64,000 bases of DNA from a bacterium (GCA_965261595.1 CBDHDG010000007.1:224001-288000); one strand, 5' to 3'. Positions 1 through 64,000 are shown, numbered from the stretch's first letter. Numbers and translations: made by a program. The notes: generated from the sequence alone by a model not told the origin.

Positions 1-1
1 C

Positions 2-1501
2 CAGGACCGGCTCCTGCGCCATCTGGAGGAGCATCCCGACTTCATTCTGCCGGAAAGCCGGCGCAATGAAGTCATCCGTTTCGTTGAAGGGGGTCTGCGG
101 GACCTCAGCATCAGCCGGACGACTTTTCAGTGGGGCATCCCCGTTCCCGGGGGAGAGGGACACGTCCTCTACGTCTGGTTCGACGCGCTGACCAATTACA
201 TCTCCGCGCTGGGATTCGGCGAGAAGGACGGCGGAGAGGACTACGAGACTTTCTGGCCCGCCGATGTTCATCTCATCGGGAAAGACATCCTGCGGTTTCA
301 CGCCGTCTACTGGCCAACGTTCCTCATGTCGGCGGAGCTCCCCCTTCCCCGGCGCGTATTCGCCCATGGGTGGTGGACGGTGGAAGGACAAAAGATGTCC
401 AAATCCCTCCGAAATGTCGTGGAGCCTAACCGTCTCCTCGACCACTACGGGGCGGACGCGGTGCGTTACTTTCTGTTGCGGGAAGTGCCTTTCGGTCAAG
501 ACGGAAATTTTTCCCATGAGGCCTTGATCGAGCGAATCAACAGCGACCTGGCGAACGACTTGGGCAATCTCTTACACAGAACGATCGGCATGGTCGAACA
601 GTTCTGCGGAGGGAAACTGCCGCGGGCCGCGGACGTCGGAGACCTCGAGCGCGGCCTTCAGCAGGCGGCCGGCGCCACCACCACGGTCCTCTGGGAAGAA
701 TTGGAATCCTTGGAATTTCAGCGGGTCCTGAAAAGAGTTTGGGACTTTATCCACCAAGTCAATAAATACTTGGATACACGCGCACCATGGTCCATGTCCA
801 AATCGGGAGACGAGGCGGGCGTTCGGACTACGCTCTACACGGCGGCGGAGGCGATTCGGGTCCTTTCCGTCTGGCTCTGGCCGTTCATGCCGGACGCCGC
901 CCTGAAAATCCGCTCCCGTTTGGGGCTGGCCGCAGAAGACCCCCCGCGTTCTTTGGAAGAAGCCAGGACTTGGGGAGTCCTCGAGGCGGGCCAGGAGGTC
1001 CAACCCGGCCCGCCGCTCTTCCCCCGCATCGATGAGGAGGAAGCGGAGGAGATCAAACAGGCCGTGGGAAGAGAGGTCGAGAACGGGCAGGGGGCTCCCT
1101 TGTCGGAAGACGGAGGGTCTGCCGGGACGCCTCGACGGGAAGGGTCTTCAAGTCACGCGGACGAAGCGGCCGCGCGGATCGATTATGAGGCCTTCTCAAA
1201 GGTTTCATTGCGGGTCGCGCGTGTTGTTTCCGCCAAACCGGTCGAGAAATCAAGGAACCTGCTGAGCCTGAGGCTGGATTTGGGGGATGGGGGGGGGGAG
1301 CGAACCGTTGTCGCGGGCATCGCCGGCAGCTACTCCCCGGAAGAGTTGACGGGAAAGTCCGTGGTCATCGTCGCCAACCTCGAGCCGCGGACCCTCATGG
1401 GCGTCGAGTCGCAAGGGATGGTCCTGGCGGCCCAGGAGGGAGAGGGTCTGGCCTTGGTGACGCTGGACAAGCCGGTTCCCCCGGGAACTCCCATCCGTTG
1501 A
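2..1501 (+). CDS. metG: Methionine--tRNA ligase (5' end outside the window), with C-terminal tRNA-binding OB domain
   Basis: Frame is open from base 2 (QDRLLRHLEEHPDFILP...WGIPVP...YVWFDAL). KMSKS motif present; C-terminal VVIVANLEPRTLMGVESQGMVL Trbp111-like domain. Confidence 0.97.
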   Translation, partial: QDRLLRHLEEHPDFILPESRRNEVIRFVEGGLRDLSISRTTFQWGIPVPGGEGHVLYVWFDALTNYISALGFGEKDGGEDYETFWPADVHLIGKDILRFHAVYWPTFLMSAELPLPRRVFAHGWWTVEGQKMSKSLRNVVEPNRLLDHYGADAVRYFLLREVPFGQDGNFSHEALIERINSDLANDLGNLLHRTIGMVEQFCGGKLPRAADVGDLERGLQQAAGATTTVLWEELESLEFQRVLKRVWDFIHQVNKYLDTRAPWSMSKSGDEAGVRTTLYTAAEAIRVLSVWLWPFMPDAALKIRSRLGLAAEDPPRSLEEARTWGVLEAGQEVQPGPPLFPRIDEEEAEEIKQAVGREVENGQGAPLSEDGGSAGTPRREGSSSHADEAAARIDYEAFSKVSLRVARVVSAKPVEKSRNLLSLRLDLGDGGGERTVVAGIAGSYSPEELTGKSVVIVANLEPRTLMGVESQGMVLAAQEGEGLALVTLDKPVPPGTPIR

Positions 1502-1524
1502 GGAATCCATGAAAGGGTCGTCGG

Positions 1525-2973
1525 GTGTCCGGACCGGAGAATGATGTGACGACAAATCGAGAAGGACTTCCGAAAGGGGAGCCGGAGCTTTCCTGGGTCG
1601 ATTCTCATTGTCATCTGGAAGACGCCCAATTTGACGATGATCGGCCGGGGGTTCTGGAGCGCGCGAGACAAGCGGGCGTCCGATTCATGATGACCCTGGG
1701 CTCCGACATTCTCACCAGCAGGAAGGCCGTCGAACTTGCCGAGTCGCTGGATCCCGTTTTCGCGGGGATCGGCATCCATCCCCATGAAGCCAAGAAGGCG
1801 GGCCGGCGGACTTTCTCAACCCTCACGAAGCTGGCCGGAAAACCGAAGGTGGTGGCCATCGGCGAGGTGGGGCTGGATTATTACCGGACACATTCTCCGC
1901 CCGAGCAGCAAAGAGAGGTGCTCAAAAACCAGATCCGCATCGCCAAGAAGGTGAACCGGCCGTTGGTCCTGCATGAACGCGAAGCCCATGAGGATCTCAT
2001 CCAGATTCTTCGGGAAGAGAACGCCTGGGAAGCCCGTGGGGTGATTCATTGCTTCACCGGAGGCCCGCGCGAGGTTGAGGATTATCTGGACCTGGACTTC
2101 TACTTTTCCCTGGCCGGTCCGGTCACGTTCGCCAAGTCCACCGAGCTTCAGGAGACCGTTCGGGAGATCCCTTTGGAACGCCTTCTGATCGAGACCGACG
2201 CCCCCTACCTCACTCCCGCGCCCTTTCGAGGGCAAAGACCGAATGAACCGGCGATGGTCGTTCACGTCGGGGAGAAAATCGCCGAGTTGTTGGGCGTGCC
2301 AACTGAGGACCTGGCCAGGATCACCAGCTACAACGCACATGCGCTTTTCGGCATCCCGTCGGTGAACCCGGTTCCCCAAATGGTGTACAAGATTCACGGC
2401 GCTCTGCACCTGAATCTGACTTACACCTGCACCAACAATTGCTTCTACTGCCCGCGCTTTTCATCCGACTACCATTTCGGACACAACTTGAAGCTGGACA
2501 GGGACCCGGATCCGGATGAAATCTGGGAAGCGCTCAAGGCTTTCGGCGATATCCGGCAACAGGTGACGTTCAGCGGTTATGGAGAGCCTTTGGTGCGGCT
2601 GGACGTCCTGAAGGAGATTGCGGGCAGAATCAAAAAAGCGGGGGGAACGGTTCGGGTGCTGACCAATGGCCAGGGGAACCTGATCCATGGCCGAAATGTC
2701 CTGCCCGAGCTTCAGGGTTTGGTCGATCAACTCCGGATCTCACTCCACGCCGGGTCGGCGGAGAACTACATGAAGGTGGCGGCGCCCGCGTCGGGCGATG
2801 AAACCTTCGAGAGCGTCCTGTGGTTTATCCGAGAATCGAAGAACTTCGTACCGGATGTCTCGGTGATCATTCCCGACAAGCCGCTGATGTGGGATGTAGA
2901 TAAGCTGGAGAAGATGGTCACGGATGATCTGGGCGTGAAAGTCGTCCGGCGCAAGTTCGCGGTTTATGCCTGA
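1525..2973 (+). CDS. TatD-family nuclease fused to a C-terminal radical SAM domain
   Basis: TatD motifs DSHCH, GEVGLDY, HCF and ETDAPYL, followed by CxxxCxxC (CTNNCFYC) and FSGYGEP. Exact start uncertain. Confidence 0.92.
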   Translation: MSGPENDVTTNREGLPKGEPELSWVDSHCHLEDAQFDDDRPGVLERARQAGVRFMMTLGSDILTSRKAVELAESLDPVFAGIGIHPHEAKKAGRRTFSTLTKLAGKPKVVAIGEVGLDYYRTHSPPEQQREVLKNQIRIAKKVNRPLVLHEREAHEDLIQILREENAWEARGVIHCFTGGPREVEDYLDLDFYFSLAGPVTFAKSTELQETVREIPLERLLIETDAPYLTPAPFRGQRPNEPAMVVHVGEKIAELLGVPTEDLARITSYNAHALFGIPSVNPVPQMVYKIHGALHLNLTYTCTNNCFYCPRFSSDYHFGHNLKLDRDPDPDEIWEALKAFGDIRQQVTFSGYGEPLVRLDVLKEIAGRIKKAGGTVRVLTNGQGNLIHGRNVLPELQGLVDQLRISLHAGSAENYMKVAAPASGDETFESVLWFIRESKNFVPDVSVIIPDKPLMWDVDKLEKMVTDDLGVKVVRRKFAVYA

Positions 2974-3023
2974 GGCCCTCCGCTGATTGGAGGGTCGGCC
3001 GGTCCGGAGAGAAGAGGCCCGCG

Positions 3024-3842
3024 CTACCCCTCCTGCGCGGGCTCTTCGATGCGGACGCGCTCGATCGTCAAGGCCTTGCCCGAAGCGCTATCGACCGTCA
3101 AGAAGACGGCGTTGAGCTGAGCCGGTCCGGAGGCGGGTTCAAACCGCTTCGGAAGTCCGGTCAGAAATCGTTCGATCACTGGCTCCCGCCTTACGCCGAT
3201 GACAGAGACCCAGGGCCCTGTCATTCCCACGTCCGAGAGGTAAGCCGTTCCGCCGGGAAGGATCCGCTCGTCAGCGGTCTGGACATGGGTATGGGTCCCC
3301 AGGACCGCCGACACCTGGCCGTCCAAAAACCACCCCATCGCAATTTTTTCCGAAGTGGCTTCCGCATGCATATCCACAAGGATGACCGACGTCTCCCGGC
3401 GGAGTTTATTCAGGTGTTCCGAAGCGATGCGAAACGGACAGTCCAGACTGAAGGGGATGAACACACGGCCCATCAGGTTCAAAACACCGACCCGAACCCG
3501 GCTCGACGTTTCAAAGATTTCAGCGCCTCGCCCGGGGGCCCCTGACGGATAATTGGCCGGACGCAGGATGCGGGGCTCATGGGGGATGAGGTCAAAGATC
3601 TCCCGCTTATTCCAGATGTGGTTTCCTGAAGTCAGAACGTGGACGCCGAGGCCGAAAAACTCCTCCGCCACTTCCGCGGTCAACCCCAACCCCCCGGCGG
3701 CGTTCTCCGCGTTGACCACGCAGAAGTCCACTTGGAAATCCGTCAGGAGGCCCGAAAGGCGCTCTTTCAGGATTCGGCGCCCCGGTTTCCCGACGACGTC
3801 CGAGACGAACAATATCCTTACGATTTGTGGCGTTTCGGTCAA
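3024..3842 (-). CDS. ymdB: YmdB/TIGR00282-family metallophosphoesterase
   Basis: DVVGKPGR, NAENAAGG, GNH, DMHAEATSEK and GTHTHVQTADE motifs; directly downstream of rny. Confidence 0.93.
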   Translation of the reverse strand: MTETPQIVRILFVSDVVGKPGRRILKERLSGLLTDFQVDFCVVNAENAAGGLGLTAEVAEEFFGLGVHVLTSGNHIWNKREIFDLIPHEPRILRPANYPSGAPGRGAEIFETSSRVRVGVLNLMGRVFIPFSLDCPFRIASEHLNKLRRETSVILVDMHAEATSEKIAMGWFLDGQVSAVLGTHTHVQTADERILPGGTAYLSDVGMTGPWVSVIGVRREPVIERFLTGLPKRFEPASGPAQLNAVFLTVDSASGKALTIERVRIEEPAQEG

Positions 3843-3852
3843 TCGGAACGCC

Positions 3853-5436
3853 TCATTGGGCGACTTCCTCCGAACGGGTCTCGCGAATCACCGTCACCTT
3901 GATCTCGCCGGGATAGGTGAGCTCTTCCTCGATCCGACGTGCGATGTCTTTGGCCAGAAACACTGCCTCGGATTCGTTCACGTTGGTCGGTTGGACAATG
4001 ACCCGGATCTCCCGGCCCGCCTGGATGGCGTAAGACTTCTCCACGCCCTGAAAAGAGTCGCCGATTTTCTCAAGCTGCTGGAGCCGCTTGATATGGGATT
4101 CCAGCGTCTCCCGCCGGGCCCCCGGACGCGCGGCGGACAGCGAGTCGGCCGCGCAAACGGCCATCGACTCGATGCTGTTGGGTTCTTCTTCTTCGTGATG
4201 GGCCGCGATGGCGTTGAGGACGACTGGCGGTTCGCGGTATCGGCGAGCCACATCGATGCCGATCTGGATGTGGGAGCCTTCCATTTCGTGGTCGAGGGCC
4301 TTGCCGATGTCGTGAAGCAAGCCGGCCCGCTTGGCCAGCTTCACGTCACCCCCCAATTCCGCGGCCACGAGACCGCTCAGGTGAGCCACCTCCTTGGAGT
4401 GCATCAGTACGTTTTGGCTGTAACTCGTGCGATAGTTCAGTCTTCCGAGCAGACGGAGGATTTCGGGATGGATTCCGTCCACCCCGACCTCGATGGCCGC
4501 CTCCGCTCCGATCTCCCGGACGTTCTTCTCCATATCGCTCTTGACCTTGGCCACGACATCTTCGATGCGCCGCGGGTGGATGCGGCCGTCTGAGACCAGG
4601 CGCTCCAGCGCCCTGCGGGCGATCTCCCGCTTGATGGGATCAAATCCCGAGATGATCACCGCTTCCGGGGTGTCGTCGATGATGAGGTCCACGCCGGTCG
4701 CCATCTCCATCGCCCGGATGTTCCGCCCCTCGCGGCCGATAATCCGCCCCTTCATCTCATCGTTGGGCAGGCTAACGACGGACAGGGTGTTTTCCGCTAC
4801 GTGGTCCGCCGCGTATCGCTGAATCGCGATGGCGATGATTCGATTGGCTTCCCGCTCGGCCTGTTCCCGCGCTTCCTCCTCAATCTTGCGCACCAGGTTC
4901 GCGCTGTCGTGCCGGGCCTCCTCCACGACCTGATCCATGATCACCTTCTTGGCTTCCGCCGCCGTTAACCCCGATACGCGCTCGAGGGCCCGGGTTCGCT
5001 CTTGAAGAACGCGATCGGTTTCTTTTCTCAGCTCCTCGAGTTTGTCCTCCCGCTCGGTGAGAAGGAGACCCTTCTTTTCAAAATTCCGCTCTTTCGTCTC
5101 CGCCGCTTCCAGCTTCTTTTCCAGGTTCCCCTCCCGTTGGAGACTGCGGCGTTCCTGCGTTTGAAGCTCCTGTCTCCTCTCCTTGATTTCCTGATCCAAT
5201 TCCCGGCTGACGCGCAGGGTTTCTTCCTTGGCCTCTAATTCGGCTTGACGGCGAATGGTCTCCGCCTCCCGCTTGGCCTCGGCCTGAAGCTTATCAGCCT
5301 CTTCCTGGGCCTGCTGGATCTTGGACCGGACTGAAACCCGGCGCAGCAAAAATCCAACCACGCCCCCCAACACAATGAGCAACGCGCCCAGCGCCCAACC
5401 CTCCGGATTCATCCAGTTGGCCATGAGCTCAGACAC
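3853..5436 (-). CDS. rny: Ribonuclease Y
   Basis: N-terminal TM helix, coiled coil, KH domain ([12 protein letters not shown]) and HD domain (LLHDIGK). Confidence 0.97.
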
Positions 5437-6172
5437 AGTGGATCACCTCCTCCGGTGATTCGTTCGTTGTTGTTGGAATCGAGTATCGATGAACATGAGC
5501 ATCGCAACGTATGACACCAACTTCCGTCACCACCCGGTGCATTGGAATATCCCACTCATCCCGGGAGATTCGGTCCTCCATCTGGCATGAAAAGGCCAGC
5601 CCAATCCGCTGGGCGTCGGCGCGGGCGGACGCCAGAAGCCCGTCGTAATACCCCTTGCCGAATCCCAGCCGGATCCCTTTGCCGTCGAAAGCCAGGCCCG
5701 GAACGACGAAGAAGTCAATGTTCTCGGTTTCTACAGGGCGGGGATGACGAGGCTCCAAGACCCCAAAAGCCGTTCGGACCCAACTCATCGGACCGGAATC
5801 CCGCCCGCCGGGCAGGTCTTTGATCTCCGAGAGGAACAGTTTCGCGCCCCGCCCCGCCGGAACCACGGGGACCGCCACTCGATATCCACGCGCCAAGGCC
5901 TTGCGAAGCAGGGCGCGCGTCCTGACCTCCAGACCGAAATCCACATAACAGGACAGCCACACGGGACTCCCGCTCCGAAGACGCTTTTGCAGATTCCGGA
6001 CCGCCTGGAGGCGCCAGAACCGTTGCACGATAGCTTGGCTATGGGTCTCGGCGGCCTCCGGGCGGAGCGCCTCCCGCCGGCTCAGGAACTTCCGGCGCAA
6101 CCGGGCCTTATCCGCAAGAATACGGGGCTTGGAAAGGTGATGAAGGGGACCGCTTTGAAGGTGAACCGCCAC
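5429..6172 (-). CDS. 5-formyltetrahydrofolate cyclo-ligase
   Basis: VVPGLAFD...[10 protein letters not shown] motif; usual position downstream of 6S RNA. Start uncertain. Confidence 0.9.
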
Positions 6173-6543
6173 GCCAATGCTCCCATTGCGCGACGGAGTG
6201 AGGATCTCAGGGGGCCGGTTTCCGTTGGTTCCGAGCAGGCCGATGAACCCCGCGGATTCTTTTCATGCTTTCAAAGGCGCCGAGGGGAACTTCACCGTTT
6301 CCGCCCCTGGAAAGGGGGCGGGCAGATGGACAGCCGGGGCGTCCGGGCGGCTTGCTTCCTGCCGCACCCTCCCCGGATTATTTTCGAACCACGATGAATT
6401 TGACCAGCCGATAACCGACGTCATTTCCGCCTGGAGAATCCTTCCACTCCTTGTAGGTTGACCCATCCGCCTAAGGATGAAAGCACCGCCGTCCCTTCTC
6501 GTCGCGTCGCGCCTTCGCCTCAGGCTGGACAGTTGAATCTAAA

Positions 6544-6722
6544 GTCCCCTGCCGCAATGCCGTGTGGGTATACTTTTTGAACCTGGCAGCACCAGGTGGG
6601 CGCCTCGGAGGACATTTCAGGCTCACTCCCGGGGGAGGTGCACACCACGCCCTTCTCCCGGCTCCCTTTCTTTGTCTGTTGGCTCAAAAATTTTTACGTC
6701 CATCACGCACATGGCAGGGGAA
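6544..6722 (-). ncRNA. ssrS: 6S RNA
   Basis: About 180 nt between zapA and the 5-FTHF cyclo-ligase. Ends pair (TTCCCCTGCC...GGCAGGGGAC); contains TTGAGCC and GCGCCCACCTGG...CCAGGTTCAA...CACGGC motifs typical of 6S RNA. Confidence 0.88.
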
Positions 6723-6736
6723 TTCGGCTCTCCTCT

Positions 6737-7030
6737 TTATCCCGCTTTTTCCACCATCTGAAGGAGCGCGAACGTGCGTTGGTCCAAATTCGATTCCTTT
6801 TCCCGCTCCACTTTCTCAGCATGGAAGAGATCACTCGCGATATTGAGCGCTGTCAGAACGGCGATTTTTTGCGTATCGACGGCCTTGGATTGCGCGGCCA
6901 CTTTGCGCATCTGATCTTCGACGTACCGAGCCACCGTCCGCATGTACTCCTGGTCCGCGCCCGCGCGGACGACATAGGATTTTCCGTAGATCTCCACGGA
7001 GACGGTGTTTCGATCCGCCACCAGCGCCAC
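6737..7030 (-). CDS. zapA: Cell division protein ZapA
   Basis: VEIYGKSY...VARYVEDQM...IAVLTALNIA pattern; upstream of 6S RNA. Confidence 0.92.
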   Translation of the reverse strand: MALVADRNTVSVEIYGKSYVVRAGADQEYMRTVARYVEDQMRKVAAQSKAVDTQKIAVLTALNIASDLFHAEKVEREKESNLDQRTFALLQMVEKAG

Positions 7031-7039
7031 CTCCGATGC

Positions 7040-7279
7040 TTAACTCGCTTGATGTACCCGGGAAATGCCCGCCAACATGGACTCGACGCGGCTTCGCAGA
7101 TCGCTCCGTTCGCGCGTCAACAAGTCCTTCACTCGTTGAAATTCCCCGAGGTCTTTATCCCGGTTCTTCGCGGGAGCGTCGGCTTCGAGTTGATCCAAAC
7201 GCGACTTCAACTGCTTCCGTTCAGAGAGCAACGCCCGAAGCTGGTGCTCCAACTGTTCAAGATTTTCCAAACTCGACAT
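7040..7279 (-). CDS. ZapB-like coiled-coil protein
   Basis: 79-aa heptad-rich helix directly upstream of zapA. Confidence 0.7.
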   Translation of the reverse strand: MSSLENLEQLEHQLRALLSERKQLKSRLDQLEADAPAKNRDKDLGEFQRVKDLLTRERSDLRSRVESMLAGISRVHQAS

Positions 7280-7316
7280 GATTCAAGCCTTTTCAGAGTT
7301 TTCCGCCATCCCTCTC

Positions 7317-7345
7317 TTTATATTCTTATTCCACCAACGCGTCAA
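7317..7345 (-). promoter_or_regulatory. Putative sigma70 promoter for zapB-zapA-ssrS
   Basis: Minus strand reads TTGACG-17 nt-TATAAA. Confidence 0.55.
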
Positions 7346-7375
7346 ACCCGCCGGTCCTTTTCACCTCCCGAGAAC

Positions 7376-9808
7376 TCACCGCAGCTGAGCCTGAAACTCC
7401 CTTGAAAGTCGGGACACGATTCGCTCGTGCACCTCGTTGACCTCCTCCCCCGTCAGGGTTCTCTCGGCAGACCGGTAAACCAGGGCGAACGCAACGCTCT
7501 TCCGGCCTTTCGGGACCGGGTCTCCGACATGCACGTCAAACACCACGGCCTCTTGGGCCAAGGGGGCGCCTTCTTCCAGGATTGCACGCTGGATGGAATC
7601 CACCATCACTTCCGCCGGAATCACAACCGCCAAGTCACGGCCGGTCGGTGGAAAACTCGCCAATGAACGGAAGCGGGGCGTGTCCGCCATCGCACGCTGG
7701 AGAGGATTGGACGAAACCTCGAAAATCATCGCCGGTTGCGGGAGATCGAAGGCCCTTTGCGCGTCCGGATGAATCTCTCCCAGCTCGCCCCAGATTTCCT
7801 CCTCATTCGAGGACGCCTGACGGAGCCAGACCGTTGCCGAGCGGCTTGGATGATATGGATATCCGCATCCGGGCTTGAATCGGGCATGTTCTACGCCAAA
7901 AGCGGAGAGCAAGTGTTCCACTACTCCCTTGATATCGTAAAAGTCCCGCTTCCGGCCGCTTTCGGTCCAGACGCTCCGCTCAGAGGCCTGACTCAGGACA
8001 CCCGCGATGTGCAACGATTCGTCCGGAAGGGAATCCGACGGCGAAGATCCCGGACGAAACACATGCCCCACCTCGAACAAACGGATTTCCCCGACACTGT
8101 GGTTCCTGTTGGCCGCCGTGTTTCTCAAAAGAGCGGGCCACAAGCACGAGCGCAACATCGCTCCTTCCCGGCTCAGAGGATTCAATAACGCCAAAGACGG
8201 GCCGCCGTCATAGGAATCCGCCGTCCCGTTGTCCTTCAACGCGGGCACAAAACTCAGATTGATGGCCTCCAGCAAGCCGGCGCCGCACAGGACCGTGCGA
8301 ACCCGATTCAGAAAATCCCATTCGGAGGCGAGACCGAGGCGAGCATTCCCACCCAAAGGAAGGATTGTGGGGAACCGATCATAACCGTAGATACGCGCCA
8401 CTTCCTCGATGATGTCAATCTCCCGGGAGAGGTCCAGGCGGTGATCCGGGATCCGAATGGACATGTTTTCCTTGCTCTCCACCGCGGTCACCTCCATGCC
8501 CAGGGCGAGGAGAATGTCGGACACCTCGCGAATCGGTATATCCATCCCCAGAACCCTCTTAAGCTGGCCGGTTCGAAGGGTCACCATTTTTTTCTCCAGA
8601 AGCGCGCTCTGGGATACGTCGGCCATCCCCCGAGCCACCTCTCCCCCCGTCCCCCGGCGGATGAGCTCAGCCGCCCGGTCCAAGGCCTGCGGAACACCCA
8701 CCGGATTCACCCCTCGTTCAAATCGGAAGGACGCCTCGGTGGCGAGTCCCATCACCCGAGCGGTTCGTCGGACGCTCCGCGGTTGGAACAAAGCGCTCTC
8801 CAGAAGAACGGCGCTCGTGCCGGGACCCACCTCCGAGTCCAAGCCGCCGATCACCCCTCCGATGGCCACCGGACCCGCTCCATCACAGATCATGCAGGCC
8901 CCTTCGGGAGGGGTGCGCCGGGTCTTGTCGAGGGTGGTGAAGGTCGACTCATCTTCAGCGGTCTGCGCGCGAACCACGATTTCGCCCCCCCGGATCTTTT
9001 CCAGGTCGAAGGCGTGCAAAGGCTGGCCTCTTTCCAGCATGACGTAATTGGTCACATCGACCACATTGTTAATGGGCCGAATACCGGCTGTTTGAAGGCG
9101 CCACTGCATCCAGATGGGGGACGGCCCTATTTTTATTTTCTGCACGACCCGGGCGGTGTACCTCGGACACAAGTCGGGACAATCCACAGAGACGTTGACA
9201 AAACCTTTCACGGGACCGCCATGTTCGAGAACCCGCGGTTTCGGCGGGTGAAGAGGGGTTCTCTGATAACAGGCGACCTCGCGCGCGATTCCCAGAACGC
9301 TCAGGCAATCCCCGCGATTCGGCGTCACTTCCACTTCCAAGACGGTGTCCGAAAAACCCACCGCTTCGGAAAGCGGGGCGCCGACCTCGCAATCCGTATC
9401 CAGGACCCAGATGCCGTCGGTCGCGTCGGCAAACCCAAGCTCAGCGGCGGAGCAGATCATCCCCTCGGAGTCTTCCCCGCGAATCCGCACCGCTTCGATG
9501 GTCCTGCCGTCCGGGAGCCGGGCGCCCGGTGGAATCACAGGGACCCGTTGCCCAACGGCGACGTTGGGCGCCCCACAAACGATGCGTCTGTCGCCGCCGC
9601 CGGTTGAGACGCGGCACAAGTTCAGTTTGTCGGCGCCTGGATGCGGCTGAACATCCAGAATCTCCCCTACGAGGACCGGCTCGAACTCTCCGCCCACACG
9701 CTCCACGTTGACCGTTTCGATGCCGTTCATCGTGAGGACGCGAGCCAGCTCCTCCGGGGTCCCCTCATATTCAACGAACTCTTTTAACCAACTGCAAATC
9801 ACACGCAA
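7376..9808 (-). CDS. pheT: Phenylalanine--tRNA ligase beta subunit
   Basis: Probable TTG start (MRVICSWLKEFV); TPNRGDCLS, NNVVDVTNYV, GQPLHAFD and EEVARIYGY motifs; FDX-ACB C-terminus. Confidence 0.97.
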   Translation of the reverse strand: MRVICSWLKEFVEYEGTPEELARVLTMNGIETVNVERVGGEFEPVLVGEILDVQPHPGADKLNLCRVSTGGGDRRIVCGAPNVAVGQRVPVIPPGARLPDGRTIEAVRIRGEDSEGMICSAAELGFADATDGIWVLDTDCEVGAPLSEAVGFSDTVLEVEVTPNRGDCLSVLGIAREVACYQRTPLHPPKPRVLEHGGPVKGFVNVSVDCPDLCPRYTARVVQKIKIGPSPIWMQWRLQTAGIRPINNVVDVTNYVMLERGQPLHAFDLEKIRGGEIVVRAQTAEDESTFTTLDKTRRTPPEGACMICDGAGPVAIGGVIGGLDSEVGPGTSAVLLESALFQPRSVRRTARVMGLATEASFRFERGVNPVGVPQALDRAAELIRRGTGGEVARGMADVSQSALLEKKMVTLRTGQLKRVLGMDIPIREVSDILLALGMEVTAVESKENMSIRIPDHRLDLSREIDIIEEVARIYGYDRFPTILPLGGNARLGLASEWDFLNRVRTVLCGAGLLEAINLSFVPALKDNGTADSYDGGPSLALLNPLSREGAMLRSCLWPALLRNTAANRNHSVGEIRLFEVGHVFRPGSSPSDSLPDESLHIAGVLSQASERSVWTESGRKRDFYDIKGVVEHLLSAFGVEHARFKPGCGYPYHPSRSATVWLRQASSNEEEIWGELGEIHPDAQRAFDLPQPAMIFEVSSNPLQRAMADTPRFRSLASFPPTGRDLAVVIPAEVMVDSIQRAILEEGAPLAQEAVVFDVHVGDPVPKGRKSVAFALVYRSAERTLTGEEVNEVHERIVSRLSREFQAQLR

Positions 9809-9845
9809 GGATTCAACCTTTTCCCGCCAACCCAACCGGATTCAT

Positions 9846-10856
9846 TCAGAACTGGGAAAGAAATCGGACATCGTTTTCAAAGAATAGGCGGATGTCATCG
9901 ATTCCGTATTTGAGCATGGCCACGCGCTCCACGCCGAGGCCGAACGCGAATCCCGTCACCTCCTCGGGGTCGTAGCCGACGAATCCATAAACCGCGGGGT
10001 CCACCATTCCGGCGCCGAGGATCTCCAGCCATCCAGTCCTTCTACAAACCCGGCAGCCCCGCCCTTGGCAGATGACGCACTGGATGTCCACCTCCGCGCT
10101 GGGTTCGGTAAAGGGGAAAAAGCTTGGGCGGAAGCGGACGCCCACATCGGGCCCGAACATCTCGTGCACAAAAATGGACAGCGTGCCGCGCAGATCCGCG
10201 AACGTCACGTCCCGGTCGACCAGGAGCCCTTCCACCTGGTGAAACATGGGGGCATGAGACACGTCCGCGTCACAGCGGTACACCTTGCCGGGAGCGACAA
10301 TCTGGACCGGAGGCTCCTGCTTTTCCATCACCCGGATCTGGACCGGCGAGGTGTGGGTCCGCATGAGCGTTTTTTCCGTGAGATAGAAGGTGTCGTGCAT
10401 GTCCCGGGCCGGATGATCCGGCGGGATGTTGAGGGCCTCGAAATTATAATAATCGAGCTCGACCTCGGGTCCCTCGGCAATCCCAAACCCCAGACCTTGG
10501 AAGATTCTCAGGACCTCTCCCGTCACCTGGGTGACCGGATGTATGCGCCCGGGGGGTTGGCCTCGGCCGGGAAGGGTGACGTCGAAGGAGGGCGCGGCTT
10601 TCCGTAACTCGGCGTGGCGTAGGGCTTCGAGCCGGCGCTCGAAAACGCCCTCGATTTCGGCCTCCACGGCGTGGACCGCCTTCCCGAATGTTGGGCGGTC
10701 CTCGGGGGGGAGCTTCCCCATACGCTTGAGTTGTTGGGTCAGGATGCCCTTGCGGCCCAGATATCGGGTCTTGACGGTTTGCAGATCTTCTTCCGAGTCG
10801 GCGGCTTCAGCCTCTTCGGCCACCAAGCGCGGGAGGTCTTCGAGGTCGTCACTCAT
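9846..10856 (-). CDS. pheS: Phenylalanine--tRNA ligase alpha subunit
   Basis: HPARDMHDTFY, RTHTSPVQ, FPFTEPS and GFAFGLGVER motifs. Confidence 0.97.
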   Translation of the reverse strand: MSDDLEDLPRLVAEEAEAADSEEDLQTVKTRYLGRKGILTQQLKRMGKLPPEDRPTFGKAVHAVEAEIEGVFERRLEALRHAELRKAAPSFDVTLPGRGQPPGRIHPVTQVTGEVLRIFQGLGFGIAEGPEVELDYYNFEALNIPPDHPARDMHDTFYLTEKTLMRTHTSPVQIRVMEKQEPPVQIVAPGKVYRCDADVSHAPMFHQVEGLLVDRDVTFADLRGTLSIFVHEMFGPDVGVRFRPSFFPFTEPSAEVDIQCVICQGRGCRVCRRTGWLEILGAGMVDPAVYGFVGYDPEEVTGFAFGLGVERVAMLKYGIDDIRLFFENDVRFLSQF

Positions 10857-10872
10857 CGAGGCCCATTTCAAT

Positions 10873-10957
10873 CGTATTTATATACTTGACACAGACGACC
10901 ACAACATGTAGGTCGCGCCCGCGTCTCGGCTGACCACAAGATGTAGGGGCATGCTTC
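10873..10957 (+). repeat. Left terminal inverted repeat of the cassette
   Basis: CGTATTTATATACTTGACACAGACGACCACAACATGTAGG...CCACAAGATGTAGGGGCATGCTTC; reverse complement of 11695-11779. Confidence 0.93.
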
Positions 10958-11002
10958 CATCGATCCGTTTCCAGAAGATGCGCTCTATCAGATCGTTCGG
11001 TT

Positions 11003-11617
11003 TCATTGATCGATAAAATCCACGCGCTGAATATCGCCCTTTTCATTGAAGTGTAAAAACAACTTTTTGTTTATATGCAATGTGTTGTTGGTTTTTCCTT
11101 TTCTTCCGTACTTAAACTCAAATTCAAGACCGCCCTCAAAAACGCCGCTTCTCTTCTGCTCTATAGGTATGTAGTGATCGTCAAACCACCCCATCCCTCC
11201 TGCAGGGATGGTATAGCTATTCTTGGCATATGGCTCTTTTGTCGGGTACAACTTATCAAATGTTGAGACGACATTTACAACCTCAAATGTCACCGGGAAA
11301 AGAGCTTTGTTGTTAAACGTAGCACCAATCCGCAGTGATTTTACTACACCAGCTTTGTCGATTATTCTGTCAGTTCTCACACTATGAAAGTTAAGCATAT
11401 CCGCAACTCTATTACGATACCGCCATTCGCTGAATCGCAACAATCCCATAGAGGAAACTGAAAACAGAATGACCGCTCCAACATATAGGTTGAACAACTG
11501 GATATGTTGCGCAAAACCGATCATGACGCCAGCCGCCGTGACCGCAATGGGCCATATCCAGCTCCGCAGTAATTCACCCGCCAAAAAGAGGGCGACTTTA
11601 CGAAGCCAATTGAGCAT
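11003..11617 (-). CDS. Hypothetical membrane-anchored protein (two N-terminal hydrophobic segments plus beta-rich soluble domain); cassette passenger
   Basis: 204-aa ORF filling the cassette interior, AT-rich, with its own promoter-like sequence. Confidence 0.8.
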   Translation of the reverse strand: MLNWLRKVALFLAGELLRSWIWPIAVTAAGVMIGFAQHIQLFNLYVGAVILFSVSSMGLLRFSEWRYRNRVADMLNFHSVRTDRIIDKAGVVKSLRIGATFNNKALFPVTFEVVNVVSTFDKLYPTKEPYAKNSYTIPAGGMGWFDDHYIPIEQKRSGVFEGGLEFEFKYGRKGKTNNTLHINKKLFLHFNEKGDIQRVDFIDQ

Positions 11618-11626
11618 GATTCAGTC

Positions 11627-11655
11627 ATTGTATGATCCCTCTTCGGTTGAGTCAA
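11627..11655 (-). promoter_or_regulatory. Near-consensus sigma70 promoter of the passenger gene
   Basis: Minus strand TTGACT-17 nt-TACAAT, ending 9 nt before the ATG at 11617. Confidence 0.7.
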
Positions 11656-11694
11656 GCGCATAATTGCGAATCCAACTCCACCATGACTTGAGTT

Positions 11695-11779
11695 GAAGCA
11701 TGCCCCTACATCTTGTGGTCAGCCGAGACGCGGGGACGATCTACATGTTGTGGTCGTCTGCGTCAAGTACATAATTCCG
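11695..11779 (-). repeat. Right terminal inverted repeat of the cassette
   Basis: Reads CGGAATTATGTACTTGACGCAGACGACCACAACATGTAGA... inward on the minus strand. Confidence 0.93.
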
Positions 11780-11895
11780 ATTTCAATCCCGCAAAGCCCC
11801 TTCCGGGGCGGACAAGACCGCATCCGGCGACCGGGGCGCGACCCCCCCCGTCGGCCGGCGCGCCTTCCTGGCGGAAGGGCTTTGGCTGGTTTCAA

Positions 11896-12249
11896 TTAGG
11901 CGTGCTCTTTGGCGAGGGCCGCCAGTTTGGCAAAAGCCTCGGCGTCATTGACGGCCAAGTCGGCGAGGACCTTACGGTCCAACGTCACCTCCGCTTGGCC
12001 GAGTCCATGAATCAACCGGCTGTATGAAAGCCCGTGTTCGCGTGAAGCCGCGTTGATGCGGGTGATCCATAACCGGCGGAATTCCCGCTTTCGAAGACGG
12101 CGGTGCCGGTATGCGTATGCCAGACCCCGCTCCACCGTTTCACGGGCGATACGGTAGTTATTCTTTCGCCGCCCCCAGTAGCCACTGGCCTGTTTGAGGA
12201 TTTTCTTGTGCCTGCGCCTGCTGGCGGGCGAATGTGTTGCCCTCGGCAT
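11896..12249 (-). CDS. rplT: 50S ribosomal protein L20
   Basis: GYWGRR...[24 protein letters not shown] motif. Confidence 0.98.
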
Positions 12250-12259
12250 GATTTGGCCC

Positions 12260-12457
12260 CTATTTTTTTCCGAGGAGGATCCGTATCCGTTTAGCGTCGC
12301 CCGGCGCGGCCAAGCTGGATTTCCTCAAGGAACGTTTTCGCTTCCTCGTTTTGTGGGTCAAGAGATGGCTCTTGTGGGCGCTGTCCCGGCGGACCTTGCC
12401 CTTTGCAGTGAGCCGAAAGCGCTTGGCCGCGCCTCGATTCGTCTTCATTTTCGGCAT
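12260..12457 (-). CDS. rpmI: 50S ribosomal protein L35
   Basis: [15 protein letters not shown]-terminus. Confidence 0.98.
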
Positions 12458-12471
12458 CGGAGCGGACTCCC

Positions 12472-13029
12472 TTATTGTGATTGGGTCTTCGTGGAGCTCG
12501 GGATGAGAATCATCGACATGTTCCGCCCTTCCTGAATCGGCTGCTGCTCCACCTTGGCCACGTCTTCGAGTTCATCGATCATTCGCGTCATGAGGCGCAA
12601 CCCCAAATGCCGGTGCGCCATCTCCCGGCCCCGGAACATGACGGTGACTTTGACCTTGTTTCCCTCGCCCAAAAACCGCCGGATGTGGCGCCCCTTGAAT
12701 TGAAAATCGTGTTCCTCCGTTTTCGGGCGCATTTTGACTTCCTTGACGTGAATGACCTTCTGCCGCTTTTTGGCATCATGCGTGCGCTTGCTTTGCTGAT
12801 ATTTAAAGCGGCCGTAATCCATGATCCGGCAAACGGGCGGTTCACTGTTCGGGGCCACTTCCACCAAATCGAGATCCCGGTCCTCCGCAGCGATCAAGGC
12901 ATTCTCGATGGGCAAGATACCGAGCTGTTCACCATCGCTGTCCACCACGCGGACTTCCCTCACACGGATGTCCCGGTTGATGCGCTGAGAAGGCTTGGGT
13001 GTGCTCCTGTCAAAATCCCGTCTTACTAT
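12472..13029 (-). CDS. infC: Translation initiation factor IF-3, probable non-canonical ATA start
   Basis: IF-3 motifs DLVEVAPN and [10 protein letters not shown]. Frame extends past the GTG at 12963 through the conserved RINRDI to an ATA at 13029, 8 nt after GAGGGAG. Confidence 0.93.
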
Positions 13030-13059
13030 AACCCGGTCTCCCTCTTGATGGGGGGCTGT

Positions 13060-14943
13060 CTATGCCGGCGTCCTGGGCGCCATCTCCGGCCGGACCCTAT
13101 CGAGAAACGCGTCGAGACCCATTGTCCCCAGGTCCCCTTCGGTTCGGTCGCGAACCGCAACTTGTTGCGACTCCTCTTCCCGATCTCCAATCACCAACAG
13201 ATACGGCGTTCGCTCAAGTCGTCCTTGTCTGATCTTGTACCCCAACTTTTCATTTCGGTCATCCACCTCGACCCGAAGACCGCTTTCCTTGAGGGAGGCG
13301 GCCACGCGCCGCGCATGGTCATGATTGCGCTCCGTTATGGGTAACACCTTGACCTGGACAGGCGACAGCCACAATGGGAACGCCCCGGCCGTGTGCTCTA
13401 TCAGGGTGCCCACGAACCGCTCCAGCGACCCCAACAGCGCCCGGTGCACCATGTACGGCGTGTGAAAGTCCCCATCGGCTCCCACATACTTTAGATCAAA
13501 CCGCCTCGGAAGGTTGAAGTCAAATTGAATGGTCGAGGCCTGCCACCCCCTGCCCAGTGCGTCCACAATCTTGACATCGATCTTCGGGCCGTAGAACACC
13601 GCCTCTCCTTCGCACCGGCGGTACGGAAGGGACCGCTCATCCAGGGCCTGGACAAGAGACGCCTCGGCGGCCTTCCATTCATCATCGCTTCCCGCATATT
13701 TTTCCGGGTGGGCCGGATCCCGAACGCTCAACTCGATCTCGAACCGCTCAAAACCGAACGTCGCGAGCATGAACACCGTCATGTCCAGAACGCCCAGAAT
13801 TTCCCCGGGAAGCTGCTCGGGCGTACAGAAAATATGGGCGTCATCCTGCGTGAAGCCGCGGACGCGAAGCATTCCGTGCAATACACCCGATCGCTCATTC
13901 CGGTAGACGGTTCCCAATTCCGCATATCGAATCGGCAGATCCCGGTAGCTCCTCCGCTCGTTTTCGTAGATCAAAATATGCCCCGGACAGTTCATAGGCT
14001 TCGCGACATATTCTTCACCGTCCACCTCGAGGGTGAACATGTTTTCTTTGTAGAAATCGTAGTGACCCGAAGTCCGGAACAGACGCGAATGCACCAAATG
14101 GGGGATGACCACCAACTCGTAGCCGCGTCTCTGATGCTCGTCCTCCCAGAACCGCTCGATCACCTTCCGGAGGACGGTGCCGTGCGGAAGCCAGTAAACC
14201 AAGCCGCTTCCCGCCTGTTCGTGAATCATGAACAGGCCGAGCTCCTTTCCGAGAACGCGGTGATCACGGCGGCGGGCTTCCTCGAGGAGCGCAAGATGCT
14301 CGTCCAAGGCCTCCTGAGTCGGGAAGGAGGTGCCATAGATGCGCTGGAGCATCTTGTTTCGCTCATCCCCGCGCCAATACGCCCCGGCCACCGAAAGCAG
14401 CTTGACAGCCTCGATGAAGCCCGTTGAAGGGACATGCGGCCCCCGACAGAGATCGAGCCATTCGCCCTGGCGGTAAATGGACACCGTCTCGTCGGTGATT
14501 CCATCGAGCAGTTCCAGCTTGTAAGGCTCATCCCTTTCCTGGAACAGCTTCCGGGCCTCCTCCTTCGAGACGGGCTCACGGACAAACGGGCGGTCTTCCG
14601 CCCGGATTTCCCGCATACGCGTCTCGATACGCTCCAGATCGTCCGGCGTGAAGCGCTCGTCCCGGTCAAAGTCGTAGTAAAAACCGTTCTCGATCGGCGG
14701 ACCGATGGTGACCTTCGTGCCGGGAAACAGGTCCTGAACCGCTTCGGCCATGATGTGGGCGGTGCTGTGATGATAGACTTGGCGGCCCTCGGGGTCATCG
14801 AAGGTGATTTCGCGGGCCTCCGCTTTGTCGTCCTTGGCCGCCAGGTCGACCAATTGGTCGCCCACCTTCCAGACCAGGGGACCGGAGGAGGTCATTTTAC
14901 GCGTCGCTGCGCGGGTGTCGGTCGGAACCTCTGGCGCGGTCAT
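13060..14943 (-). CDS. thrS: Threonine--tRNA ligase
   Basis: HSTAH, DLCRGPH, KPMNCPGH, RVRGFTQDDAH and FYGPKID motifs; GGAG before the ATG at 14943. Confidence 0.97.
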   Translation of the reverse strand: MTAPEVPTDTRAATRKMTSSGPLVWKVGDQLVDLAAKDDKAEAREITFDDPEGRQVYHHSTAHIMAEAVQDLFPGTKVTIGPPIENGFYYDFDRDERFTPDDLERIETRMREIRAEDRPFVREPVSKEEARKLFQERDEPYKLELLDGITDETVSIYRQGEWLDLCRGPHVPSTGFIEAVKLLSVAGAYWRGDERNKMLQRIYGTSFPTQEALDEHLALLEEARRRDHRVLGKELGLFMIHEQAGSGLVYWLPHGTVLRKVIERFWEDEHQRRGYELVVIPHLVHSRLFRTSGHYDFYKENMFTLEVDGEEYVAKPMNCPGHILIYENERRSYRDLPIRYAELGTVYRNERSGVLHGMLRVRGFTQDDAHIFCTPEQLPGEILGVLDMTVFMLATFGFERFEIELSVRDPAHPEKYAGSDDEWKAAEASLVQALDERSLPYRRCEGEAVFYGPKIDVKIVDALGRGWQASTIQFDFNLPRRFDLKYVGADGDFHTPYMVHRALLGSLERFVGTLIEHTAGAFPLWLSPVQVKVLPITERNHDHARRVAASLKESGLRVEVDDRNEKLGYKIRQGRLERTPYLLVIGDREEESQQVAVRDRTEGDLGTMGLDAFLDRVRPEMAPRTPA

Positions 14944-14966
14944 TGCCACTCCCTGGCGCAAGGACG

Positions 14967-15010
14967 AAAAAAGGCACCCGGGAAGCCACGCCGGGTTCCC
15001 ACGGTGCCTT
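14967..15010 (-). terminator. Hairpin plus U-tract between tRNA-Val and thrS
   Basis: Minus strand AAGGCACC-GTGGGAA...TTCCCG-GGTGCC-TTTTTT. Confidence 0.55.
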
Positions 15011-15102
15011 CAAACAACACGATTTTCCCCACAATCGGAAAAATATTTCTCTTTCGATGAATTTTGCGATGTCACCTGGTCTTGTGATGATCCCTCAGAC
15101 GA

Positions 15103-15177
15103 TGGTAGGCACGGGCGGTTTCGAACCGCCGACCTCTTGCGTGTCAAGCAAGCACTCTACCCCTGAGCTACGTGCCT
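15103..15177 (-). tRNA. tRNA-Val(GAC)
   Basis: Cloverleaf; anticodon arm CTTGC-TT GAC AC-GCAAG; GGTTCGAA; encoded CCA. Confidence 0.96.
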
Positions 15178-15273
15178 AAGTCGCCAAAAATCACGGTTGT
15201 ATAGATTCTTGAACCGGAGGGGTCCGTTGTCAAGAGAAATTGTCCGCTCTCTTGGTGAACGCGCCCCTCAGAC

Positions 15274-17712
15274 TCAGTTCGGAAGGCGCGCACCCGAGCT
15301 GTCCGAACGGACGGAAGGTTGCTTTGGGGAAGGAGTCCGAGAACCGGCCTTCCGGGCCTTCATCAAGGCCAGGGGGAAGATTTCGTCCACCTGATCCACC
15401 AACTGGAGGCGCAAAACCCGTCGAACGGCCTGGGGTATCTCTTCAAGGTCCCGCTCGTTCTCCTTCGGAAGTATGACGCATTCGTATCCGGCCCGATGGG
15501 CGGCCAGGACCTTCTCTTTAATCCCCCCCACGGCCAATACCTTTCCCCGCAGGGTGATCTCTCCCGTCATGCACACGGAATTGCGAACCCGCCGGCCCGT
15601 CAAAGCGGAGACGAGGGCCACAACGATGGTCACCCCCGCGGATGGGCCGTCTTTCGGGATAGACCCCTCGGGGACGTGAATGTGAATATCCCGCTTTTTG
15701 GAAAAATCGCGGAGAAGGTCCAGCTCGTCGGCCCGCGCCCGGACAAAACTGACGGCGGCCCGTGCGGATTCCTGGAGCACCTCGCCCAGTTGGCCGGTCA
15801 GGGTCAGCTTGCCCGTTCCGGGCATGAGGCCGATTTCGGTGAGAAGCAGCTCTCCACCGTTCTCCGTCCAGGCAAGCCCCGTGGCCACACCCACCTCGGC
15901 CTTGTCCAGCCCTTGACTGACGCGGTGGCGGGGAACCCCGAGAAAGGATTTCAAATTTCCGGGGTGGACGCGGACAGGCCGCTCTCCCCCCTCCGTGGCG
16001 ACGCGCCGGGCCACTTTGCGGCAGACGGCCGCCAGCTCCCGTTCCAGATTCCGGACGCCCGCCTCGCGTGTGTACTCGCGGCTGATCCGCTGGAGGGCCT
16101 TGGGGGAAACGCGCACCTGCTCCGGCTTCAGACCATGCTCCCGGATTTGCTTGGGCAGGAGAAATCTCTTGGCGATGCTTAGCTTTTCCTCTTCCGTGTA
16201 GCCGGAAATGCGAAGAATCTCCAAGCGGTCGCGGAGTGTCGGCGGGATCTGGTCCAGAACATTCGCCGTTGCGATGAAAAAGACCTGAGAGAGGTCGTAA
16301 TCCACTTCCAGGTAATGGTCGCTGAAGGATTTGTTCTGCTCCGGGTCAAGCACCTCCAGGAGGGCGCTGGTGGGATCCCCTCGAAAATCGGAGCTGAGCT
16401 TGTCAATCTCGTCGAGCATGAGGACGGGGTTGACCGTGCCGACGCGGTGCATGCTCTGGATGATTCGTCCCGGCAGCGACCCGATGTAGGTCCGGCGATG
16501 CCCCCGGATTTCCGCTTCGTCGCGGATCCCCCCGAGCGATATCCGGGCGAATTTTCGGTGGGTCGCCCGTGCAATGGAGCGGCCCAGGGAGGTCTTACCG
16601 ACGCCGGGGGGGCCGACCAAGCAAAGGATCGGGCCTTTGGGCTTTCGGACCAGGCGGCGAACCGCCAGGTATTCCAGGATCCGCTCCTTCACTTTTTCCA
16701 AGCCATGATGATCTTCTTTGAGCACGGCCTCGGCGTGAGCGAGATCGAGATTCTCTCGGGACCGCTTGGCCCAGGGAAGATCCACCAGCCAATCCAGGTA
16801 ATTCCGGACCACGGCGCTCTCGGCCGACATCGGGGGCATGGATTCAAGACGGCGGATTTCTTTTTCCGTTTTCTCCATCACCGCGGCGGGCATCTTGGCC
16901 TGGCGGACCTTTTGGCGGAGCTCTTCCACCTCGGAGCGTAAATCGTCCCCGGCGCCGAGCTCTTCCTGGATGGCCTTGATTTGCTCGGTGAGGTAATACT
17001 CCTTCTGGCTGAGATCGATGCGTTTCTTGACCTTTCCCCGGATTTCGCGCTCGACAGTCATCACTTCGATCTCCGAGCTCAGGATTTCCAGGAGGTCCTC
17101 CATGCGCTCGACGGGTGTCAAATCCTCCAGAAGACGCACCCTATCGGCCAGCTTCAAGGGGAGATTTCCCGCGATCGTGTCGGCCATGAGGCCGGGATTG
17201 GAGGCGTTTTCAACGGAGGTCAGGACCTCGGGGGGGATACGCTGGCTGAGTTTCAGGTATTCTTCGAACCGTTTGATGACCCGCCGGGCAAGCGCCTTGT
17301 CCGCGAGGCTGGGAGCGGCGGACTCGTCCAGATCGATCACTTCCCCTTTCAGGAACTCGCCGTCGTCCTGAATGTTCTGGATCCGGATCCGTCCCAGGCC
17401 CTCTACAAGCATCTTGACCGCGCCTTCCGGGAGATTGACCGCCTGGACAATCTCGGCCCGCGTCCCGATGGTGAACAGGTCGCCGGCCCCGGGATCTTCG
17501 ATTTTGGCGTCTCGCTGGGCCGTGAGGGCGACATGCTTCCCCGCCTCCATGGCCTGCTCGACGGCGTTCAGGGATTTCTCCCGGCCGACGAACAGCGGCA
17601 TCATGATGTGGGGAAAGACGACGATGTCCCGAAGGGGGAGGATGGGCAGGATCTCCCCGGCGGGCGAACCTTCCTCCGGGAATTCCTCGGGCGTGGGTTG
17701 GGCAGGTTGCAT
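15274..17712 (-). CDS. lon: ATP-dependent protease Lon
   Basis: LPLRDIVVFP Lon-N domain, GPPGVGKT Walker A, PKDGPSAG catalytic Ser. Start is 17712 (ATG) or 17736 (TTG). Confidence 0.97.
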   Translation of the reverse strand: MQPAQPTPEEFPEEGSPAGEILPILPLRDIVVFPHIMMPLFVGREKSLNAVEQAMEAGKHVALTAQRDAKIEDPGAGDLFTIGTRAEIVQAVNLPEGAVKMLVEGLGRIRIQNIQDDGEFLKGEVIDLDESAAPSLADKALARRVIKRFEEYLKLSQRIPPEVLTSVENASNPGLMADTIAGNLPLKLADRVRLLEDLTPVERMEDLLEILSSEIEVMTVEREIRGKVKKRIDLSQKEYYLTEQIKAIQEELGAGDDLRSEVEELRQKVRQAKMPAAVMEKTEKEIRRLESMPPMSAESAVVRNYLDWLVDLPWAKRSRENLDLAHAEAVLKEDHHGLEKVKERILEYLAVRRLVRKPKGPILCLVGPPGVGKTSLGRSIARATHRKFARISLGGIRDEAEIRGHRRTYIGSLPGRIIQSMHRVGTVNPVLMLDEIDKLSSDFRGDPTSALLEVLDPEQNKSFSDHYLEVDYDLSQVFFIATANVLDQIPPTLRDRLEILRISGYTEEEKLSIAKRFLLPKQIREHGLKPEQVRVSPKALQRISREYTREAGVRNLERELAAVCRKVARRVATEGGERPVRVHPGNLKSFLGVPRHRVSQGLDKAEVGVATGLAWTENGGELLLTEIGLMPGTGKLTLTGQLGEVLQESARAAVSFVRARADELDLLRDFSKKRDIHIHVPEGSIPKDGPSAGVTIVVALVSALTGRRVRNSVCMTGEITLRGKVLAVGGIKEKVLAAHRAGYECVILPKENERDLEEIPQAVRRVLRLQLVDQVDEIFPLALMKARKAGSRTPSPKQPSVRSDSSGARLPN

Positions 17713-17732
17713 GGATCGGAGGGAACGGGCCG

Positions 17733-19001
17733 TCAACTGGCCCGCTTCTTCTCGTACACCAGGATGGGCGGCTCCCTCAACGAGATGACCTCCTCCGTGA
17801 CGACGCACTCCTTCACGTCGACCCGGGAGGGGATCTCATACATGGTGTCGAGCATAATCTCTTCCAGAATGGACCGAAGCCCGCGGGCGCCTGTCTTCCG
17901 CTTCAGGGCCTCCTTTGCTATCGCCACCAGCGATTCATCCGTGAAGCGGAGGGCGACGTTCTCGAATTCGAACAACCTCTTATACTGCTTGATCAAGGCG
18001 TTCTTGGGCTCGCAAAGGACCTGGACCAACGCCTCTTCATCCAGTTCGTTCAGGTAGGCGATGACAGGTAGACGGCCGACAAACTCGGGGATTAAGCCAT
18101 ACTTGAGCAGATCCTCGGGCTGGACCTTGGAGAAGGTCTCGCCGATGGACATTTCGTGCCGGCTGCGGATATCCGCCTCGAATCCCATCGAACGCGACCC
18201 CACCCTGCGTTGAATGATGTGCTCCAATCCGGTGAAGGCGCCCCCGCAAATAAAAAAGACATGGGAGGTGTCCACCTGGAGAAATTCCTGGTGAGGATGC
18301 TTGCGGCCTCCTTGAGGAGGGACATTGGCCACGGTTCCCTCGATGATCTTCAGCAGCGCCTGTTGTACGCCCTCGCCGGAGACATCTCGGGTGATGGATG
18401 GGTTTTCCGACTTCCGGCTGATCTTGTCGATCTCGTCGATGTAGATGATTCCCCGTTCGGCCCGCTGAACGTCGTAATCCGCATTCTGGAGCAGCTTGAG
18501 GATGATGTTCTCCACGTCCTCGCCGACATACCCGGCTTCGGTGAGGGTGGTGGCGTCCACAATGGCGAACGGAACGTCCAGGATGCGCGCCATGGTCTGC
18601 GCCAGCAGGGTCTTGCCGGAACCGGTCGGCCCGATGAGCAGGACATTGCTCTTCTGGATCTCGACGTCGTTGAGGTCCACATTGGCTTCGATCCGCTTGT
18701 AATGGTTATGGATGGAGACGGAAAGAACCCGCTTCGCCATCTCCTGGCCGACCACGAATTCATCCAGCATGGCTTTGACCTCTTTCGGCTTCGGGAGATG
18801 TTTCATCCCCTGGGCCTTTTCCTGTGTCCACTCCTCTACGATGATGTCGTTGCACAGATCGATGCACTCGTCGCAAATAAAGACCGTCGGCCCGGCGATG
18901 AGCTTTTTGACCTCGTCATTGCCCTTTCCGCAAAAAGAGCACTTCAAGGTCTGATCTGAGTCACCCTTTTTCGGCATCTCTGAGTCACCCTTTTTCGGCA
19001 T
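17733..19001 (-). CDS. clpX: Clp protease ATP-binding subunit ClpX
   Basis: Zn finger CSFC...[26 protein letters not shown] and RKHP motifs. Confidence 0.98.
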
Positions 19002-19002
19002 C
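18955..19002. repeat. Perfect 24-bp tandem duplication at the clpX 5' end
   Basis: TCTGAGTCACCCTTTTTCGGCATC twice; encodes [16 protein letters not shown]. Confidence 0.95.
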
Positions 19003-19046
19003 GTTTCCACCCTTCATTCCGGGACGCCGATTCCACAAAACGGACG

Positions 19047-19706
19047 CTAATCTTTCGGGTTCTCTTTGGAATTCTGCTTCAGTTCCCGAGAGACGATGAC
19101 GTCGTCAATAAGCCCGTATTCCTTGGCTTCAATACCAGTCATAAAAAAATCGCGCTCGGTGTCGGCGTGGATACGCTTGAGCGTCTGGCCGGAGTGGCGG
19201 ACGAGAATCCCGTCGATGGTTTCTCGCATTCGCAGGATTTCCCGCGCATGGATCTCGATGTCGGTGGCTTGTCCCTGGACGCCGGCCAACGGCTGGTGAA
19301 TCATGATCCGGGCGTTGGGCAGCGCGAACCGCTTGGCATGGGCCCCCGCGGTGAGGAGCAAAGCGCCCATGCTCGCGGCCTGGCCGATGCAGATGGTGGA
19401 GATGTCCGGCCGGATGTACTGCAAGGTGTCGTAAATGGCGAGGCCCGCGGTGACGACACCTCCCGGACAGTTGATGTACAGGTAGATGTCCTGGTCGGGA
19501 TCTTCGGCCTCGAGAAACAAAAGCTGGGCGATGAGCAGATTGGCGATGGCATCGTCGATGGAGGTCCCGAGAAAAACGATTCGGTCCTTCAGTAGACGCG
19601 AATAGATGTCGTAGGCCCGTTCGCCGCGGCTGGTCTGCTCGACCACCATGGGGACCAAGTGAGCGTGTTCCAAGGCTGCTTCTCCTCCGGCGGCACGGCC
19701 GGTCAT
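19047..19706 (-). CDS. clpP: Clp protease proteolytic subunit ClpP
   Basis: [29 protein letters not shown] and IMIHQP motifs. Confidence 0.98.
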
Positions 19707-21037
19707 GAAGGTTCCTCTTCGTCTGCGTCATGGTCGTGGTGATGTTCGGCCAGGACGCTTCGTTCATCTTCGATGACGTTAATGCGAGACTTCTCAATGA
19801 TGTAGTCAAGCGCTTTGCCCCGGCGAAGCTCCGCTTCGATTCCGCCCATCCCGTCCCGGTTTTCCAGGAGCGAGCGGAACTCCGTGTACGGCTTACCGTT
19901 CCGTTCCGCCATCCGGCGCACCTCGGCCTCCACCTGCGAGGCCGTAACCCGGGTGTCGGTCTGATCGGCAATCCGGTCCATCAGGATTCGTTGGCGGATG
20001 TTCCGGCGGGTCTGGGGGTCCAACTCGTCCGCGAGCTTCTCGGGGTCCAGTTGTTTCCGGTCTTCCGGGGAAACCATGGCGTAAATCCGCTGGATCAAGG
20101 CGTCGCGCTCCGCCTTCAGAAGGCCTTGGGGGATTTCGAATTGGAGCTCCCCCGTCAGGGCTTCCAGGACGGACTCCTTGAGAGCCGACATCCCCTGCCC
20201 TTCGGCGGTTTTCTCCAGGTCTTCACGGACGGCGGCCCGGATGTCCTCCAACGAATCGTACTCGCCCAAAGTCCGCGCGAATTCGTCATTCAAATCCGGG
20301 TAGACCGGAATCTTGATTTCTCGCACGGTTACGGCGAAATGGGCCGTTTTCCCGACAAGCTCGGGGTTCCGGTGCTCATCGGGAAAGATGGCTTCCACCC
20401 TGCGGGTCTCATCGACGACCGCGCCCGGAAGCGCCTGTTCAAACTCGGGCAGGAGATCGCCCTGCCCTACGCGGAAGACCTGACCTTGGGATTTCAGGTC
20501 ATCGCGCTCCACGCCGTCCACGGTCCCGGTGATGTCCAAAACAAGGTAATCCCCCTCTTGGACCGGCCGCTCTTCAGTGCTCTCGAGCTGGGCGTTCTGT
20601 TCTCTGAGGTGTTCGAGCATGTGCGCCACGTCTTCGTCCTGGACGCACGGAACAGGCTTCGTGAACTCCCGGCCTTCATAGGAGGGGGTGTCAAAAGGAG
20701 GGATAACCTCGATAGTGGCCTTGAAACGGAGGGCCTCCCGGTCGTTCATCTCTACAGCGTCCACCTTGGGTTGTCCCACCGCTTCGAGGGCGTTTTCCTC
20801 CAGGGCGGCCGCACAGGATTCGGGGATCAGGGTTTCCAGGACATCCCGCTCGACCGTGTCGTGGTAGTGCCGCTCCAGGATGCTCTGCGGGATCTTTCCC
20901 TTTCGGAAACCGGGAATACGCACACTTTTACGGAGCCGGCCGTACGCCCGGTCAAAGGCCCGGCCGACCTCTTCTCCGGGCACCTCGATCGAGAGTTCCC
21001 TGGTGCAGGCGTCGATCTCTTCAACGTTTACGCGCAT
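19703..21037 (-). CDS. tig: Trigger factor
   Basis: [10 protein letters not shown] ribosome-binding motif and FKBP domain; tig-clpP-clpX-lon order. Confidence 0.96.
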
Positions 21038-21161
21038 TGAGGATCCGGATGCGGAGGAAATCGAGGAGGTCAAGAAACGTGCATCGGCAGAGCGGCGGCA
21101 CGGGCCGTATCGCCCGCCTCATCCGGCGCGCCGCACCCGGCCCCCCAGAGAGTTCGGGTCC

Positions 21162-21245
21162 TGGTGCGAGAGGGGGGATTCGAACCCCCACGCCCGAAGG
21201 CACTAGATCCTAAGTCTAGCGCGTCTGCCATTCCGCCACCCTCGC
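21162..21245 (-). tRNA. tRNA-Leu(TAG)
   Basis: Long variable arm; CTAGA-CT TAG GA-TCTAG; CCA. Confidence 0.96.
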
Positions 21246-21296
21246 CTGTCATCGCCTTGACCCTTCCAAGTAGAAAGGCGCCGGAGGAGGATGATT

Positions 21297-21372
21297 TGGT
21301 GAGCCGCCAGGGAATCGAACCCCGAACCCACGGATTAAGAGTCCGTTGCTCTGCCAATTGAGCTAGCGGCCC
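21297..21372 (-). tRNA. tRNA-Lys(CTT)
   Basis: ACGGA-CT CTT AA-TCCGT; CCA. Confidence 0.95.
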
Positions 21373-21380
21373 AAGCTGTT

Positions 21381-21457
<77 letters not shown>

Positions 21458-21476
21458 CCAGAAAAAAAACAAGGTT

Positions 21477-21554
21477 TGGGGTGAGCGAAGGGATTCGAAC
21501 CCTCGACCCCTGGGACCACAACCCAGTGCTCTAACCGGCTGAGCTACGCTCACC
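21477..21554 (-). tRNA. tRNA-His(GTG)
   Basis: CTGGG-TT GTG GT-CCCAG; encoded G-1; CCA. Confidence 0.96.
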
Positions 21555-21571
21555 ACGGGCGCATGTTGCGC

Positions 21572-21648
21572 TGGTACGCCCGAGAGGACTCGAACCTCTG
21601 ACCTACGGATTAGAAGTCCGTCGCTCTATCCACCTGAGCTACGGGCGC
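21572..21648 (-). tRNA. tRNA-Arg(TCT)
   Basis: ACGGA-CT TCT AA-TCCGT; CCA. Confidence 0.96.
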
Positions 21649-21720
21649 ATCGAAAAAATCAAGCCCCCGGGGATTCGGGGAAAAATCGCATGTCCCCCCC
21701 CCTTGCGTGTCTGGATTGAA

Positions 21721-21749
21721 AATCTAGCCCTCAATCCCGGGATTGTCAA
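21721..21749 (-). promoter_or_regulatory. Putative sigma70 promoter of the tRNA cluster
   Basis: Minus strand TTGACA-17 nt-TAGATT. Confidence 0.65.
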
Positions 21750-21862
21750 GGATTCGCCGACTCGGCGCGTCCCCCAGAATCCGTTGCCCCAAACCCTTGA
21801 CACTTATCCCGGACGCTCCATCAAGCTGTCAAAAAATTCGCGCTGACCTAGGATAGATAGCT

Positions 21863-22391
21863 GTGCACGCCGCCGTTGCGACCGGACCGGGCGGCAACCA
21901 TCCCCCCCCCTCTCTCTACGGAGCCGAAAAAGTCTTGGCGCGTTCGTCCAGCACATTCGTCCGGAAATCCATCTCTTATCTCTCCGCCAACCGGCGAAGA
22001 ATCCTTCCTTTCATCGTTATCGGAGGAACGGCATTTCTGATTAATTGGGGGCTGTTCAAGCTGTTTCGGACAGCCGGGATGACATCGCGCGTCCAGGTGA
22101 ACCTGGCTCTGGCCGTCTCGATGGAGATCAGCATCCTGTATAATTTTGTGTTGCAATATCGTTGGACCTGGAAGGATACGGTCCGATTGCGCGGCTGGAG
22201 ATACCTCGCCCGGGCTGCGACTTTTCACGGGGCCGTGGGCGTGGGCGCGGTGCTTCGACTGATCATCTTCCCCCTCGGCCAATCGATCGACCTTCAGGAC
22301 GACTTGAATTTTGTCATCGGCGTGGCCGTCGCCACCCTGATCGATTTTGTTCTCTATGACTAAGGTGGTCTTCAAGAAGGCCGCGCACTGA
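21863..22391 (+). CDS. GtrA-family membrane protein, apparent +1 frameshift near the 3' end
   Basis: FIVIGGTAFLIN...EISILYNFVLQYRWTW pattern with four TM segments. Stop at 22361-22363; the shifted frame continues KVVFKKAAH*. Start uncertain. Confidence 0.75.
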
Positions 22392-22486
22392 GGCCGCGTC
22401 GATTGTCATGACGAAGGCCCTCGTATAGAATCTCAAGAGGACGGCTTGACGGAATCGCGGACAAACCCCTTACACGTTGACTCGAC

Positions 22487-22987
22487 ATGCGAGAAACAGC
22501 GGTTCAACAGATCATAGAAGGCCTCAAAGAGGCGGGGGTGAGCGTGGTGTGCTACCTCCCGGACTCTTTGCTCAAAGAGATCTACCCGGCCCTCGATCAG
22601 GACCCCGAAATCCGCACGATTCCCGTCACCAATGAAGGCGAAGGGGCGGCGATTTGCGGAGGGGTCTGGTTGTCAGGAAAACGGGCCGCGCTGATCATGG
22701 AAAACTCAGGTCTTCGGGCGGCGACCGAACACCTCGCCCGGCTGGGCCTGGGCTCCGGGATCCCGGTCATCATGCTGATGAGCTACCGCGGGGACCTCGG
22801 GGAGAACAACTGGTGGGCGATCCCCCACGGCCAGACCATGGAGCCCATCCTTCAGGCCCTGCGTGTTCCCTACCGGCTGGTGTATGAGGAGGAGAAGATC
22901 AAGCGGGCCATCCTGGACGCTTACGAATCCGCGTACACGGCGTACTACCATACGGCCGTGGTTCTCTCCGGGAGCATTGTGCGTTGA
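22487..22987 (+). CDS. ThDP-dependent decarboxylase alpha subunit (sulfopyruvate/phosphonopyruvate decarboxylase ComD-like)
   Basis: YLPDS, NEGEGAAICGG, MENSG and SYRGD motifs. Confidence 0.85.
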   Translation: MRETAVQQIIEGLKEAGVSVVCYLPDSLLKEIYPALDQDPEIRTIPVTNEGEGAAICGGVWLSGKRAALIMENSGLRAATEHLARLGLGSGIPVIMLMSYRGDLGENNWWAIPHGQTMEPILQALRVPYRLVYEEEKIKRAILDAYESAYTAYYHTAVVLSGSIVR

Positions 22988-23589
22988 ACCGTTATGAGTG
23001 CATGAAGGTCCTGGGGGACAAGCTCAAGGACGAGCTGGTCATCCTGTCATTGGGGGGCAGCGTGGACGAGTGGTATAACGCCGCTCCCCACATGCGCGAG
23101 GCCAGCCTCTTTCAACAACAGCTCGGCTGCGTGACGCCCGAGGCGTTCGGCCTGGCTGTCGGCCTGCCTCACCGGAAGGTCGTCTCCCTCGACACGGACG
23201 GAGGGATGCTGTTCAACCTGGGCATCTTGGCGACGCTGGTGAACGAGCAGCCGAAGAACCTCTTCATTGTGGTGTGGGACAACGAGTGTTACCTCTCCAT
23301 CGGCGGTCCCCCGACCCACACCGCCAAGCGGGCCGACCTCGCCGGCATGGCGCGGGGGACGGGGATCGAGCACGCCTACACGGTGGACAACCTCGACAAG
23401 TTTGAAGGTCTCTGTGAGCAGGGCCTGGCGGCCGATGAGTTGTATCTCATCGTGGCCAAGGTGGCGCCGGGCGTTCAGCCCGATATCCGGCGAAAGCACA
23501 GCGACGGCCGGGAGGACAAGTACATCTTTGTCCGCCACGTGGAAAAGACAGAGGGCGTCTCCATCATGGGACCGAGCGAGCACAACTGA
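22984..23589 (+). CDS. ThDP-dependent decarboxylase beta subunit (ComE-like)
   Basis: DTDGGMLFNLG...WDNECY ThDP motif variant; TTGA overlap with the alpha subunit. Confidence 0.85.
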   Translation: MNRYECMKVLGDKLKDELVILSLGGSVDEWYNAAPHMREASLFQQQLGCVTPEAFGLAVGLPHRKVVSLDTDGGMLFNLGILATLVNEQPKNLFIVVWDNECYLSIGGPPTHTAKRADLAGMARGTGIEHAYTVDNLDKFEGLCEQGLAADELYLIVAKVAPGVQPDIRRKHSDGREDKYIFVRHVEKTEGVSIMGPSEHN

Positions 23590-23606
23590 TCCGCGCGGAC
23601 CGATTC

Positions 23607-23640
23607 GGGGGCGGACGCGGCTCACTTCCGCCCCCTTTCT
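23607..23640 (+). terminator. Possible intrinsic terminator
   Basis: GGGGGCGGA...TCCGCCCCC followed by TTTCT. Confidence 0.45.
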
Positions 23641-23806
23641 CCCGTAAGGGGCCCGCCCCCAGGATCTTGTTCCAGCCTGATTGCGACCTTTCCGGCAAAC
23701 TGAACCCATGAAACGATAGAAACATCCGGGCGCCGGCGTTTCGCCGGAAGGTCGGCGTTGTTTCATCGAGAACCATCGAACGATTGCGAAAGAGAGGGGA
23801 TCCCCA

Positions 23807-25093
23807 ATGCAACGCAAGACCATCCTGTGTCCGGATGTTCCGAAACCGATTGCGGGCTCGCACGCGGTGAAGGCGGGCGACTTCGTCTTTGTGGGCGGGC
23901 AGATTCCGACCGATTATCGAACCGGCCTGGTTCCCGAAGCGAGGGTCGGCCGAGGGGCCGATGAGCCTGTCGTCGCTTCCAGACTCCAGTCCGAAGCCAT
24001 CCTTCGGAACACCGAGAAAATTCTACGGGAAGCGGGCTCTTCCCTGGAGCTCGGCGTCCGAATCGATCAGTTCTGCACCCACCCCGACGCGGCATCGCCC
24101 TACCTTGAGGTCCGGACGCGACACATCGACCCCCAGACCCGGCCGTCGAGCACGCATATCCAAATCGAATCCCTCCTGGTCCCCCGGGCGTTGTGCGGCC
24201 TTCAGGTGATCGCGCTGACGGAGGAGACGTCCGCGAAGAAAGAGATGGTCGTCGTGCCGAGTTTAAGCACGTCCCCCGGCCCTCCCTTCAAGCCCAGCCC
24301 CCAGGCTACGACGGCTGGAGACTTCGTTTTCGTCACGGGTCAAGTGGCAAGCGACTTCCAATCCGGTCTGGCGGCGGAGGTCCGGAAGAATCCCGATTTC
24401 TGGTATGGGTCGCCTATCAAGCTTCAAACCGAATACATCATGAAACGGTTTGAGAGCATCCTCAAGGCCTCGCGGAGCTCCCTGCGAAACGTCGTTCGGG
24501 CCGATGTCTACCTGACGGACATGAAGGATTTTCACCAGTTCGAAGAGATTTGGAAAAACTATTTTCCGGAAGAGCCTCCCGCCAGGACGTTCATTCCCGT
24601 CAAGCGACTCGGTCCGAAAGACTGCATCGTGGAAATCAACATGATCGCCCTCAAAGAGGGGAGCGGCTTGACGAAGGAAACGGTTCACGCCGACGGCGTC
24701 CCGGACCCGGATGTTCATCATCCCCACGCCGTCCGGGCGGGGAATTTTGTCTTTCTCTCCGGGATGTACGCCACGGATTTCGCGGAAGGCTTGGCCCCCG
24801 AAGCGAGGATCAGCCCCGGACTTCCGTGGTTCGACTCATCGGCGAAAAAACAGACGGAATACATCCTGAAGAATATGGACGCCATTTGCGGGGCGGCGGG
24901 GACACGCCTTGAGAATGTGGTTTGGATGCAAAGTTTTTACACGGACCCGGCGGACTTTTTTCCGGCTTCGGAAGTCTGGCGGACCCGCTTCCCGAAGGAT
25001 CCGCCCGCTCTATTGACGGGCCAAGTCCAACCCCCGCATCTGATTGAGGACTGCACCATCCTGTTCGACGCCGTGGCGATTATCGACGACTAG
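23807..25093 (+). CDS. Rid/YjgF-family protein with three tandem domains
   Basis: Three repeats of about 140 aa: AGDFVFVGGQ, AGDFVFVTGQ and AGNFVFLSGM, each followed by Q(S/T)ExI..L..(A)G/SSL. Confidence 0.88.
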   Translation: MQRKTILCPDVPKPIAGSHAVKAGDFVFVGGQIPTDYRTGLVPEARVGRGADEPVVASRLQSEAILRNTEKILREAGSSLELGVRIDQFCTHPDAASPYLEVRTRHIDPQTRPSSTHIQIESLLVPRALCGLQVIALTEETSAKKEMVVVPSLSTSPGPPFKPSPQATTAGDFVFVTGQVASDFQSGLAAEVRKNPDFWYGSPIKLQTEYIMKRFESILKASRSSLRNVVRADVYLTDMKDFHQFEEIWKNYFPEEPPARTFIPVKRLGPKDCIVEINMIALKEGSGLTKETVHADGVPDPDVHHPHAVRAGNFVFLSGMYATDFAEGLAPEARISPGLPWFDSSAKKQTEYILKNMDAICGAAGTRLENVVWMQSFYTDPADFFPASEVWRTRFPKDPPALLTGQVQPPHLIEDCTILFDAVAIIDD

Positions 25094-25204
25094 GGGCTCG
25101 GCGCCGCAGACTCCCGCCCCGCGCTCCGTCAGACTCCCCAACCCCTGTCCATCTCGGGCAAGGCCGTCAAAAAAAGGGCCGGCTTCCGCTAATCCATTTA
25201 TTCT

Positions 25205-26156
25205 TTAGTCGGGGCGCACCGGATTTAAACCTCCGATTCCCAGCACCGCCATAAGGTTTTCTAGAAGTTCCCTCCGCTTGGCATGGTCTAGGAGATTAAG
25301 GTTTTCCATCTTCCACCGAATGGTAGGTAGGTTTTCGATTCCGCTCAAATCGAGTAAATACCAGTTGGGTTCTCCGCGCTTGAAGGAAAGCAAAAACTTC
25401 CTGTGAGACGGAGGCATTTTTCCGACGATCTCCGATATGAGCGCCTCTCTTGCATCAATCAACTCTCAACTCTTCCAGTTTAACTGGAGTCTCCGTCATC
25501 CCGCTGAAGCCGCGCTCGAACTCCTGGGAGATATCCCGCCTCGTTGGAGCAAGCACTTCCGCCATGGGGCGGTTGTGGCTTAGGAGATAGACAATGAAGG
25601 CGTTGCGCAGGCCATCGTCGATTCCTTCGTTTGCCAAGAGCCCGCGTACATCGAACAAGTCCCGGGGATGCTGGCGATCGAGGGCCGCAACGATCTTCCC
25701 GGCAAAAAGGTCGGCGAATGAAACCATCTGAACCTCTGCGTAGCCGAAGACCTTTTCTACTCGGGGCGACACGGTTCTCATCTCAGGCTCGTAAACGCAG
25801 CCCCTGAGAACCGGCGTTACTTCAATTTTGATCTGAATGCCCTGGTCGCGCACCAAAAGCTTGTTTACCGTTTTCTCGCTGTGGAGCGGGATTTCGTCCA
25901 CGTTACTTCTGGGCAGTCCGTCAGAGATGCCCTTGGCGATACGGCGCATGGCTGCATCGATTCCACGGAGGGATGCTTCACGGCCCTCCACGGGCAGGTA
26001 GGTGAGGTCAATATCAACAGAGAGGCGAGGCATATCCCTGATAAATAGGTTGATGGCCGTTCCGCCCTTCAGGGCGAAACACGTTTCTTCCGCAATGAAA
26101 GGGAGAATCCGCACGAGCATGGCAGCCTGGCGGCGGTATTGCTCATCCGCGGTCAT
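25205..26156 (-). pseudogene. AbiEii-family nucleotidyltransferase toxin, frameshifted
   Basis: LKGGTAINLF...RLSVDIDL and RQHPRDLFD motifs. Split into 233-aa and 85-aa ORFs by a CAACTCT tandem duplication at 25460-25473. Confidence 0.88.
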
Positions 26157-26994
26157 TCATATCCTCAGGCACTGTGATCAGAAATTTCGAATCGAGCTTT
26201 CCACCCCGCACGAGCATCCGCTTGCCTTTACCCAAATCGATGCGTTCCCGCTTGATTTTGGACAGCCATCGGAATCCATGCCGCTCGGCGAACCACAGAA
26301 ACAGGCGCTTCACCTTGACGCTTCGGCAATCTTCCAGGAGTCTCTGCAACCGGCTCGGACGAAGCGTTCGCAGGCCCCCCATCAGCATCTCGGCCTGATG
26401 GAACGTCTCTTTCTGAGGGACTTCGTCCAGAAGCTCCAGAATGGCGCGCTCCGGAGTGGACAAGACCAAAAGCCAATCCCAGTGCCCCCATGCTTGGCGG
26501 GTCAAGCTGCCTTGTATGGATGCGTTGCTCGGGATGCTTTGAGCTTGAATGTTCCTATTCCCGCTACCCAGCGCCCAGCCAATCCGCTCCTCGCGGAACA
26601 GCTTTCGGGCGTTGTGGAAGACGAAGCGGATATCCAGCTTCAGCTTGTGCACCCAACTCGGCAGTGACCCATCGCCGTACAGGTGAACCTCTTGCATACC
26701 GCCAAGTGGCAAATAGTGAGCGAACCCCTGAAGTTCCAAAGCCGTGCGGCCACCGGCGATAACCGGCATTTTCAGAAGGGTTTGCACGGAAATGAGCACT
26801 TGCTGCCATTGCAACTTTCCGCTGGGCCGCCGGTATACCCCTCTGGCGGGCTGATCAAGCCAACCGGCGGAAACGTACTGGCTGCGGAGCGCGCTGGAAT
26901 AGCCTCTTTCCTTTAGCCAGGCGGCATCGGCCAACAGCCCTTCCGGGAGACTCTGCTGAAGCTGGTTTAGCTTTTGTCTGCGTTGCTCAGTCAT
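26143..26994 (-). CDS. AbiEi-family type IV antitoxin / transcriptional regulator
   Basis: N-terminal wHTH (WLDQPARGVYRRP), GGRTALELQG, STPERAILELL and CRSVKVKRLFL motifs; overlaps the toxin start. Confidence 0.92.
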   Translation of the reverse strand: MTEQRRQKLNQLQQSLPEGLLADAAWLKERGYSSALRSQYVSAGWLDQPARGVYRRPSGKLQWQQVLISVQTLLKMPVIAGGRTALELQGFAHYLPLGGMQEVHLYGDGSLPSWVHKLKLDIRFVFHNARKLFREERIGWALGSGNRNIQAQSIPSNASIQGSLTRQAWGHWDWLLVLSTPERAILELLDEVPQKETFHQAEMLMGGLRTLRPSRLQRLLEDCRSVKVKRLFLWFAERHGFRWLSKIKRERIDLGKGKRMLVRGGKLDSKFLITVPEDMNDRG

Positions 26995-27001
26995 GCTAAG
27001 T

Positions 27002-27049
27002 AAAATAGCGCTTTTTCAAACCAAAGCAAGTTTGAAAATCGGCTATTTT
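27002..27049. promoter_or_regulatory. Inverted-repeat operator upstream of abiEi
   Basis: AAAATAGCGCTTTTTCAAAC-8 nt-GTTTGAAAATCGGCTATTTT, 17/20 complementary. Confidence 0.65.
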
Positions 27050-27211
27050 GACAAGCTAAGCTGTGCAAAACAGGGCGAGTTTAAACCAAATCTTGGGCAA
27101 CCCCTTCCTTCCCCAACACACCGGGGATATTTTGGATTGCCCCCCAACTGGTGAACAAGGACATAGGGGAATCACGGGGACACCTGATAATTTGAGTAAG
27201 GATCTCAGGGC

Positions 27212-27239
27212 AAAAAGGGCCGGCCACCGCCGGCCCCTT
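27212..27239 (-). terminator. Intrinsic terminator after tRNA-Pro
   Basis: Minus strand AAGGGGCCGGC-GGTG-GCCGGCCC-TTTTT. Confidence 0.75.
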
Positions 27240-27246
27240 GGATTTA

Positions 27247-27324
<78 letters not shown>

Positions 27325-27750
27325 TGAATGCCGGACCGAGCCGCGCTCCGGCCCTCTCAATCTAAGCCGCCCGGCGCATGGGGGCAACTTCGACGATGGA
27401 TAACGGACACGGCTCGACAGCGGGACGCCATCCGGCAAGGTGCGCCGCGAACAGAGGATCCGACGTCCCGAAGAAAGCGGCCTTTCCTGAAAGACAAACA
27501 AATCCACCCCTGATCCCCTGAGATGAAATTCTCCCGGAGCCACATCGCCATTGAACCCAGCGGCCGGGTCATGTTGTGTTCCGCAATCGTTTCTGATATC
27601 TGTGTCCTTCAGAGGGTTTGCGATCCCCCACTTTTGAATTCACAACCGAAGATCTCACTGAAAAGTCGGGGGCGTGATGCCGGCGGCCCCGGGGTAGATC
27701 GCGCACGAGACCGGCCAAGTGGGTTCTTTTGCCGATGGAGGAGGTAAAAA

Positions 27751-28797
27751 ATGAAAAGAAGCCTGAACTGGAAATTCGCCGCCGCATTCTGCGCGTTCTT
27801 GATGCTCGGAGCGCTCTCCTCAGCGTCCCTTGCGGGCGCGGCCAAGTACGTGATCAAGTTCTCTCATGGCATGCCCATGAAGATGGCATCGGACCAGCAT
27901 GCCCTGGCGGTGGTGTTCAAGAACATCGTCGAGGCCGGCTCCAACGGCGAGATCGAGGTCCGCATCCTGGGCGCCAACACCGGCGGGAACGAGCGACAGC
28001 AGATAGAGCGCGTCCAGAACGGCATCAACCAGATGGCCAACGTGAGCGAGGGCACGCAGCCTTCGTTCTTCAAGCCCGCCCTGGTATTGGGGATGCCCTT
28101 CCTGTTCAGTTCCTCCGCGGTGGCGTGGGAGGTCCTGGACGGCCCCTTCGGGAAGAAGTACAACGAGGCGTTCCTCAAGGCCACCGGCATCCGAATCCTC
28201 GGTCACACCGAGAGCGGGTTTCGAAGCCTGTTCAACAGCAAGCGGCTCGTGAAGATGCCGGCGGACTTGAAGGGGCTCAAGATCCGCACCATGCAGAACC
28301 CCGCCCACATGGCCATGATGAAGGGCCTCGGGGCCAATCCCACTCCCATCGCCTGGACGGAGGTGTACACCTCTTTGCAGCAACGCGTCGTGGACGGGAT
28401 GGAGAACCCGCCGGGGTTGTTCTACTTGATGAAGTTCTATGAGCACCAAAAGTACCTCACGGTCGACCGGCACCTCTACAGCCTTCACACCACGATCATC
28501 AACGAGCGGTTCTTCCAGTCCCTGCCCAAGAAATATCAGGACTTGGTCACGGGGGCCGCCCGCACCGGGACGGTCGTCGGACGGGGGGTCGGCTACATCG
28601 CCGAGATGAGCGCCATCGGCAAGCTGAAGAAGAAGGGCATTCAGGTGTACGTTCCCAATGCCGAGGAGTACGAGCAGTTCCGCAAGCTGGGCCGTCCGCC
28701 CGCGGAGAAGTACATCAGGAGCAAGATTGGAGATGATTGGGTGGACGCAGCCTTAAAGGCCGTGGCGGAGGTGGAGGCCAAGGTCAGCGGCCGGTAA
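27751..28797 (+). CDS. TRAP transporter substrate-binding protein (DctP family)
   Basis: Signal peptide; DLKGLKIRT and EVYTSLQQRVVDGMEN motifs; GGAGG RBS. Confidence 0.93.
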   Translation: MKRSLNWKFAAAFCAFLMLGALSSASLAGAAKYVIKFSHGMPMKMASDQHALAVVFKNIVEAGSNGEIEVRILGANTGGNERQQIERVQNGINQMANVSEGTQPSFFKPALVLGMPFLFSSSAVAWEVLDGPFGKKYNEAFLKATGIRILGHTESGFRSLFNSKRLVKMPADLKGLKIRTMQNPAHMAMMKGLGANPTPIAWTEVYTSLQQRVVDGMENPPGLFYLMKFYEHQKYLTVDRHLYSLHTTIINERFFQSLPKKYQDLVTGAARTGTVVGRGVGYIAEMSAIGKLKKKGIQVYVPNAEEYEQFRKLGRPPAEKYIRSKIGDDWVDAALKAVAEVEAKVSGR

Positions 28798-28820
28798 ATC
28801 AGGTCGGTTTCTCGGACGGG

Positions 28821-28852
28821 AGAGGGGCCTGCGGCGTCGGGCCCCTCTTCTT
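28821..28852 (+). terminator. Hairpin after the DctP gene
   Basis: AGAGGGGCC...GGCCCCTCT followed by TCTT. Confidence 0.5.
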
Positions 28853-28926
28853 GTCTCTTCGCCGACGGCGCCTCGCCCGTCGGGGTCGCGGATGGATCGA
28901 TCGCCGGGCCGGAGAGGCCTCGAGCC

Positions 28927-29421
28927 ATGTTCGAAAATATCGACTCGGCCATCTGCCGAATCACCGGCTTCCTCGTCATCATGTTGCTGGCCGCGATGAC
29001 GTTTTCCACGCTGCTCGGGGTCTTTTACCGTTACGTATTGAGCGATGCGCTGACGTGGCCGGAGGAGTTGGCGCGTTACGCCATGGTCTGGGTGACGGGC
29101 CTGGGTTCCAGCCTGGCCCTGCGCTACGGCGATCACGTCGCGGTCGAATTCTTCGTCCAGCGGCTGCCCGCCGCGTGGGGGCGCCGGGTCATCCTGGGGG
29201 GACGTCTCCTCGTTCTCCTTTTCCTGTTTCTGATGGTTTTTTTCGGTGCGGACATGACGGGACGGGTCTCTCACCAGGAGTCCGCGGCGATGGAGATATC
29301 CATGTCCATCCCCAACCTGGCGATCCCCGTGGGGGGCGCGCTGATGATTTACCACTTGCTGGTGCTGATGCTCGGACGCGGAGGCGGAACGTCGGATCGG
29401 CCTGAATTTCCGACGGCCTGA
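28927..29421 (+). CDS. TRAP transporter small permease (DctQ)
   Basis: RYV...WPEELARY...HVAVE motifs; four TM segments. Confidence 0.92.
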   Translation: MFENIDSAICRITGFLVIMLLAAMTFSTLLGVFYRYVLSDALTWPEELARYAMVWVTGLGSSLALRYGDHVAVEFFVQRLPAAWGRRVILGGRLLVLLFLFLMVFFGADMTGRVSHQESAAMEISMSIPNLAIPVGGALMIYHLLVLMLGRGGGTSDRPEFPTA

Positions 29422-29479
29422 GCCTCCGTGATGTCGTGCGGTGGACCCCATTGACACCCGGCGGAGAGGAGAACCCTGG

Positions 29480-30772
29480 ATGGTCGGCGGCGTCATGTTG
29501 CTCGTGATGTTGATCCTGCTGGCGGCCGGCGTGCCCGTTGTCTTCAGCATCGGTCTGGCGGCGGTCGGCGGGATCCTGGTCATCGGTCCGGGCGCCCCCT
29601 GGATCATGATCCCCAACAGCATGTTCAACGGGATGGACTCATTCCCGCTAATGGCGGTTCCGTTCTTCGTCCTGGCCGGCGAGCTCATGAATCGCGGGGG
29701 GATCACCCTGCGCCTGGTCCGGTTCGCCGGCGCGATCGTCGGCCGCATCCGGGGCGGGCTCGCCCATGCCAACATTGTCTCCAGCATGCTCTTCGCCGGG
29801 ATCACGGGCTCCGCCCTGGCCGACACGGCGGCCATCGGGTCCATCCTCATCCCCGCCATGAAAGAAGAGGGCTACGAGGCCGACTTCAGCGCGGCCGTGA
29901 CGGCCTCCTCCTCGCTCATCGGACCCATCATCCCCCCCAGCATCACGATGGTGATCTTGGGGGTCACCGCGGGCGTCTCCATCGGCGGGCTCTTCCTGGC
30001 GGGTGTCCTTCCCGGCATTCTCATCGGGTTCGGTTTGATGGGCGTGGCCTACTTCATCTCGCGGCGGCGCGGCTATGGGGGCCGGACGGAACGAATCACG
30101 GGGAGAGAGTTCCTGACGCGGCTGAAGGAGGCCCTGCTGGCGCTTTTGATGCCGGTGATCATTCTGGGCGGGATCTTCGGCGGGATCATGACGCCCACCG
30201 AGTCGGCGGCGGTGGCGGCGCTTTACGCCTTGCTCGTGGGAATGTTCGTCTTTCGGGAGCTGAAGGTCCAGGACTTGGGGGGAATTTTCCTTCGAAGCGG
30301 TCTCGTGACCGCCTTCATCATGCTCATCGTCGGCGTGGCCAGGATATTTTCCGACCTGTTGGCGTCCGAGCAGATCCCGCAGCAGCTCTCTCAGTCTCTC
30401 CTGTCCTTGACGCAAAGCCCGTGGCTGATCCTGCTTCTGATCAACGTCTTCCTGCTGTTCGTGGGCGCTGTCATGGACACGAGCGCGGCCATCATCATCC
30501 TGGTCCCCGTCCTGTTTCCCGTCGCCGTGAGTATCGGCGTGGATCCCCTGACTTTCGGGATCATCATGAGCATCAACCTGATCATCGGATTGGCGACGCC
30601 CCCGTTGGGGGTCTGTCTGTTCGTCGCGGCAGGGATTGCGAAGATCAGCGTGGAGCGGCTCGTTCTGGCCATCTGGCCGTTTCTCCTGGTCGAGATCGGC
30701 GTCCTCATTCTGATTACGTACGTTCCCGGCTTGGCGATGGCCGTGCCGAGGTTCTTCGGCTATGTCCCGTGA
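29480..30772 (+). CDS. TRAP transporter large permease (DctM)
   Basis: AVPFFVLAGELM, GPIIPPS, TPTES and TPPLG motifs. Confidence 0.94.
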   Translation: MVGGVMLLVMLILLAAGVPVVFSIGLAAVGGILVIGPGAPWIMIPNSMFNGMDSFPLMAVPFFVLAGELMNRGGITLRLVRFAGAIVGRIRGGLAHANIVSSMLFAGITGSALADTAAIGSILIPAMKEEGYEADFSAAVTASSSLIGPIIPPSITMVILGVTAGVSIGGLFLAGVLPGILIGFGLMGVAYFISRRRGYGGRTERITGREFLTRLKEALLALLMPVIILGGIFGGIMTPTESAAVAALYALLVGMFVFRELKVQDLGGIFLRSGLVTAFIMLIVGVARIFSDLLASEQIPQQLSQSLLSLTQSPWLILLLINVFLLFVGAVMDTSAAIIILVPVLFPVAVSIGVDPLTFGIIMSINLIIGLATPPLGVCLFVAAGIAKISVERLVLAIWPFLLVEIGVLILITYVPGLAMAVPRFFGYVP

Positions 30773-30812
30773 CCGCCCAAGATAAAACCCCGCAATCCGG
30801 GAGCCCCTGAAC

Positions 30813-31973
30813 ATGACGCAAGCATTTGAGCTGCCGTTCCCGCTGGAAGAGTATCGGAACCGTCTCGGGAGGGTTCAGTCCGAGATGGCGTCCCGAGGCC
30901 TGGATCTGATGATGGTCCATACGCTGGAGAACACGTATTACCTGTCCGGGTATCGGACCATCGGTTACTACTCCTACATGGCCTTTCTCGTGCCGCCCGA
31001 GGGCGATCCCGTCCATCTGTCGCGCCTGATCGAAAAAAGCCCGCTTCAGGGAAGCTCCTGGGTTCCGCACTTGGAGTTCTATCCCGACACCGAGCATTAT
31101 CTCGACGCCACCCTCCGGGTGCTTCGCGAGCGGGGTTGGGACCGCGGGCGCATCGGGATCGACAAAAGCGCTTGGTATCTGACGATTGCCGATTACGAGG
31201 CCTTGAAGGACCGGCTGCCCGACGTGGAGTGGGTGGACACCTCGCTGCTGATCGAGGACATGCGCCTCATCAAGTCCCCGGCCGAACAGGAATACAGCCG
31301 GCGGGCGGGCCGGGCCGCTTCCACCGGCATGCGGCACGCCCTGGCCGCGCTCCGGGGCGGCGTGACGGAGGACGACCTGATGGCGGCGGCCTACCAGGGC
31401 CTCTTCAGCAAAGGGAGCGAATACCCGGGCCTCCCGCCCCTCATCAACGCGGGCGTCCGCCACACCATGGCGCACGCCATGGCCGAAGGGAACCCCGTGA
31501 GAGCGGGCAACGCGGTGTACTTCGAGGTGGGGGCCAGCATCAAGCGGTATCACGCCGCCACGATGCGCATCGGGTTCATCGGGAACCCGCCGAAACTCTT
31601 CTACGACCTGTTCGACTTGTGCCGCCGCTCGCTGGACGCGGGGCTGGCCAAGATGAAGCCCGGCGTTCCGGCCGAGGAGGTGGACCACGCGGCCCGCAAG
31701 GTCATCGACGACGCCGGGTACGGCGACAAGTTCAGGCACAAGGCAGGCTATTCCATCGGGATCGCGCTTCCGCCGGACTGGAGCGAGGCGCGGACGATGA
31801 TGCTCCGCGGCGGCGAGAAGCGCACCCTCCAGCCGGGAATGGTTTTTCATCTCCTCCCGGCGGTCTTCGAGTACAAAGAGTACGGTGTGGGCCTCAGCGA
31901 GACCGTCTTGATCACGGATGACGGACACGAAATCCTGACCGATTGCGTGCCGGAACTTCACGTCGTGAAGTGA
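30813..31973 (+). CDS. M24-fold hydrolase, ectoine hydrolase EutD/DoeA- or creatinase-like
   Basis: FPLEEYRNRL N-terminus; RLIKSPAE, KRYHA, GYSIG, PPDW, GMVFH and SETVLIT motifs. Confidence 0.8.
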   Translation: MTQAFELPFPLEEYRNRLGRVQSEMASRGLDLMMVHTLENTYYLSGYRTIGYYSYMAFLVPPEGDPVHLSRLIEKSPLQGSSWVPHLEFYPDTEHYLDATLRVLRERGWDRGRIGIDKSAWYLTIADYEALKDRLPDVEWVDTSLLIEDMRLIKSPAEQEYSRRAGRAASTGMRHALAALRGGVTEDDLMAAAYQGLFSKGSEYPGLPPLINAGVRHTMAHAMAEGNPVRAGNAVYFEVGASIKRYHAATMRIGFIGNPPKLFYDLFDLCRRSLDAGLAKMKPGVPAEEVDHAARKVIDDAGYGDKFRHKAGYSIGIALPPDWSEARTMMLRGGEKRTLQPGMVFHLLPAVFEYKEYGVGLSETVLITDDGHEILTDCVPELHVVK

Positions 31974-32090
31974 AAGCCATTTTGCCTATCACTCAAATCG
32001 GCGGAATCGCGGTGCGGACGCGGGGGGGGAGAGGGGGAAGACGATGTCTAATTACGTTTCACCCATTGGCAAAATGGGCGCGGGACCCGG

Positions 32091-32780
32091 TTAGCCATCG
32101 GAAATGAGGCTGGAAAGAAAGTCCGCGGCAAGCCGCAACGCCCGCGCCCGGTGGCTGATCCGGTTCTTTTCCTCAGGAGGAATTTCGGCCAGCGTACGCC
32201 TTCCCGGCCGGCCCTCTTCCTCCGGCAGAAAGATGGGGTCGTAACCGAATCCCTCGACGCCGGACTCCTTTTCCGAGATGAATCCTGCCAGAGCAGCCTC
32301 AAAAACACACATCGCCCCGACCTCCCGCCCCTGACCCAGCCTACATACGGCGACGGCGCAATGGAAGCGGGCCGTTCGCTCGCCGGGTTGAACCTCTTTC
32401 AGGGCTTCGATGATCCGCCGGTTTTTTTGGGATTGCGGGATCTCGCCCAGCCACCTCGCGGAATGGATGCCCGGCGCGCCCGAGAGGGCGTCCACCTCCA
32501 GCCCCGAATCATCCGCCAACGCAATCAGACCCGTTTCCCGGGCCGCCGCGCGGGCCTTCGCCTCGGCGTTCTCCGCGTACGTGTTTCCTGATTCATCCGG
32601 GATGACAACGCCGGGGAAGTCGAGGATAGAGACAAGCGGGTTGGGTCTTTCCCGATCGGGGGAAACTCCGAAAGGCGGGCCCAGGAGGTCCGAGAGGATC
32701 TCTCCCATTTCCCGGATTTTGTGTCTGTTTTGCGTGGCGAGAAGGAGGGCGGGCCGCTTCGCGTCGAATGATCGGCTCAA
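32091..32780 (-). CDS. rdgB: Non-canonical purine NTP pyrophosphatase (RdgB/Ham1)
   Basis: [26 protein letters not shown] and SHR motifs; probable TTG start overlapping the rph stop. Confidence 0.93.
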
Positions 32781-33535
32781 GCCCTTCCGGTTCCTTTGGA
32801 ATTTTCCCTCAGGGTCCGGGCCTGGAGACGGGTCAGGCTGCGGATGCCCTTTTCGGCGAGCTTGAAGAGTCGGTCGAGCTCTTCGGGAGAAAATGGGGCG
32901 CCCTCGGCCGTCCCCTGGATTTCGATAATTCCGCCCCGGCCGGTCATGACAACGTTTATGTCGACTTCGGCGGCCGAATCTTCCACGTAATCCAGGTCGA
33001 GCAGGACCCGCCCGTTTACAACACCGACGCTGGTTGCGGCCACGCTGTCCTGAAGCACACCGTCGGGGACCTCCCCGGCTTCGGTGAGCTTTTTGATCGC
33101 CTGCGCGAGCGCCAGGTAAGCGCCCGTGATGGACGCCGTGCGGGTTCCCCCGTCCGCTTGAATCACGTCGCAGTCCAGGATCACCGTGCGCCCGCCCAAG
33201 GCGCCCCGGTCCACGACCGCGCGCAGGGAACGGCCGATCAAGCGCTGGATTTCCTGGGTCCGCCCGGACTGCTTCCCCCGGACCGCCTCCCGCGGAATCC
33301 GCCGGCCCGCGGACCGGGGGAGCATCGCATACTCGGCGGTCACCCAGCCCTCCTCTTTCCCCTTCAACCAAGCGGGGACTCCCGGCTCGACCGTAGCGGC
33401 GCAGAGGACCCGCGTGCCGCCCACGGTGATTTCAACGGATCCTTCCGCATACGGGATCGGGTCAACCTCGATCCGAACCGGCCGCATCTCTCCGGGACGC
33501 CGTCCGTCCGCTCTGCGGGTTGATTGCCTGGGCAT
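32777..33535 (-). CDS. rph: Ribonuclease PH
   Basis: [22 protein letters not shown] and [12 protein letters not shown] motifs. Confidence 0.97.
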
Positions 33536-33553
33536 AAAGACTCCTTAGGAAAT

Positions 33554-34231
33554 TCAGGGTTTCGCCGGCTGTCGCGGTGAAAGGGAACGCACCTCCTCGG
33601 CGACAGGCATGGCGCGTGCGTCCAGCCGGGTGAGGGGCCTTCGAATGTCTACGTGTCCGGCCAGCGTTTCCACGGTCTTTCCTTCCATCAAAAAGGCCAC
33701 CTTCCGGATGGATTCAAAGTTCACGGTCAATGTCTGAACGACCGAGGCCACCGTCGCGACTTCCGCCCACACCCCCCCCGGGTGGTCCGTGGAAATTTCC
33801 TTGCTGAAGTCCACGTAAACCGTTCCTTGGCCATCCAGGAAGATTTCCAGAACCCTGGTAGAGCGTGGAAGGGTCTCCCCAAGCCCTGTCCGAGAGCCCT
33901 CGATCAACGCTTCCAAGAGTTGCCGAATGGACGCGCGAAGCGTGGAAGGGCGGGGGAGGACTCGCGGCTCGGGACGCAGACCCCTTCCATCGGGCTCCGC
34001 GAACATGAGGGCGAAGCGCTTTCGATTTGACGGAACATTCCCGGTTCCCGGGGTGGGTGCGGGAAGCGGCGAACCCGGCGATCGCGCGGAAGCGGAAGGC
34101 TCACCGGCCGGGCGGGCGGGGGAGTCGGGGGGCTGCGCCTTGTCGGGCACGGCTCTAAATCGCTCGGCATTGAAAAACAGGACACCCGCTCCGATGCCCA
34201 AGACGACCAGAACCGGCAAGAACCAACGCAA
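33554..34231 (-). CDS. GerMN-domain protein
   Basis: N-terminal anchor, Pro-rich linker, VYVDFS...HPGG...ETLAGHVD. Confidence 0.85.
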   Translation of the reverse strand: MRWFLPVLVVLGIGAGVLFFNAERFRAVPDKAQPPDSPARPAGEPSASARSPGSPLPAPTPGTGNVPSNRKRFALMFAEPDGRGLRPEPRVLPRPSTLRASIRQLLEALIEGSRTGLGETLPRSTRVLEIFLDGQGTVYVDFSKEISTDHPGGVWAEVATVASVVQTLTVNFESIRKVAFLMEGKTVETLAGHVDIRRPLTRLDARAMPVAEEVRSLSPRQPAKP

Positions 34232-34262
34232 CGACCAGGCCCCTCCCCTCTTCCTCGAGTGT

Positions 34263-35174
34263 TCAGCTGGAGGCGTCCTGTCCCCCGATGAAATTCATCA
34301 AAGCCTTGAACAAGCTCCGCGACACCTTGACCAGGAAGTCGTCGTTTTCCAGGAGCGATTCTTCCCGGGGATTTTTGAGATGGGCGATGCTGACGAGGAC
34401 CGCCGGCATCTGCGCCCCTTTCAAGACCAGGAGCTGTGCCTCTTGCACCGATGTTCCTCTCAATTCCGTTTCCCGTTTCAAGGCGTCAACAATCAGCCGG
34501 GCGAATCTTCCGCTGTCGCTCAGGTGGGGCGATTGCGCGACGTCCCAGCGTATGGCTTTCAACCCAACCACTTCCGCCGGTGACAGCTTGCCGGTCCCCA
34601 TCGCGCCGGCGGGCCCCAGGATGAACACCCGAAACCCTTCATCTTCCCGGCGGAAGGACCCTTCGGCATGGAGGCTGATCAGGAGTTGGCCTTTCGAGTG
34701 GTTGGCGATGGCCGTGCGCTCAAGCAGCGGCAGGGTGTAGTCAGCCGTGCGGGTCAGGACCACTCGAATCCCCGTTCGCCCTCGAATCAGGACGCTCAAC
34801 TTGCGAGCCACGGTGAAAACGACATCTTTCTCAAGCAGGCCGCCGGCGCCACGGATGCCATTGTCCCGTCCCCCATGTCCCGGGTCGATAACAATCGTGT
34901 GCAAAGGCGCGGCGGGCGTCCGGCGAGAAGGTTTGGCGATACCCTCTTCGCGGACCGAGTCCCCTCGCGGGGGCTTCCGCGGCGCAACGGAACCCTCCGC
35001 GGGCGGGCGCTCGGGAGCTTGGGCGATTCCAATTTCGGGAGCGGGCCAAAAGGCGGCCAGGACAAGGAAGAGGCTGAAGATGTCGAGCCGGATCTTTGCA
35101 TGCCTATGCGGAGCCCGGCCGCTACGCGCCGCCCTTTGCGTCTTCGCCATGCCGGATTTCAGATCAGGACTCAC
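34263..35174 (-). CDS. N-acetylmuramoyl-L-alanine amidase (Amidase_3) homologue
   Basis: IDPGHGGRD, EKD, LTR, ISLHA and VLKGAQMPAVLV motifs. Start uncertain. Confidence 0.88.
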   Translation of the reverse strand: MSPDLKSGMAKTQRAARSGRAPHRHAKIRLDIFSLFLVLAAFWPAPEIGIAQAPERPPAEGSVAPRKPPRGDSVREEGIAKPSRRTPAAPLHTIVIDPGHGGRDNGIRGAGGLLEKDVVFTVARKLSVLIRGRTGIRVVLTRTADYTLPLLERTAIANHSKGQLLISLHAEGSFRREDEGFRVFILGPAGAMGTGKLSPAEVVGLKAIRWDVAQSPHLSDSGRFARLIVDALKRETELRGTSVQEAQLLVLKGAQMPAVLVSIAHLKNPREESLLENDDFLVKVSRSLFKALMNFIGGQDASS

Positions 35175-35438
35175 TTCTCAACCGTTCGGACACCGGGGAG
35201 ATCTATCCTTTTTCTTCATTGCAAACTATCGAGTTGCGGTTTATCCTCACTTTGTGCTAATCCAGGTCGGGTGTTCAAGTGTTGCCGTTCAGACCCCGCG
35301 GAGACTGTAAATAGCCCCGAAACCCGAAAGACGCCAGGCCACCCAATGTATCATAAAGCCCAAGCGCTGTGTGCCAGAATCATCCGGTGTTGGGGGTCTT
35401 TCCGGGCTTGTTTTGGGACTTGGATGGAGGAGCGCGAA

Positions 35439-35882
35439 ATGACAGGGCTGTTCCGGACGTTGGCGGCCGTGTCCGTCGCTTTAATCCTGGCTGGGTGTCC
35501 AGCGGCCCTTGGTCCGAAAAAAAGCACGGAGCCGCTCGCTCCTCAATACCATTTCGAGGACGTCCCGGTCCATCCCAAGCTGAAGATCGATTCAAGAGAA
35601 TCATTCATTTTCGAGACCCGGAGCCTCAAGGCCGGAATCCTGGTTTACCACGGGAGCGACTCGGTCACGGAAGTCGTGGAATTCTTTAAAGCGGAAATGC
35701 CCAAACATGCCTGGAGGTTGATCAACGCGATTGAGGCCAAAGGGATTGTTTTGATGAATTTCGACAAAGAGGGCTGGAGCGCCCTAATCCGCGTGAGCAG
35801 CAGCACGTTGACCACGGATGTAGAGATCACCATTGGCCCCAAAGATGAGGCCGCCCCGGTCCCGCGCCCCCCGGGAAAATAG
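35439..35882 (+). CDS. Hypothetical lipoprotein
   Basis: GGAGGA RBS; signal peptide with lipobox LAGC. Confidence 0.75.
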   Translation: MTGLFRTLAAVSVALILAGCPAALGPKKSTEPLAPQYHFEDVPVHPKLKIDSRESFIFETRSLKAGILVYHGSDSVTEVVEFFKAEMPKHAWRLINAIEAKGIVLMNFDKEGWSALIRVSSSTLTTDVEITIGPKDEAAPVPRPPGK

Positions 35883-35928
35883 AACCCGCTCAAATTCCCG
35901 CCACCAGATGGAAAGCGGAGAATTCAAA

Positions 35929-36186
35929 ATGTGGGAATTCGAGAAGGATTGGGCATTGCTCCTGAGCATCGTTCCAGGGCAAATGGAGGCGGCGATTCTT
36001 CGATCGCGGTTGGAAAGCGAAGGGATCCCCGTGGCCCTGCGCTACGAGTCGGTGGGTTCCCTGTACGGGATCACGTCCAACGAGTTGGGAGAGGTGCGCG
36101 TCTTCGTCCCCAAGGAATTTCTCGATTCAGCGCGTTGCTTGCTCTCTCTGGAAGAGCGCCCCGACTCCAGGGAAGAGGCCGCTTGA
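35929..36186 (+). CDS. Small DUF2007-like (putative signal-transducing) protein
   Basis: EAAILRSRLESEGIP...VRVFV pattern; GGAG RBS. Confidence 0.7.
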   Translation: MWEFEKDWALLLSIVPGQMEAAILRSRLESEGIPVALRYESVGSLYGITSNELGEVRVFVPKEFLDSARCLLSLEERPDSREEAA

Positions 36187-36431
36187 TGCGTCCTCCTCAA
36201 GTCCACCCCGCAAAGCCGGCCTCTGGTTAGAATACGGGACTCCGTTCGCTTGGCCGCCGTTCCCGGCGGTTTGAAGCGGACCGCCCCCTTTGTCCTGCTT
36301 ACGCATCATCCCGCGGAGGGGGGGAGGGGGAGGGGATTTTCCTCGATCGAAAAACGGACGTTTCAGGGACTCTGGAGGGGTTTGTGGGCGGCGGAGCCTG
36401 AGGGAACGCGATTATCAATGGATGGGATAAC

Positions 36432-36992
36432 ATGGCAACCGAACAAGATCGCGAAACGCTGCGCAGGATTCTCAAGGAAAAGGCCTTCGAAAAACGGGAG
36501 GTCGTACTGACCTCCGGCCAGAAGAGCGATTGGTACATTGATGGAAAACAGGCGACGCTGAATCCCCTGGGCTTGGTGCTCGTGGGAGAGTTGATCTTTG
36601 ATCGATTGAAAGGGGGCGGGATCGAAGCCGTGGGCGGACCGACCATGGGCGCCGATCCTTTGGTGACGGCGACGGCGCTGATCAGCCAGCAGCGGGGCGA
36701 GCCGATGCCCGCTTTCATCGTCCGTAAAGAACCCAAGTTTCATGGGACGAGCGCCTGGATCGAGGGGAAAAACAACCTTCGGGAAGGGATGAAGGTGGCA
36801 ATCCTGGAAGACGTCATGACAACGGGCGGCTCCATTCTTCATGCCATTCTCAGGGCGGAGGCGGAGGGACTGGTGGTTGTCCGGGTCCTGGTCGTTGTAG
36901 ACCGGTGCGAGGGGGGAAAGGAAAAGCTGGCCGAGGCCGGCTACGAGTTGGAATCCCTCTACGACCGGGAAGACATGATGAACGAATCTTGA
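36432..36992 (+). CDS. pyrE: Orotate phosphoribosyltransferase
   Basis: LTSGQKSDWYID, VRKEPKFHG and EDVMTTGGS (PRPP loop) motifs. Confidence 0.95.
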   Translation: MATEQDRETLRRILKEKAFEKREVVLTSGQKSDWYIDGKQATLNPLGLVLVGELIFDRLKGGGIEAVGGPTMGADPLVTATALISQQRGEPMPAFIVRKEPKFHGTSAWIEGKNNLREGMKVAILEDVMTTGGSILHAILRAEAEGLVVVRVLVVVDRCEGGKEKLAEAGYELESLYDREDMMNES

Positions 36993-37257
36993 CGCCTCCG
37001 CCCCTTCGACGAATGGACGGGCGAATCCCTGTCAAGCAACCGCCGTCTGGTCGCTGAATTCCAATGCATGCCTGTATCTCACTGAGATAGACAAAGCGTT
37101 CCGAGAAGACATTCAGCCGGCCGTCGGGTTCGGTCCGGCCCAAATCCGGGGAGGCGGCGGGCATTCTCCGTTCACCCTGAAACGGCCGGAGATCGCGGGA
37201 TGAGGCCGGTTCAGGTTCACCCGGCCGGATGAGCTCGCGTCTCGGGGATCTTTTGTC

Positions 37258-38397
37258 ATGCGCCACACCTTTCTCTTCACCGCCTGGCTCATGTGGCTTC
37301 TGTCGCACGCCTCGCGGATGGCCCTGGCCCCCGTCCTTCCGCTCATCGAGGATGACCTGGGGATCTCTCACGCCCAGGCCGGTCAAATCTTTGTCTTTCT
37401 TTCCATTGGATATTGCGGCGCGCTCTTCAGCGTCCCATTTTGGAGCCGGCTCCTCGGGTATCGGCGGACGCTGCAAGTCAGTCTGATCACGCTGACCATC
37501 GTGCTCTTCCTGATGCGTTGGGCGAACGGGGAGGCCACCATATCAACGCTCGCGTTTTTCATCGGCCTGGCTTCGGGGACGATCCTGCCATCGGCCATCC
37601 CCCTCATCACAGCCGCGTACGGTCGGGAGGTTTGGGGAAAGAGCATCGCCATCTTCGATTCGGCGGCCCCATCGGGTCAATTCCTCGCGCCGGTCCTCGC
37701 CGTTGTCATGCTGGCGATGTTCCCGTGGCGCTACATGTTCTGGGCGATGTCGGCCCTGTCTGTTTTGGTCCTGTGGATATTTCTGCGGACCGCCCCCACG
37801 GAAGAACCCAAGGCCGAGCGGGCGGGCGGGAGCATCATGGCCGTTATCCGCAACCGCAGCCTGGTCACGTTGGGATGCCTCTGGGTCCTGGCCTCCGGGG
37901 CGGCGCTCGGCGCGGCCTTTCTCATCCCGGTCTATCTGGTGAAGGAGCGGGGCCTGGAGCTGAGCGTGGCGAACCAGGTATTCGCGGCCGGTCGGGGAAT
38001 CGCCATCCCCTGCGCGGTGGCCGCGGGCTTGCTGACCGATAGGTTTCCCTGCCGGACTATCCTGGGTTGGGTCCTCGCCCTGGCGGGCGTCTCCCTGATC
38101 GGCGTCGCCCTTTGGCCGGGAAACGTCGGAGTGGGGGTTTGGGTCATCATCGAGGGGGGAGTGGTCAACATGTTCTTCCCGGTGGGCCTGATCCTCATCG
38201 CCCGGGTCACGGCGTCGGGCGTCCGGGGCGCGGCCACCGGGATCGTCATCGGCGCGGGAGCCGGATTCGGGATCGGTGTGACGCCGTGGCTCCTGGGAGC
38301 GGCGGCCGACGCATGGAGCTTTCAGGCGGGCATCTCCGTGTTGGGCGCCATGGTCATGCTGTCCAGCCTGTGCGTCCTGCGCATCGAGCGGGTATAA
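37258..38397 (+). CDS. MFS transporter (paralogue 1)
   Basis: 379 aa, about 12 hydrophobic segments, APVLPLIEDDLGISHAQAG. Confidence 0.9.
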   Translation: MRHTFLFTAWLMWLLSHASRMALAPVLPLIEDDLGISHAQAGQIFVFLSIGYCGALFSVPFWSRLLGYRRTLQVSLITLTIVLFLMRWANGEATISTLAFFIGLASGTILPSAIPLITAAYGREVWGKSIAIFDSAAPSGQFLAPVLAVVMLAMFPWRYMFWAMSALSVLVLWIFLRTAPTEEPKAERAGGSIMAVIRNRSLVTLGCLWVLASGAALGAAFLIPVYLVKERGLELSVANQVFAAGRGIAIPCAVAAGLLTDRFPCRTILGWVLALAGVSLIGVALWPGNVGVGVWVIIEGGVVNMFFPVGLILIARVTASGVRGAATGIVIGAGAGFGIGVTPWLLGAAADAWSFQAGISVLGAMVMLSSLCVLRIERV

Positions 38398-38509
38398 GGA
38401 AGCCCGGAAGAAGGCTCCCTTGGATTTCGTCTCTTGACCCCAACCCGGCGGCCGGAGACTTGCCGACCGAGCGCACCCTTACGGACCTCACCGACTTGCG
38501 GGTTTTCTG

Positions 38510-39649
38510 ATGCGTCCCTCGTTTCTCATCACCGCGTGGCTCTTGTGGTTCGTGGCCCATGCCTCGCGGATGGTCATCCCCCCGGTCCTCCCCCTCATTA
38601 AGGAGGAACTGGGGATCTCGCACGCACAGGCCGGGCAAATCTTCACCTATTTGACCCTGGGATACTGCGGAGCGCTCCTCACCGTTCCGTTCTGGAGCCG
38701 GGTCCCGGGATACCGCCGGACGCTGAAAATCTCGCTGGCCGGCCTGACCCTCACCCTTTTCCTGATGCGATGGGCGACCGGTCTGAGGGCGATATCGGCA
38801 TTCGCGTTTTGCATCGGCCTGGCGACGGGAACCATCCTTCCATCGGCCATCCCTCTGATCACAACGGCTTACGGGAAGGAGCAATGGACCCAGAGCCTCT
38901 CCATCTTCAACTCCGCCGCTCCGACCGGCCAGTTCTTCGCGCCGATGCTCGCCATCGCCGTTTTGTCCATGCTCCCTTGGCGCTACCTGTTTTGGGCGAT
39001 GGCGGCGATTTCAGCCTTCGTCATGCTGATGTTCCAGAGATCCGCCCCGGTTGAAGATCCCCCCGCGGGCAAGCCGCAAGGGAGTATCGCGGCGGTGATC
39101 CGGGATCCCAACATGATCACGTTGGGCATCCTGTGGACACTGGCTTCGGCGGCCGGAGCCGGTCTGGGATTTCTTACGCCGGTCTATCTGGTCGAGGAAA
39201 GGGGTATGGACCTGGCCGTTGCCAACCCGATCTTCGCCGCGGGACGCGGGGCCAACATAATCGGCGCCATCTATGCCGGCTATTTGACGGAACGCTTCAC
39301 CTGTCGCAGCCTTCTGGGTTGGATCATGGCCCTCACCGGGGTTGCACAAATCGGGATCGCCCTCTGGCCGGAGAACATCGGTGTGAGCGTCTGGGTTTTC
39401 CTGGAATCGTTTATCAACCTGATGTTCTTCCCGGTGGGGTTTATCCTCATAGCCCGGATAACGGCGGAAAGCGTCCGGGGGGCGGCTGTAGGACTGGTCA
39501 TCGGTGTGGGAACAGCGCTGGGTTTCGGGGTGACGCCTTGGGTGCTGGGCGCCATCGCGGACGTGTACAGCTTTCAGGCGGGCATCGCCGGTTTGGGGGT
39601 GATCACGGTGCTTTCCAGTCTGGCTGTTCTGAGGCTCGATCCGCTTTGA
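38510..39649 (+). CDS. MFS transporter (paralogue 2)
   Basis: 379 aa, colinear with the preceding gene. Confidence 0.9.
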   Translation: MRPSFLITAWLLWFVAHASRMVIPPVLPLIKEELGISHAQAGQIFTYLTLGYCGALLTVPFWSRVPGYRRTLKISLAGLTLTLFLMRWATGLRAISAFAFCIGLATGTILPSAIPLITTAYGKEQWTQSLSIFNSAAPTGQFFAPMLAIAVLSMLPWRYLFWAMAAISAFVMLMFQRSAPVEDPPAGKPQGSIAAVIRDPNMITLGILWTLASAAGAGLGFLTPVYLVEERGMDLAVANPIFAAGRGANIIGAIYAGYLTERFTCRSLLGWIMALTGVAQIGIALWPENIGVSVWVFLESFINLMFFPVGFILIARITAESVRGAAVGLVIGVGTALGFGVTPWVLGAIADVYSFQAGIAGLGVITVLSSLAVLRLDPL

Positions 39650-39796
39650 GGGCCGGGGCGGTGTATGCTAAGGGTGTGGCTTGCGAAATCCCGGAATCGA
39701 TTGATGGGTTTCCTTCCGCCGAAGTAAAATTCCGGCGATTGCGGCTGGATTCTCCGTCTCGACCAACGGGCGGGATGAAAACATTAAGGAGACGCA

Positions 39797-40270
39797 ATGA
39801 TGGCGATTCGACCCAAAGAGCTACCCGAGATCACTTCCAACTGGGCGGAGGCGGACTGGCAGGGACACCAGAAATCCGTCGTTACCACCAAATCCGGCCA
39901 CACCGTCATCGTGGACGAGCCCAAGGCCCTCGGCGGCAGCGACGAAGGGCCCTCGCCGATGGGCTATCTGTTTACCTCCTTGGCGGGGTGCACCTCGGTG
40001 ATCATCGAGCGCGTCGCCAAGGACCTGGGCATTCAGATCGACTCCATGAAAGTCCGGGCCGAAGGGTTCTACAGCCCCCGGGCGATCGCCGGCCAGGAAG
40101 GCTATGAATCGGGTCCGACCGAAGTGAGATCCGACATCACCTTGAAAACCTCCGCCTCGGACGAGGAGATTGAGAATCTGAAGAAGGAGTATTTCAAGCG
40201 CTGCCCCGTCTTTAACCTGTTCCGCAAATCCAACGCAAAAATGATCGATAACTGGGTGATTGAGCGTTAG
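39797..40270 (+). CDS. OsmC/Ohr-family protein
   Basis: DEPKALGGSDEGPSP, LAGC and RCPV (two conserved Cys). Confidence 0.88.
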   Translation: MMAIRPKELPEITSNWAEADWQGHQKSVVTTKSGHTVIVDEPKALGGSDEGPSPMGYLFTSLAGCTSVIIERVAKDLGIQIDSMKVRAEGFYSPRAIAGQEGYESGPTEVRSDITLKTSASDEEIENLKKEYFKRCPVFNLFRKSNAKMIDNWVIER

Positions 40271-40297
40271 TCGCAATCCACCACGCGCTGAAACAGG

Positions 40298-40335
40298 AAA
40301 AGGGCGGGCGGCCCGGAGGTCGCCCGCCCTTTTTT
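40298..40335. terminator. Bidirectional intrinsic terminator
   Basis: AAAAGGGCGGGCGGCC-CGGA-GGTCGCCCGCCCTTTTTT between convergent genes. Confidence 0.8.
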
Positions 40336-40364
40336 GGTTCGGTTCCAGCCCGGAAGCGCGTCGA

Positions 40365-41543
40365 TCAGCCCGCCGCCGGAACGCCCGCGCAGAACTGATC
40401 GTAGTCGATCAACCCGGTGATCTCCGGATTGTCTCCGCAGACCGGGCAGCCGGGGTCCCGCCGCAGCTTCATCTCCCGGAACTTCGTCGCCAGGGCGTCA
40501 TAGAGGATCAGCCGGCCGACCAGGGATTCACCCTTTCCCAGGATGATCTTGATGGTCTCGATGGCCTGAAGAACCCCCACGATCCCCGGCAGGACGCCGA
40601 GGACGCCGGCCTCGGCGCAGCTCGGGGCCATTCCCGGAGGCGGCGGCGCGGGATACAGGCACCGGTAGCAAGGTCCGCCGGACTGGGTGTCGAACACCGT
40701 CACCTGGCCCTCGAATTGGAAGATGCTCCCGTGAACGTTGGGCTTGCCCTGGAAGACGCACGCGTCGTTCACCAGATACCGGGTCGGGAAGTTGTCGCAT
40801 CCGTCGACAATGAGATCATAGCCCTCGATGATTTCCATGATGTTCTCGGACGAAAGGCGTTCCTGATAGGTCACCACATTGACGTCCGGGTTCAGGCCGT
40901 TGATCGTCTGCTTGGCGGACTCCGTCTTGGGCATGCCGACATCCGCGTCGCGGTGAAGAATCTGGCGCTGGAGATTGCTGCGGTCCACAACGTCGAAGTC
41001 CACGATGCCCAGGGTCCCAATTCCGGCCGCCGCCAGGTATAGAGCGGTGGGGGAGCCCAAACCGCCCGCCCCGAGAAGAAGAACCTTGGACTGGAGAAGC
41101 TTGCCCTGTCCCTTTTCTCCCACTTCCGGAAGCGTGAAGTGGCGGCTATACCGCTCAAGCTGTGAGGTGCTCAGCTCAAAGTCTTTGGTGAATGGAAGGC
41201 CGCGGTCTTTCCAGCCGTTGAACCCTTCCGCCATGGAGAAGACTTCATCGTAGCCCATGTCCTTCAAGGTCCGAGCCGCCAGAAGGGAGCGGACTCCCCC
41301 GGCGCAGTAGACGATCACCGGCCGGTCCTTGTCCGTCAGGGTCCCTTCCACCTGGATTTCAAGAAAACCGCGCGGGATGGATACGGCGCCGTCGATGTAG
41401 CCCTGCCGGACCTCGTCCTTTTCACGAACGTCCAGCAATACCGGACCTTCGCCATTGCCCATTTTCGCCTGCGCGTCCTCCGGCGTGAGCTCGGGAATGG
41501 ATCCGCGCGCGTCCGCCATCAGCTCATTATATGTTTTCGCCAT
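40365..41543 (-). CDS. moeB: Sulfur-carrier adenylyltransferase MoeB/ThiF with N-terminal rhodanese domain
   Basis: Rhodanese loop CAGGVRS; RYSRH, GAGGLGS, SNLQRQ, CYRC and CPVC motifs. Confidence 0.9.
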   Translation of the reverse strand: MAKTYNELMADARGSIPELTPEDAQAKMGNGEGPVLLDVREKDEVRQGYIDGAVSIPRGFLEIQVEGTLTDKDRPVIVYCAGGVRSLLAARTLKDMGYDEVFSMAEGFNGWKDRGLPFTKDFELSTSQLERYSRHFTLPEVGEKGQGKLLQSKVLLLGAGGLGSPTALYLAAAGIGTLGIVDFDVVDRSNLQRQILHRDADVGMPKTESAKQTINGLNPDVNVVTYQERLSSENIMEIIEGYDLIVDGCDNFPTRYLVNDACVFQGKPNVHGSIFQFEGQVTVFDTQSGGPCYRCLYPAPPPPGMAPSCAEAGVLGVLPGIVGVLQAIETIKIILGKGESLVGRLILYDALATKFREMKLRRDPGCPVCGDNPEITGLIDYDQFCAGVPAAG

Positions 41544-41891
41544 TTCGAGCCCCTTCAGAAAACCCAACAAAAGGTGTTCGGCCAATCCGCCGAACGCTTA
41601 CTCCGCTCAATTCTGTTTAGATTGGAGAGACAGAGGATCGATTCTGAGAAAATCCGGAATCGAAAGCGTTTATTCGCTACACATGCACGAGCGGGGTAAG
41701 GGACACACCCCCGCACCGGTTCCTCCGCGACCCAATAACCAACCAGTCAATTCATTTTCCATCCTTAAAGCTTATCACCCGAATTCCGAACTGGCAACAC
41801 TTAAATTGCTTATTCATTCTTTTCGGGGAAAGACCCAAGGCGGCCGGAAAACGGCTCCGGTATCTCATCTGTCTTGAACCCATACATCCCC

Positions 41892-41920
41892 TTGTCGCCG
41901 TCCTGTCCTGATTCTATAAT
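41892..41920 (+). promoter_or_regulatory. Putative sigma70 promoter
   Basis: TTGTCG-17 nt-TATAAT upstream of the CDS at 42052. Confidence 0.6.
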
Positions 41921-42051
41921 TGGGATTACACGAAGCTTGCGTTTTCTCGATTCCTCGTCATGAGCGAAATTCTGTCAGTCATCGAGAAGCCTGAGGGGCC
42001 GCGGGGCGTCCCGTGGCCGGCCTCTTACTTGAAATCAAGGAGCCAGTAAGA

Positions 42052-43263
42052 ATGTCCACTCCATGGAAATCCGATCAATGGTTCACCAGCCCGATGAACT
42101 TCGCCGATGAAGTCACGGCGGGCCTCAATTTTCCCGACAAAATCGAGATCCACGACGTCACCCTCCGGGACGGAGAGCAGCAGTGCGGCCTGGTCTTCAC
42201 CCGCGACGACAAGGTCCGCATCGCGGAAAAACTGGCCGAGGTCGGCGTTCACCGAATCGAGGCCGGCATGCCCGTCGTGTCCAAGCAGGACGAGCAGGCC
42301 ATCCGGGACATCGTGAAACTGGACCTGCCATGTGAGATTTTCGCGTTCTCCCGCTGCATGGTGGATGACGTGAAACGGGCCGCTGATTGCGGCGTCCACG
42401 GCGTCGTCATCGAGATTCCGTCCAGCGATCATATCATCGAGCATGCTTACAAGTGGCCGGCGGAGCGGGCCATCGACCTGTCCATTACAGCGACGCAGGC
42501 GGCTAAAGAGGAGGGCCTGTACACCGTTTGGTTCCCCATCGACGCGACACGCGCCGATCTCAACTGGCTGCTGGACATGGTGGTCCGCGTTGCCGACGAG
42601 GGTCACATGGACGCTCTGGCGGTGGTGGATACGTTCGGCGGGACCAGCCCGCACGCCATTCCGTACTTCATCAAGAAGATCCGCGAGCGCATCGACAAAC
42701 CGCTCGAAACCCACTTCCATGACGACTTCGGGTGCGGACCGGCCAACACGATCCTGGGACTCGCCTCGGGCTGCTCGGTGGCCCACACCACCGTGACGGG
42801 AATCGGGGAGCGGGCCGGCAACGCCGCGTACGAAGACGTGGTCATGGCCCTCAAATGCATGTACGACATCGATGTCGGCCTCAAGACCGAGAAGATGGTC
42901 GAGCTCTCCAACCTGGTCCGGGAGATCGGCGGCCTGAACATCCCGACCAACCGGTCCATCGTCGGGGACCTCCTCTACCAAATCGAGTCGGGCATCATCG
43001 TAAGCTGGTTCAAGAACTGCGGCAAAGAGAACGAGCTGGAGCTCACCCCGTTTCTGGCCGAGATGGTGGGCCTGAAAGAGCCGGACATTGTGATCGGCAA
43101 AGGGAGCGGGATCGACACGATCGGCATTCTGATAGAGCGCCTGGGATTGCAGGCCAGCGACGAGGAGAAGATGGCGCTCCTCATGGACGTGAAAGAGAAG
43201 GCCATGGAGCTCCACCGGCTTCTCTCGATGGAAGAGTTCAAGGACCTTGCCGGAAAAGGCTGA
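42052..43263 (+). CDS. DRE-TIM metallolyase (LeuA/homocitrate synthase-like acetyl-CoA condensing enzyme)
   Basis: DVTLRDGEQ, HFHDD and GIGERAGNA motifs; no LeuA regulatory domain. Confidence 0.85.
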   Translation: MSTPWKSDQWFTSPMNFADEVTAGLNFPDKIEIHDVTLRDGEQQCGLVFTRDDKVRIAEKLAEVGVHRIEAGMPVVSKQDEQAIRDIVKLDLPCEIFAFSRCMVDDVKRAADCGVHGVVIEIPSSDHIIEHAYKWPAERAIDLSITATQAAKEEGLYTVWFPIDATRADLNWLLDMVVRVADEGHMDALAVVDTFGGTSPHAIPYFIKKIRERIDKPLETHFHDDFGCGPANTILGLASGCSVAHTTVTGIGERAGNAAYEDVVMALKCMYDIDVGLKTEKMVELSNLVREIGGLNIPTNRSIVGDLLYQIESGIIVSWFKNCGKENELELTPFLAEMVGLKEPDIVIGKGSGIDTIGILIERLGLQASDEEKMALLMDVKEKAMELHRLLSMEEFKDLAGKG

Positions 43264-43296
43264 TCACCACCCGGGCGAATGGACGAAAGTGGAAAC

Positions 43297-44325
43297 ATGC
43301 GGGCTGCCTTTCTCACGGAAATTCATCGGTATGAGCTGGGCGAGAAAGAACCCTCGGCCTTGGGGTCTGAAGACCTCCGGATCCGGATTCATTCCAGCGC
43401 CATCTGCGGAACGGACCTGGCGATATGGGCCGGCAAGCAGCCCGGTCTCAGTCTGCCCATCGTCGGAGGGCATGAAGCCACCGGCGTGGTGGAGGAGGTC
43501 GGCGCCGGGGTCGTGAAGTTCCGGTCCGGGGACCGTGTGGTCCTGAACCCGACGGAATTTTGCGGCAAGTGCCATTACTGCCGGCGGGGGCTTGAGCATC
43601 TTTGTGAGAGGGGCGGTCTGAGGGGCCGCGAGGTGTCGGGCACGTATTCGGATTACGTCGTGGTTCACGAAAATCTGGCTTACGGATTTCCGGACACCAT
43701 CGACTTCGACGCCGGCACCAACTTCATCGCCCTCTACACCGTCGTTTACGGACAAAGAAAACTACCCCATCTGACGGGCAAGTCCGTGGTCGTCCTCGGT
43801 CAAGGGGTCACGGGTCTCCTCCACACCCAACTGGCCCGGCACAGCGGCGCCGGCCCGGTCATCGCCGTCGCCCGAAGCCCCTGGAAGCTGGACCTGGCGA
43901 AGGGGTTGGGAGCAACGGATACGATTTGCGCCCGGGAGAAGAACCCGGTGGAGGAGGTCCTCCGGCTGACCGACGGCCGCGGCGCCGACATCGTCATCGA
44001 GTCCGCGGGCGCGCCGGAGAGCATCCGGCAATCCTTCGAAATGGTCCGCCCGGCAGGGACGATCCTCCAGTTCGGAATCGGCCCGAAGACAGTGAATGAC
44101 ATCCCCGTTCAGGAATTCTACTTCAAGGATTTGACCGTTGTCGGCTGCCGGGCGGGGATGCCGGAAGACTTCGAAACGGCCATCGCCCTCGTCTCCCAAG
44201 GCCGCATCGACCTGCGGCCGACCATCACGGACCACTTTCCCCTTGACGAGATCCAGAAGGGATTCGAGCATGTCGAGAAAGGCGAGGGGAAAACGCTACG
44301 GGCTGTAATCGACCTCGCTCCATGA
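43297..44325 (+). CDS. Zinc-dependent MDR-family dehydrogenase
   Basis: ICGTD, GHE, CGKCHYC...C and GQGVTG motifs. Confidence 0.92.
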   Translation: MRAAFLTEIHRYELGEKEPSALGSEDLRIRIHSSAICGTDLAIWAGKQPGLSLPIVGGHEATGVVEEVGAGVVKFRSGDRVVLNPTEFCGKCHYCRRGLEHLCERGGLRGREVSGTYSDYVVVHENLAYGFPDTIDFDAGTNFIALYTVVYGQRKLPHLTGKSVVVLGQGVTGLLHTQLARHSGAGPVIAVARSPWKLDLAKGLGATDTICAREKNPVEEVLRLTDGRGADIVIESAGAPESIRQSFEMVRPAGTILQFGIGPKTVNDIPVQEFYFKDLTVVGCRAGMPEDFETAIALVSQGRIDLRPTITDHFPLDEIQKGFEHVEKGEGKTLRAVIDLAP

Positions 44326-44400
44326 AGGCGCGGGTCCCCCGCTCTAGGGTTTTGTTGGACACTCGATTGATCCATGATTCATGGAGAAAGGGGTGTCGCG

Positions 44401-44789
44401 ATGAACGAACAAAAGCAAGAGGGGGCTTTGGCGGAGGGCGCCCGCAGGGCGAACGGAGCCAAGGCCCCAGGGCATCGGCAGTGAGCGGGGTCGGTTCTCC
44501 TGCCAGGCGCAAGCGGGAGGCGGTCCTGCGTCTTTTGCGGGGCGAGAGCCTGGAGACGCTCTGCCGCGAGTTGGGCACGACAGCGGCTCGGCTTTCCGCC
44601 TGGCGCGAGGCGTTCCTTCGCGGGGGCGAGGCGGCGCTCAAAGCCCGCCCGGCGGATGAGCGGGACGAGGAGAACGCCCGGCTCAAGGCCAAGGTGGGCG
44701 AACTCACGATGGAGGGCGAGGTCCTGCGGGAGAAGATCGACCGCCTGGAGGCCGGCCGCCCTTTAGCCGGCAGGAGGTGGAGGCGATGA
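44401..44789 (+). pseudogene. IS3 OrfA (HTH), apparently frameshifted
   Basis: The ATG 44401 frame (EGARRANGA) stops at 44482-44484. ERGRFS and ARRKREAVLRLLRGE lie in the next two frames. Confidence 0.7.
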
Positions 44790-45694
44790 GTCAGGCCCGC
44801 TTCACCTCCACGGGCAGAGCCTACGGCCTGAAGCGGGTGTGCGCCCTTTGGGGCTTGGCGCGCTCCACGGTCTACGCGCAACGGCGGCGAGAGGCGGTCC
44901 CCGTTCATGAACGCCCCACGCCCAATAAGCGCGGCCCTGTGGGCCCGTGCACCGATGCGGAACTCCTCGGCCACATCCGGCAGGTCCTGGAGGACTCTCC
45001 CTTCCATGGCGAGGGCTACCGCAAGGTGTGGGCGAGGCTGCGCTTCGCGGGCATCCGCACCAGCAAGGAGCGGATGCGTCGCCTGATGCGGGAGGCGGGG
45101 CTTCAGGCCCCCCACCGGGTGGGCAAACCCCGAGGTCCCAAGGCCCACAACGGGACCATCCGCACCGAGCGGCCCGACCGAATGTGGGGCACGGACATGA
45201 CGACGACGGTGACCACCGAGGAGGGGGTGGCCTCGGTGTTCGTGGCGGTGGATCACTGCTCGGTGGACTGCGTGGGGATCCATGCGGCCAAGAGCGGCAA
45301 CCGCTTCGAGGCCCTGGAGCCGATCCGGCAGGGGGTCGCCGAGCGCTTCGCCGGCTTGGAGGCGGACGTCGCCGAGGGGCTTAAAGTTCGTCACGACCAC
45401 GGCCCCGCCTATCTGTCCGATGACTTTCAGCGGGAGATCGCCTACCTGGGCATGACCAGTTCGCCCAGCTTCGTGCGGGCGCCCGAGGGAAATGGCTACT
45501 GTGAGTGGTTTATCCGCATCTTGAAGGAGAATCTCCTGTGGGTGCGCTCTTTCGCCACCGTAGAGGAACTGCGGTGGGCGCTGCTTGAGTTCAAGAACCT
45601 GTACAACCATCATTGGATTCTCGAGGGCTACGGCTACCGAACGCCGGCCCAGGCAAGGCAGGAAAAACTCGCTCAAGTTGCGGAGGCCGCATGA
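44786..45694 (+). CDS. IS3 OrfB DDE transposase
   Basis: GYRKVWARL, WGTD, RHDHG and GNGYCEWF motifs; ATGA overlap with orfA. Confidence 0.93.
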   Translation: MSQARFTSTGRAYGLKRVCALWGLARSTVYAQRRREAVPVHERPTPNKRGPVGPCTDAELLGHIRQVLEDSPFHGEGYRKVWARLRFAGIRTSKERMRRLMREAGLQAPHRVGKPRGPKAHNGTIRTERPDRMWGTDMTTTVTTEEGVASVFVAVDHCSVDCVGIHAAKSGNRFEALEPIRQGVAERFAGLEADVAEGLKVRHDHGPAYLSDDFQREIAYLGMTSSPSFVRAPEGNGYCEWFIRILKENLLWVRSFATVEELRWALLEFKNLYNHHWILEGYGYRTPAQARQEKLAQVAEAA

Positions 45695-45902
45695 GGTCGA
45701 ATACCCTCACCCGAGTGTCCAATAACCCAGGGGCGGTCCACGGGATGTAAACAAAGTAAGCGGACCCTTCCGCACCCCACAACCCGGATCTCGGATTGAA
45801 CCCTTTGAACCATAATAGGTTAACCAAAAAAGGCGGGAGGAAGGCGTCCCCTTTTTATTTGGCATGCGCATTGAATAGAAGTTGATTCAGGGAGGAATTT
45901 CC

Positions 45903-46325
45903 ATGTCGCACTACGTCGTAAACGTCAACGAAGTGGAACCCGCCCCTGTGAAAACCGAAGACGGATGGAACCGGATGGACATCCGCTTTGTCGTCGAGGA
46001 AAGCCGGTCGGGGTCGAAGGAGGTCTGCTTTTGGCGAACCGTCTTCAAACCGGGGTCGCGGCACTTCAAGCACCGTTACACCCGGTCCGACGAGGTGATC
46101 TACGTCATCCGGGGACGGGGCGCTTCCGGAGCGCAGGACCGGGAGATCGAGGTCAAGGCCGGGGACGTCCATTTTATTTCCAAGGACACCGTTCACTGGA
46201 TGCGGCCCCTGGACCCGGGGGAGGAATTGGAGGTCTGCGGTTGTTATACGAACACGGGCGCCCTGGAGGGCTCGGGATACATATTCGAGGGTGAGGTGAC
46301 GGAGACCGACATGACCGTCCGGTGA
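45903..46325 (+). CDS. Cupin-domain protein
   Basis: HFKHRY..DEVIYVIRG...GDVHFI...VHW pattern; GGAGG RBS. Confidence 0.85.
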   Translation: MSHYVVNVNEVEPAPVKTEDGWNRMDIRFVVEESRSGSKEVCFWRTVFKPGSRHFKHRYTRSDEVIYVIRGRGASGAQDREIEVKAGDVHFISKDTVHWMRPLDPGEELEVCGCYTNTGALEGSGYIFEGEVTETDMTVR

Positions 46326-46443
46326 GGCGGGAGCGAAATCCGGTTGTCCGAGTGGAATTTTTTGTGTTCGTTGAATTTAGAAATTTAATCGTAAACCGGA
46401 AAGGACGGGACTTCCAGTCCGCGAAGTCTGGAGGGACTTCAAG

Positions 46444-47712
46444 ATGAAGGCCATTCAGCGAATTTCCAGATGGGTGGCTTATCTTCTCCTCCCCATCTTC
46501 ATTGTCACGTGCGCGACAACCGATCTCCCTCCCCTGTCTCTCAATACAAAACAACCGCTTGAATCCGATGAAAACCGGATCTGGGAAAGGAGCGCGGAAG
46601 AACAGCGCAAGCTGGACAAGAGCCATAAAATCGTGAGCGATCCCCTCCTCGAGGAATATCTGAACGACATCGGCCGCCGGCTCACCCCGCAATCCTTAAA
46701 GGGTTCGGAGCGCCTGACCTTCCAGTTCAAGGTCATTCAGGACACGGCCCTGAACGCCTTCGCTTATCCCAACGGGAAGATCTACGTCCACTCGGGACTG
46801 ATCGCCCGTGTGGAGAACGAAGCGCAGCTTTCGGCCGTCCTGGCCCATGAAATGACCCATTCCATCAACCGCCACGCCGTACGGTCCGTCCGGGACCAGC
46901 GGAACAAACGGTGGTGGTACATCGGCGGGATCATCGCCCTGAGCATTCTCATCGCGTACCTCACGGGCAGAAGGTTGGAGCAGGGGGACCTCGTCGGGGC
47001 AAGCCTGTTGAACAATACGGCCCGGATTCTCGTGGGGCTGGGTCTTCCCCTGGCAATCATGGCCTCAATCAACGGCTACAGCCGCGGGTTGGAGGGCGAA
47101 GCGGACGCCGGCGGCCTGAAGCTCCTGGCCCAGGCCGGATATGACATCAACGAAGCGCCGAAGGTCTTCGAGCTCTTCCAGAAGACCTACGGCGACAGCA
47201 CGGCCGCGGAAAACTTCTTCTTCGGCAGCCATCCGCGCAACAGCGATCGAATCTCCAACTACAAGTCCCTTTTGGCGGGCCGCTATGCGCGCGTCGCGAA
47301 GGAGACGGGAAGAATCAAGGATTCCAGGGACTTTCATCTCCGCCGCCGGGTGATCATCCGGGAAAACGCCCTGGCGGACCTCCACGCCGGGCGGTTCAAC
47401 GTCGCCCGCGCGGCGCTGGACAAAGTCCTGGCATTCACACCCAACGACCCCATCGCGCACTACTATTACGGGGAAATCCACCGCCTGTCCGACAAGTCCT
47501 CGGAAGGAGAGAAGCGGGCGCTCGCCCGATACCGCAAGGCGGTGAAGCTGGACCCGCAACTGGCCGCGCCTTACCGGGCGATAGGCCTTCTGCACTATAA
47601 AAAGGGGAACAAGGAAGAGGCGAAGAAAGCGTTCCGGCGTTATCTCGAGCTTGAGCCGAAAGCCAAGGATCGAAATCGGATCAAGGACTACATCGTCGAG
47701 CTCGACAGTTGA
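46444..47712 (+). CDS. M48-family metalloprotease with C-terminal TPRs (BepA-like)
   Basis: NAFAYP, HEMTH, EGEAD and SHP motifs; TPR helices. Confidence 0.9.
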   Translation: MKAIQRISRWVAYLLLPIFIVTCATTDLPPLSLNTKQPLESDENRIWERSAEEQRKLDKSHKIVSDPLLEEYLNDIGRRLTPQSLKGSERLTFQFKVIQDTALNAFAYPNGKIYVHSGLIARVENEAQLSAVLAHEMTHSINRHAVRSVRDQRNKRWWYIGGIIALSILIAYLTGRRLEQGDLVGASLLNNTARILVGLGLPLAIMASINGYSRGLEGEADAGGLKLLAQAGYDINEAPKVFELFQKTYGDSTAAENFFFGSHPRNSDRISNYKSLLAGRYARVAKETGRIKDSRDFHLRRRVIIRENALADLHAGRFNVARAALDKVLAFTPNDPIAHYYYGEIHRLSDKSSEGEKRALARYRKAVKLDPQLAAPYRAIGLLHYKKGNKEEAKKAFRRYLELEPKAKDRNRIKDYIVELDS

Positions 47713-47779
47713 GTGAGGGTTCGTCGCTCTTCGTGACTTCCAAAAAGAACATCCTTCCCCCCCCCCCCCCGGCCCCGCG

Positions 47780-48838
47780 TCACCACCTGACCAAGCAGGA
47801 CTCAATCGTCAGCCCGGGGCCGAATCCCATCATCACCCCGTAATCGCCGGGCTGCGGGTCGCCACGCCCGATGACGCGATCCAAGATGAACATCACGGTC
47901 GGCGAGCTCATGTTTCCGAATTCGGAAAGGACCTCCCAGGAAAACCGCATCTCCGAATCGCTCAGGCTCATCACCTCCTGGACGTAATCGAGAATCTTGG
48001 CCCCGCCGGGGTGGATGATCCAGAACGTCACATCTTCCCGCTGGAGCCCGTTCCGCGTCATCAGCCTTTCCAAGACGGCGGCGACGTTCTGCCGGATGAA
48101 CACGGGCACACGAGCCGATAGATGGATGGCGAACCCCGTCGAGGTGATGAAAAACCCCATGTCATCGACGGTTCGGTAAATGGTTTGGGTCTCGAAATCA
48201 ATCAACCTGGGGAAGCGGCGGGAAGGATTAGACTCGGATGGAAATCCGTCGCCCAGAATGAGGGCCGCCGCGCCGTCTCCGAACAGGGCGCTGGCAACGA
48301 CGTTTTCGGTCGAACTGTCCTTCTGGAGCGTCGCCGAGCAAATCTCGACCGACAGGAGGAGGACCCGCCCCTCGGGACGCGCCGCCAGCGATTCAGAACC
48401 CCGGGCCAAGCCGGGAAAAGCCGCATAACAACCCATCCCGCCGATGGCGGTCCGGCGAATGTTCTCCCGCATCCCCAGCCGCTTTGCCAAGAGGATCTCG
48501 ATCCCGGGATTGGAGTATCCGGTGCAGGACACAACGATGAAATCGTCCAGCTCCGCCGGCTTTGCCTGGATCTCCCGGAGGCAGGAGACAATGGCCTCCT
48601 CCCCCAGGCGCAGGGCGGCGTCCACGTACAAGCGGTTGCGCTCCTCGATGCTTCGCTCCCGGCGGTAGAAATTCATGTCCAGAGCGGCGTGTCTCTTCTG
48701 GATGCGGGAATTCTTGAAGATTTCTTCTGCTTTCGGGTTTTCCTTGAAATGCGAGGCGAAAAAATCCTGATAAACATCCTGCTGACGATATACGCGATCC
48801 GGAACGGCGCAGTGCAAAGAGAGAATTCGTGGAGGCAT
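47780..48838 (-). CDS. Type III polyketide synthase
   Basis: Catalytic Cys-His-Asn in GMGCYA, IHPGG and GNMSS; ALFGDGAAA and GFGPG motifs. Confidence 0.93.
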   Translation of the reverse strand: MPPRILSLHCAVPDRVYRQQDVYQDFFASHFKENPKAEEIFKNSRIQKRHAALDMNFYRRERSIEERNRLYVDAALRLGEEAIVSCLREIQAKPAELDDFIVVSCTGYSNPGIEILLAKRLGMRENIRRTAIGGMGCYAAFPGLARGSESLAARPEGRVLLLSVEICSATLQKDSSTENVVASALFGDGAAALILGDGFPSESNPSRRFPRLIDFETQTIYRTVDDMGFFITSTGFAIHLSARVPVFIRQNVAAVLERLMTRNGLQREDVTFWIIHPGGAKILDYVQEVMSLSDSEMRFSWEVLSEFGNMSSPTVMFILDRVIGRGDPQPGDYGVMMGFGPGLTIESCLVRW

Positions 48839-48982
48839 GATTTACAGGGTTTCCGTGGACCGGTATTCCGCGCGAGGGCATGTGGCATGGGCGATAGCCT
48901 TCCCTCTGCTGAGGGTTCCGTCCCTCATGAAAACGCCGGCCACCCCCCCTCTCCCCTTTTTTCCGGTTTGAGCGCCATTCAA

Positions 48983-50263
48983 TCAGCGTCCGTCAAGAAA
49001 CGAAAATACAGTTCGCGCGAGAACCCTGGCGACCTGAGCCAACTCTTCCAGGTCCACGTATTCATCGGGACCTCCAATGTTGCGCCCCGTCGGCCCATAC
49101 GTGGCCGAGGGAACTCCCGCCGCCCGGAAAAGCCTCGCGTCCGTCGCTCCAATGCGAAGCGCCAGCACCGGCTCCTCGCCCATGACGCGCTCGATCTCGT
49201 CCCGAAGGACCCGGAACAGCGGCGAGTCCGGCTCCGAGACGGTCGAATCGAACGCCCTCAACTCCTCCCATTCGACATCGGGATGGGCGGCCAAGACTTC
49301 GTCCAGGATATTTCGGACGCGGTCCGTCGGCAATCCCGGCGGAACCCGGATATCCAATTCCGCGGCGCACGCCTCCGCCACGAGGTTGACTTTGTCTCCC
49401 CCCGATATCTTACCCACGTTGGCCGTAACGGCCCTCAGAATTTCCCGGTCTTCCTCTACCCATAAGTTTCGAGGGTCTTCCCGGGCGGCTTCGAAATAAT
49501 GCTCGAGCTCCAGCGGAAGAACCGGCCCGATCATTCCGAGGCGCCTGCGCACCTCCGCCAGAACAACAAGGAGCGCATCGACCGCGCTCTTTCCTCTGTG
49601 GACGAAGGCCCCGTGAGCCCCCCGCCCCCTTGCGGCCACCCGAACCCAGAAAAGCCCCTTTTGGCCGAAGCAGAGCGTGCGCGGCCCGCTGTTCTCCGGG
49701 CTGAGCATGACATCGCCCCGCGCCTCGGGGGCTTCGGCCAACAGGTGGGCGGAGCCTTTCTCGCCCATTGTTTCCTCGTCGGAGGCAAGCGTCAGCACCA
49801 ACTCCCCGCTGAACTTTTCCGGGTTTTTGGCCGCCAGAGCGGTGATGAGCAACAACGCCGCCACGCTCCCCTTCATATCGACGGCTCCCCGGCCGTAGAG
49901 CCTGCCGCCTTCGATTTCGCCGCCAAAGGGCGGGTGTTTCCATAAGCGGGCGTCGCCGGCCGGGAACGTGTCGATGTGCGCGTTCAGGACCAGCCTCCGG
50001 CCCGGCCGCCCCCCCCCGCCCCCTCCCCCCCCCGCCACCGGCGCGATGAGGTTCGGCATCGAGGGATCCGCGGCGATTCGGCGAACATCGACCCCCCGGC
50101 CGCGAAGCCAGTCTTCGCAGAAATCACAGACCTCTCGGGTGTCCCCCGGCGGATTTTCACTGGGGATCCTGACGAGTTCGGCCGCAAGGTCGATCAACTC
50201 GGGGGATGAATCCAGAATCGCCCCATCCGCCCAGGCGACCGCGTCATTGGGAGCATTGTTCAT
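48983..50263 (-). CDS. M20/ArgE/DapE-family metallopeptidase/deacylase
   Basis: NAHIDT, YGRGAVDMKG and DEE motifs. Confidence 0.9.
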   Translation of the reverse strand: MNNAPNDAVAWADGAILDSSPELIDLAAELVRIPSENPPGDTREVCDFCEDWLRGRGVDVRRIAADPSMPNLIAPVAGGGGGGGGRPGRRLVLNAHIDTFPAGDARLWKHPPFGGEIEGGRLYGRGAVDMKGSVAALLLITALAAKNPEKFSGELVLTLASDEETMGEKGSAHLLAEAPEARGDVMLSPENSGPRTLCFGQKGLFWVRVAARGRGAHGAFVHRGKSAVDALLVVLAEVRRRLGMIGPVLPLELEHYFEAAREDPRNLWVEEDREILRAVTANVGKISGGDKVNLVAEACAAELDIRVPPGLPTDRVRNILDEVLAAHPDVEWEELRAFDSTVSEPDSPLFRVLRDEIERVMGEEPVLALRIGATDARLFRAAGVPSATYGPTGRNIGGPDEYVDLEELAQVARVLARTVFSFLDGR

Positions 50264-50320
50264 GATGCTTCGGGAATTCCCCGCGATAGGGGATGGGTGA
50301 AATTTCGTTCGGCTATTGAG

Positions 50321-50349
50321 ACCGTATCGGAAGCCTCGGGGTCTGTCAA
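50321..50349 (-). promoter_or_regulatory. Putative sigma70 promoter of the M20 gene
   Basis: Minus strand TTGACA-17 nt-TACGGT. Confidence 0.45.
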
Positions 50350-50526
50350 GAAGACGAGTCATGGGTGCGATAAACGCCCGGTTCGTGAGGCATCGGCCCG
50401 CCGGGGGGCGCAAAGTCTCGACCTGAAACGGTTCCGACCCCTTTCTCTGGGAATCCTACTGGGCTAAACTCGATGTAACGGAGTTTCAGAATCCTCTGGC
50501 AGATATTCAACGACAAGGAAATCAGG

Positions 50527-51000
50527 ATGCTCGCGCAAATTCATTATTGGACGGCGACGATTTATTCTGCTTGCCTGCTTTGCATGGCAATCTGGACACC
50601 CCTCGTACGGCGGCTGCCTCCCGAAAGGTGCATGGGCCGGTTCTCCCGGGTGCTTGTCATCTACCACCCTTTCATTCTCGTACTCTTGGGCGTGATTTTG
50701 ATGACGGGCGCGATGCTGATCACCGAGCTCAAGATTCGCATCGGGGTGGAATTCTTTGAAGTCATGTTCCACAGCCTCGGCCAGAAGCTCCTGATCTTCT
50801 TCTTGATTGCGTTGTATAGCTCCCACATGTTCTTCGGGGTGGGCCTGAAATTGACAAGAGCGAACGCACCCCTGGAGCTGCGGGAGTTCGAAATGCCCAT
50901 GGAGGATCAGCTTCGGACCCTGCGGCGGCTTCATACGGGAACCATCGTGAACCTAGGTCTGACCATTTACGCTTACGCTTTGGGTGTCACCTTGGTGTAG
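50527..51000 (+). CDS. Hypothetical four-TM membrane protein
   Basis: 157 aa with four hydrophobic stretches; AAGGA RBS. Confidence 0.7.
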   Translation: MLAQIHYWTATIYSACLLCMAIWTPLVRRLPPERCMGRFSRVLVIYHPFILVLLGVILMTGAMLITELKIRIGVEFFEVMFHSLGQKLLIFFLIALYSSHMFFGVGLKLTRANAPLELREFEMPMEDQLRTLRRLHTGTIVNLGLTIYAYALGVTLV

Positions 51001-51127
51001 CGGGCGACTCGGCCCGGACGTTTTTTTCCGGAGGAGCCGGAGCGACGCCCGCTTCCATCGCCTTTGTCATCAAATCTGGAGGGAAGACACGATAACTCAA
51101 ATCCTTCAGCGGCTGGACCAAGCGTCG

Positions 51128-52948
51128 TTACTGATTTTCCTCAAGCCCCCGGGGGACTGAATGAGGGGCCGGCGGCTCGACCGGGTCGGCCACGTCCCCT
51201 TCCTCGTGGATGTCTTTGTGGACGCCGAAGGCCTCCATCACGTCTTCCGCCGTGATGATCCCCTCGATGATCGTCGGATTCACCCGGTTGACGACGGCCA
51301 GGCGCGAGATGTCCCGGGACCCCAGCTTATGGAGAACAACATCGAGGGTCTGATCCGGGTGGGCGTGGGCGACGTAAGTCGTCGTGCCGATCTCCTTGAT
51401 GGCGGTCGTTTGGTTCCCTTGCGCCATCGCCTGCTTCAGGTCCCAGATGCTGATCATTCCGGTCAACTGTTGCTCGCGATCCACCATGGGAAATCCCGTG
51501 AACTCAAGGTCCCGGATGCGTAGGATGGCCTCCTCCGCCGTCAGGTGATCTTCCAAGGTGACCACGTCCCGGACCATGGCGTTCTCGACGTGGATGTTCT
51601 CCAGGATGTGGCGCGTCTGGTTCGTGGGCAGGTGGATCCCCTCCTGGAGCGAGAGGCTTTCGTATGTGCCCTTGCGTTGCAGCCAGTTGGAGACCCGGAG
51701 GCTGACCAGGTTCGCCACCATGAGCGGAAGGATGATGTGGTAGTCCTGCGTCATCTCGAAGATGATGAGGACCGAAGTCATGGGCGTGCGAATCACGCCG
51801 GCAAAAACCGCCCCCATCCCCACCAACGCATACGCCCCGTACCCGGCGCTGACTGAAGGGAAAAGCGTGTGCACCACCCACCCCAATGATCCCCCCACCA
51901 TGGCCCCCATGAAGAGGGACGGCGCGAAGATGCCGCCGGCCGTTCCCGTCGCGTAGGAAATGATCGTCCCGAAGATCTTCAACACCGCCAAAATCAATAA
52001 CAACTGAATCGGCAGCGATTCGTTCAAGGCCTGGTTCACGGTGGTGTAGCCCACGCCCATGATCTCGGGCCGGAACGTCGCGATGAGGCCGATGGCCAGG
52101 CCGCCCAGCCCCGTGATCATGACAGCCTTCGCGCCTTTGTGGACGTGGCAGCGGGCCCGAAGCCGCAAAAGCCCGCGAATAAACGCCACCGACACGAGTC
52201 CCGCAACAACGCCGAGGATCCCATAAAAGACGAATTCCACCGGATGCTGGAGACGATAAGCGGGCACGTTGAACACGGGCTCGGTTCCCAGGATGGCCCG
52301 CTCGACCACCGCCGCCGACACGGAAGCCAGAACGATGGAGCCCAGCACCCGGGCGTTGAGATCGCCCACCAGCTCTTCCAGGGTGAAGGTCACGGCCGCG
52401 ATGGGCGTGTTGAAGGCCGCGGCCAGTCCCGCGGCCGCACCGACGGGCAAGAGGGTCTTGACCTGATCCCTGGTCAGGGAGATGGCCCGTCCGATGGCCG
52501 AAGCCACGCCCGCGCAGATTTGAACGGTCGGCCCTTCCCGCCCGATGGACCCGCCCGTGCCGATGCTGAGGGCGCTCAGAAAAAATTTCCCAATCGTCAC
52601 CCGGAACGGGATGACGCCGCTTCGCGCGAAGTAGGCTGTTTTCGTTTGCGGGATTCCGCTGCCGCGCGCCTCGGGGACCACGTATTGAAGAAAAATCCCC
52701 GCCACCAAGGCCCCCGCGCCGGGGATCCAGAGAAAGCGGAGCCATCCGGCGTTGGAGGCGACAAAATCAGGCGCGCCGAAAAGCAGGGCCGTGACCTTCT
52801 GGATAAGGAGATGGAAACTGACGGCGACCAGGCCGCAAACGGCCCCGATCGCAATGCTCCAGAACAGGAAGATCCGTTTGGGTTCGAGCCCGAAGCGCCC
52901 AAAGGTCTGAAGGATTCTGATTTCGGCTTTGCGCCAGGTTTCGGGCAT
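51128..52948 (-). CDS. CLC-family Cl-/H+ antiporter with two CBS domains
   Basis: GSGIP, GREGP, FTLEE and GGIFAP motifs; C-terminal CBS pair. Confidence 0.94.
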   Translation of the reverse strand: MPETWRKAEIRILQTFGRFGLEPKRIFLFWSIAIGAVCGLVAVSFHLLIQKVTALLFGAPDFVASNAGWLRFLWIPGAGALVAGIFLQYVVPEARGSGIPQTKTAYFARSGVIPFRVTIGKFFLSALSIGTGGSIGREGPTVQICAGVASAIGRAISLTRDQVKTLLPVGAAAGLAAAFNTPIAAVTFTLEELVGDLNARVLGSIVLASVSAAVVERAILGTEPVFNVPAYRLQHPVEFVFYGILGVVAGLVSVAFIRGLLRLRARCHVHKGAKAVMITGLGGLAIGLIATFRPEIMGVGYTTVNQALNESLPIQLLLILAVLKIFGTIISYATGTAGGIFAPSLFMGAMVGGSLGWVVHTLFPSVSAGYGAYALVGMGAVFAGVIRTPMTSVLIIFEMTQDYHIILPLMVANLVSLRVSNWLQRKGTYESLSLQEGIHLPTNQTRHILENIHVENAMVRDVVTLEDHLTAEEAILRIRDLEFTGFPMVDREQQLTGMISIWDLKQAMAQGNQTTAIKEIGTTTYVAHAHPDQTLDVVLHKLGSRDISRLAVVNRVNPTIIEGIITAEDVMEAFGVHKDIHEEGDVADPVEPPAPHSVPRGLEENQ

Positions 52949-53085
52949 GGTCTTCTGTCGAGAAAACTTGAGGTTAAATTCGTGAAATCCCGTAGTTAGG
53001 TAATTCTCGCCTTTCTCCGGGTCAAGGAATCCCGCCCGATTGGATTGAAATTTCCAAAACTTATCGCGAATTCAGCCGAAATGGG

Positions 53086-54309
53086 TCAGCGTCGGCTCGC
53101 GTGCTCTTTCCGGCGGGTTCGAGCCGCGCGGGCGCAGAGCCGTTCGAGAACCTCCGCAACCCGATCGACTTCCTCCGCGAGATTCAGGTAGTGGAGCGAG
53201 ATTCTCACGCCGGGGGGATAAGCCGGGACTTCACGAACCAGAACCCGCTCCCGGCGGATGAGCTCATCCACGACCGCCGCCGCCGGAATCCCGGGGATGC
53301 GGACAGACACGAGACCCGAATGGGCCTTTCCCCGGCCTGACGGCCGGTAACTGAGGAGCTCGATGCCGGAGACGTCCTCGATCCGGTCCAGAAGACGACC
53401 GGCCAGGGACAGGATCCGCCGCTCGATCGAGGCCGGTCCCAGACGCAGAGTGGTTTCAGCCCCCGCGGCCAATCCGGCGAAGAGCGCCGTGCTTTTCGTG
53501 GCCAGCTCGAAACGTCGCCCGTCGGGATAGGGTAGATACGTGGCGGAGGCAAGGTCTTTCTCACCCGCCGTTTCGTAACCCGCGCCGGGGAGAATCAGCG
53601 TCTCCCGGAGGTCCCCGCGGACGAACAGGGCGCCGGTCCCCTGAGGTCCCAGGAGCCACTTCTGACCCGGGAGCGTGTAAAAATCGCAACCGAGCTTCCG
53701 GACGTCGATCTTGATCGCTCCGGCGGCTTGGGCGCCATCGATCATCAAGTAGATCCCCCGGCCCTTGGCGAGCGCCGCCACCTCCCGCAACGGATATCGG
53801 CGCCCGGAAAGCCATGCGACATGGCTGATGCAAATGAGCCGGGTTCTCCGGTTGATCTTCTTTTTCAGGGCTTCGAGAAACCGGCCGTCATCGCCGTCGA
53901 TGGGGACCTGATGGACCTTGACGCCCTCCTGATCGCGGAGGACAAACCAGGGCAGATATCCTCCCGGATGTTCCGCGTTGGAGATGATGACCTCATCATT
54001 CCTTTTCCATCTCAGCGAACAAGCGATGAGGTTAACGCCCGTTGTGGCGTTGTCCGTAAGGGTCATCTCATCGGCCCGGGCCCCGATGATGCGGCCCAGA
54101 ACCCGCCGGGCTTGGGCGAAGAAGGCGTCGCGGCGCTCCCGGACGTCCGGATGGGAAGGACCCAAGCGGCTCTCGCGCTCCAGGACCTCTCGCACCGCTT
54201 TGAGAACAGGCCGGGGAGAGGGGCCGCTGTGGCCCCAGTTCATGTAGACGTGGCGCTCCATCACGGGCATTTGACGCCTGAGACGCTGGACTGTTTTTCT
54301 GTCGATCAT
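53086..54309 (-). CDS. Class V PLP-dependent enzyme (cysteine desulfurase/lyase-like)
   Basis: NATTG, EHP, IDGAQAAG and PGQKWLLGPQGTG motifs. Confidence 0.88.
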   Translation of the reverse strand: MIDRKTVQRLRRQMPVMERHVYMNWGHSGPSPRPVLKAVREVLERESRLGPSHPDVRERRDAFFAQARRVLGRIIGARADEMTLTDNATTGVNLIACSLRWKRNDEVIISNAEHPGGYLPWFVLRDQEGVKVHQVPIDGDDGRFLEALKKKINRRTRLICISHVAWLSGRRYPLREVAALAKGRGIYLMIDGAQAAGAIKIDVRKLGCDFYTLPGQKWLLGPQGTGALFVRGDLRETLILPGAGYETAGEKDLASATYLPYPDGRRFELATKSTALFAGLAAGAETTLRLGPASIERRILSLAGRLLDRIEDVSGIELLSYRPSGRGKAHSGLVSVRIPGIPAAAVVDELIRRERVLVREVPAYPPGVRISLHYLNLAEEVDRVAEVLERLCARAARTRRKEHASRR

Positions 54310-54530
54310 TGAGCCTCCCGGGGCCGTCGTTCGCGGCTGAAGTTCCAATCCGGCTGTGCGCTGATTCAATCCGAATATTCATGCCATGGTCGAGGGGCCG
54401 GTGCATGCGGCGATGTGCATGGCAAGGCCCGGGACCGTGGTTGCGTGAGGATTTCGTGAGGATCCCCGAGGGATCCAGTGACCCCGAGGGTCCAGGTGGA
54501 CCTTCCAGGCGGGTTTCCGTGGCCCGGCGG

Positions 54531-55715
54531 CTACGGACATAACGAGTTCGGTGTGACGAAATAGCGCTTGCCGTTCAAATAGGTCTTTCGGTTTCGATGG
54601 CTCAAGCGAAATTCCCGCTTGGCGCCGTTTCGATGGCGCAGCTCCAATACAGGCCGGCCTTGATAGGCGTACACCCGCCAAGTCCCGAGCGCATTGTCGC
54701 GACTGTGCGACCCTCCAAATCCGCCGCCGGTGTCGAACGACATACTGTCCCGGCCCCGATAACTGAATTGTCCATTCGTGCAGAGAAAGATTTCGGTCTT
54801 GGTGCTGAAGCCTCCGCCCGTCGAGTACCCGCCAGATGAGGACCCGCTTGAAGAGTAGGTGGACAGATACGTCAGCAGCTTGCCCCGGATGTGGTTCTCC
54901 AGTTGTTTCACAATGGGCGGCGCGACGCGCCTTGAAAATTTGACGCCCTTGGCGATTTCTTCCGTAAGCGCGGCGCAGGTCGAGTTGTAACCGGCCTTCT
55001 CGACAGCGGCCTGGACCAAGACCCCGCCGCCATAAGGGGAAAGCACGCCGACAATCCGCGCCCGCGCGGGCGTCCCTTGAAAACTGCCCTCGAATTCCGC
55101 CCCCAGCATATTCTGTCCGAGGGTCTGAACGGGGCCGGCAAGCGTCATCCGGGTGGTCTGCTCGTATACCAAGCCTTTTCGGGTTTCCGCCCGGATTTCA
55201 TCGAGACTGTTCATTTCGTGGGGCGACACCAGAACAAACCCTTTGATTGAATCATGCCCAAGCAGGAACCCGGCCGGGATCTTCCGCGCACTCCACCCCT
55301 TGGGCGGAGTAAACCGGAAGCCCCACGAGGGGTCGCCGATCTCTCTTTGTGCATGTGGCGGGCCTGTCCCGGTCCCCGGGGACCCGGAACCGGCGGAGGC
55401 CCCCGATTGCCGGGTCACTCTCGTGAAGCGGTAAGTCTGTCCCTGCACGCGAATGTCCAACCGGCCGTCGCCCGCCGTCGCCGCGCAAGAAAGCTTTTCT
55501 CCAGCCGGTGTGACGACCATGCACTGGATCCCGCCGTTTTGTTCCTTGCCCACCACCCGGTAAAAACCTTCAGCGGTTTGAGTGTTGAGTTGAAACATGT
55601 TCCCTTGCCGGATGAGCTCAGCCTTGCCGAGCCGGCTCGAGTATCGCCCGGGTTCAAGGGGTCCGGCGGCAAATCCGGCGCCGAGAAAAAAAAGAATCCC
55701 AAATAGGGGGATCAT
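54531..55715 (-). CDS. Hypothetical secreted multi-domain protein
   Basis: Long ORF with signal-like N-terminus (MIPLFGILFFLGAGFAA) and Gly/Ser linkers. Start uncertain (up to 55805). Confidence 0.65.
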   Translation of the reverse strand: MIPLFGILFFLGAGFAAGPLEPGRYSSRLGKAELIRQGNMFQLNTQTAEGFYRVVGKEQNGGIQCMVVTPAGEKLSCAATAGDGRLDIRVQGQTYRFTRVTRQSGASAGSGSPGTGTGPPHAQREIGDPSWGFRFTPPKGWSARKIPAGFLLGHDSIKGFVLVSPHEMNSLDEIRAETRKGLVYEQTTRMTLAGPVQTLGQNMLGAEFEGSFQGTPARARIVGVLSPYGGGVLVQAAVEKAGYNSTCAALTEEIAKGVKFSRRVAPPIVKQLENHIRGKLLTYLSTYSSSGSSSGGYSTGGGFSTKTEIFLCTNGQFSYRGRDSMSFDTGGGFGGSHSRDNALGTWRVYAYQGRPVLELRHRNGAKREFRLSHRNRKTYLNGKRYFVTPNSLCP

Positions 55716-56003
55716 CCGGGAGAGAGATTGTCGCAAGGTCCGGTGAATTCCGGAAACGCGGTCCACCGACTGGATGAAGAAGTCAGACCCTTGATGATCC
55801 ATCACGATCTCGTCTTTGAATGGATGCGGACGGACCTTAAAAATCCCTGAAAATCATGAATCCAGGGTGCATGTTATCATCCCCCCGTGTGCATCCGCTC
55901 GGTTCAATGACACCCAGTGAAAAGGATTCACCGAGCCCCGCCTTGATTGCCGGAAGAGGCCCAACGTAAAATGGGACGATTTTTGGCCTGAGGCGGGTTC
56001 TGG

Positions 56004-57188
56004 ATGTCCGATAGACTCTCTGAAAACATTACCTTTATCCATACAGCGGACGTGCACCTGGGGCGTCCTTTCGACAGCCTCGGCAGCCGGATGCCGGAAC
56101 GGCGGGAGGACCTGCGCGCCGCGTTCGGCCGCATGGTCGAACGGGCGGAGAAGGAAAAGGTCGACCTATTCCTGGTCGCGGGTGATTTATTCGACTCCCC
56201 CTGCCCTCCGCCGGCGGACCGTGAAGCGGCCCGGGCGGGTTTCCTACGCTTGCGCGAGGCCGGCGTTCGGGTCTTCGCGATTCCCGGCAACCATGATTTC
56301 TTCATTCCCGGCGGGGTGTGGTCCGAGATGGAGACCGCCGGCGTCACGGTCTTTTCGCGCCCGCAATTGGAATGGAAAGAGGTTCCGTCCGCGGGAGCCC
56401 GCGTTTTCGGAATGGCTTATGACCGGGAACGGCCCCGGTCTCGACCCTTGGCCGACCTTCAGGCTGAGGGAGGAGGGGGGGGGGAGGATGGCGCGGCGGG
56501 GGCTCGGATTCTTCTCATTCACGGCTCCCTCGAGGTCCTCGGCGAGGGCGCCGACGACGCCCCCTTCAGCGAGGCGGAAATTTCCCGGCTTCCCTTCGAT
56601 TATGTCGCCCTTGGCCATTATCACCGTTGGCGGGAGATCGGACAGCGGCCCCTCGCGGCCTATCCCGGCTCGCCCAGCGGGGTCGGGATGACTTCCCGCG
56701 AAGCCGGTGAGCGTTATTTTCTTTTGGGTTGGGTGGAAACGGATGAAGCGGAAAGGAGCGTTCACTTGGAAAGGATCCCCGCGGGCGGACGGACGATCCA
56801 CGTCAAGGAGCTCGACCTTTCCCGTTCCGCGAATCCGGAGAACCTTTTCGAGGCGGTTCGTAACGCGGCCGGGCCGGATGACCTGCTCAGCTTGCGCCTC
56901 ACCGGCGTTCCTTCACCGGAGGTCTGGGAGGCCGCCGGTGAGTTGGAAGACCGCTTCGAGGGCGTCTTCTTTCACTTTCGTGTGGACCAAAGCGGAGTGG
57001 CGGCTCTCGAAAAGATTCCCGACGACGACCGGTTTATCCTCGGCCGCTTTTGCAACAAGCTTCAATCCAGGATCCGACAAACCGAAGGAGAGGAACGGGT
57101 CGTTTACGAGATGGCGCTCCGTCTGGGGCTGGCGGCCGTGAATCCCTCGAAGTCCTCGGCCCAACCGTTCTCCTTAACCGCTTCATGA
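56004..57188 (+). CDS. SbcD/Mre11-like (YhaO-type) DNA repair metallophosphoesterase
   Basis: HTADVHLG, AGDLFD, GNHD, HG, ALGHYH and YPGS motifs. Confidence 0.92.
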   Translation: MSDRLSENITFIHTADVHLGRPFDSLGSRMPERREDLRAAFGRMVERAEKEKVDLFLVAGDLFDSPCPPPADREAARAGFLRLREAGVRVFAIPGNHDFFIPGGVWSEMETAGVTVFSRPQLEWKEVPSAGARVFGMAYDRERPRSRPLADLQAEGGGGGEDGAAGARILLIHGSLEVLGEGADDAPFSEAEISRLPFDYVALGHYHRWREIGQRPLAAYPGSPSGVGMTSREAGERYFLLGWVETDEAERSVHLERIPAGGRTIHVKELDLSRSANPENLFEAVRNAAGPDDLLSLRLTGVPSPEVWEAAGELEDRFEGVFFHFRVDQSGVAALEKIPDDDRFILGRFCNKLQSRIRQTEGEERVVYEMALRLGLAAVNPSKSSAQPFSLTAS

Positions 57189-59770
57189 AAATCATCGCCC
57201 TGGAAATTTGCGGAGTCCGATCCTACCGGGAGTTCCGGCGGCTGGAGCTTTCGCCCGAGTTGAACGTTTTTGTGGGACCGAACCGGGCGGGGAAAACCAG
57301 CCTCGCGGATGCTTTGGCGGCGGCGCTATATGGCCCCGACCGGCCACGGTCAATAAGCCCCCTGGCCAAAGCGGATCTCAAAACCTGGCAAGCCGGTCCC
57401 TCGAACGCCGGCGCGGACGGGACCGGGGAGCGTAAGGGCGCCGAGTTTCGGACAGCCGTCGAGTTGGAAACGGGGGAAGGGCGCTTCAGGCTGGAGCGGG
57501 ACCTGGAATCAGGCCGGGCGGTTCTGCGCGTGGGCGATGGAGATGGATGGCGGCTCCAAACAACGGATAACCGGGAAATCTCCGCCCTGGTCAAGAAAAT
57601 CACGGGAATCGACCGTGCGGAGCTGTTTCTGGCCACCGCCTACCTGCGGCAGGGAGACCTTGCACGGATTGCGGAATCGGGCAATCTGGAGCGGATGGGC
57701 GAGCTCCTGCGCGTCATGATATCCGGCGCGCCCCAGGCGAATGTCGCGGACATTCTCGATAAGCTTCGCGCCGCCCAAAGGGATGTCAAAGCAGAGGGGA
57801 CAATAGGCCATCGGCCGGTGAACCCGAGAGAGTACGACCGGCTGTTGATCGAACGGGATGAGGTGCGGGACCGGATAGCGTGGACCCAGGAAACCTACCG
57901 GGTCATCGTGTCGCTCTCCGAACGAAAGGTCGCGCTCGAAAAAACCCTTCCGGAAAATCAGAGACGATTAGAGGAAGTGACCGCCCTTGTTGACCGCTGG
58001 AAGCGGAAAACAGTCCTGGAAAAGGAGACAGCCGAAGCGGTTACGCAAGCGAACGCCCTCAACCGGCGCCTTCGCAGACTTCAAGAGATTCGGGAGACGC
58101 TGATTCCCGCCCGGGAGGCGTTGCGCGAGATCGGAGACGTGGAGGGGTTGAACCAAGCGGTCACCGAGCGCCTTCCCGCGTTGCGGGCAGAGCGGGACGC
58201 AATGGAAAAGCGGTCGGCCGAACTCCAAAGCGAAGTCTCCCGGTTTGAGGGGGAGCTGAAATCCCTTCGGGAAGAGAGAGAGCGTCTTGAGCATTTCGGA
58301 GATCAATCCGAATTCATCGAGGAGAAACTCCCAGTCTGGCAAGGGGCCTTGCGGGAGGATGCCCGCGCCCTTCCCGGAGGAAAGAAAGCGGGCCGAGGCC
58401 AGGGGAATGTTTTATCCGTTCCCTCGTGGGGAAAAATTGTTTTCGCCATGATCTTGTTCCTCCTCACGGTCTCCACGCCCGTGATCTACTGGGCCGTTCT
58501 CGGTGAAGCCCCCCTATATCTCGCCGCTTTCCTGGGACTTGGGTTTCCGGTTCTTCTGTGGGCGGTCCTGCTTCTCAACCGGCGTTTGTTCAAAAATCTT
58601 CGGACGGGGCGCCGGGAGACCGACGCGGGGGGGGAGGGGGGGGCTTCTCCAGAAAGCCGGGCGGAGGAGCGTGTGGAAAATCCCCGGGAGAGTCTGGCGG
58701 GGTTGTTGCGCTCCCTCGAAGTGGAAACCGCCGATGAGGCCCGGGCGGGCCTTCGCGGGTTTCGGAACATCCTGTCCGCTTTGGAGTCCCTGGAAGACCT
58801 TCACCGCCGCGCCGATGGGGACTTGAAAAAGGCCACCGCCGTTACGGAAAAACTGAACGAACAAATCCGGGCGATCCTCGACCGATTCCAAGTGAATCAC
58901 GAGAATGAGCTGATAGAGGCGCACAACCGAGCCCAAGAATCGCTCCGGCGCCGGGAAGATCTCACGGCGCGGGAAAAGGAGCTCCTGGCCGAGGGGTCTG
59001 AGGAGGACATGACCGACCGCCTGGATGACGCGGACCGCCGGCGCCGCGACCTGAGCCGGGAATCCGAGGAAGGGGGATTCGACCTGTTCCATCCGTCTTC
59101 CTCCGAGGTGGAAACATGGCGCGGAGAGCATGCGTCATTATCGGAGGCCGTCGACAAGAACCGGATGGAGCTCATCCGCATCCGAACCCGGCTCGAAGAG
59201 AAAACGGGGGAAGGATTCTCTTCCCTCGAAACGCTGCAAGAGCGGCTGGATGAAATTGAAGGACGCCTGAGAAATCTCGACCTCCTCCACCAGGCATACG
59301 GTGTGGCCGTTGAAACCTTGGAGGAGTCCGTCCGTGAGCTGGAAGATTCCTATCTTCCCCGGCTCGAACGGGGGGTGGAGGATCATTTCCGCTCTGTGAT
59401 CGGCCGCGATTTCGGGATCGATCTGACCACCCGATGGCCAGCCGTGACGGTCGCCCTCCCGGACCATCCCGAGACCGAGCCCCGGAACCTGAGCCGCGGC
59501 ACCGCCGACCAGTTGTTCTTGGCCTTACGGGTCGCATGCCTGGAATTGTTGGGCGGAGAGGAGCCGCTTCCCCTCGTCCTGGACGACCCCTTCGTCCACT
59601 ACGACGACGCGACGCTCCAAAGGGCGTTGGATTGGCTGAGCCGGATGGCCGCACGCACGCAGATCATCTTTCTGGCCGCAAGAGAAGCTTACGCGGACTG
59701 GGCCGAAAGACCGGATGTTGCGGGCAAGACAAAGGTGTTCAGGCTCGGGCCGGCGGCGACGGAGGTTTGA
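57185..59770 (+). CDS. SMC-like ATPase (YhaN/SbcE type) with central TM segments
   Basis: GPNRAGKT Walker A, long coiled coils, LSRGTADQL signature, LDDPFVHYD Walker B; ATGA overlap with the nuclease gene. Confidence 0.9.
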   Translation: MKIIALEICGVRSYREFRRLELSPELNVFVGPNRAGKTSLADALAAALYGPDRPRSISPLAKADLKTWQAGPSNAGADGTGERKGAEFRTAVELETGEGRFRLERDLESGRAVLRVGDGDGWRLQTTDNREISALVKKITGIDRAELFLATAYLRQGDLARIAESGNLERMGELLRVMISGAPQANVADILDKLRAAQRDVKAEGTIGHRPVNPREYDRLLIERDEVRDRIAWTQETYRVIVSLSERKVALEKTLPENQRRLEEVTALVDRWKRKTVLEKETAEAVTQANALNRRLRRLQEIRETLIPAREALREIGDVEGLNQAVTERLPALRAERDAMEKRSAELQSEVSRFEGELKSLREERERLEHFGDQSEFIEEKLPVWQGALREDARALPGGKKAGRGQGNVLSVPSWGKIVFAMILFLLTVSTPVIYWAVLGEAPLYLAAFLGLGFPVLLWAVLLLNRRLFKNLRTGRRETDAGGEGGASPESRAEERVENPRESLAGLLRSLEVETADEARAGLRGFRNILSALESLEDLHRRADGDLKKATAVTEKLNEQIRAILDRFQVNHENELIEAHNRAQESLRRREDLTAREKELLAEGSEEDMTDRLDDADRRRRDLSRESEEGGFDLFHPSSSEVETWRGEHASLSEAVDKNRMELIRIRTRLEEKTGEGFSSLETLQERLDEIEGRLRNLDLLHQAYGVAVETLEESVRELEDSYLPRLERGVEDHFRSVIGRDFGIDLTTRWPAVTVALPDHPETEPRNLSRGTADQLFLALRVACLELLGGEEPLPLVLDDPFVHYDDATLQRALDWLSRMAARTQIIFLAAREAYADWAERPDVAGKTKVFRLGPAATEV

Positions 59771-59789
59771 TGAGCGCGAAGAACGCCTT

Positions 59790-60545
59790 ATGCTGAGGGC
59801 GCTGTTTTCCAGGACGGAGCTCTCCAGTGTTGTCAAGGAGATTGGAAAGCGGGGAGCGCGCAGCTCCGTCTGGATCGTCATTGATGTCCTGCGGGCGACG
59901 ACCAGCATTGTGGCGGCCTTTGAGGCGGGGTGTGCGGCGATCCGTCCTTCCATCGGCATCGCGGAAGCCCGCCGGCTTCGAAAAGGTTCCCGTTCGGGAA
60001 GGCGGATTCTGGCCGGTGAAAGAGACGGAAAACCCATTCGGGGCTTCGATCTGGGAAACTCCCCGAGGGAATTGACCCCGGAGCGGGTCGCCGGGCGGGA
60101 CATCGTCCTCACAACGGGCAACGGCACCCGGACGATCCGGGCCATCTCGGACGCGGGGGCCCGGGAGGTCTGGGTGGCGTCGTTCTCGAACGCCGCGGCC
60201 GTCTCCCTGCGAGCCGCCGATCTCATCAAGAAAAGAGGGTGCGGCTTTGTGAACCTCGTTTGCTCGGGCCGAGACGCCCGGTTTTGCCTGGAAGACGCGG
60301 TGTGCGCCGGACTCATCATCGGCGAATTGCGGGGGAAGGGGATGGAATTGACCGATTCGGCCATGGCGTGTTGGAATCTATATGATCGACACCGGGTGGA
60401 CCTGTTGGGCATGCTCCGGGAATCCTCCTGGGGAAAGCGCCTTCAGGAGATAGGTCTCGGGGCCGATTTAGATTTTTGCGCGCGCACCGGTTGGAGCCGG
60501 ATTGTGCCGGTCTATGCCCGGGGCGTGATCCGGCCGGGAAAGTAA
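59790..60545 (+). CDS. comB: 2-phosphosulfolactate phosphatase family protein
   Basis: IDVLRATT, GERDG, GNSP, TTGNGT and ED..CAG motifs. Confidence 0.9.
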   Translation: MLRALFSRTELSSVVKEIGKRGARSSVWIVIDVLRATTSIVAAFEAGCAAIRPSIGIAEARRLRKGSRSGRRILAGERDGKPIRGFDLGNSPRELTPERVAGRDIVLTTGNGTRTIRAISDAGAREVWVASFSNAAAVSLRAADLIKKRGCGFVNLVCSGRDARFCLEDAVCAGLIIGELRGKGMELTDSAMACWNLYDRHRVDLLGMLRESSWGKRLQEIGLGADLDFCARTGWSRIVPVYARGVIRPGK

Positions 60546-60548
60546 GGC

Positions 60549-61487
60549 GTGATGAAGCGGATAGGAATCGTTTGCAAACCGAAAAAAGACCCGGCCGGGC
60601 CCGTCTTGGCGGAGCTTGTGCGCTGGCTGAAATACCGGGGCCGAGGCGTCTTGCTGGATCGGACGACGGCCGGCCTGATCGGCAGGAAGTCTTCCCACCG
60701 CCGGGAGGACATTCCCGGCCGGGTGGACCTCCTCATCGTCCTGGGCGGCGACGGCACCATGCTGTCGATGGCGCGAATGGCCTTGGGCCTGAACGTCCCG
60801 ATTCTGGGCGTCAACCTCGGCAGCCTGGGTTTCCTGACCGAGGTCCCGTTGGAGCACCTCTACCCGGCGTTGGAGCGGATTTTCGCCGGGGAATACGGGA
60901 TCGAGGAGCGCCCGATGTTGAAAGGCCGGGTGCTGCGCGGCGGGAAGGCGGTCTTCGAACACGAAGTCCTCAACGACGTTGTGATCAGCAAGGCCGCCCT
61001 GGCCCGGATCATCGAGTTGGAATCCTTTGTGGACGGGCGGTTCGTCACAACCTACCGCGCGGACGGATTGATCATCTCCAGTCCGACCGGCTCCACGGGG
61101 CACTCGCTCTCGGCGGGCGGTCCCATCTTGATGCCCTCCCTTCCGGCCATCATTTTGAATCCCATCTGCCCCTTCACGCTCTCGAACCGCCCGCTGGTTC
61201 TCCCCGACGATGTCGTGGTCGAGGTCGTTCTCACCACGCCGGACCAGGACGTTCACGTGACACTCGACGGCCAGGTGGGGTGCGCCCTCCAGGTTCGGGA
61301 CGTGGTCAAAATTCAAAAAGGGCCTCACAAGGTCCGGCTGATCAATCTCCCGGAATACGACTATTTCAGCCTGTTGCGAAACAAGCTGGGGTGGGGGATG
61401 CAGCTGGGGGAGGTCAACCACCAGGGCCCGTCCACCCAAGGGGGGGGGGAATCCGAGCGGCGAAGAAGAGATCGACTCGAATCGTAA
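60549..61487 (+). CDS. nadK: NAD kinase
   Basis: LGGDGT, NLGSLGFL, LND and ADGLIISSPTGSTG motifs. Confidence 0.96.
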   Translation: MMKRIGIVCKPKKDPAGPVLAELVRWLKYRGRGVLLDRTTAGLIGRKSSHRREDIPGRVDLLIVLGGDGTMLSMARMALGLNVPILGVNLGSLGFLTEVPLEHLYPALERIFAGEYGIEERPMLKGRVLRGGKAVFEHEVLNDVVISKAALARIIELESFVDGRFVTTYRADGLIISSPTGSTGHSLSAGGPILMPSLPAIILNPICPFTLSNRPLVLPDDVVVEVVLTTPDQDVHVTLDGQVGCALQVRDVVKIQKGPHKVRLINLPEYDYFSLLRNKLGWGMQLGEVNHQGPSTQGGGESERRRRDRLES

Positions 61488-61623
61488 AACGGAAAAAACC
61501 GTGAATGAACCGGCCGGTCCGGATGGAAAACACGGGCGCAGCCGGAAAATCGGGAAAGGGAAATCCTCGGCCTGAACAGGGGTTTCCATCTCGCCGAACG
61601 CCGCACCACTCCGGCCGGGAGAC

Positions 61624-63345
61624 ATGGTCTTGTTGGCGGCCCTTCAAATCCGGAATTTCGCGCTCATCGAACGGCTTTCAGTGGAATTCGGGCCCGGTCT
61701 GACCGTCCTCACAGGAGAAACCGGAGCGGGGAAGTCCATCATTTTCGGCGCCCTCCAGTTGATATTGGGCGGCCGCGCCTCGGCGGATATCATCCGGACC
61801 GGAGAGAATGAGGCCGCCGTCGAGGCCCTCTTCCAGTTCACCGCGAACGGCCCGGGGGTCGAAACAACGCAACGAATCCGCGACCTGGGAGTCGAGCCCG
61901 GTGAGGAGGGCGAAATGGTGTTGCGGCGCGTCATTCCGGCCGAAGGCAGAAACCGTTGCTTCATCAACGGAAGTCCGGTCACGCTGACCATGCTGGATTC
62001 CGCGGGTGAATTCCTGGTCGACATCCACGGCCAGCACCAGCATCAGCGACTTCTTCACCCCGAGAATCACCTCGAGACCCTGGACGATTTCGGCGAGCTG
62101 CGTGAGCGCCGCAAAGAGATGGCCGGGCTCATCGGCGGGCTTCGCCGGCTGGAGGCCCGTCAGACGGAGCTATCCAGAAGCGAAGCGGACCAGCGGGACC
62201 GCATCGACCTGCTACGATTTCAGACCCGGGAAATCGGGGAAATCAATCCTCTCCCCGGAGAAGACCAAGCGCTGGAGGAGGAGGCCGCTCTGCTCGCAAC
62301 GGCGGAGGAGCGGCATATCCTGGCGCGCGGCGCCCACGAGGAACTTTACGAGTCGGAGGGCGCGCTGGTGGATGGACTGGCGGCCGTCTCGGGCCGGATG
62401 GACCGCCTGGCCGAGCTGGATCCCGTCCTGCGCGAGACGGCCAAAGAGTTCCGCTCCCTGACGGCCCAGGCGGAGGACGCGGCGAGGCGGCTTCAGAGAT
62501 ATGCCGACGCCGTGGATTTCGACTCCGACCAGCAGCGGACTGTGGAAGACCGCCTCGACGTCATCCGGACGGTGAAAAAGAAATACGGCGGATCCATCGA
62601 AGCGGTCCTGGCCCATCAGGAGCGCGCGGCGGCGGAGCTGGAGGGGATCTCGGGACGGGACGAGGCGTTGAAGAAGATCGCCCGAGAGATCGAAGCGGCT
62701 CGTCCCCGGGTCGCGGCGGAGGCCTTGAAGTTTTCCGATGAGCGCAAGAAGACCGCCGCCCGTCTGGGCAAGGCCGTTGAGAAGGAGTTGAGCGGTCTGG
62801 GCATGGGGAAGGTCCGCTTTGTGGTCGCCCTCCGGGACGAGGATAATCCGGACGGTTTCGTTGAACGAAACGGGCGACGGTTGCGGCTGTTCGAGGACGG
62901 CGTGGACCGCGCCGAGTTCCAATTCGAGCCCAATGTGGGAGAGGGGGTCCGGCCCCTGGCGCGCATCGTTTCGGGGGGGGAGCTGTCCCGCGTCATGCTG
63001 GCGATCAAGACCGTCATGGCGGAGCGGGATCGCGTGCCCTCCCTGGTGTTCGATGAGGTGGACGCCGGAATCGGCGGGGCCGTCGCCGAGGTGGTTGGGC
63101 GGAAGCTCAAAGCCATCTCCCGGAGCCACCAGGTGTTCTGCATTACGCATCTTCCGCAAATCGCGGCCCTGGCCGACGCGCATTTCCGAATTGCCAAACA
63201 GGAAAGCGGAAAGCGGACGCGGACCACCATCCTGCCGTTGGGGCCGGAAGAGCGCGTGGATGAGATCGCCCGAATGTCGGGAGGGCGGGAAATCACCGAC
63301 GCCACGCGCCGGCACGCCCGGGAGATGTTGGGGATGAAGGCGTGA
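61624..63345 (+). CDS. recN: DNA repair protein RecN
   Basis: GETGAGKS, HGQH, SGGELSR, FDEVDAGIGG and ITHLPQIA motifs; follows nadK. Confidence 0.97.
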   Translation: MVLLAALQIRNFALIERLSVEFGPGLTVLTGETGAGKSIIFGALQLILGGRASADIIRTGENEAAVEALFQFTANGPGVETTQRIRDLGVEPGEEGEMVLRRVIPAEGRNRCFINGSPVTLTMLDSAGEFLVDIHGQHQHQRLLHPENHLETLDDFGELRERRKEMAGLIGGLRRLEARQTELSRSEADQRDRIDLLRFQTREIGEINPLPGEDQALEEEAALLATAEERHILARGAHEELYESEGALVDGLAAVSGRMDRLAELDPVLRETAKEFRSLTAQAEDAARRLQRYADAVDFDSDQQRTVEDRLDVIRTVKKKYGGSIEAVLAHQERAAAELEGISGRDEALKKIAREIEAARPRVAAEALKFSDERKKTAARLGKAVEKELSGLGMGKVRFVVALRDEDNPDGFVERNGRRLRLFEDGVDRAEFQFEPNVGEGVRPLARIVSGGELSRVMLAIKTVMAERDRVPSLVFDEVDAGIGGAVAEVVGRKLKAISRSHQVFCITHLPQIAALADAHFRIAKQESGKRTRTTILPLGPEERVDEIARMSGGREITDATRRHAREMLGMKA

Positions 63346-63682
63346 TCTCCATCACCCGCCGGGCCGTCATTCCATCGAGGGATCTCGAAGACCGCCGCAA
63401 CGTGAAATCCAAAACTCCTTTTGGCGGGAAGGACACCCCCCGTGACGCATTTCAAACGTCGAAGGCCGCTTCCCCGCACTGCATTCAATCTCTTGCCAAC
63501 CTCACCCCCCGCGCGTATTCTGGCCCTGGTCAGGGGACGACGGGTTGCGGCAAGGCATTCGCGTTTCCCGTCGGCTGGAGGGTTCGCCCGAAGGCATCGA
63601 CATTCCGCGGCCGCACCCGGTTAGACCTCTGTCCATCATCGGAATCATTCAGGTGCCGACACACCTGGAGGAGTGAGCAGGG

Positions 63683-64000
63683 ATGAGCTCAAGCGGAAAA
63701 TCCCCCAACGGCCCGGTGAACGGGCACGGGCTGGAGAATCACGGAATCTCGAATTCCAAAACGGTCTACTGGAACCTTCCCGCCGTCCGGCTGGTGGAGA
63801 TGGCGGTGGCCCGGGGGGAAGGCTTCCTGGCCCCCACGGGCGCGCTGGTCGCCCGCACCGACCCCTTCACGGGACGCACGCCCAAGGACAAGTTCACGGT
63901 CGCCGAAGCGGGGACGGTGGAAAAGATCTGGTGGGGACCCGTCAATCAGAAGATCGAGCCGGACAAGTTCGAGCGGCTGATCGCCAAGGTTCGCGCCCAC
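63683..64000 (+). CDS. pckA: Phosphoenolpyruvate carboxykinase (ATP), runs off the 3' end of the window
   Basis: Hand translation gives MSSSGKSP...VYWNLPAVRLVEMAVARGEG...GALVART.PFTGRTPKDKF...IWWG; GGAGGA RBS. Not in the ORF track because no stop codon is reached. Confidence 0.9.
   Translation, partial: MSSSGKSPNGPVNGHGLENHGISNSKTVYWNLPAVRLVEMAVARGEGFLAPTGALVARTDPFTGRTPKDKFTVAEAGTVEKIWWGPVNQKIEPDKFERLIAKVRAH

Follow-up and report, generated by a model that had tools for sequence, protein, structure and literature searches.

Mobile insertion cassettes, among them MIC231 of the Bacillus cereus group, are bounded by inverted repeats of insertion sequence (IS) type and by direct repeats, and they hold a coding sequence with no part in transposition and no transposase. 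They form an established class, to which the qnrD and qnrS2 "mic" elements belong (PMC3913671, PMC5444012). IS1595 family members are described as usually generating 8-bp target duplications and encoding a zinc finger DDE transposase, and the family is divided into seven subgroups (PMC8101967); IS that bear passenger genes, for instance ISNha5, have been termed "tIS" or "transporter IS" with reference to Siguier et al. 2009 (PMC11891212). MITEs, of which MITEPye1 is an example (PMC11578231), are small elements of a few hundred base pairs that are non-coding. In full-text literature, searched with a reach that stopped short of the primary IS1595 paper, no description of a mobile insertion cassette with IS1595 ancestry was found, and nothing was found on the protein family that is carried by the element reported here. 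We consider, with a probability of roughly 0.88, that this element arose from passenger-carrying members of the IS1595 family as a non-autonomous mobile insertion cassette and that it is moved in trans by a transposase of the type encoded on contig C6 of the same genome.

The window, that is, the whole stretch of DNA analyzed, comprises 64,000 nucleotides (G000:C7:224001-288000) of a bacterial genome of 6.17 Mb and 63% GC, assembled into 7 contigs with an estimated contamination of 5.57%; positions given without a contig or locus are those of the window. The element is 907 bp long (positions 10873-11779; 907-908 bp across its genomic copies) and is located downstream of rplT (11896-12249, minus strand, by gene call) and upstream of pheS (9846-10856, minus strand, with its ATG at 10856), so that the minus-strand order reads thrS, infC, rpmI, rplT, element, pheS, and pheT. 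The GC content was 0.40-0.45 in the interior of the element versus 0.57-0.68 in the flanks. When the two 85-nt ends (10873-10957, plus strand, and 11695-11779, minus strand) were compared without gaps, 78 of the 85 positions were paired and 7 were mismatched, and ATTTCAAT was found directly outside both of them (10865-10872 and 11780-11787), with a gap of 8 nt (10857-10864) between the duplication and the pheS ATG. A first-pass annotation made from the sequence alone had given the same coordinates, the same 85-bp repeats with 7 mismatches, the exact 8-bp duplication, and the distance of 8 bp from pheS, all of which were correct. An inverted-repeat scan called longer arms of 93 nt at 90% complementarity (10865-10957 and 11695-11787); this call reaches into the duplication because ATTTCAAT is self-complementary at 6 of its 8 positions. 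The exact direct repeat is 9 nt long (ATTTCAATC) because the first base of the element, C, is also the base past the right-hand copy. Each of the remaining three inverted pairs within 2.6 kb was just 13-15 nt long.

The left end begins with the terminal 18 nt CGTATTTATATACTTGAC, which are followed by two direct copies of the motif GACCACAA[C/G]ATGTAGG (10897-10912 and 10932-10947, plus strand), and the right end, which has the same architecture, starts from the outside in with CGGAATTATGTACTTGAC. Each 85-nt end contains GACCACAACATGTAGG and GACCACAAGATGTAGG, 35 nt apart, and these are candidate binding sites for a transposase. The sole ORF of the element is the cargo gene (11003-11617, minus strand), which encodes a protein of 204 amino acids; a spacer (10954-10999, plus strand) runs from the left end to its stop codon, and a promoter-like site, TTGACT-17-TACAAT (11627-11655, minus strand), was recognized by a pattern match at 10 of 12 consensus positions. 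No transposase was found inside the element by ORF calls, by Pfam and NCBIfam searches, or by tblastn with two IS1595 transposases, in agreement with the one gene and absent transposase of the first-pass annotation. In an Rfam search of positions 10600-12500, the only match was a sub-threshold one to the Hrs13 RNA (17.1 bits versus a gathering score of 52; E = 0.44), which was taken as chance. The element resembles MITEs in being non-autonomous and multicopy, with terminal repeats that match those of an IS and with flanking direct repeats. It differs from them in its length and in carrying a predicted promoter and a protein-coding gene that has homologues.

In a congener of the host (G001), both flanks were matched at 96% identity in two pieces that overlapped by 10 nt, and the sequence reads ...CGAGGCCCATTTCAAATCTGCAAAG..., with a single ATTTCAAAT constituting a precise empty site. 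The same was true of a 2878-bp contig from public run X8, in which position 10864 was joined straight to position 11780 with 915 nt skipped, one copy of the duplication retained, and 8 letters that fit either side. An 87-bp contig from run X1 showed this joint as well, its shorter side being just 22 nt. As for the filled form, a 140-bp contig from run X1 (11705-11844) bridged the right junction with 75 and 65 nt, and contigs from run X3 crossed from flank to element with 23 and 19 nt inside the ends, the bridging criterion being 31 nt. At the left junction, contigs from public runs entered the element by 17-23 nt, which is under that criterion; outside the assembly, the right junction alone was thus formally bridged, and the assembly itself may have been built from one of these runs. 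Filled and empty forms were both present in public runs of separate studies. The insertion upstream of pheS is real, recent, and polymorphic, and the empty site between rplT and pheS that had been proposed for relatives exists both in the congener and in the run X8 contig. Among 30 relatives (the host genome G000 excluded), sequences resembling the cassette ends were found only in one genome of the same family, G006, at 75-79% identity. For the comparison with metagenomes that had also been proposed, an exact-pattern scan of JGI metagenome contigs for the cassette end gave 0 matches, and of the 76 matches to an alignment-derived pattern for related loci in metagenome contigs, none was a relative.

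BLAST of the host genome recovered 11 full-length copies of the element on contigs C3, C4, C6, and C7; they were 99.3-100% identical, with variation confined to 3 of the 908 columns of their alignment. Six of the 11 copies sat in AT-rich sites between perfect 8-bp duplications, namely, TTTTTTTC, ATTTTTAA, AAAAAAAT, AAATGATT, and, at two different loci, ATTTCAAT. An 8-bp duplication of IS1595 type and additional copies with different duplications had both been anticipated from the window, and five distinct sequences among the six duplicated sites bear this out. The other five copies had no matching duplications, and their flanks mostly reappeared at other ends: the flanks of C6:1667270 and C7:905605 were swapped reciprocally, the right flank of C3:129354 was the left flank of C7:8741, and the right flank of C7:8741 turned up again to the left of C7:29385 and beside an end at C4:171546. 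One flank, GTTTAGTT, had no partner among the copies. Since flanks reappear at other ends, homologous recombination between copies after insertion is suggested as the source of the unmatched flanks; assembly chimeras at the 908-bp repeat would also explain the five copies. These copies, together with a 7-contig assembly and its estimated contamination, also speak for the reading that the element is a fixed relic that has ceased to move or that it was created by misassembly at a repeat. We regard that reading as very improbable, given copies that are nearly invariant, the occurrence of filled and empty forms in separate studies, and the empty site in the congener.

A 1-bp insertion common to 10 of the 11 copies cuts the ORF to 160 amino acids, and the window copy alone is intact at 204 amino acids. 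The frameshift consists of one extra A within TATAGG(A)TATG. As this sequence is neither a homopolymer nor a recognized slippery motif, we rejected programmed frameshifting for the 10 broken copies. Of the contigs that cover the interior, those from X1 and X8 were without the extra A and that from X3 had it. When the 11 copies were taken together with the X1 and X8 interior contigs, the indel at position 11167 and the A/G difference at position 11600 occurred in all four combinations; the three variable sites thus fit no simple tree, the history of the copies involves recombination or gene conversion, and a simple genealogy starting from the window copy was rejected, although that copy may still be the ancestral one. 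Contig depth in the interior versus the flanks was 31.1 versus 3.3-4.7 in X3, 25.3 versus 21-22 in X1, and 15.5 versus 8.1 in X8, which, with contig depth not being copy number, hints that copy number differs between populations. The first-pass annotation had called the element a gene-delivery cassette. It is indeed mobile and carries a gene, but "delivery" is doubtful since that gene is frameshifted in 10 of the 11 copies. For the annotation of the genome, the cassette accounts for 11 repeats and probably for several rearrangement breakpoints of the assembly.

Outside the 11 copies, four further loci of the genome matched 72 nt of the cassette end at 94-96% identity. One of these (C6:356811-356882) adjoins an ORF (C6:355741-356760) whose product matched DDE_Tnp_IS1595 (1.2e-39), Zn_ribbon_IS1595 (2.8e-09), and NF033547 (1.4e-60) and was full length relative to 311-amino-acid homologues, with up to 94% identity; the closest of these homologues are named in databases just as "IS1595 family transposase." An IS1595 transposase between related ends, for which the first-pass annotation had proposed a search, is therefore encoded in the same genome. 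The element to which it belongs, here called the parent (C6:352755-356887), is 4.1 kb long and contains four further ORFs, including ORFs of 213, 106, and 539 amino acids, the last with GmrSD_N and HNH domains. The transposase gene occurs a second time, with 99.7% identity, at C5:40374-41375, where the surrounding element is disrupted and has no recognizable ends. The parent itself is without a clean 8-bp duplication and has ATTCAAT on both sides, offset by 2 nt.

The transposase-proximal end of the parent matched both cassette ends at 96% identity over 72 nt by BLAST and, in ungapped comparisons, at 75 of 85 (left) and 73 of 85 positions. When the two ends of the parent were compared with each other, again ungapped, only 44 of 85 positions agreed, and what these ends have in common are the terminal 18 nt (CGnnnTTATATACTTGAC) and two motifs of ~13 nt, CCAC...ATGTAG. 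Both cassette ends are thus copies of the one transposase-proximal end. The 85-nt repeat exists because the cassette carries that parental end twice, and it is therefore no evidence that the transposase needs long ends. The first-pass annotation had remarked on the unusual length of the ends, and the repeat itself is real. A 1.2-kb derivative (C7:1038945-1040149) has the same end types and only the 213- and 106-amino-acid ORFs, and a truncated copy and a solo end of these end types are also present in the genome. The derivative and the parent show that the same end types flank different cargo, as the first-pass annotation had supposed. The gene in the window, for its part, is not arbitrary cargo and is habitually carried by a related clade of IS1595 elements, as detailed below. 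The terminal CGnnnTTAT[A/G]TACTTGAC and a CCAC..ATGTA motif are common to several end types of the genome, and the terminal CGnnnTTAT..CTTGAC of the cassette is shared with IS at three loci of other genomes (L043, L046, and L047). Among IS1595 subgroups, the termini are CGGnnTT in ISNha5 and ggnnatTAT in ISNwi1, and we take the ISNwi1 consensus to fit the cassette ends at least as well as the ISNha5 consensus, which the first-pass annotation had favored.

IS1595-type transposase genes are numerous in the host genome (49 tblastn HSPs, on 6 of the 7 contigs), so that more than one enzyme is a candidate for moving the cassette. We considered the possibility that mobilization is due to another of them, namely, the 295-amino-acid enzyme of a 2.1-kb element, C6:703409-705509 (C6b), or one of its 74-81%-identical paralogues. 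This element has a perfect 8-bp duplication, AAAGGAAT, and looks active, and several paralogous copies of its enzyme are present; moreover, these enzymes are the nearer relatives of the transposase with which the cargo gene is normally paired, their clade is the source of the cassette interior, and C6b-type ends have the terminal CGTGATTATATACTTGAC and the CCACAAnATGTA motif in common with the cassette. The resemblance between the ends, however, is ~80% and covers the first ~40 nt only, whereas the C6a-type end of the 4.1-kb parent matches at 96% over 72 nt, both subterminal motifs included. We therefore consider it unlikely that the 295-amino-acid enzyme or its paralogues move the cassette. 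In the preferred reading, that of a cassette moved by the C6-type transposase of the parent, the 311-amino-acid DDE enzyme would bind the conserved terminal 18 nt together with the repeated subterminal GACCACAAnATGTAGG motifs and would move the cassette in trans, with insertion into AT-rich sites and an 8-bp duplication. We infer mobilization in trans from the 11 near-identical copies, the polymorphism of filled and empty sites, and the matching transposase in the genome.

With passenger-carrying IS1595 elements of the ISNha5 type, there are several points of likeness. The 8-bp duplication, seen also in the IS at L043 and in C6:703409-705509, is one, and ends that start CGG/CGn..TTAT are another; in addition, the cassette has homologous ends in common with a family member that does encode a transposase. 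The partner element combines a Zn-ribbon DDE transposase with other ORFs, including the GmrSD_N/HNH protein, and the cargo family occurs as a passenger of related elements. Unlike these IS, the window element has no transposase of its own, both transposase domains being found in the product of C6:355741-356760; it is therefore a derivative of the IS1595 family and not an IS belonging to it.

For the cargo protein, there was no family match in Pfam, NCBIfam, PADLOC, or PHROGs, the PADLOC and PHROGs searches having also taken in three relatives of the protein with no matches. A search of the ESM Atlas with the cargo protein returned only unnamed clusters, with a best score of 0.93. A word-indexed search of 5.8 billion sequences returned only 9 clusters of homologues, one of them a 204-amino-acid protein at 83% identity, and an exhaustive search of 50% representatives at E <= 1e-3 gave 299 clusters, mostly of ~200-220 amino acids. 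An AlphaFold2 model built from 86 sequences (pLDDT, 94.7) consists of two long helices, residues 2-36 and 39-69, and, C-terminal to them, a beta-sandwich of eight strands. When this model was compared with the PDB by Foldseek, only generic beta-sandwich matches were obtained (E of ~5e-4 to 1e-3; query-normalized TM-score of <=0.38); the Fsx1 ectodomain, ApaG, Af_0446, a TRAP subunit, and the TMEM106B luminal domain were set aside as generic beta-sandwich likenesses that gave no functional lead. From the model, the cargo is predicted to be a membrane-anchored beta-sandwich protein with an N-terminal transmembrane helical hairpin, belonging to an unnamed family. The arginine cluster RFSEWRYRNR after helix 2 suggests, by the positive-inside rule, that the beta-sandwich is cytoplasmic.

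Since this gene is the sole ORF of the element and its family lies inside IS1595 elements in four of five other contexts, the element might be autonomous, with the 204-amino-acid protein acting as a new transposase or being required for movement. That is extremely unlikely. The frame is broken in the majority form, and because the frameshifted form has multiplied, the cargo protein is not needed for movement. In addition, the modeled transmembrane hairpin and beta-sandwich are neither a nuclease nor a recombinase fold, the family databases searched gave no match, and a canonical IS1595 transposase is present wherever the family sits in an IS.

The origin of the cargo gene, and with it the interior of the cassette as we read it, is indicated by its relatives. 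At L043, in a Gammaproteobacteria metagenome-assembled genome, the gene of the 83%-identical homologue is convergent with that of a 294-amino-acid IS1595 transposase (NF033547, 1e-62), and both lie in an IS of 1757 bp with 24-nt inverted repeats (2950-2973 and 4683-4706) and an 8-bp duplication, TAAGATAC. Window positions 11000-11663 aligned with L043 2955-3618 at 88.9% DNA identity over 664 nt, a match that spans the IS end and the promoter region and runs up to the stop codon. Because the match includes the IS end, the window keeps a relic inner end, GCAATTATGCGCTTGACTCAACC (11645-11667, minus strand), which aligns to the 24-nt terminal repeat GGTACTTATGCCCTTGACTCAACC of the L043 IS and stems from a second IS1595-type element, of the type that naturally carries the cargo gene. 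The spacer at 10954-10999 matched L070, an IS1595 element in the same-family genome G006, at 87% over 46 nt (L070 3489-3533), and there the matched segment is preceded by a terminal repeat at 3371-3408 and followed by the start of the transposase gene at 3596. The spacer is thus probably a residue of a lost transposase region; a leader-like match beside the ORF fits the loss of a transposase gene from a two-gene IS. In the preferred reading, the interior is the remnant of a different, ~1.76-kb IS1595 element that consisted of an end, the cargo gene, a convergent transposase gene, and a second end. Its inner end, predicted promoter, and cargo gene have been kept and its transposase gene has been lost, with a short leader-like piece staying beside the other outer end of the cassette.

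Members of the cargo family were also found inside IS1595 elements bounded by terminal repeats at L044, L046, and L047, the L044 element holding a methyltransferase and another ORF as well. At L074 (genome G618), the gene was solitary, with no transposase within ~4 kb and no terminal repeats, so that the family was located inside an IS1595 element beside a transposase in four of the five other contexts examined. Among genomes from the phylum to which the window belongs, 3 of 51 had the family; for G051, the counts were 1 of 400 genomes at the level of its class and 2 of 401 at the level of its phylum. The dN/dS ratio relative to the L043 gene was 0.47 (dS, 0.19), which points to moderate constraint on the cargo gene. 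In view of these contexts, the cargo is no arbitrary gene but one that a related clade of IS1595 elements regularly carries.

The window element is of a known kind, a mobile insertion cassette, and not of a new kind. In common with described cassettes, it has IS-derived inverted repeats, direct repeats, no transposase, and one or a few unrelated genes (in this case one non-transposition coding sequence, whose frame is whole in a single copy and broken in the other 10), and it is presumed to be mobilized in trans. It differs from them in that it is derived from the IS1595 family and not from IS231/IS4-type or other elements; in that its ends both copy one parental end, giving the 85-nt repeat; in that its interior is the remnant of a second IS with that IS's usual passenger; and in that it is present in 11 copies per genome with the cargo mostly broken.

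The duplication leaves the 16 nt before the pheS ATG unchanged, and the promoter-like TTGACT-17-TACAAT site, which sits in the relic inner end, is directed through the cargo gene to pheS. Scans found no terminator-like sites within positions 10700-12400 and no outward promoter toward pheS in the left end. Contigs from RNA run X15 covered flanking positions 10562-10850 and 11789-12200, with none within the element. Read-through into pheS, whether of transcription coming from rplT or of transcription from the predicted promoter of the cassette, would keep this essential gene expressed and may explain why the insertion is tolerated. An insertion carrying a promoter-like site has come to lie next to an essential gene, that of an aminoacyl-tRNA synthetase, whose start is 8 nt away, and it is a possibility that the sole intact copy, with its predicted promoter, drives or buffers pheS expression.

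The cassette is a natural example of how a non-autonomous cassette may be born, through an IS nested in or beside another IS, loss of a transposase, and use of one parental end twice, and it was caught while still polymorphic in the population. It also illustrates that a very long terminal repeat need not mirror what a transposase requires. For an unnamed protein family of 299 clusters at 50% identity, the link to IS1595 elements provides a first functional context. Tentatively, and with the odds against it, the ~205-amino-acid membrane protein could be a dedicated second gene of a ~1.76-1.83-kb IS1595 clade (convergent transposase and membrane protein genes between CGnnATTAT..CTTGAC ends), with a role in element biology or host retention. 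If this were true, that role might be, for example, control of transposition at the membrane, exclusion, or defense, like the R-M or GmrSD-type genes of sister elements, and the cassette in the window would be an accessory gene freed from its own transposase and spread by a second IS.

The 4.1-kb IS1595-family element proposed as the parent of the window cassette (G000:C6:352755-356887 in the source genome, G000; partly contained in locus L025:1-1577) encodes a 311-aa transposase and carries as passengers 213-aa and 106-aa ORFs, neither with a Pfam match, and a defence-like 539-aa GmrSD_N and HNH protein. The sequence ATTCAAT was present in both flanks of this element, but there is no clean duplication because the two copies are offset by 2 nt between the sides. 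A transposase-less derivative of 1.2 kb was found at L023:1496-2700 (G000:C7:1038945-1040149), in which the 213-aa and 106-aa ORFs are the only parental genes kept and both parental end types are present. There was no matching duplication around this derivative, and its right flank, AGAATTTC, was identical to a flank of the truncated copy at C6:1190943. Separately, a solo 72-nt end (94% identical) was located at L026:1501-1572 (G000:C7:793271-793342), immediately adjoined by a 232-aa staphylococcal-nuclease-domain gene whose frame enters the end and stops inside it.

Other IS1595 elements were also recovered. An intact 2.1-kb element at G000:C6:703409-705509, flanked by a perfect 8-bp duplication, AAAGGAAT, encodes a transposase of 295 aa. 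Its passenger, of 249 aa, matches DUF7946 only weakly and below threshold (25.1 bits versus a cut-off of 27 bits). Paralogues of the transposase (74 to 81% identity) were present at four more loci. Transposase genes of the IS1595 type are very abundant in G000, with 49 HSPs on six of seven contigs in a tblastn search with one query. The genome itself measures 6.17 Mb, compared to 3.7 Mb for its congener G001. At a locus elsewhere that holds a member of the cassette's cargo family, an IS1595 element with perfect 25-nt bounding repeats (L044:1-3271) contained the cargo-family gene, a 203-aa ORF without a family match, a DNA adenine methyltransferase-like gene, and a transposase; this element may represent a restriction-modification pair carried by an IS.

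The same 13-mer, CCATTTCAATCCC, holds both the window copy (junctions at 10862-10874 and 11777-11790) and the copy 15 kb upstream of it (G000:C7:219739-220667), and only one further, uninterrupted occurrence was found in 6.17 Mb. Counting both strands of the genome, there are 126 instances of ATTTCAAT. Several other ends are adjoined by ..TTCAAT. Together, the shared 13-mer and this motif suggest a sequence preference exceeding AT-richness. The 8-bp flanks were swapped among cassette copies, in one reciprocal pair (C6:1667270 and C7:905605) and one chain (C3:129354, C7:8741, C7:29385, and C4:171546), which points to either chromosome-rearranging recombination between cassette copies or assembly chimeras at the repeat.

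Visual inspection of the spacer between rplT and pheS (window 11788-11895) revealed a pair of GC-rich hairpins. One is CCTTCC..GGAAGG; the other, GCCCC-GGAA-GGGGC, has TTTG immediately after it. The pair could act as an attenuator or weak terminator upstream of pheS, although a pattern scan called neither hairpin. Within the cassette, interior contigs from the public sequencing runs X1, X3, and X8 all had G at window position 11600, where the window has A. A frameshifting extra A at position 11167 was present in the X3 contig and absent from those of X1 and X8; thus, the majority cassette form differs between populations.
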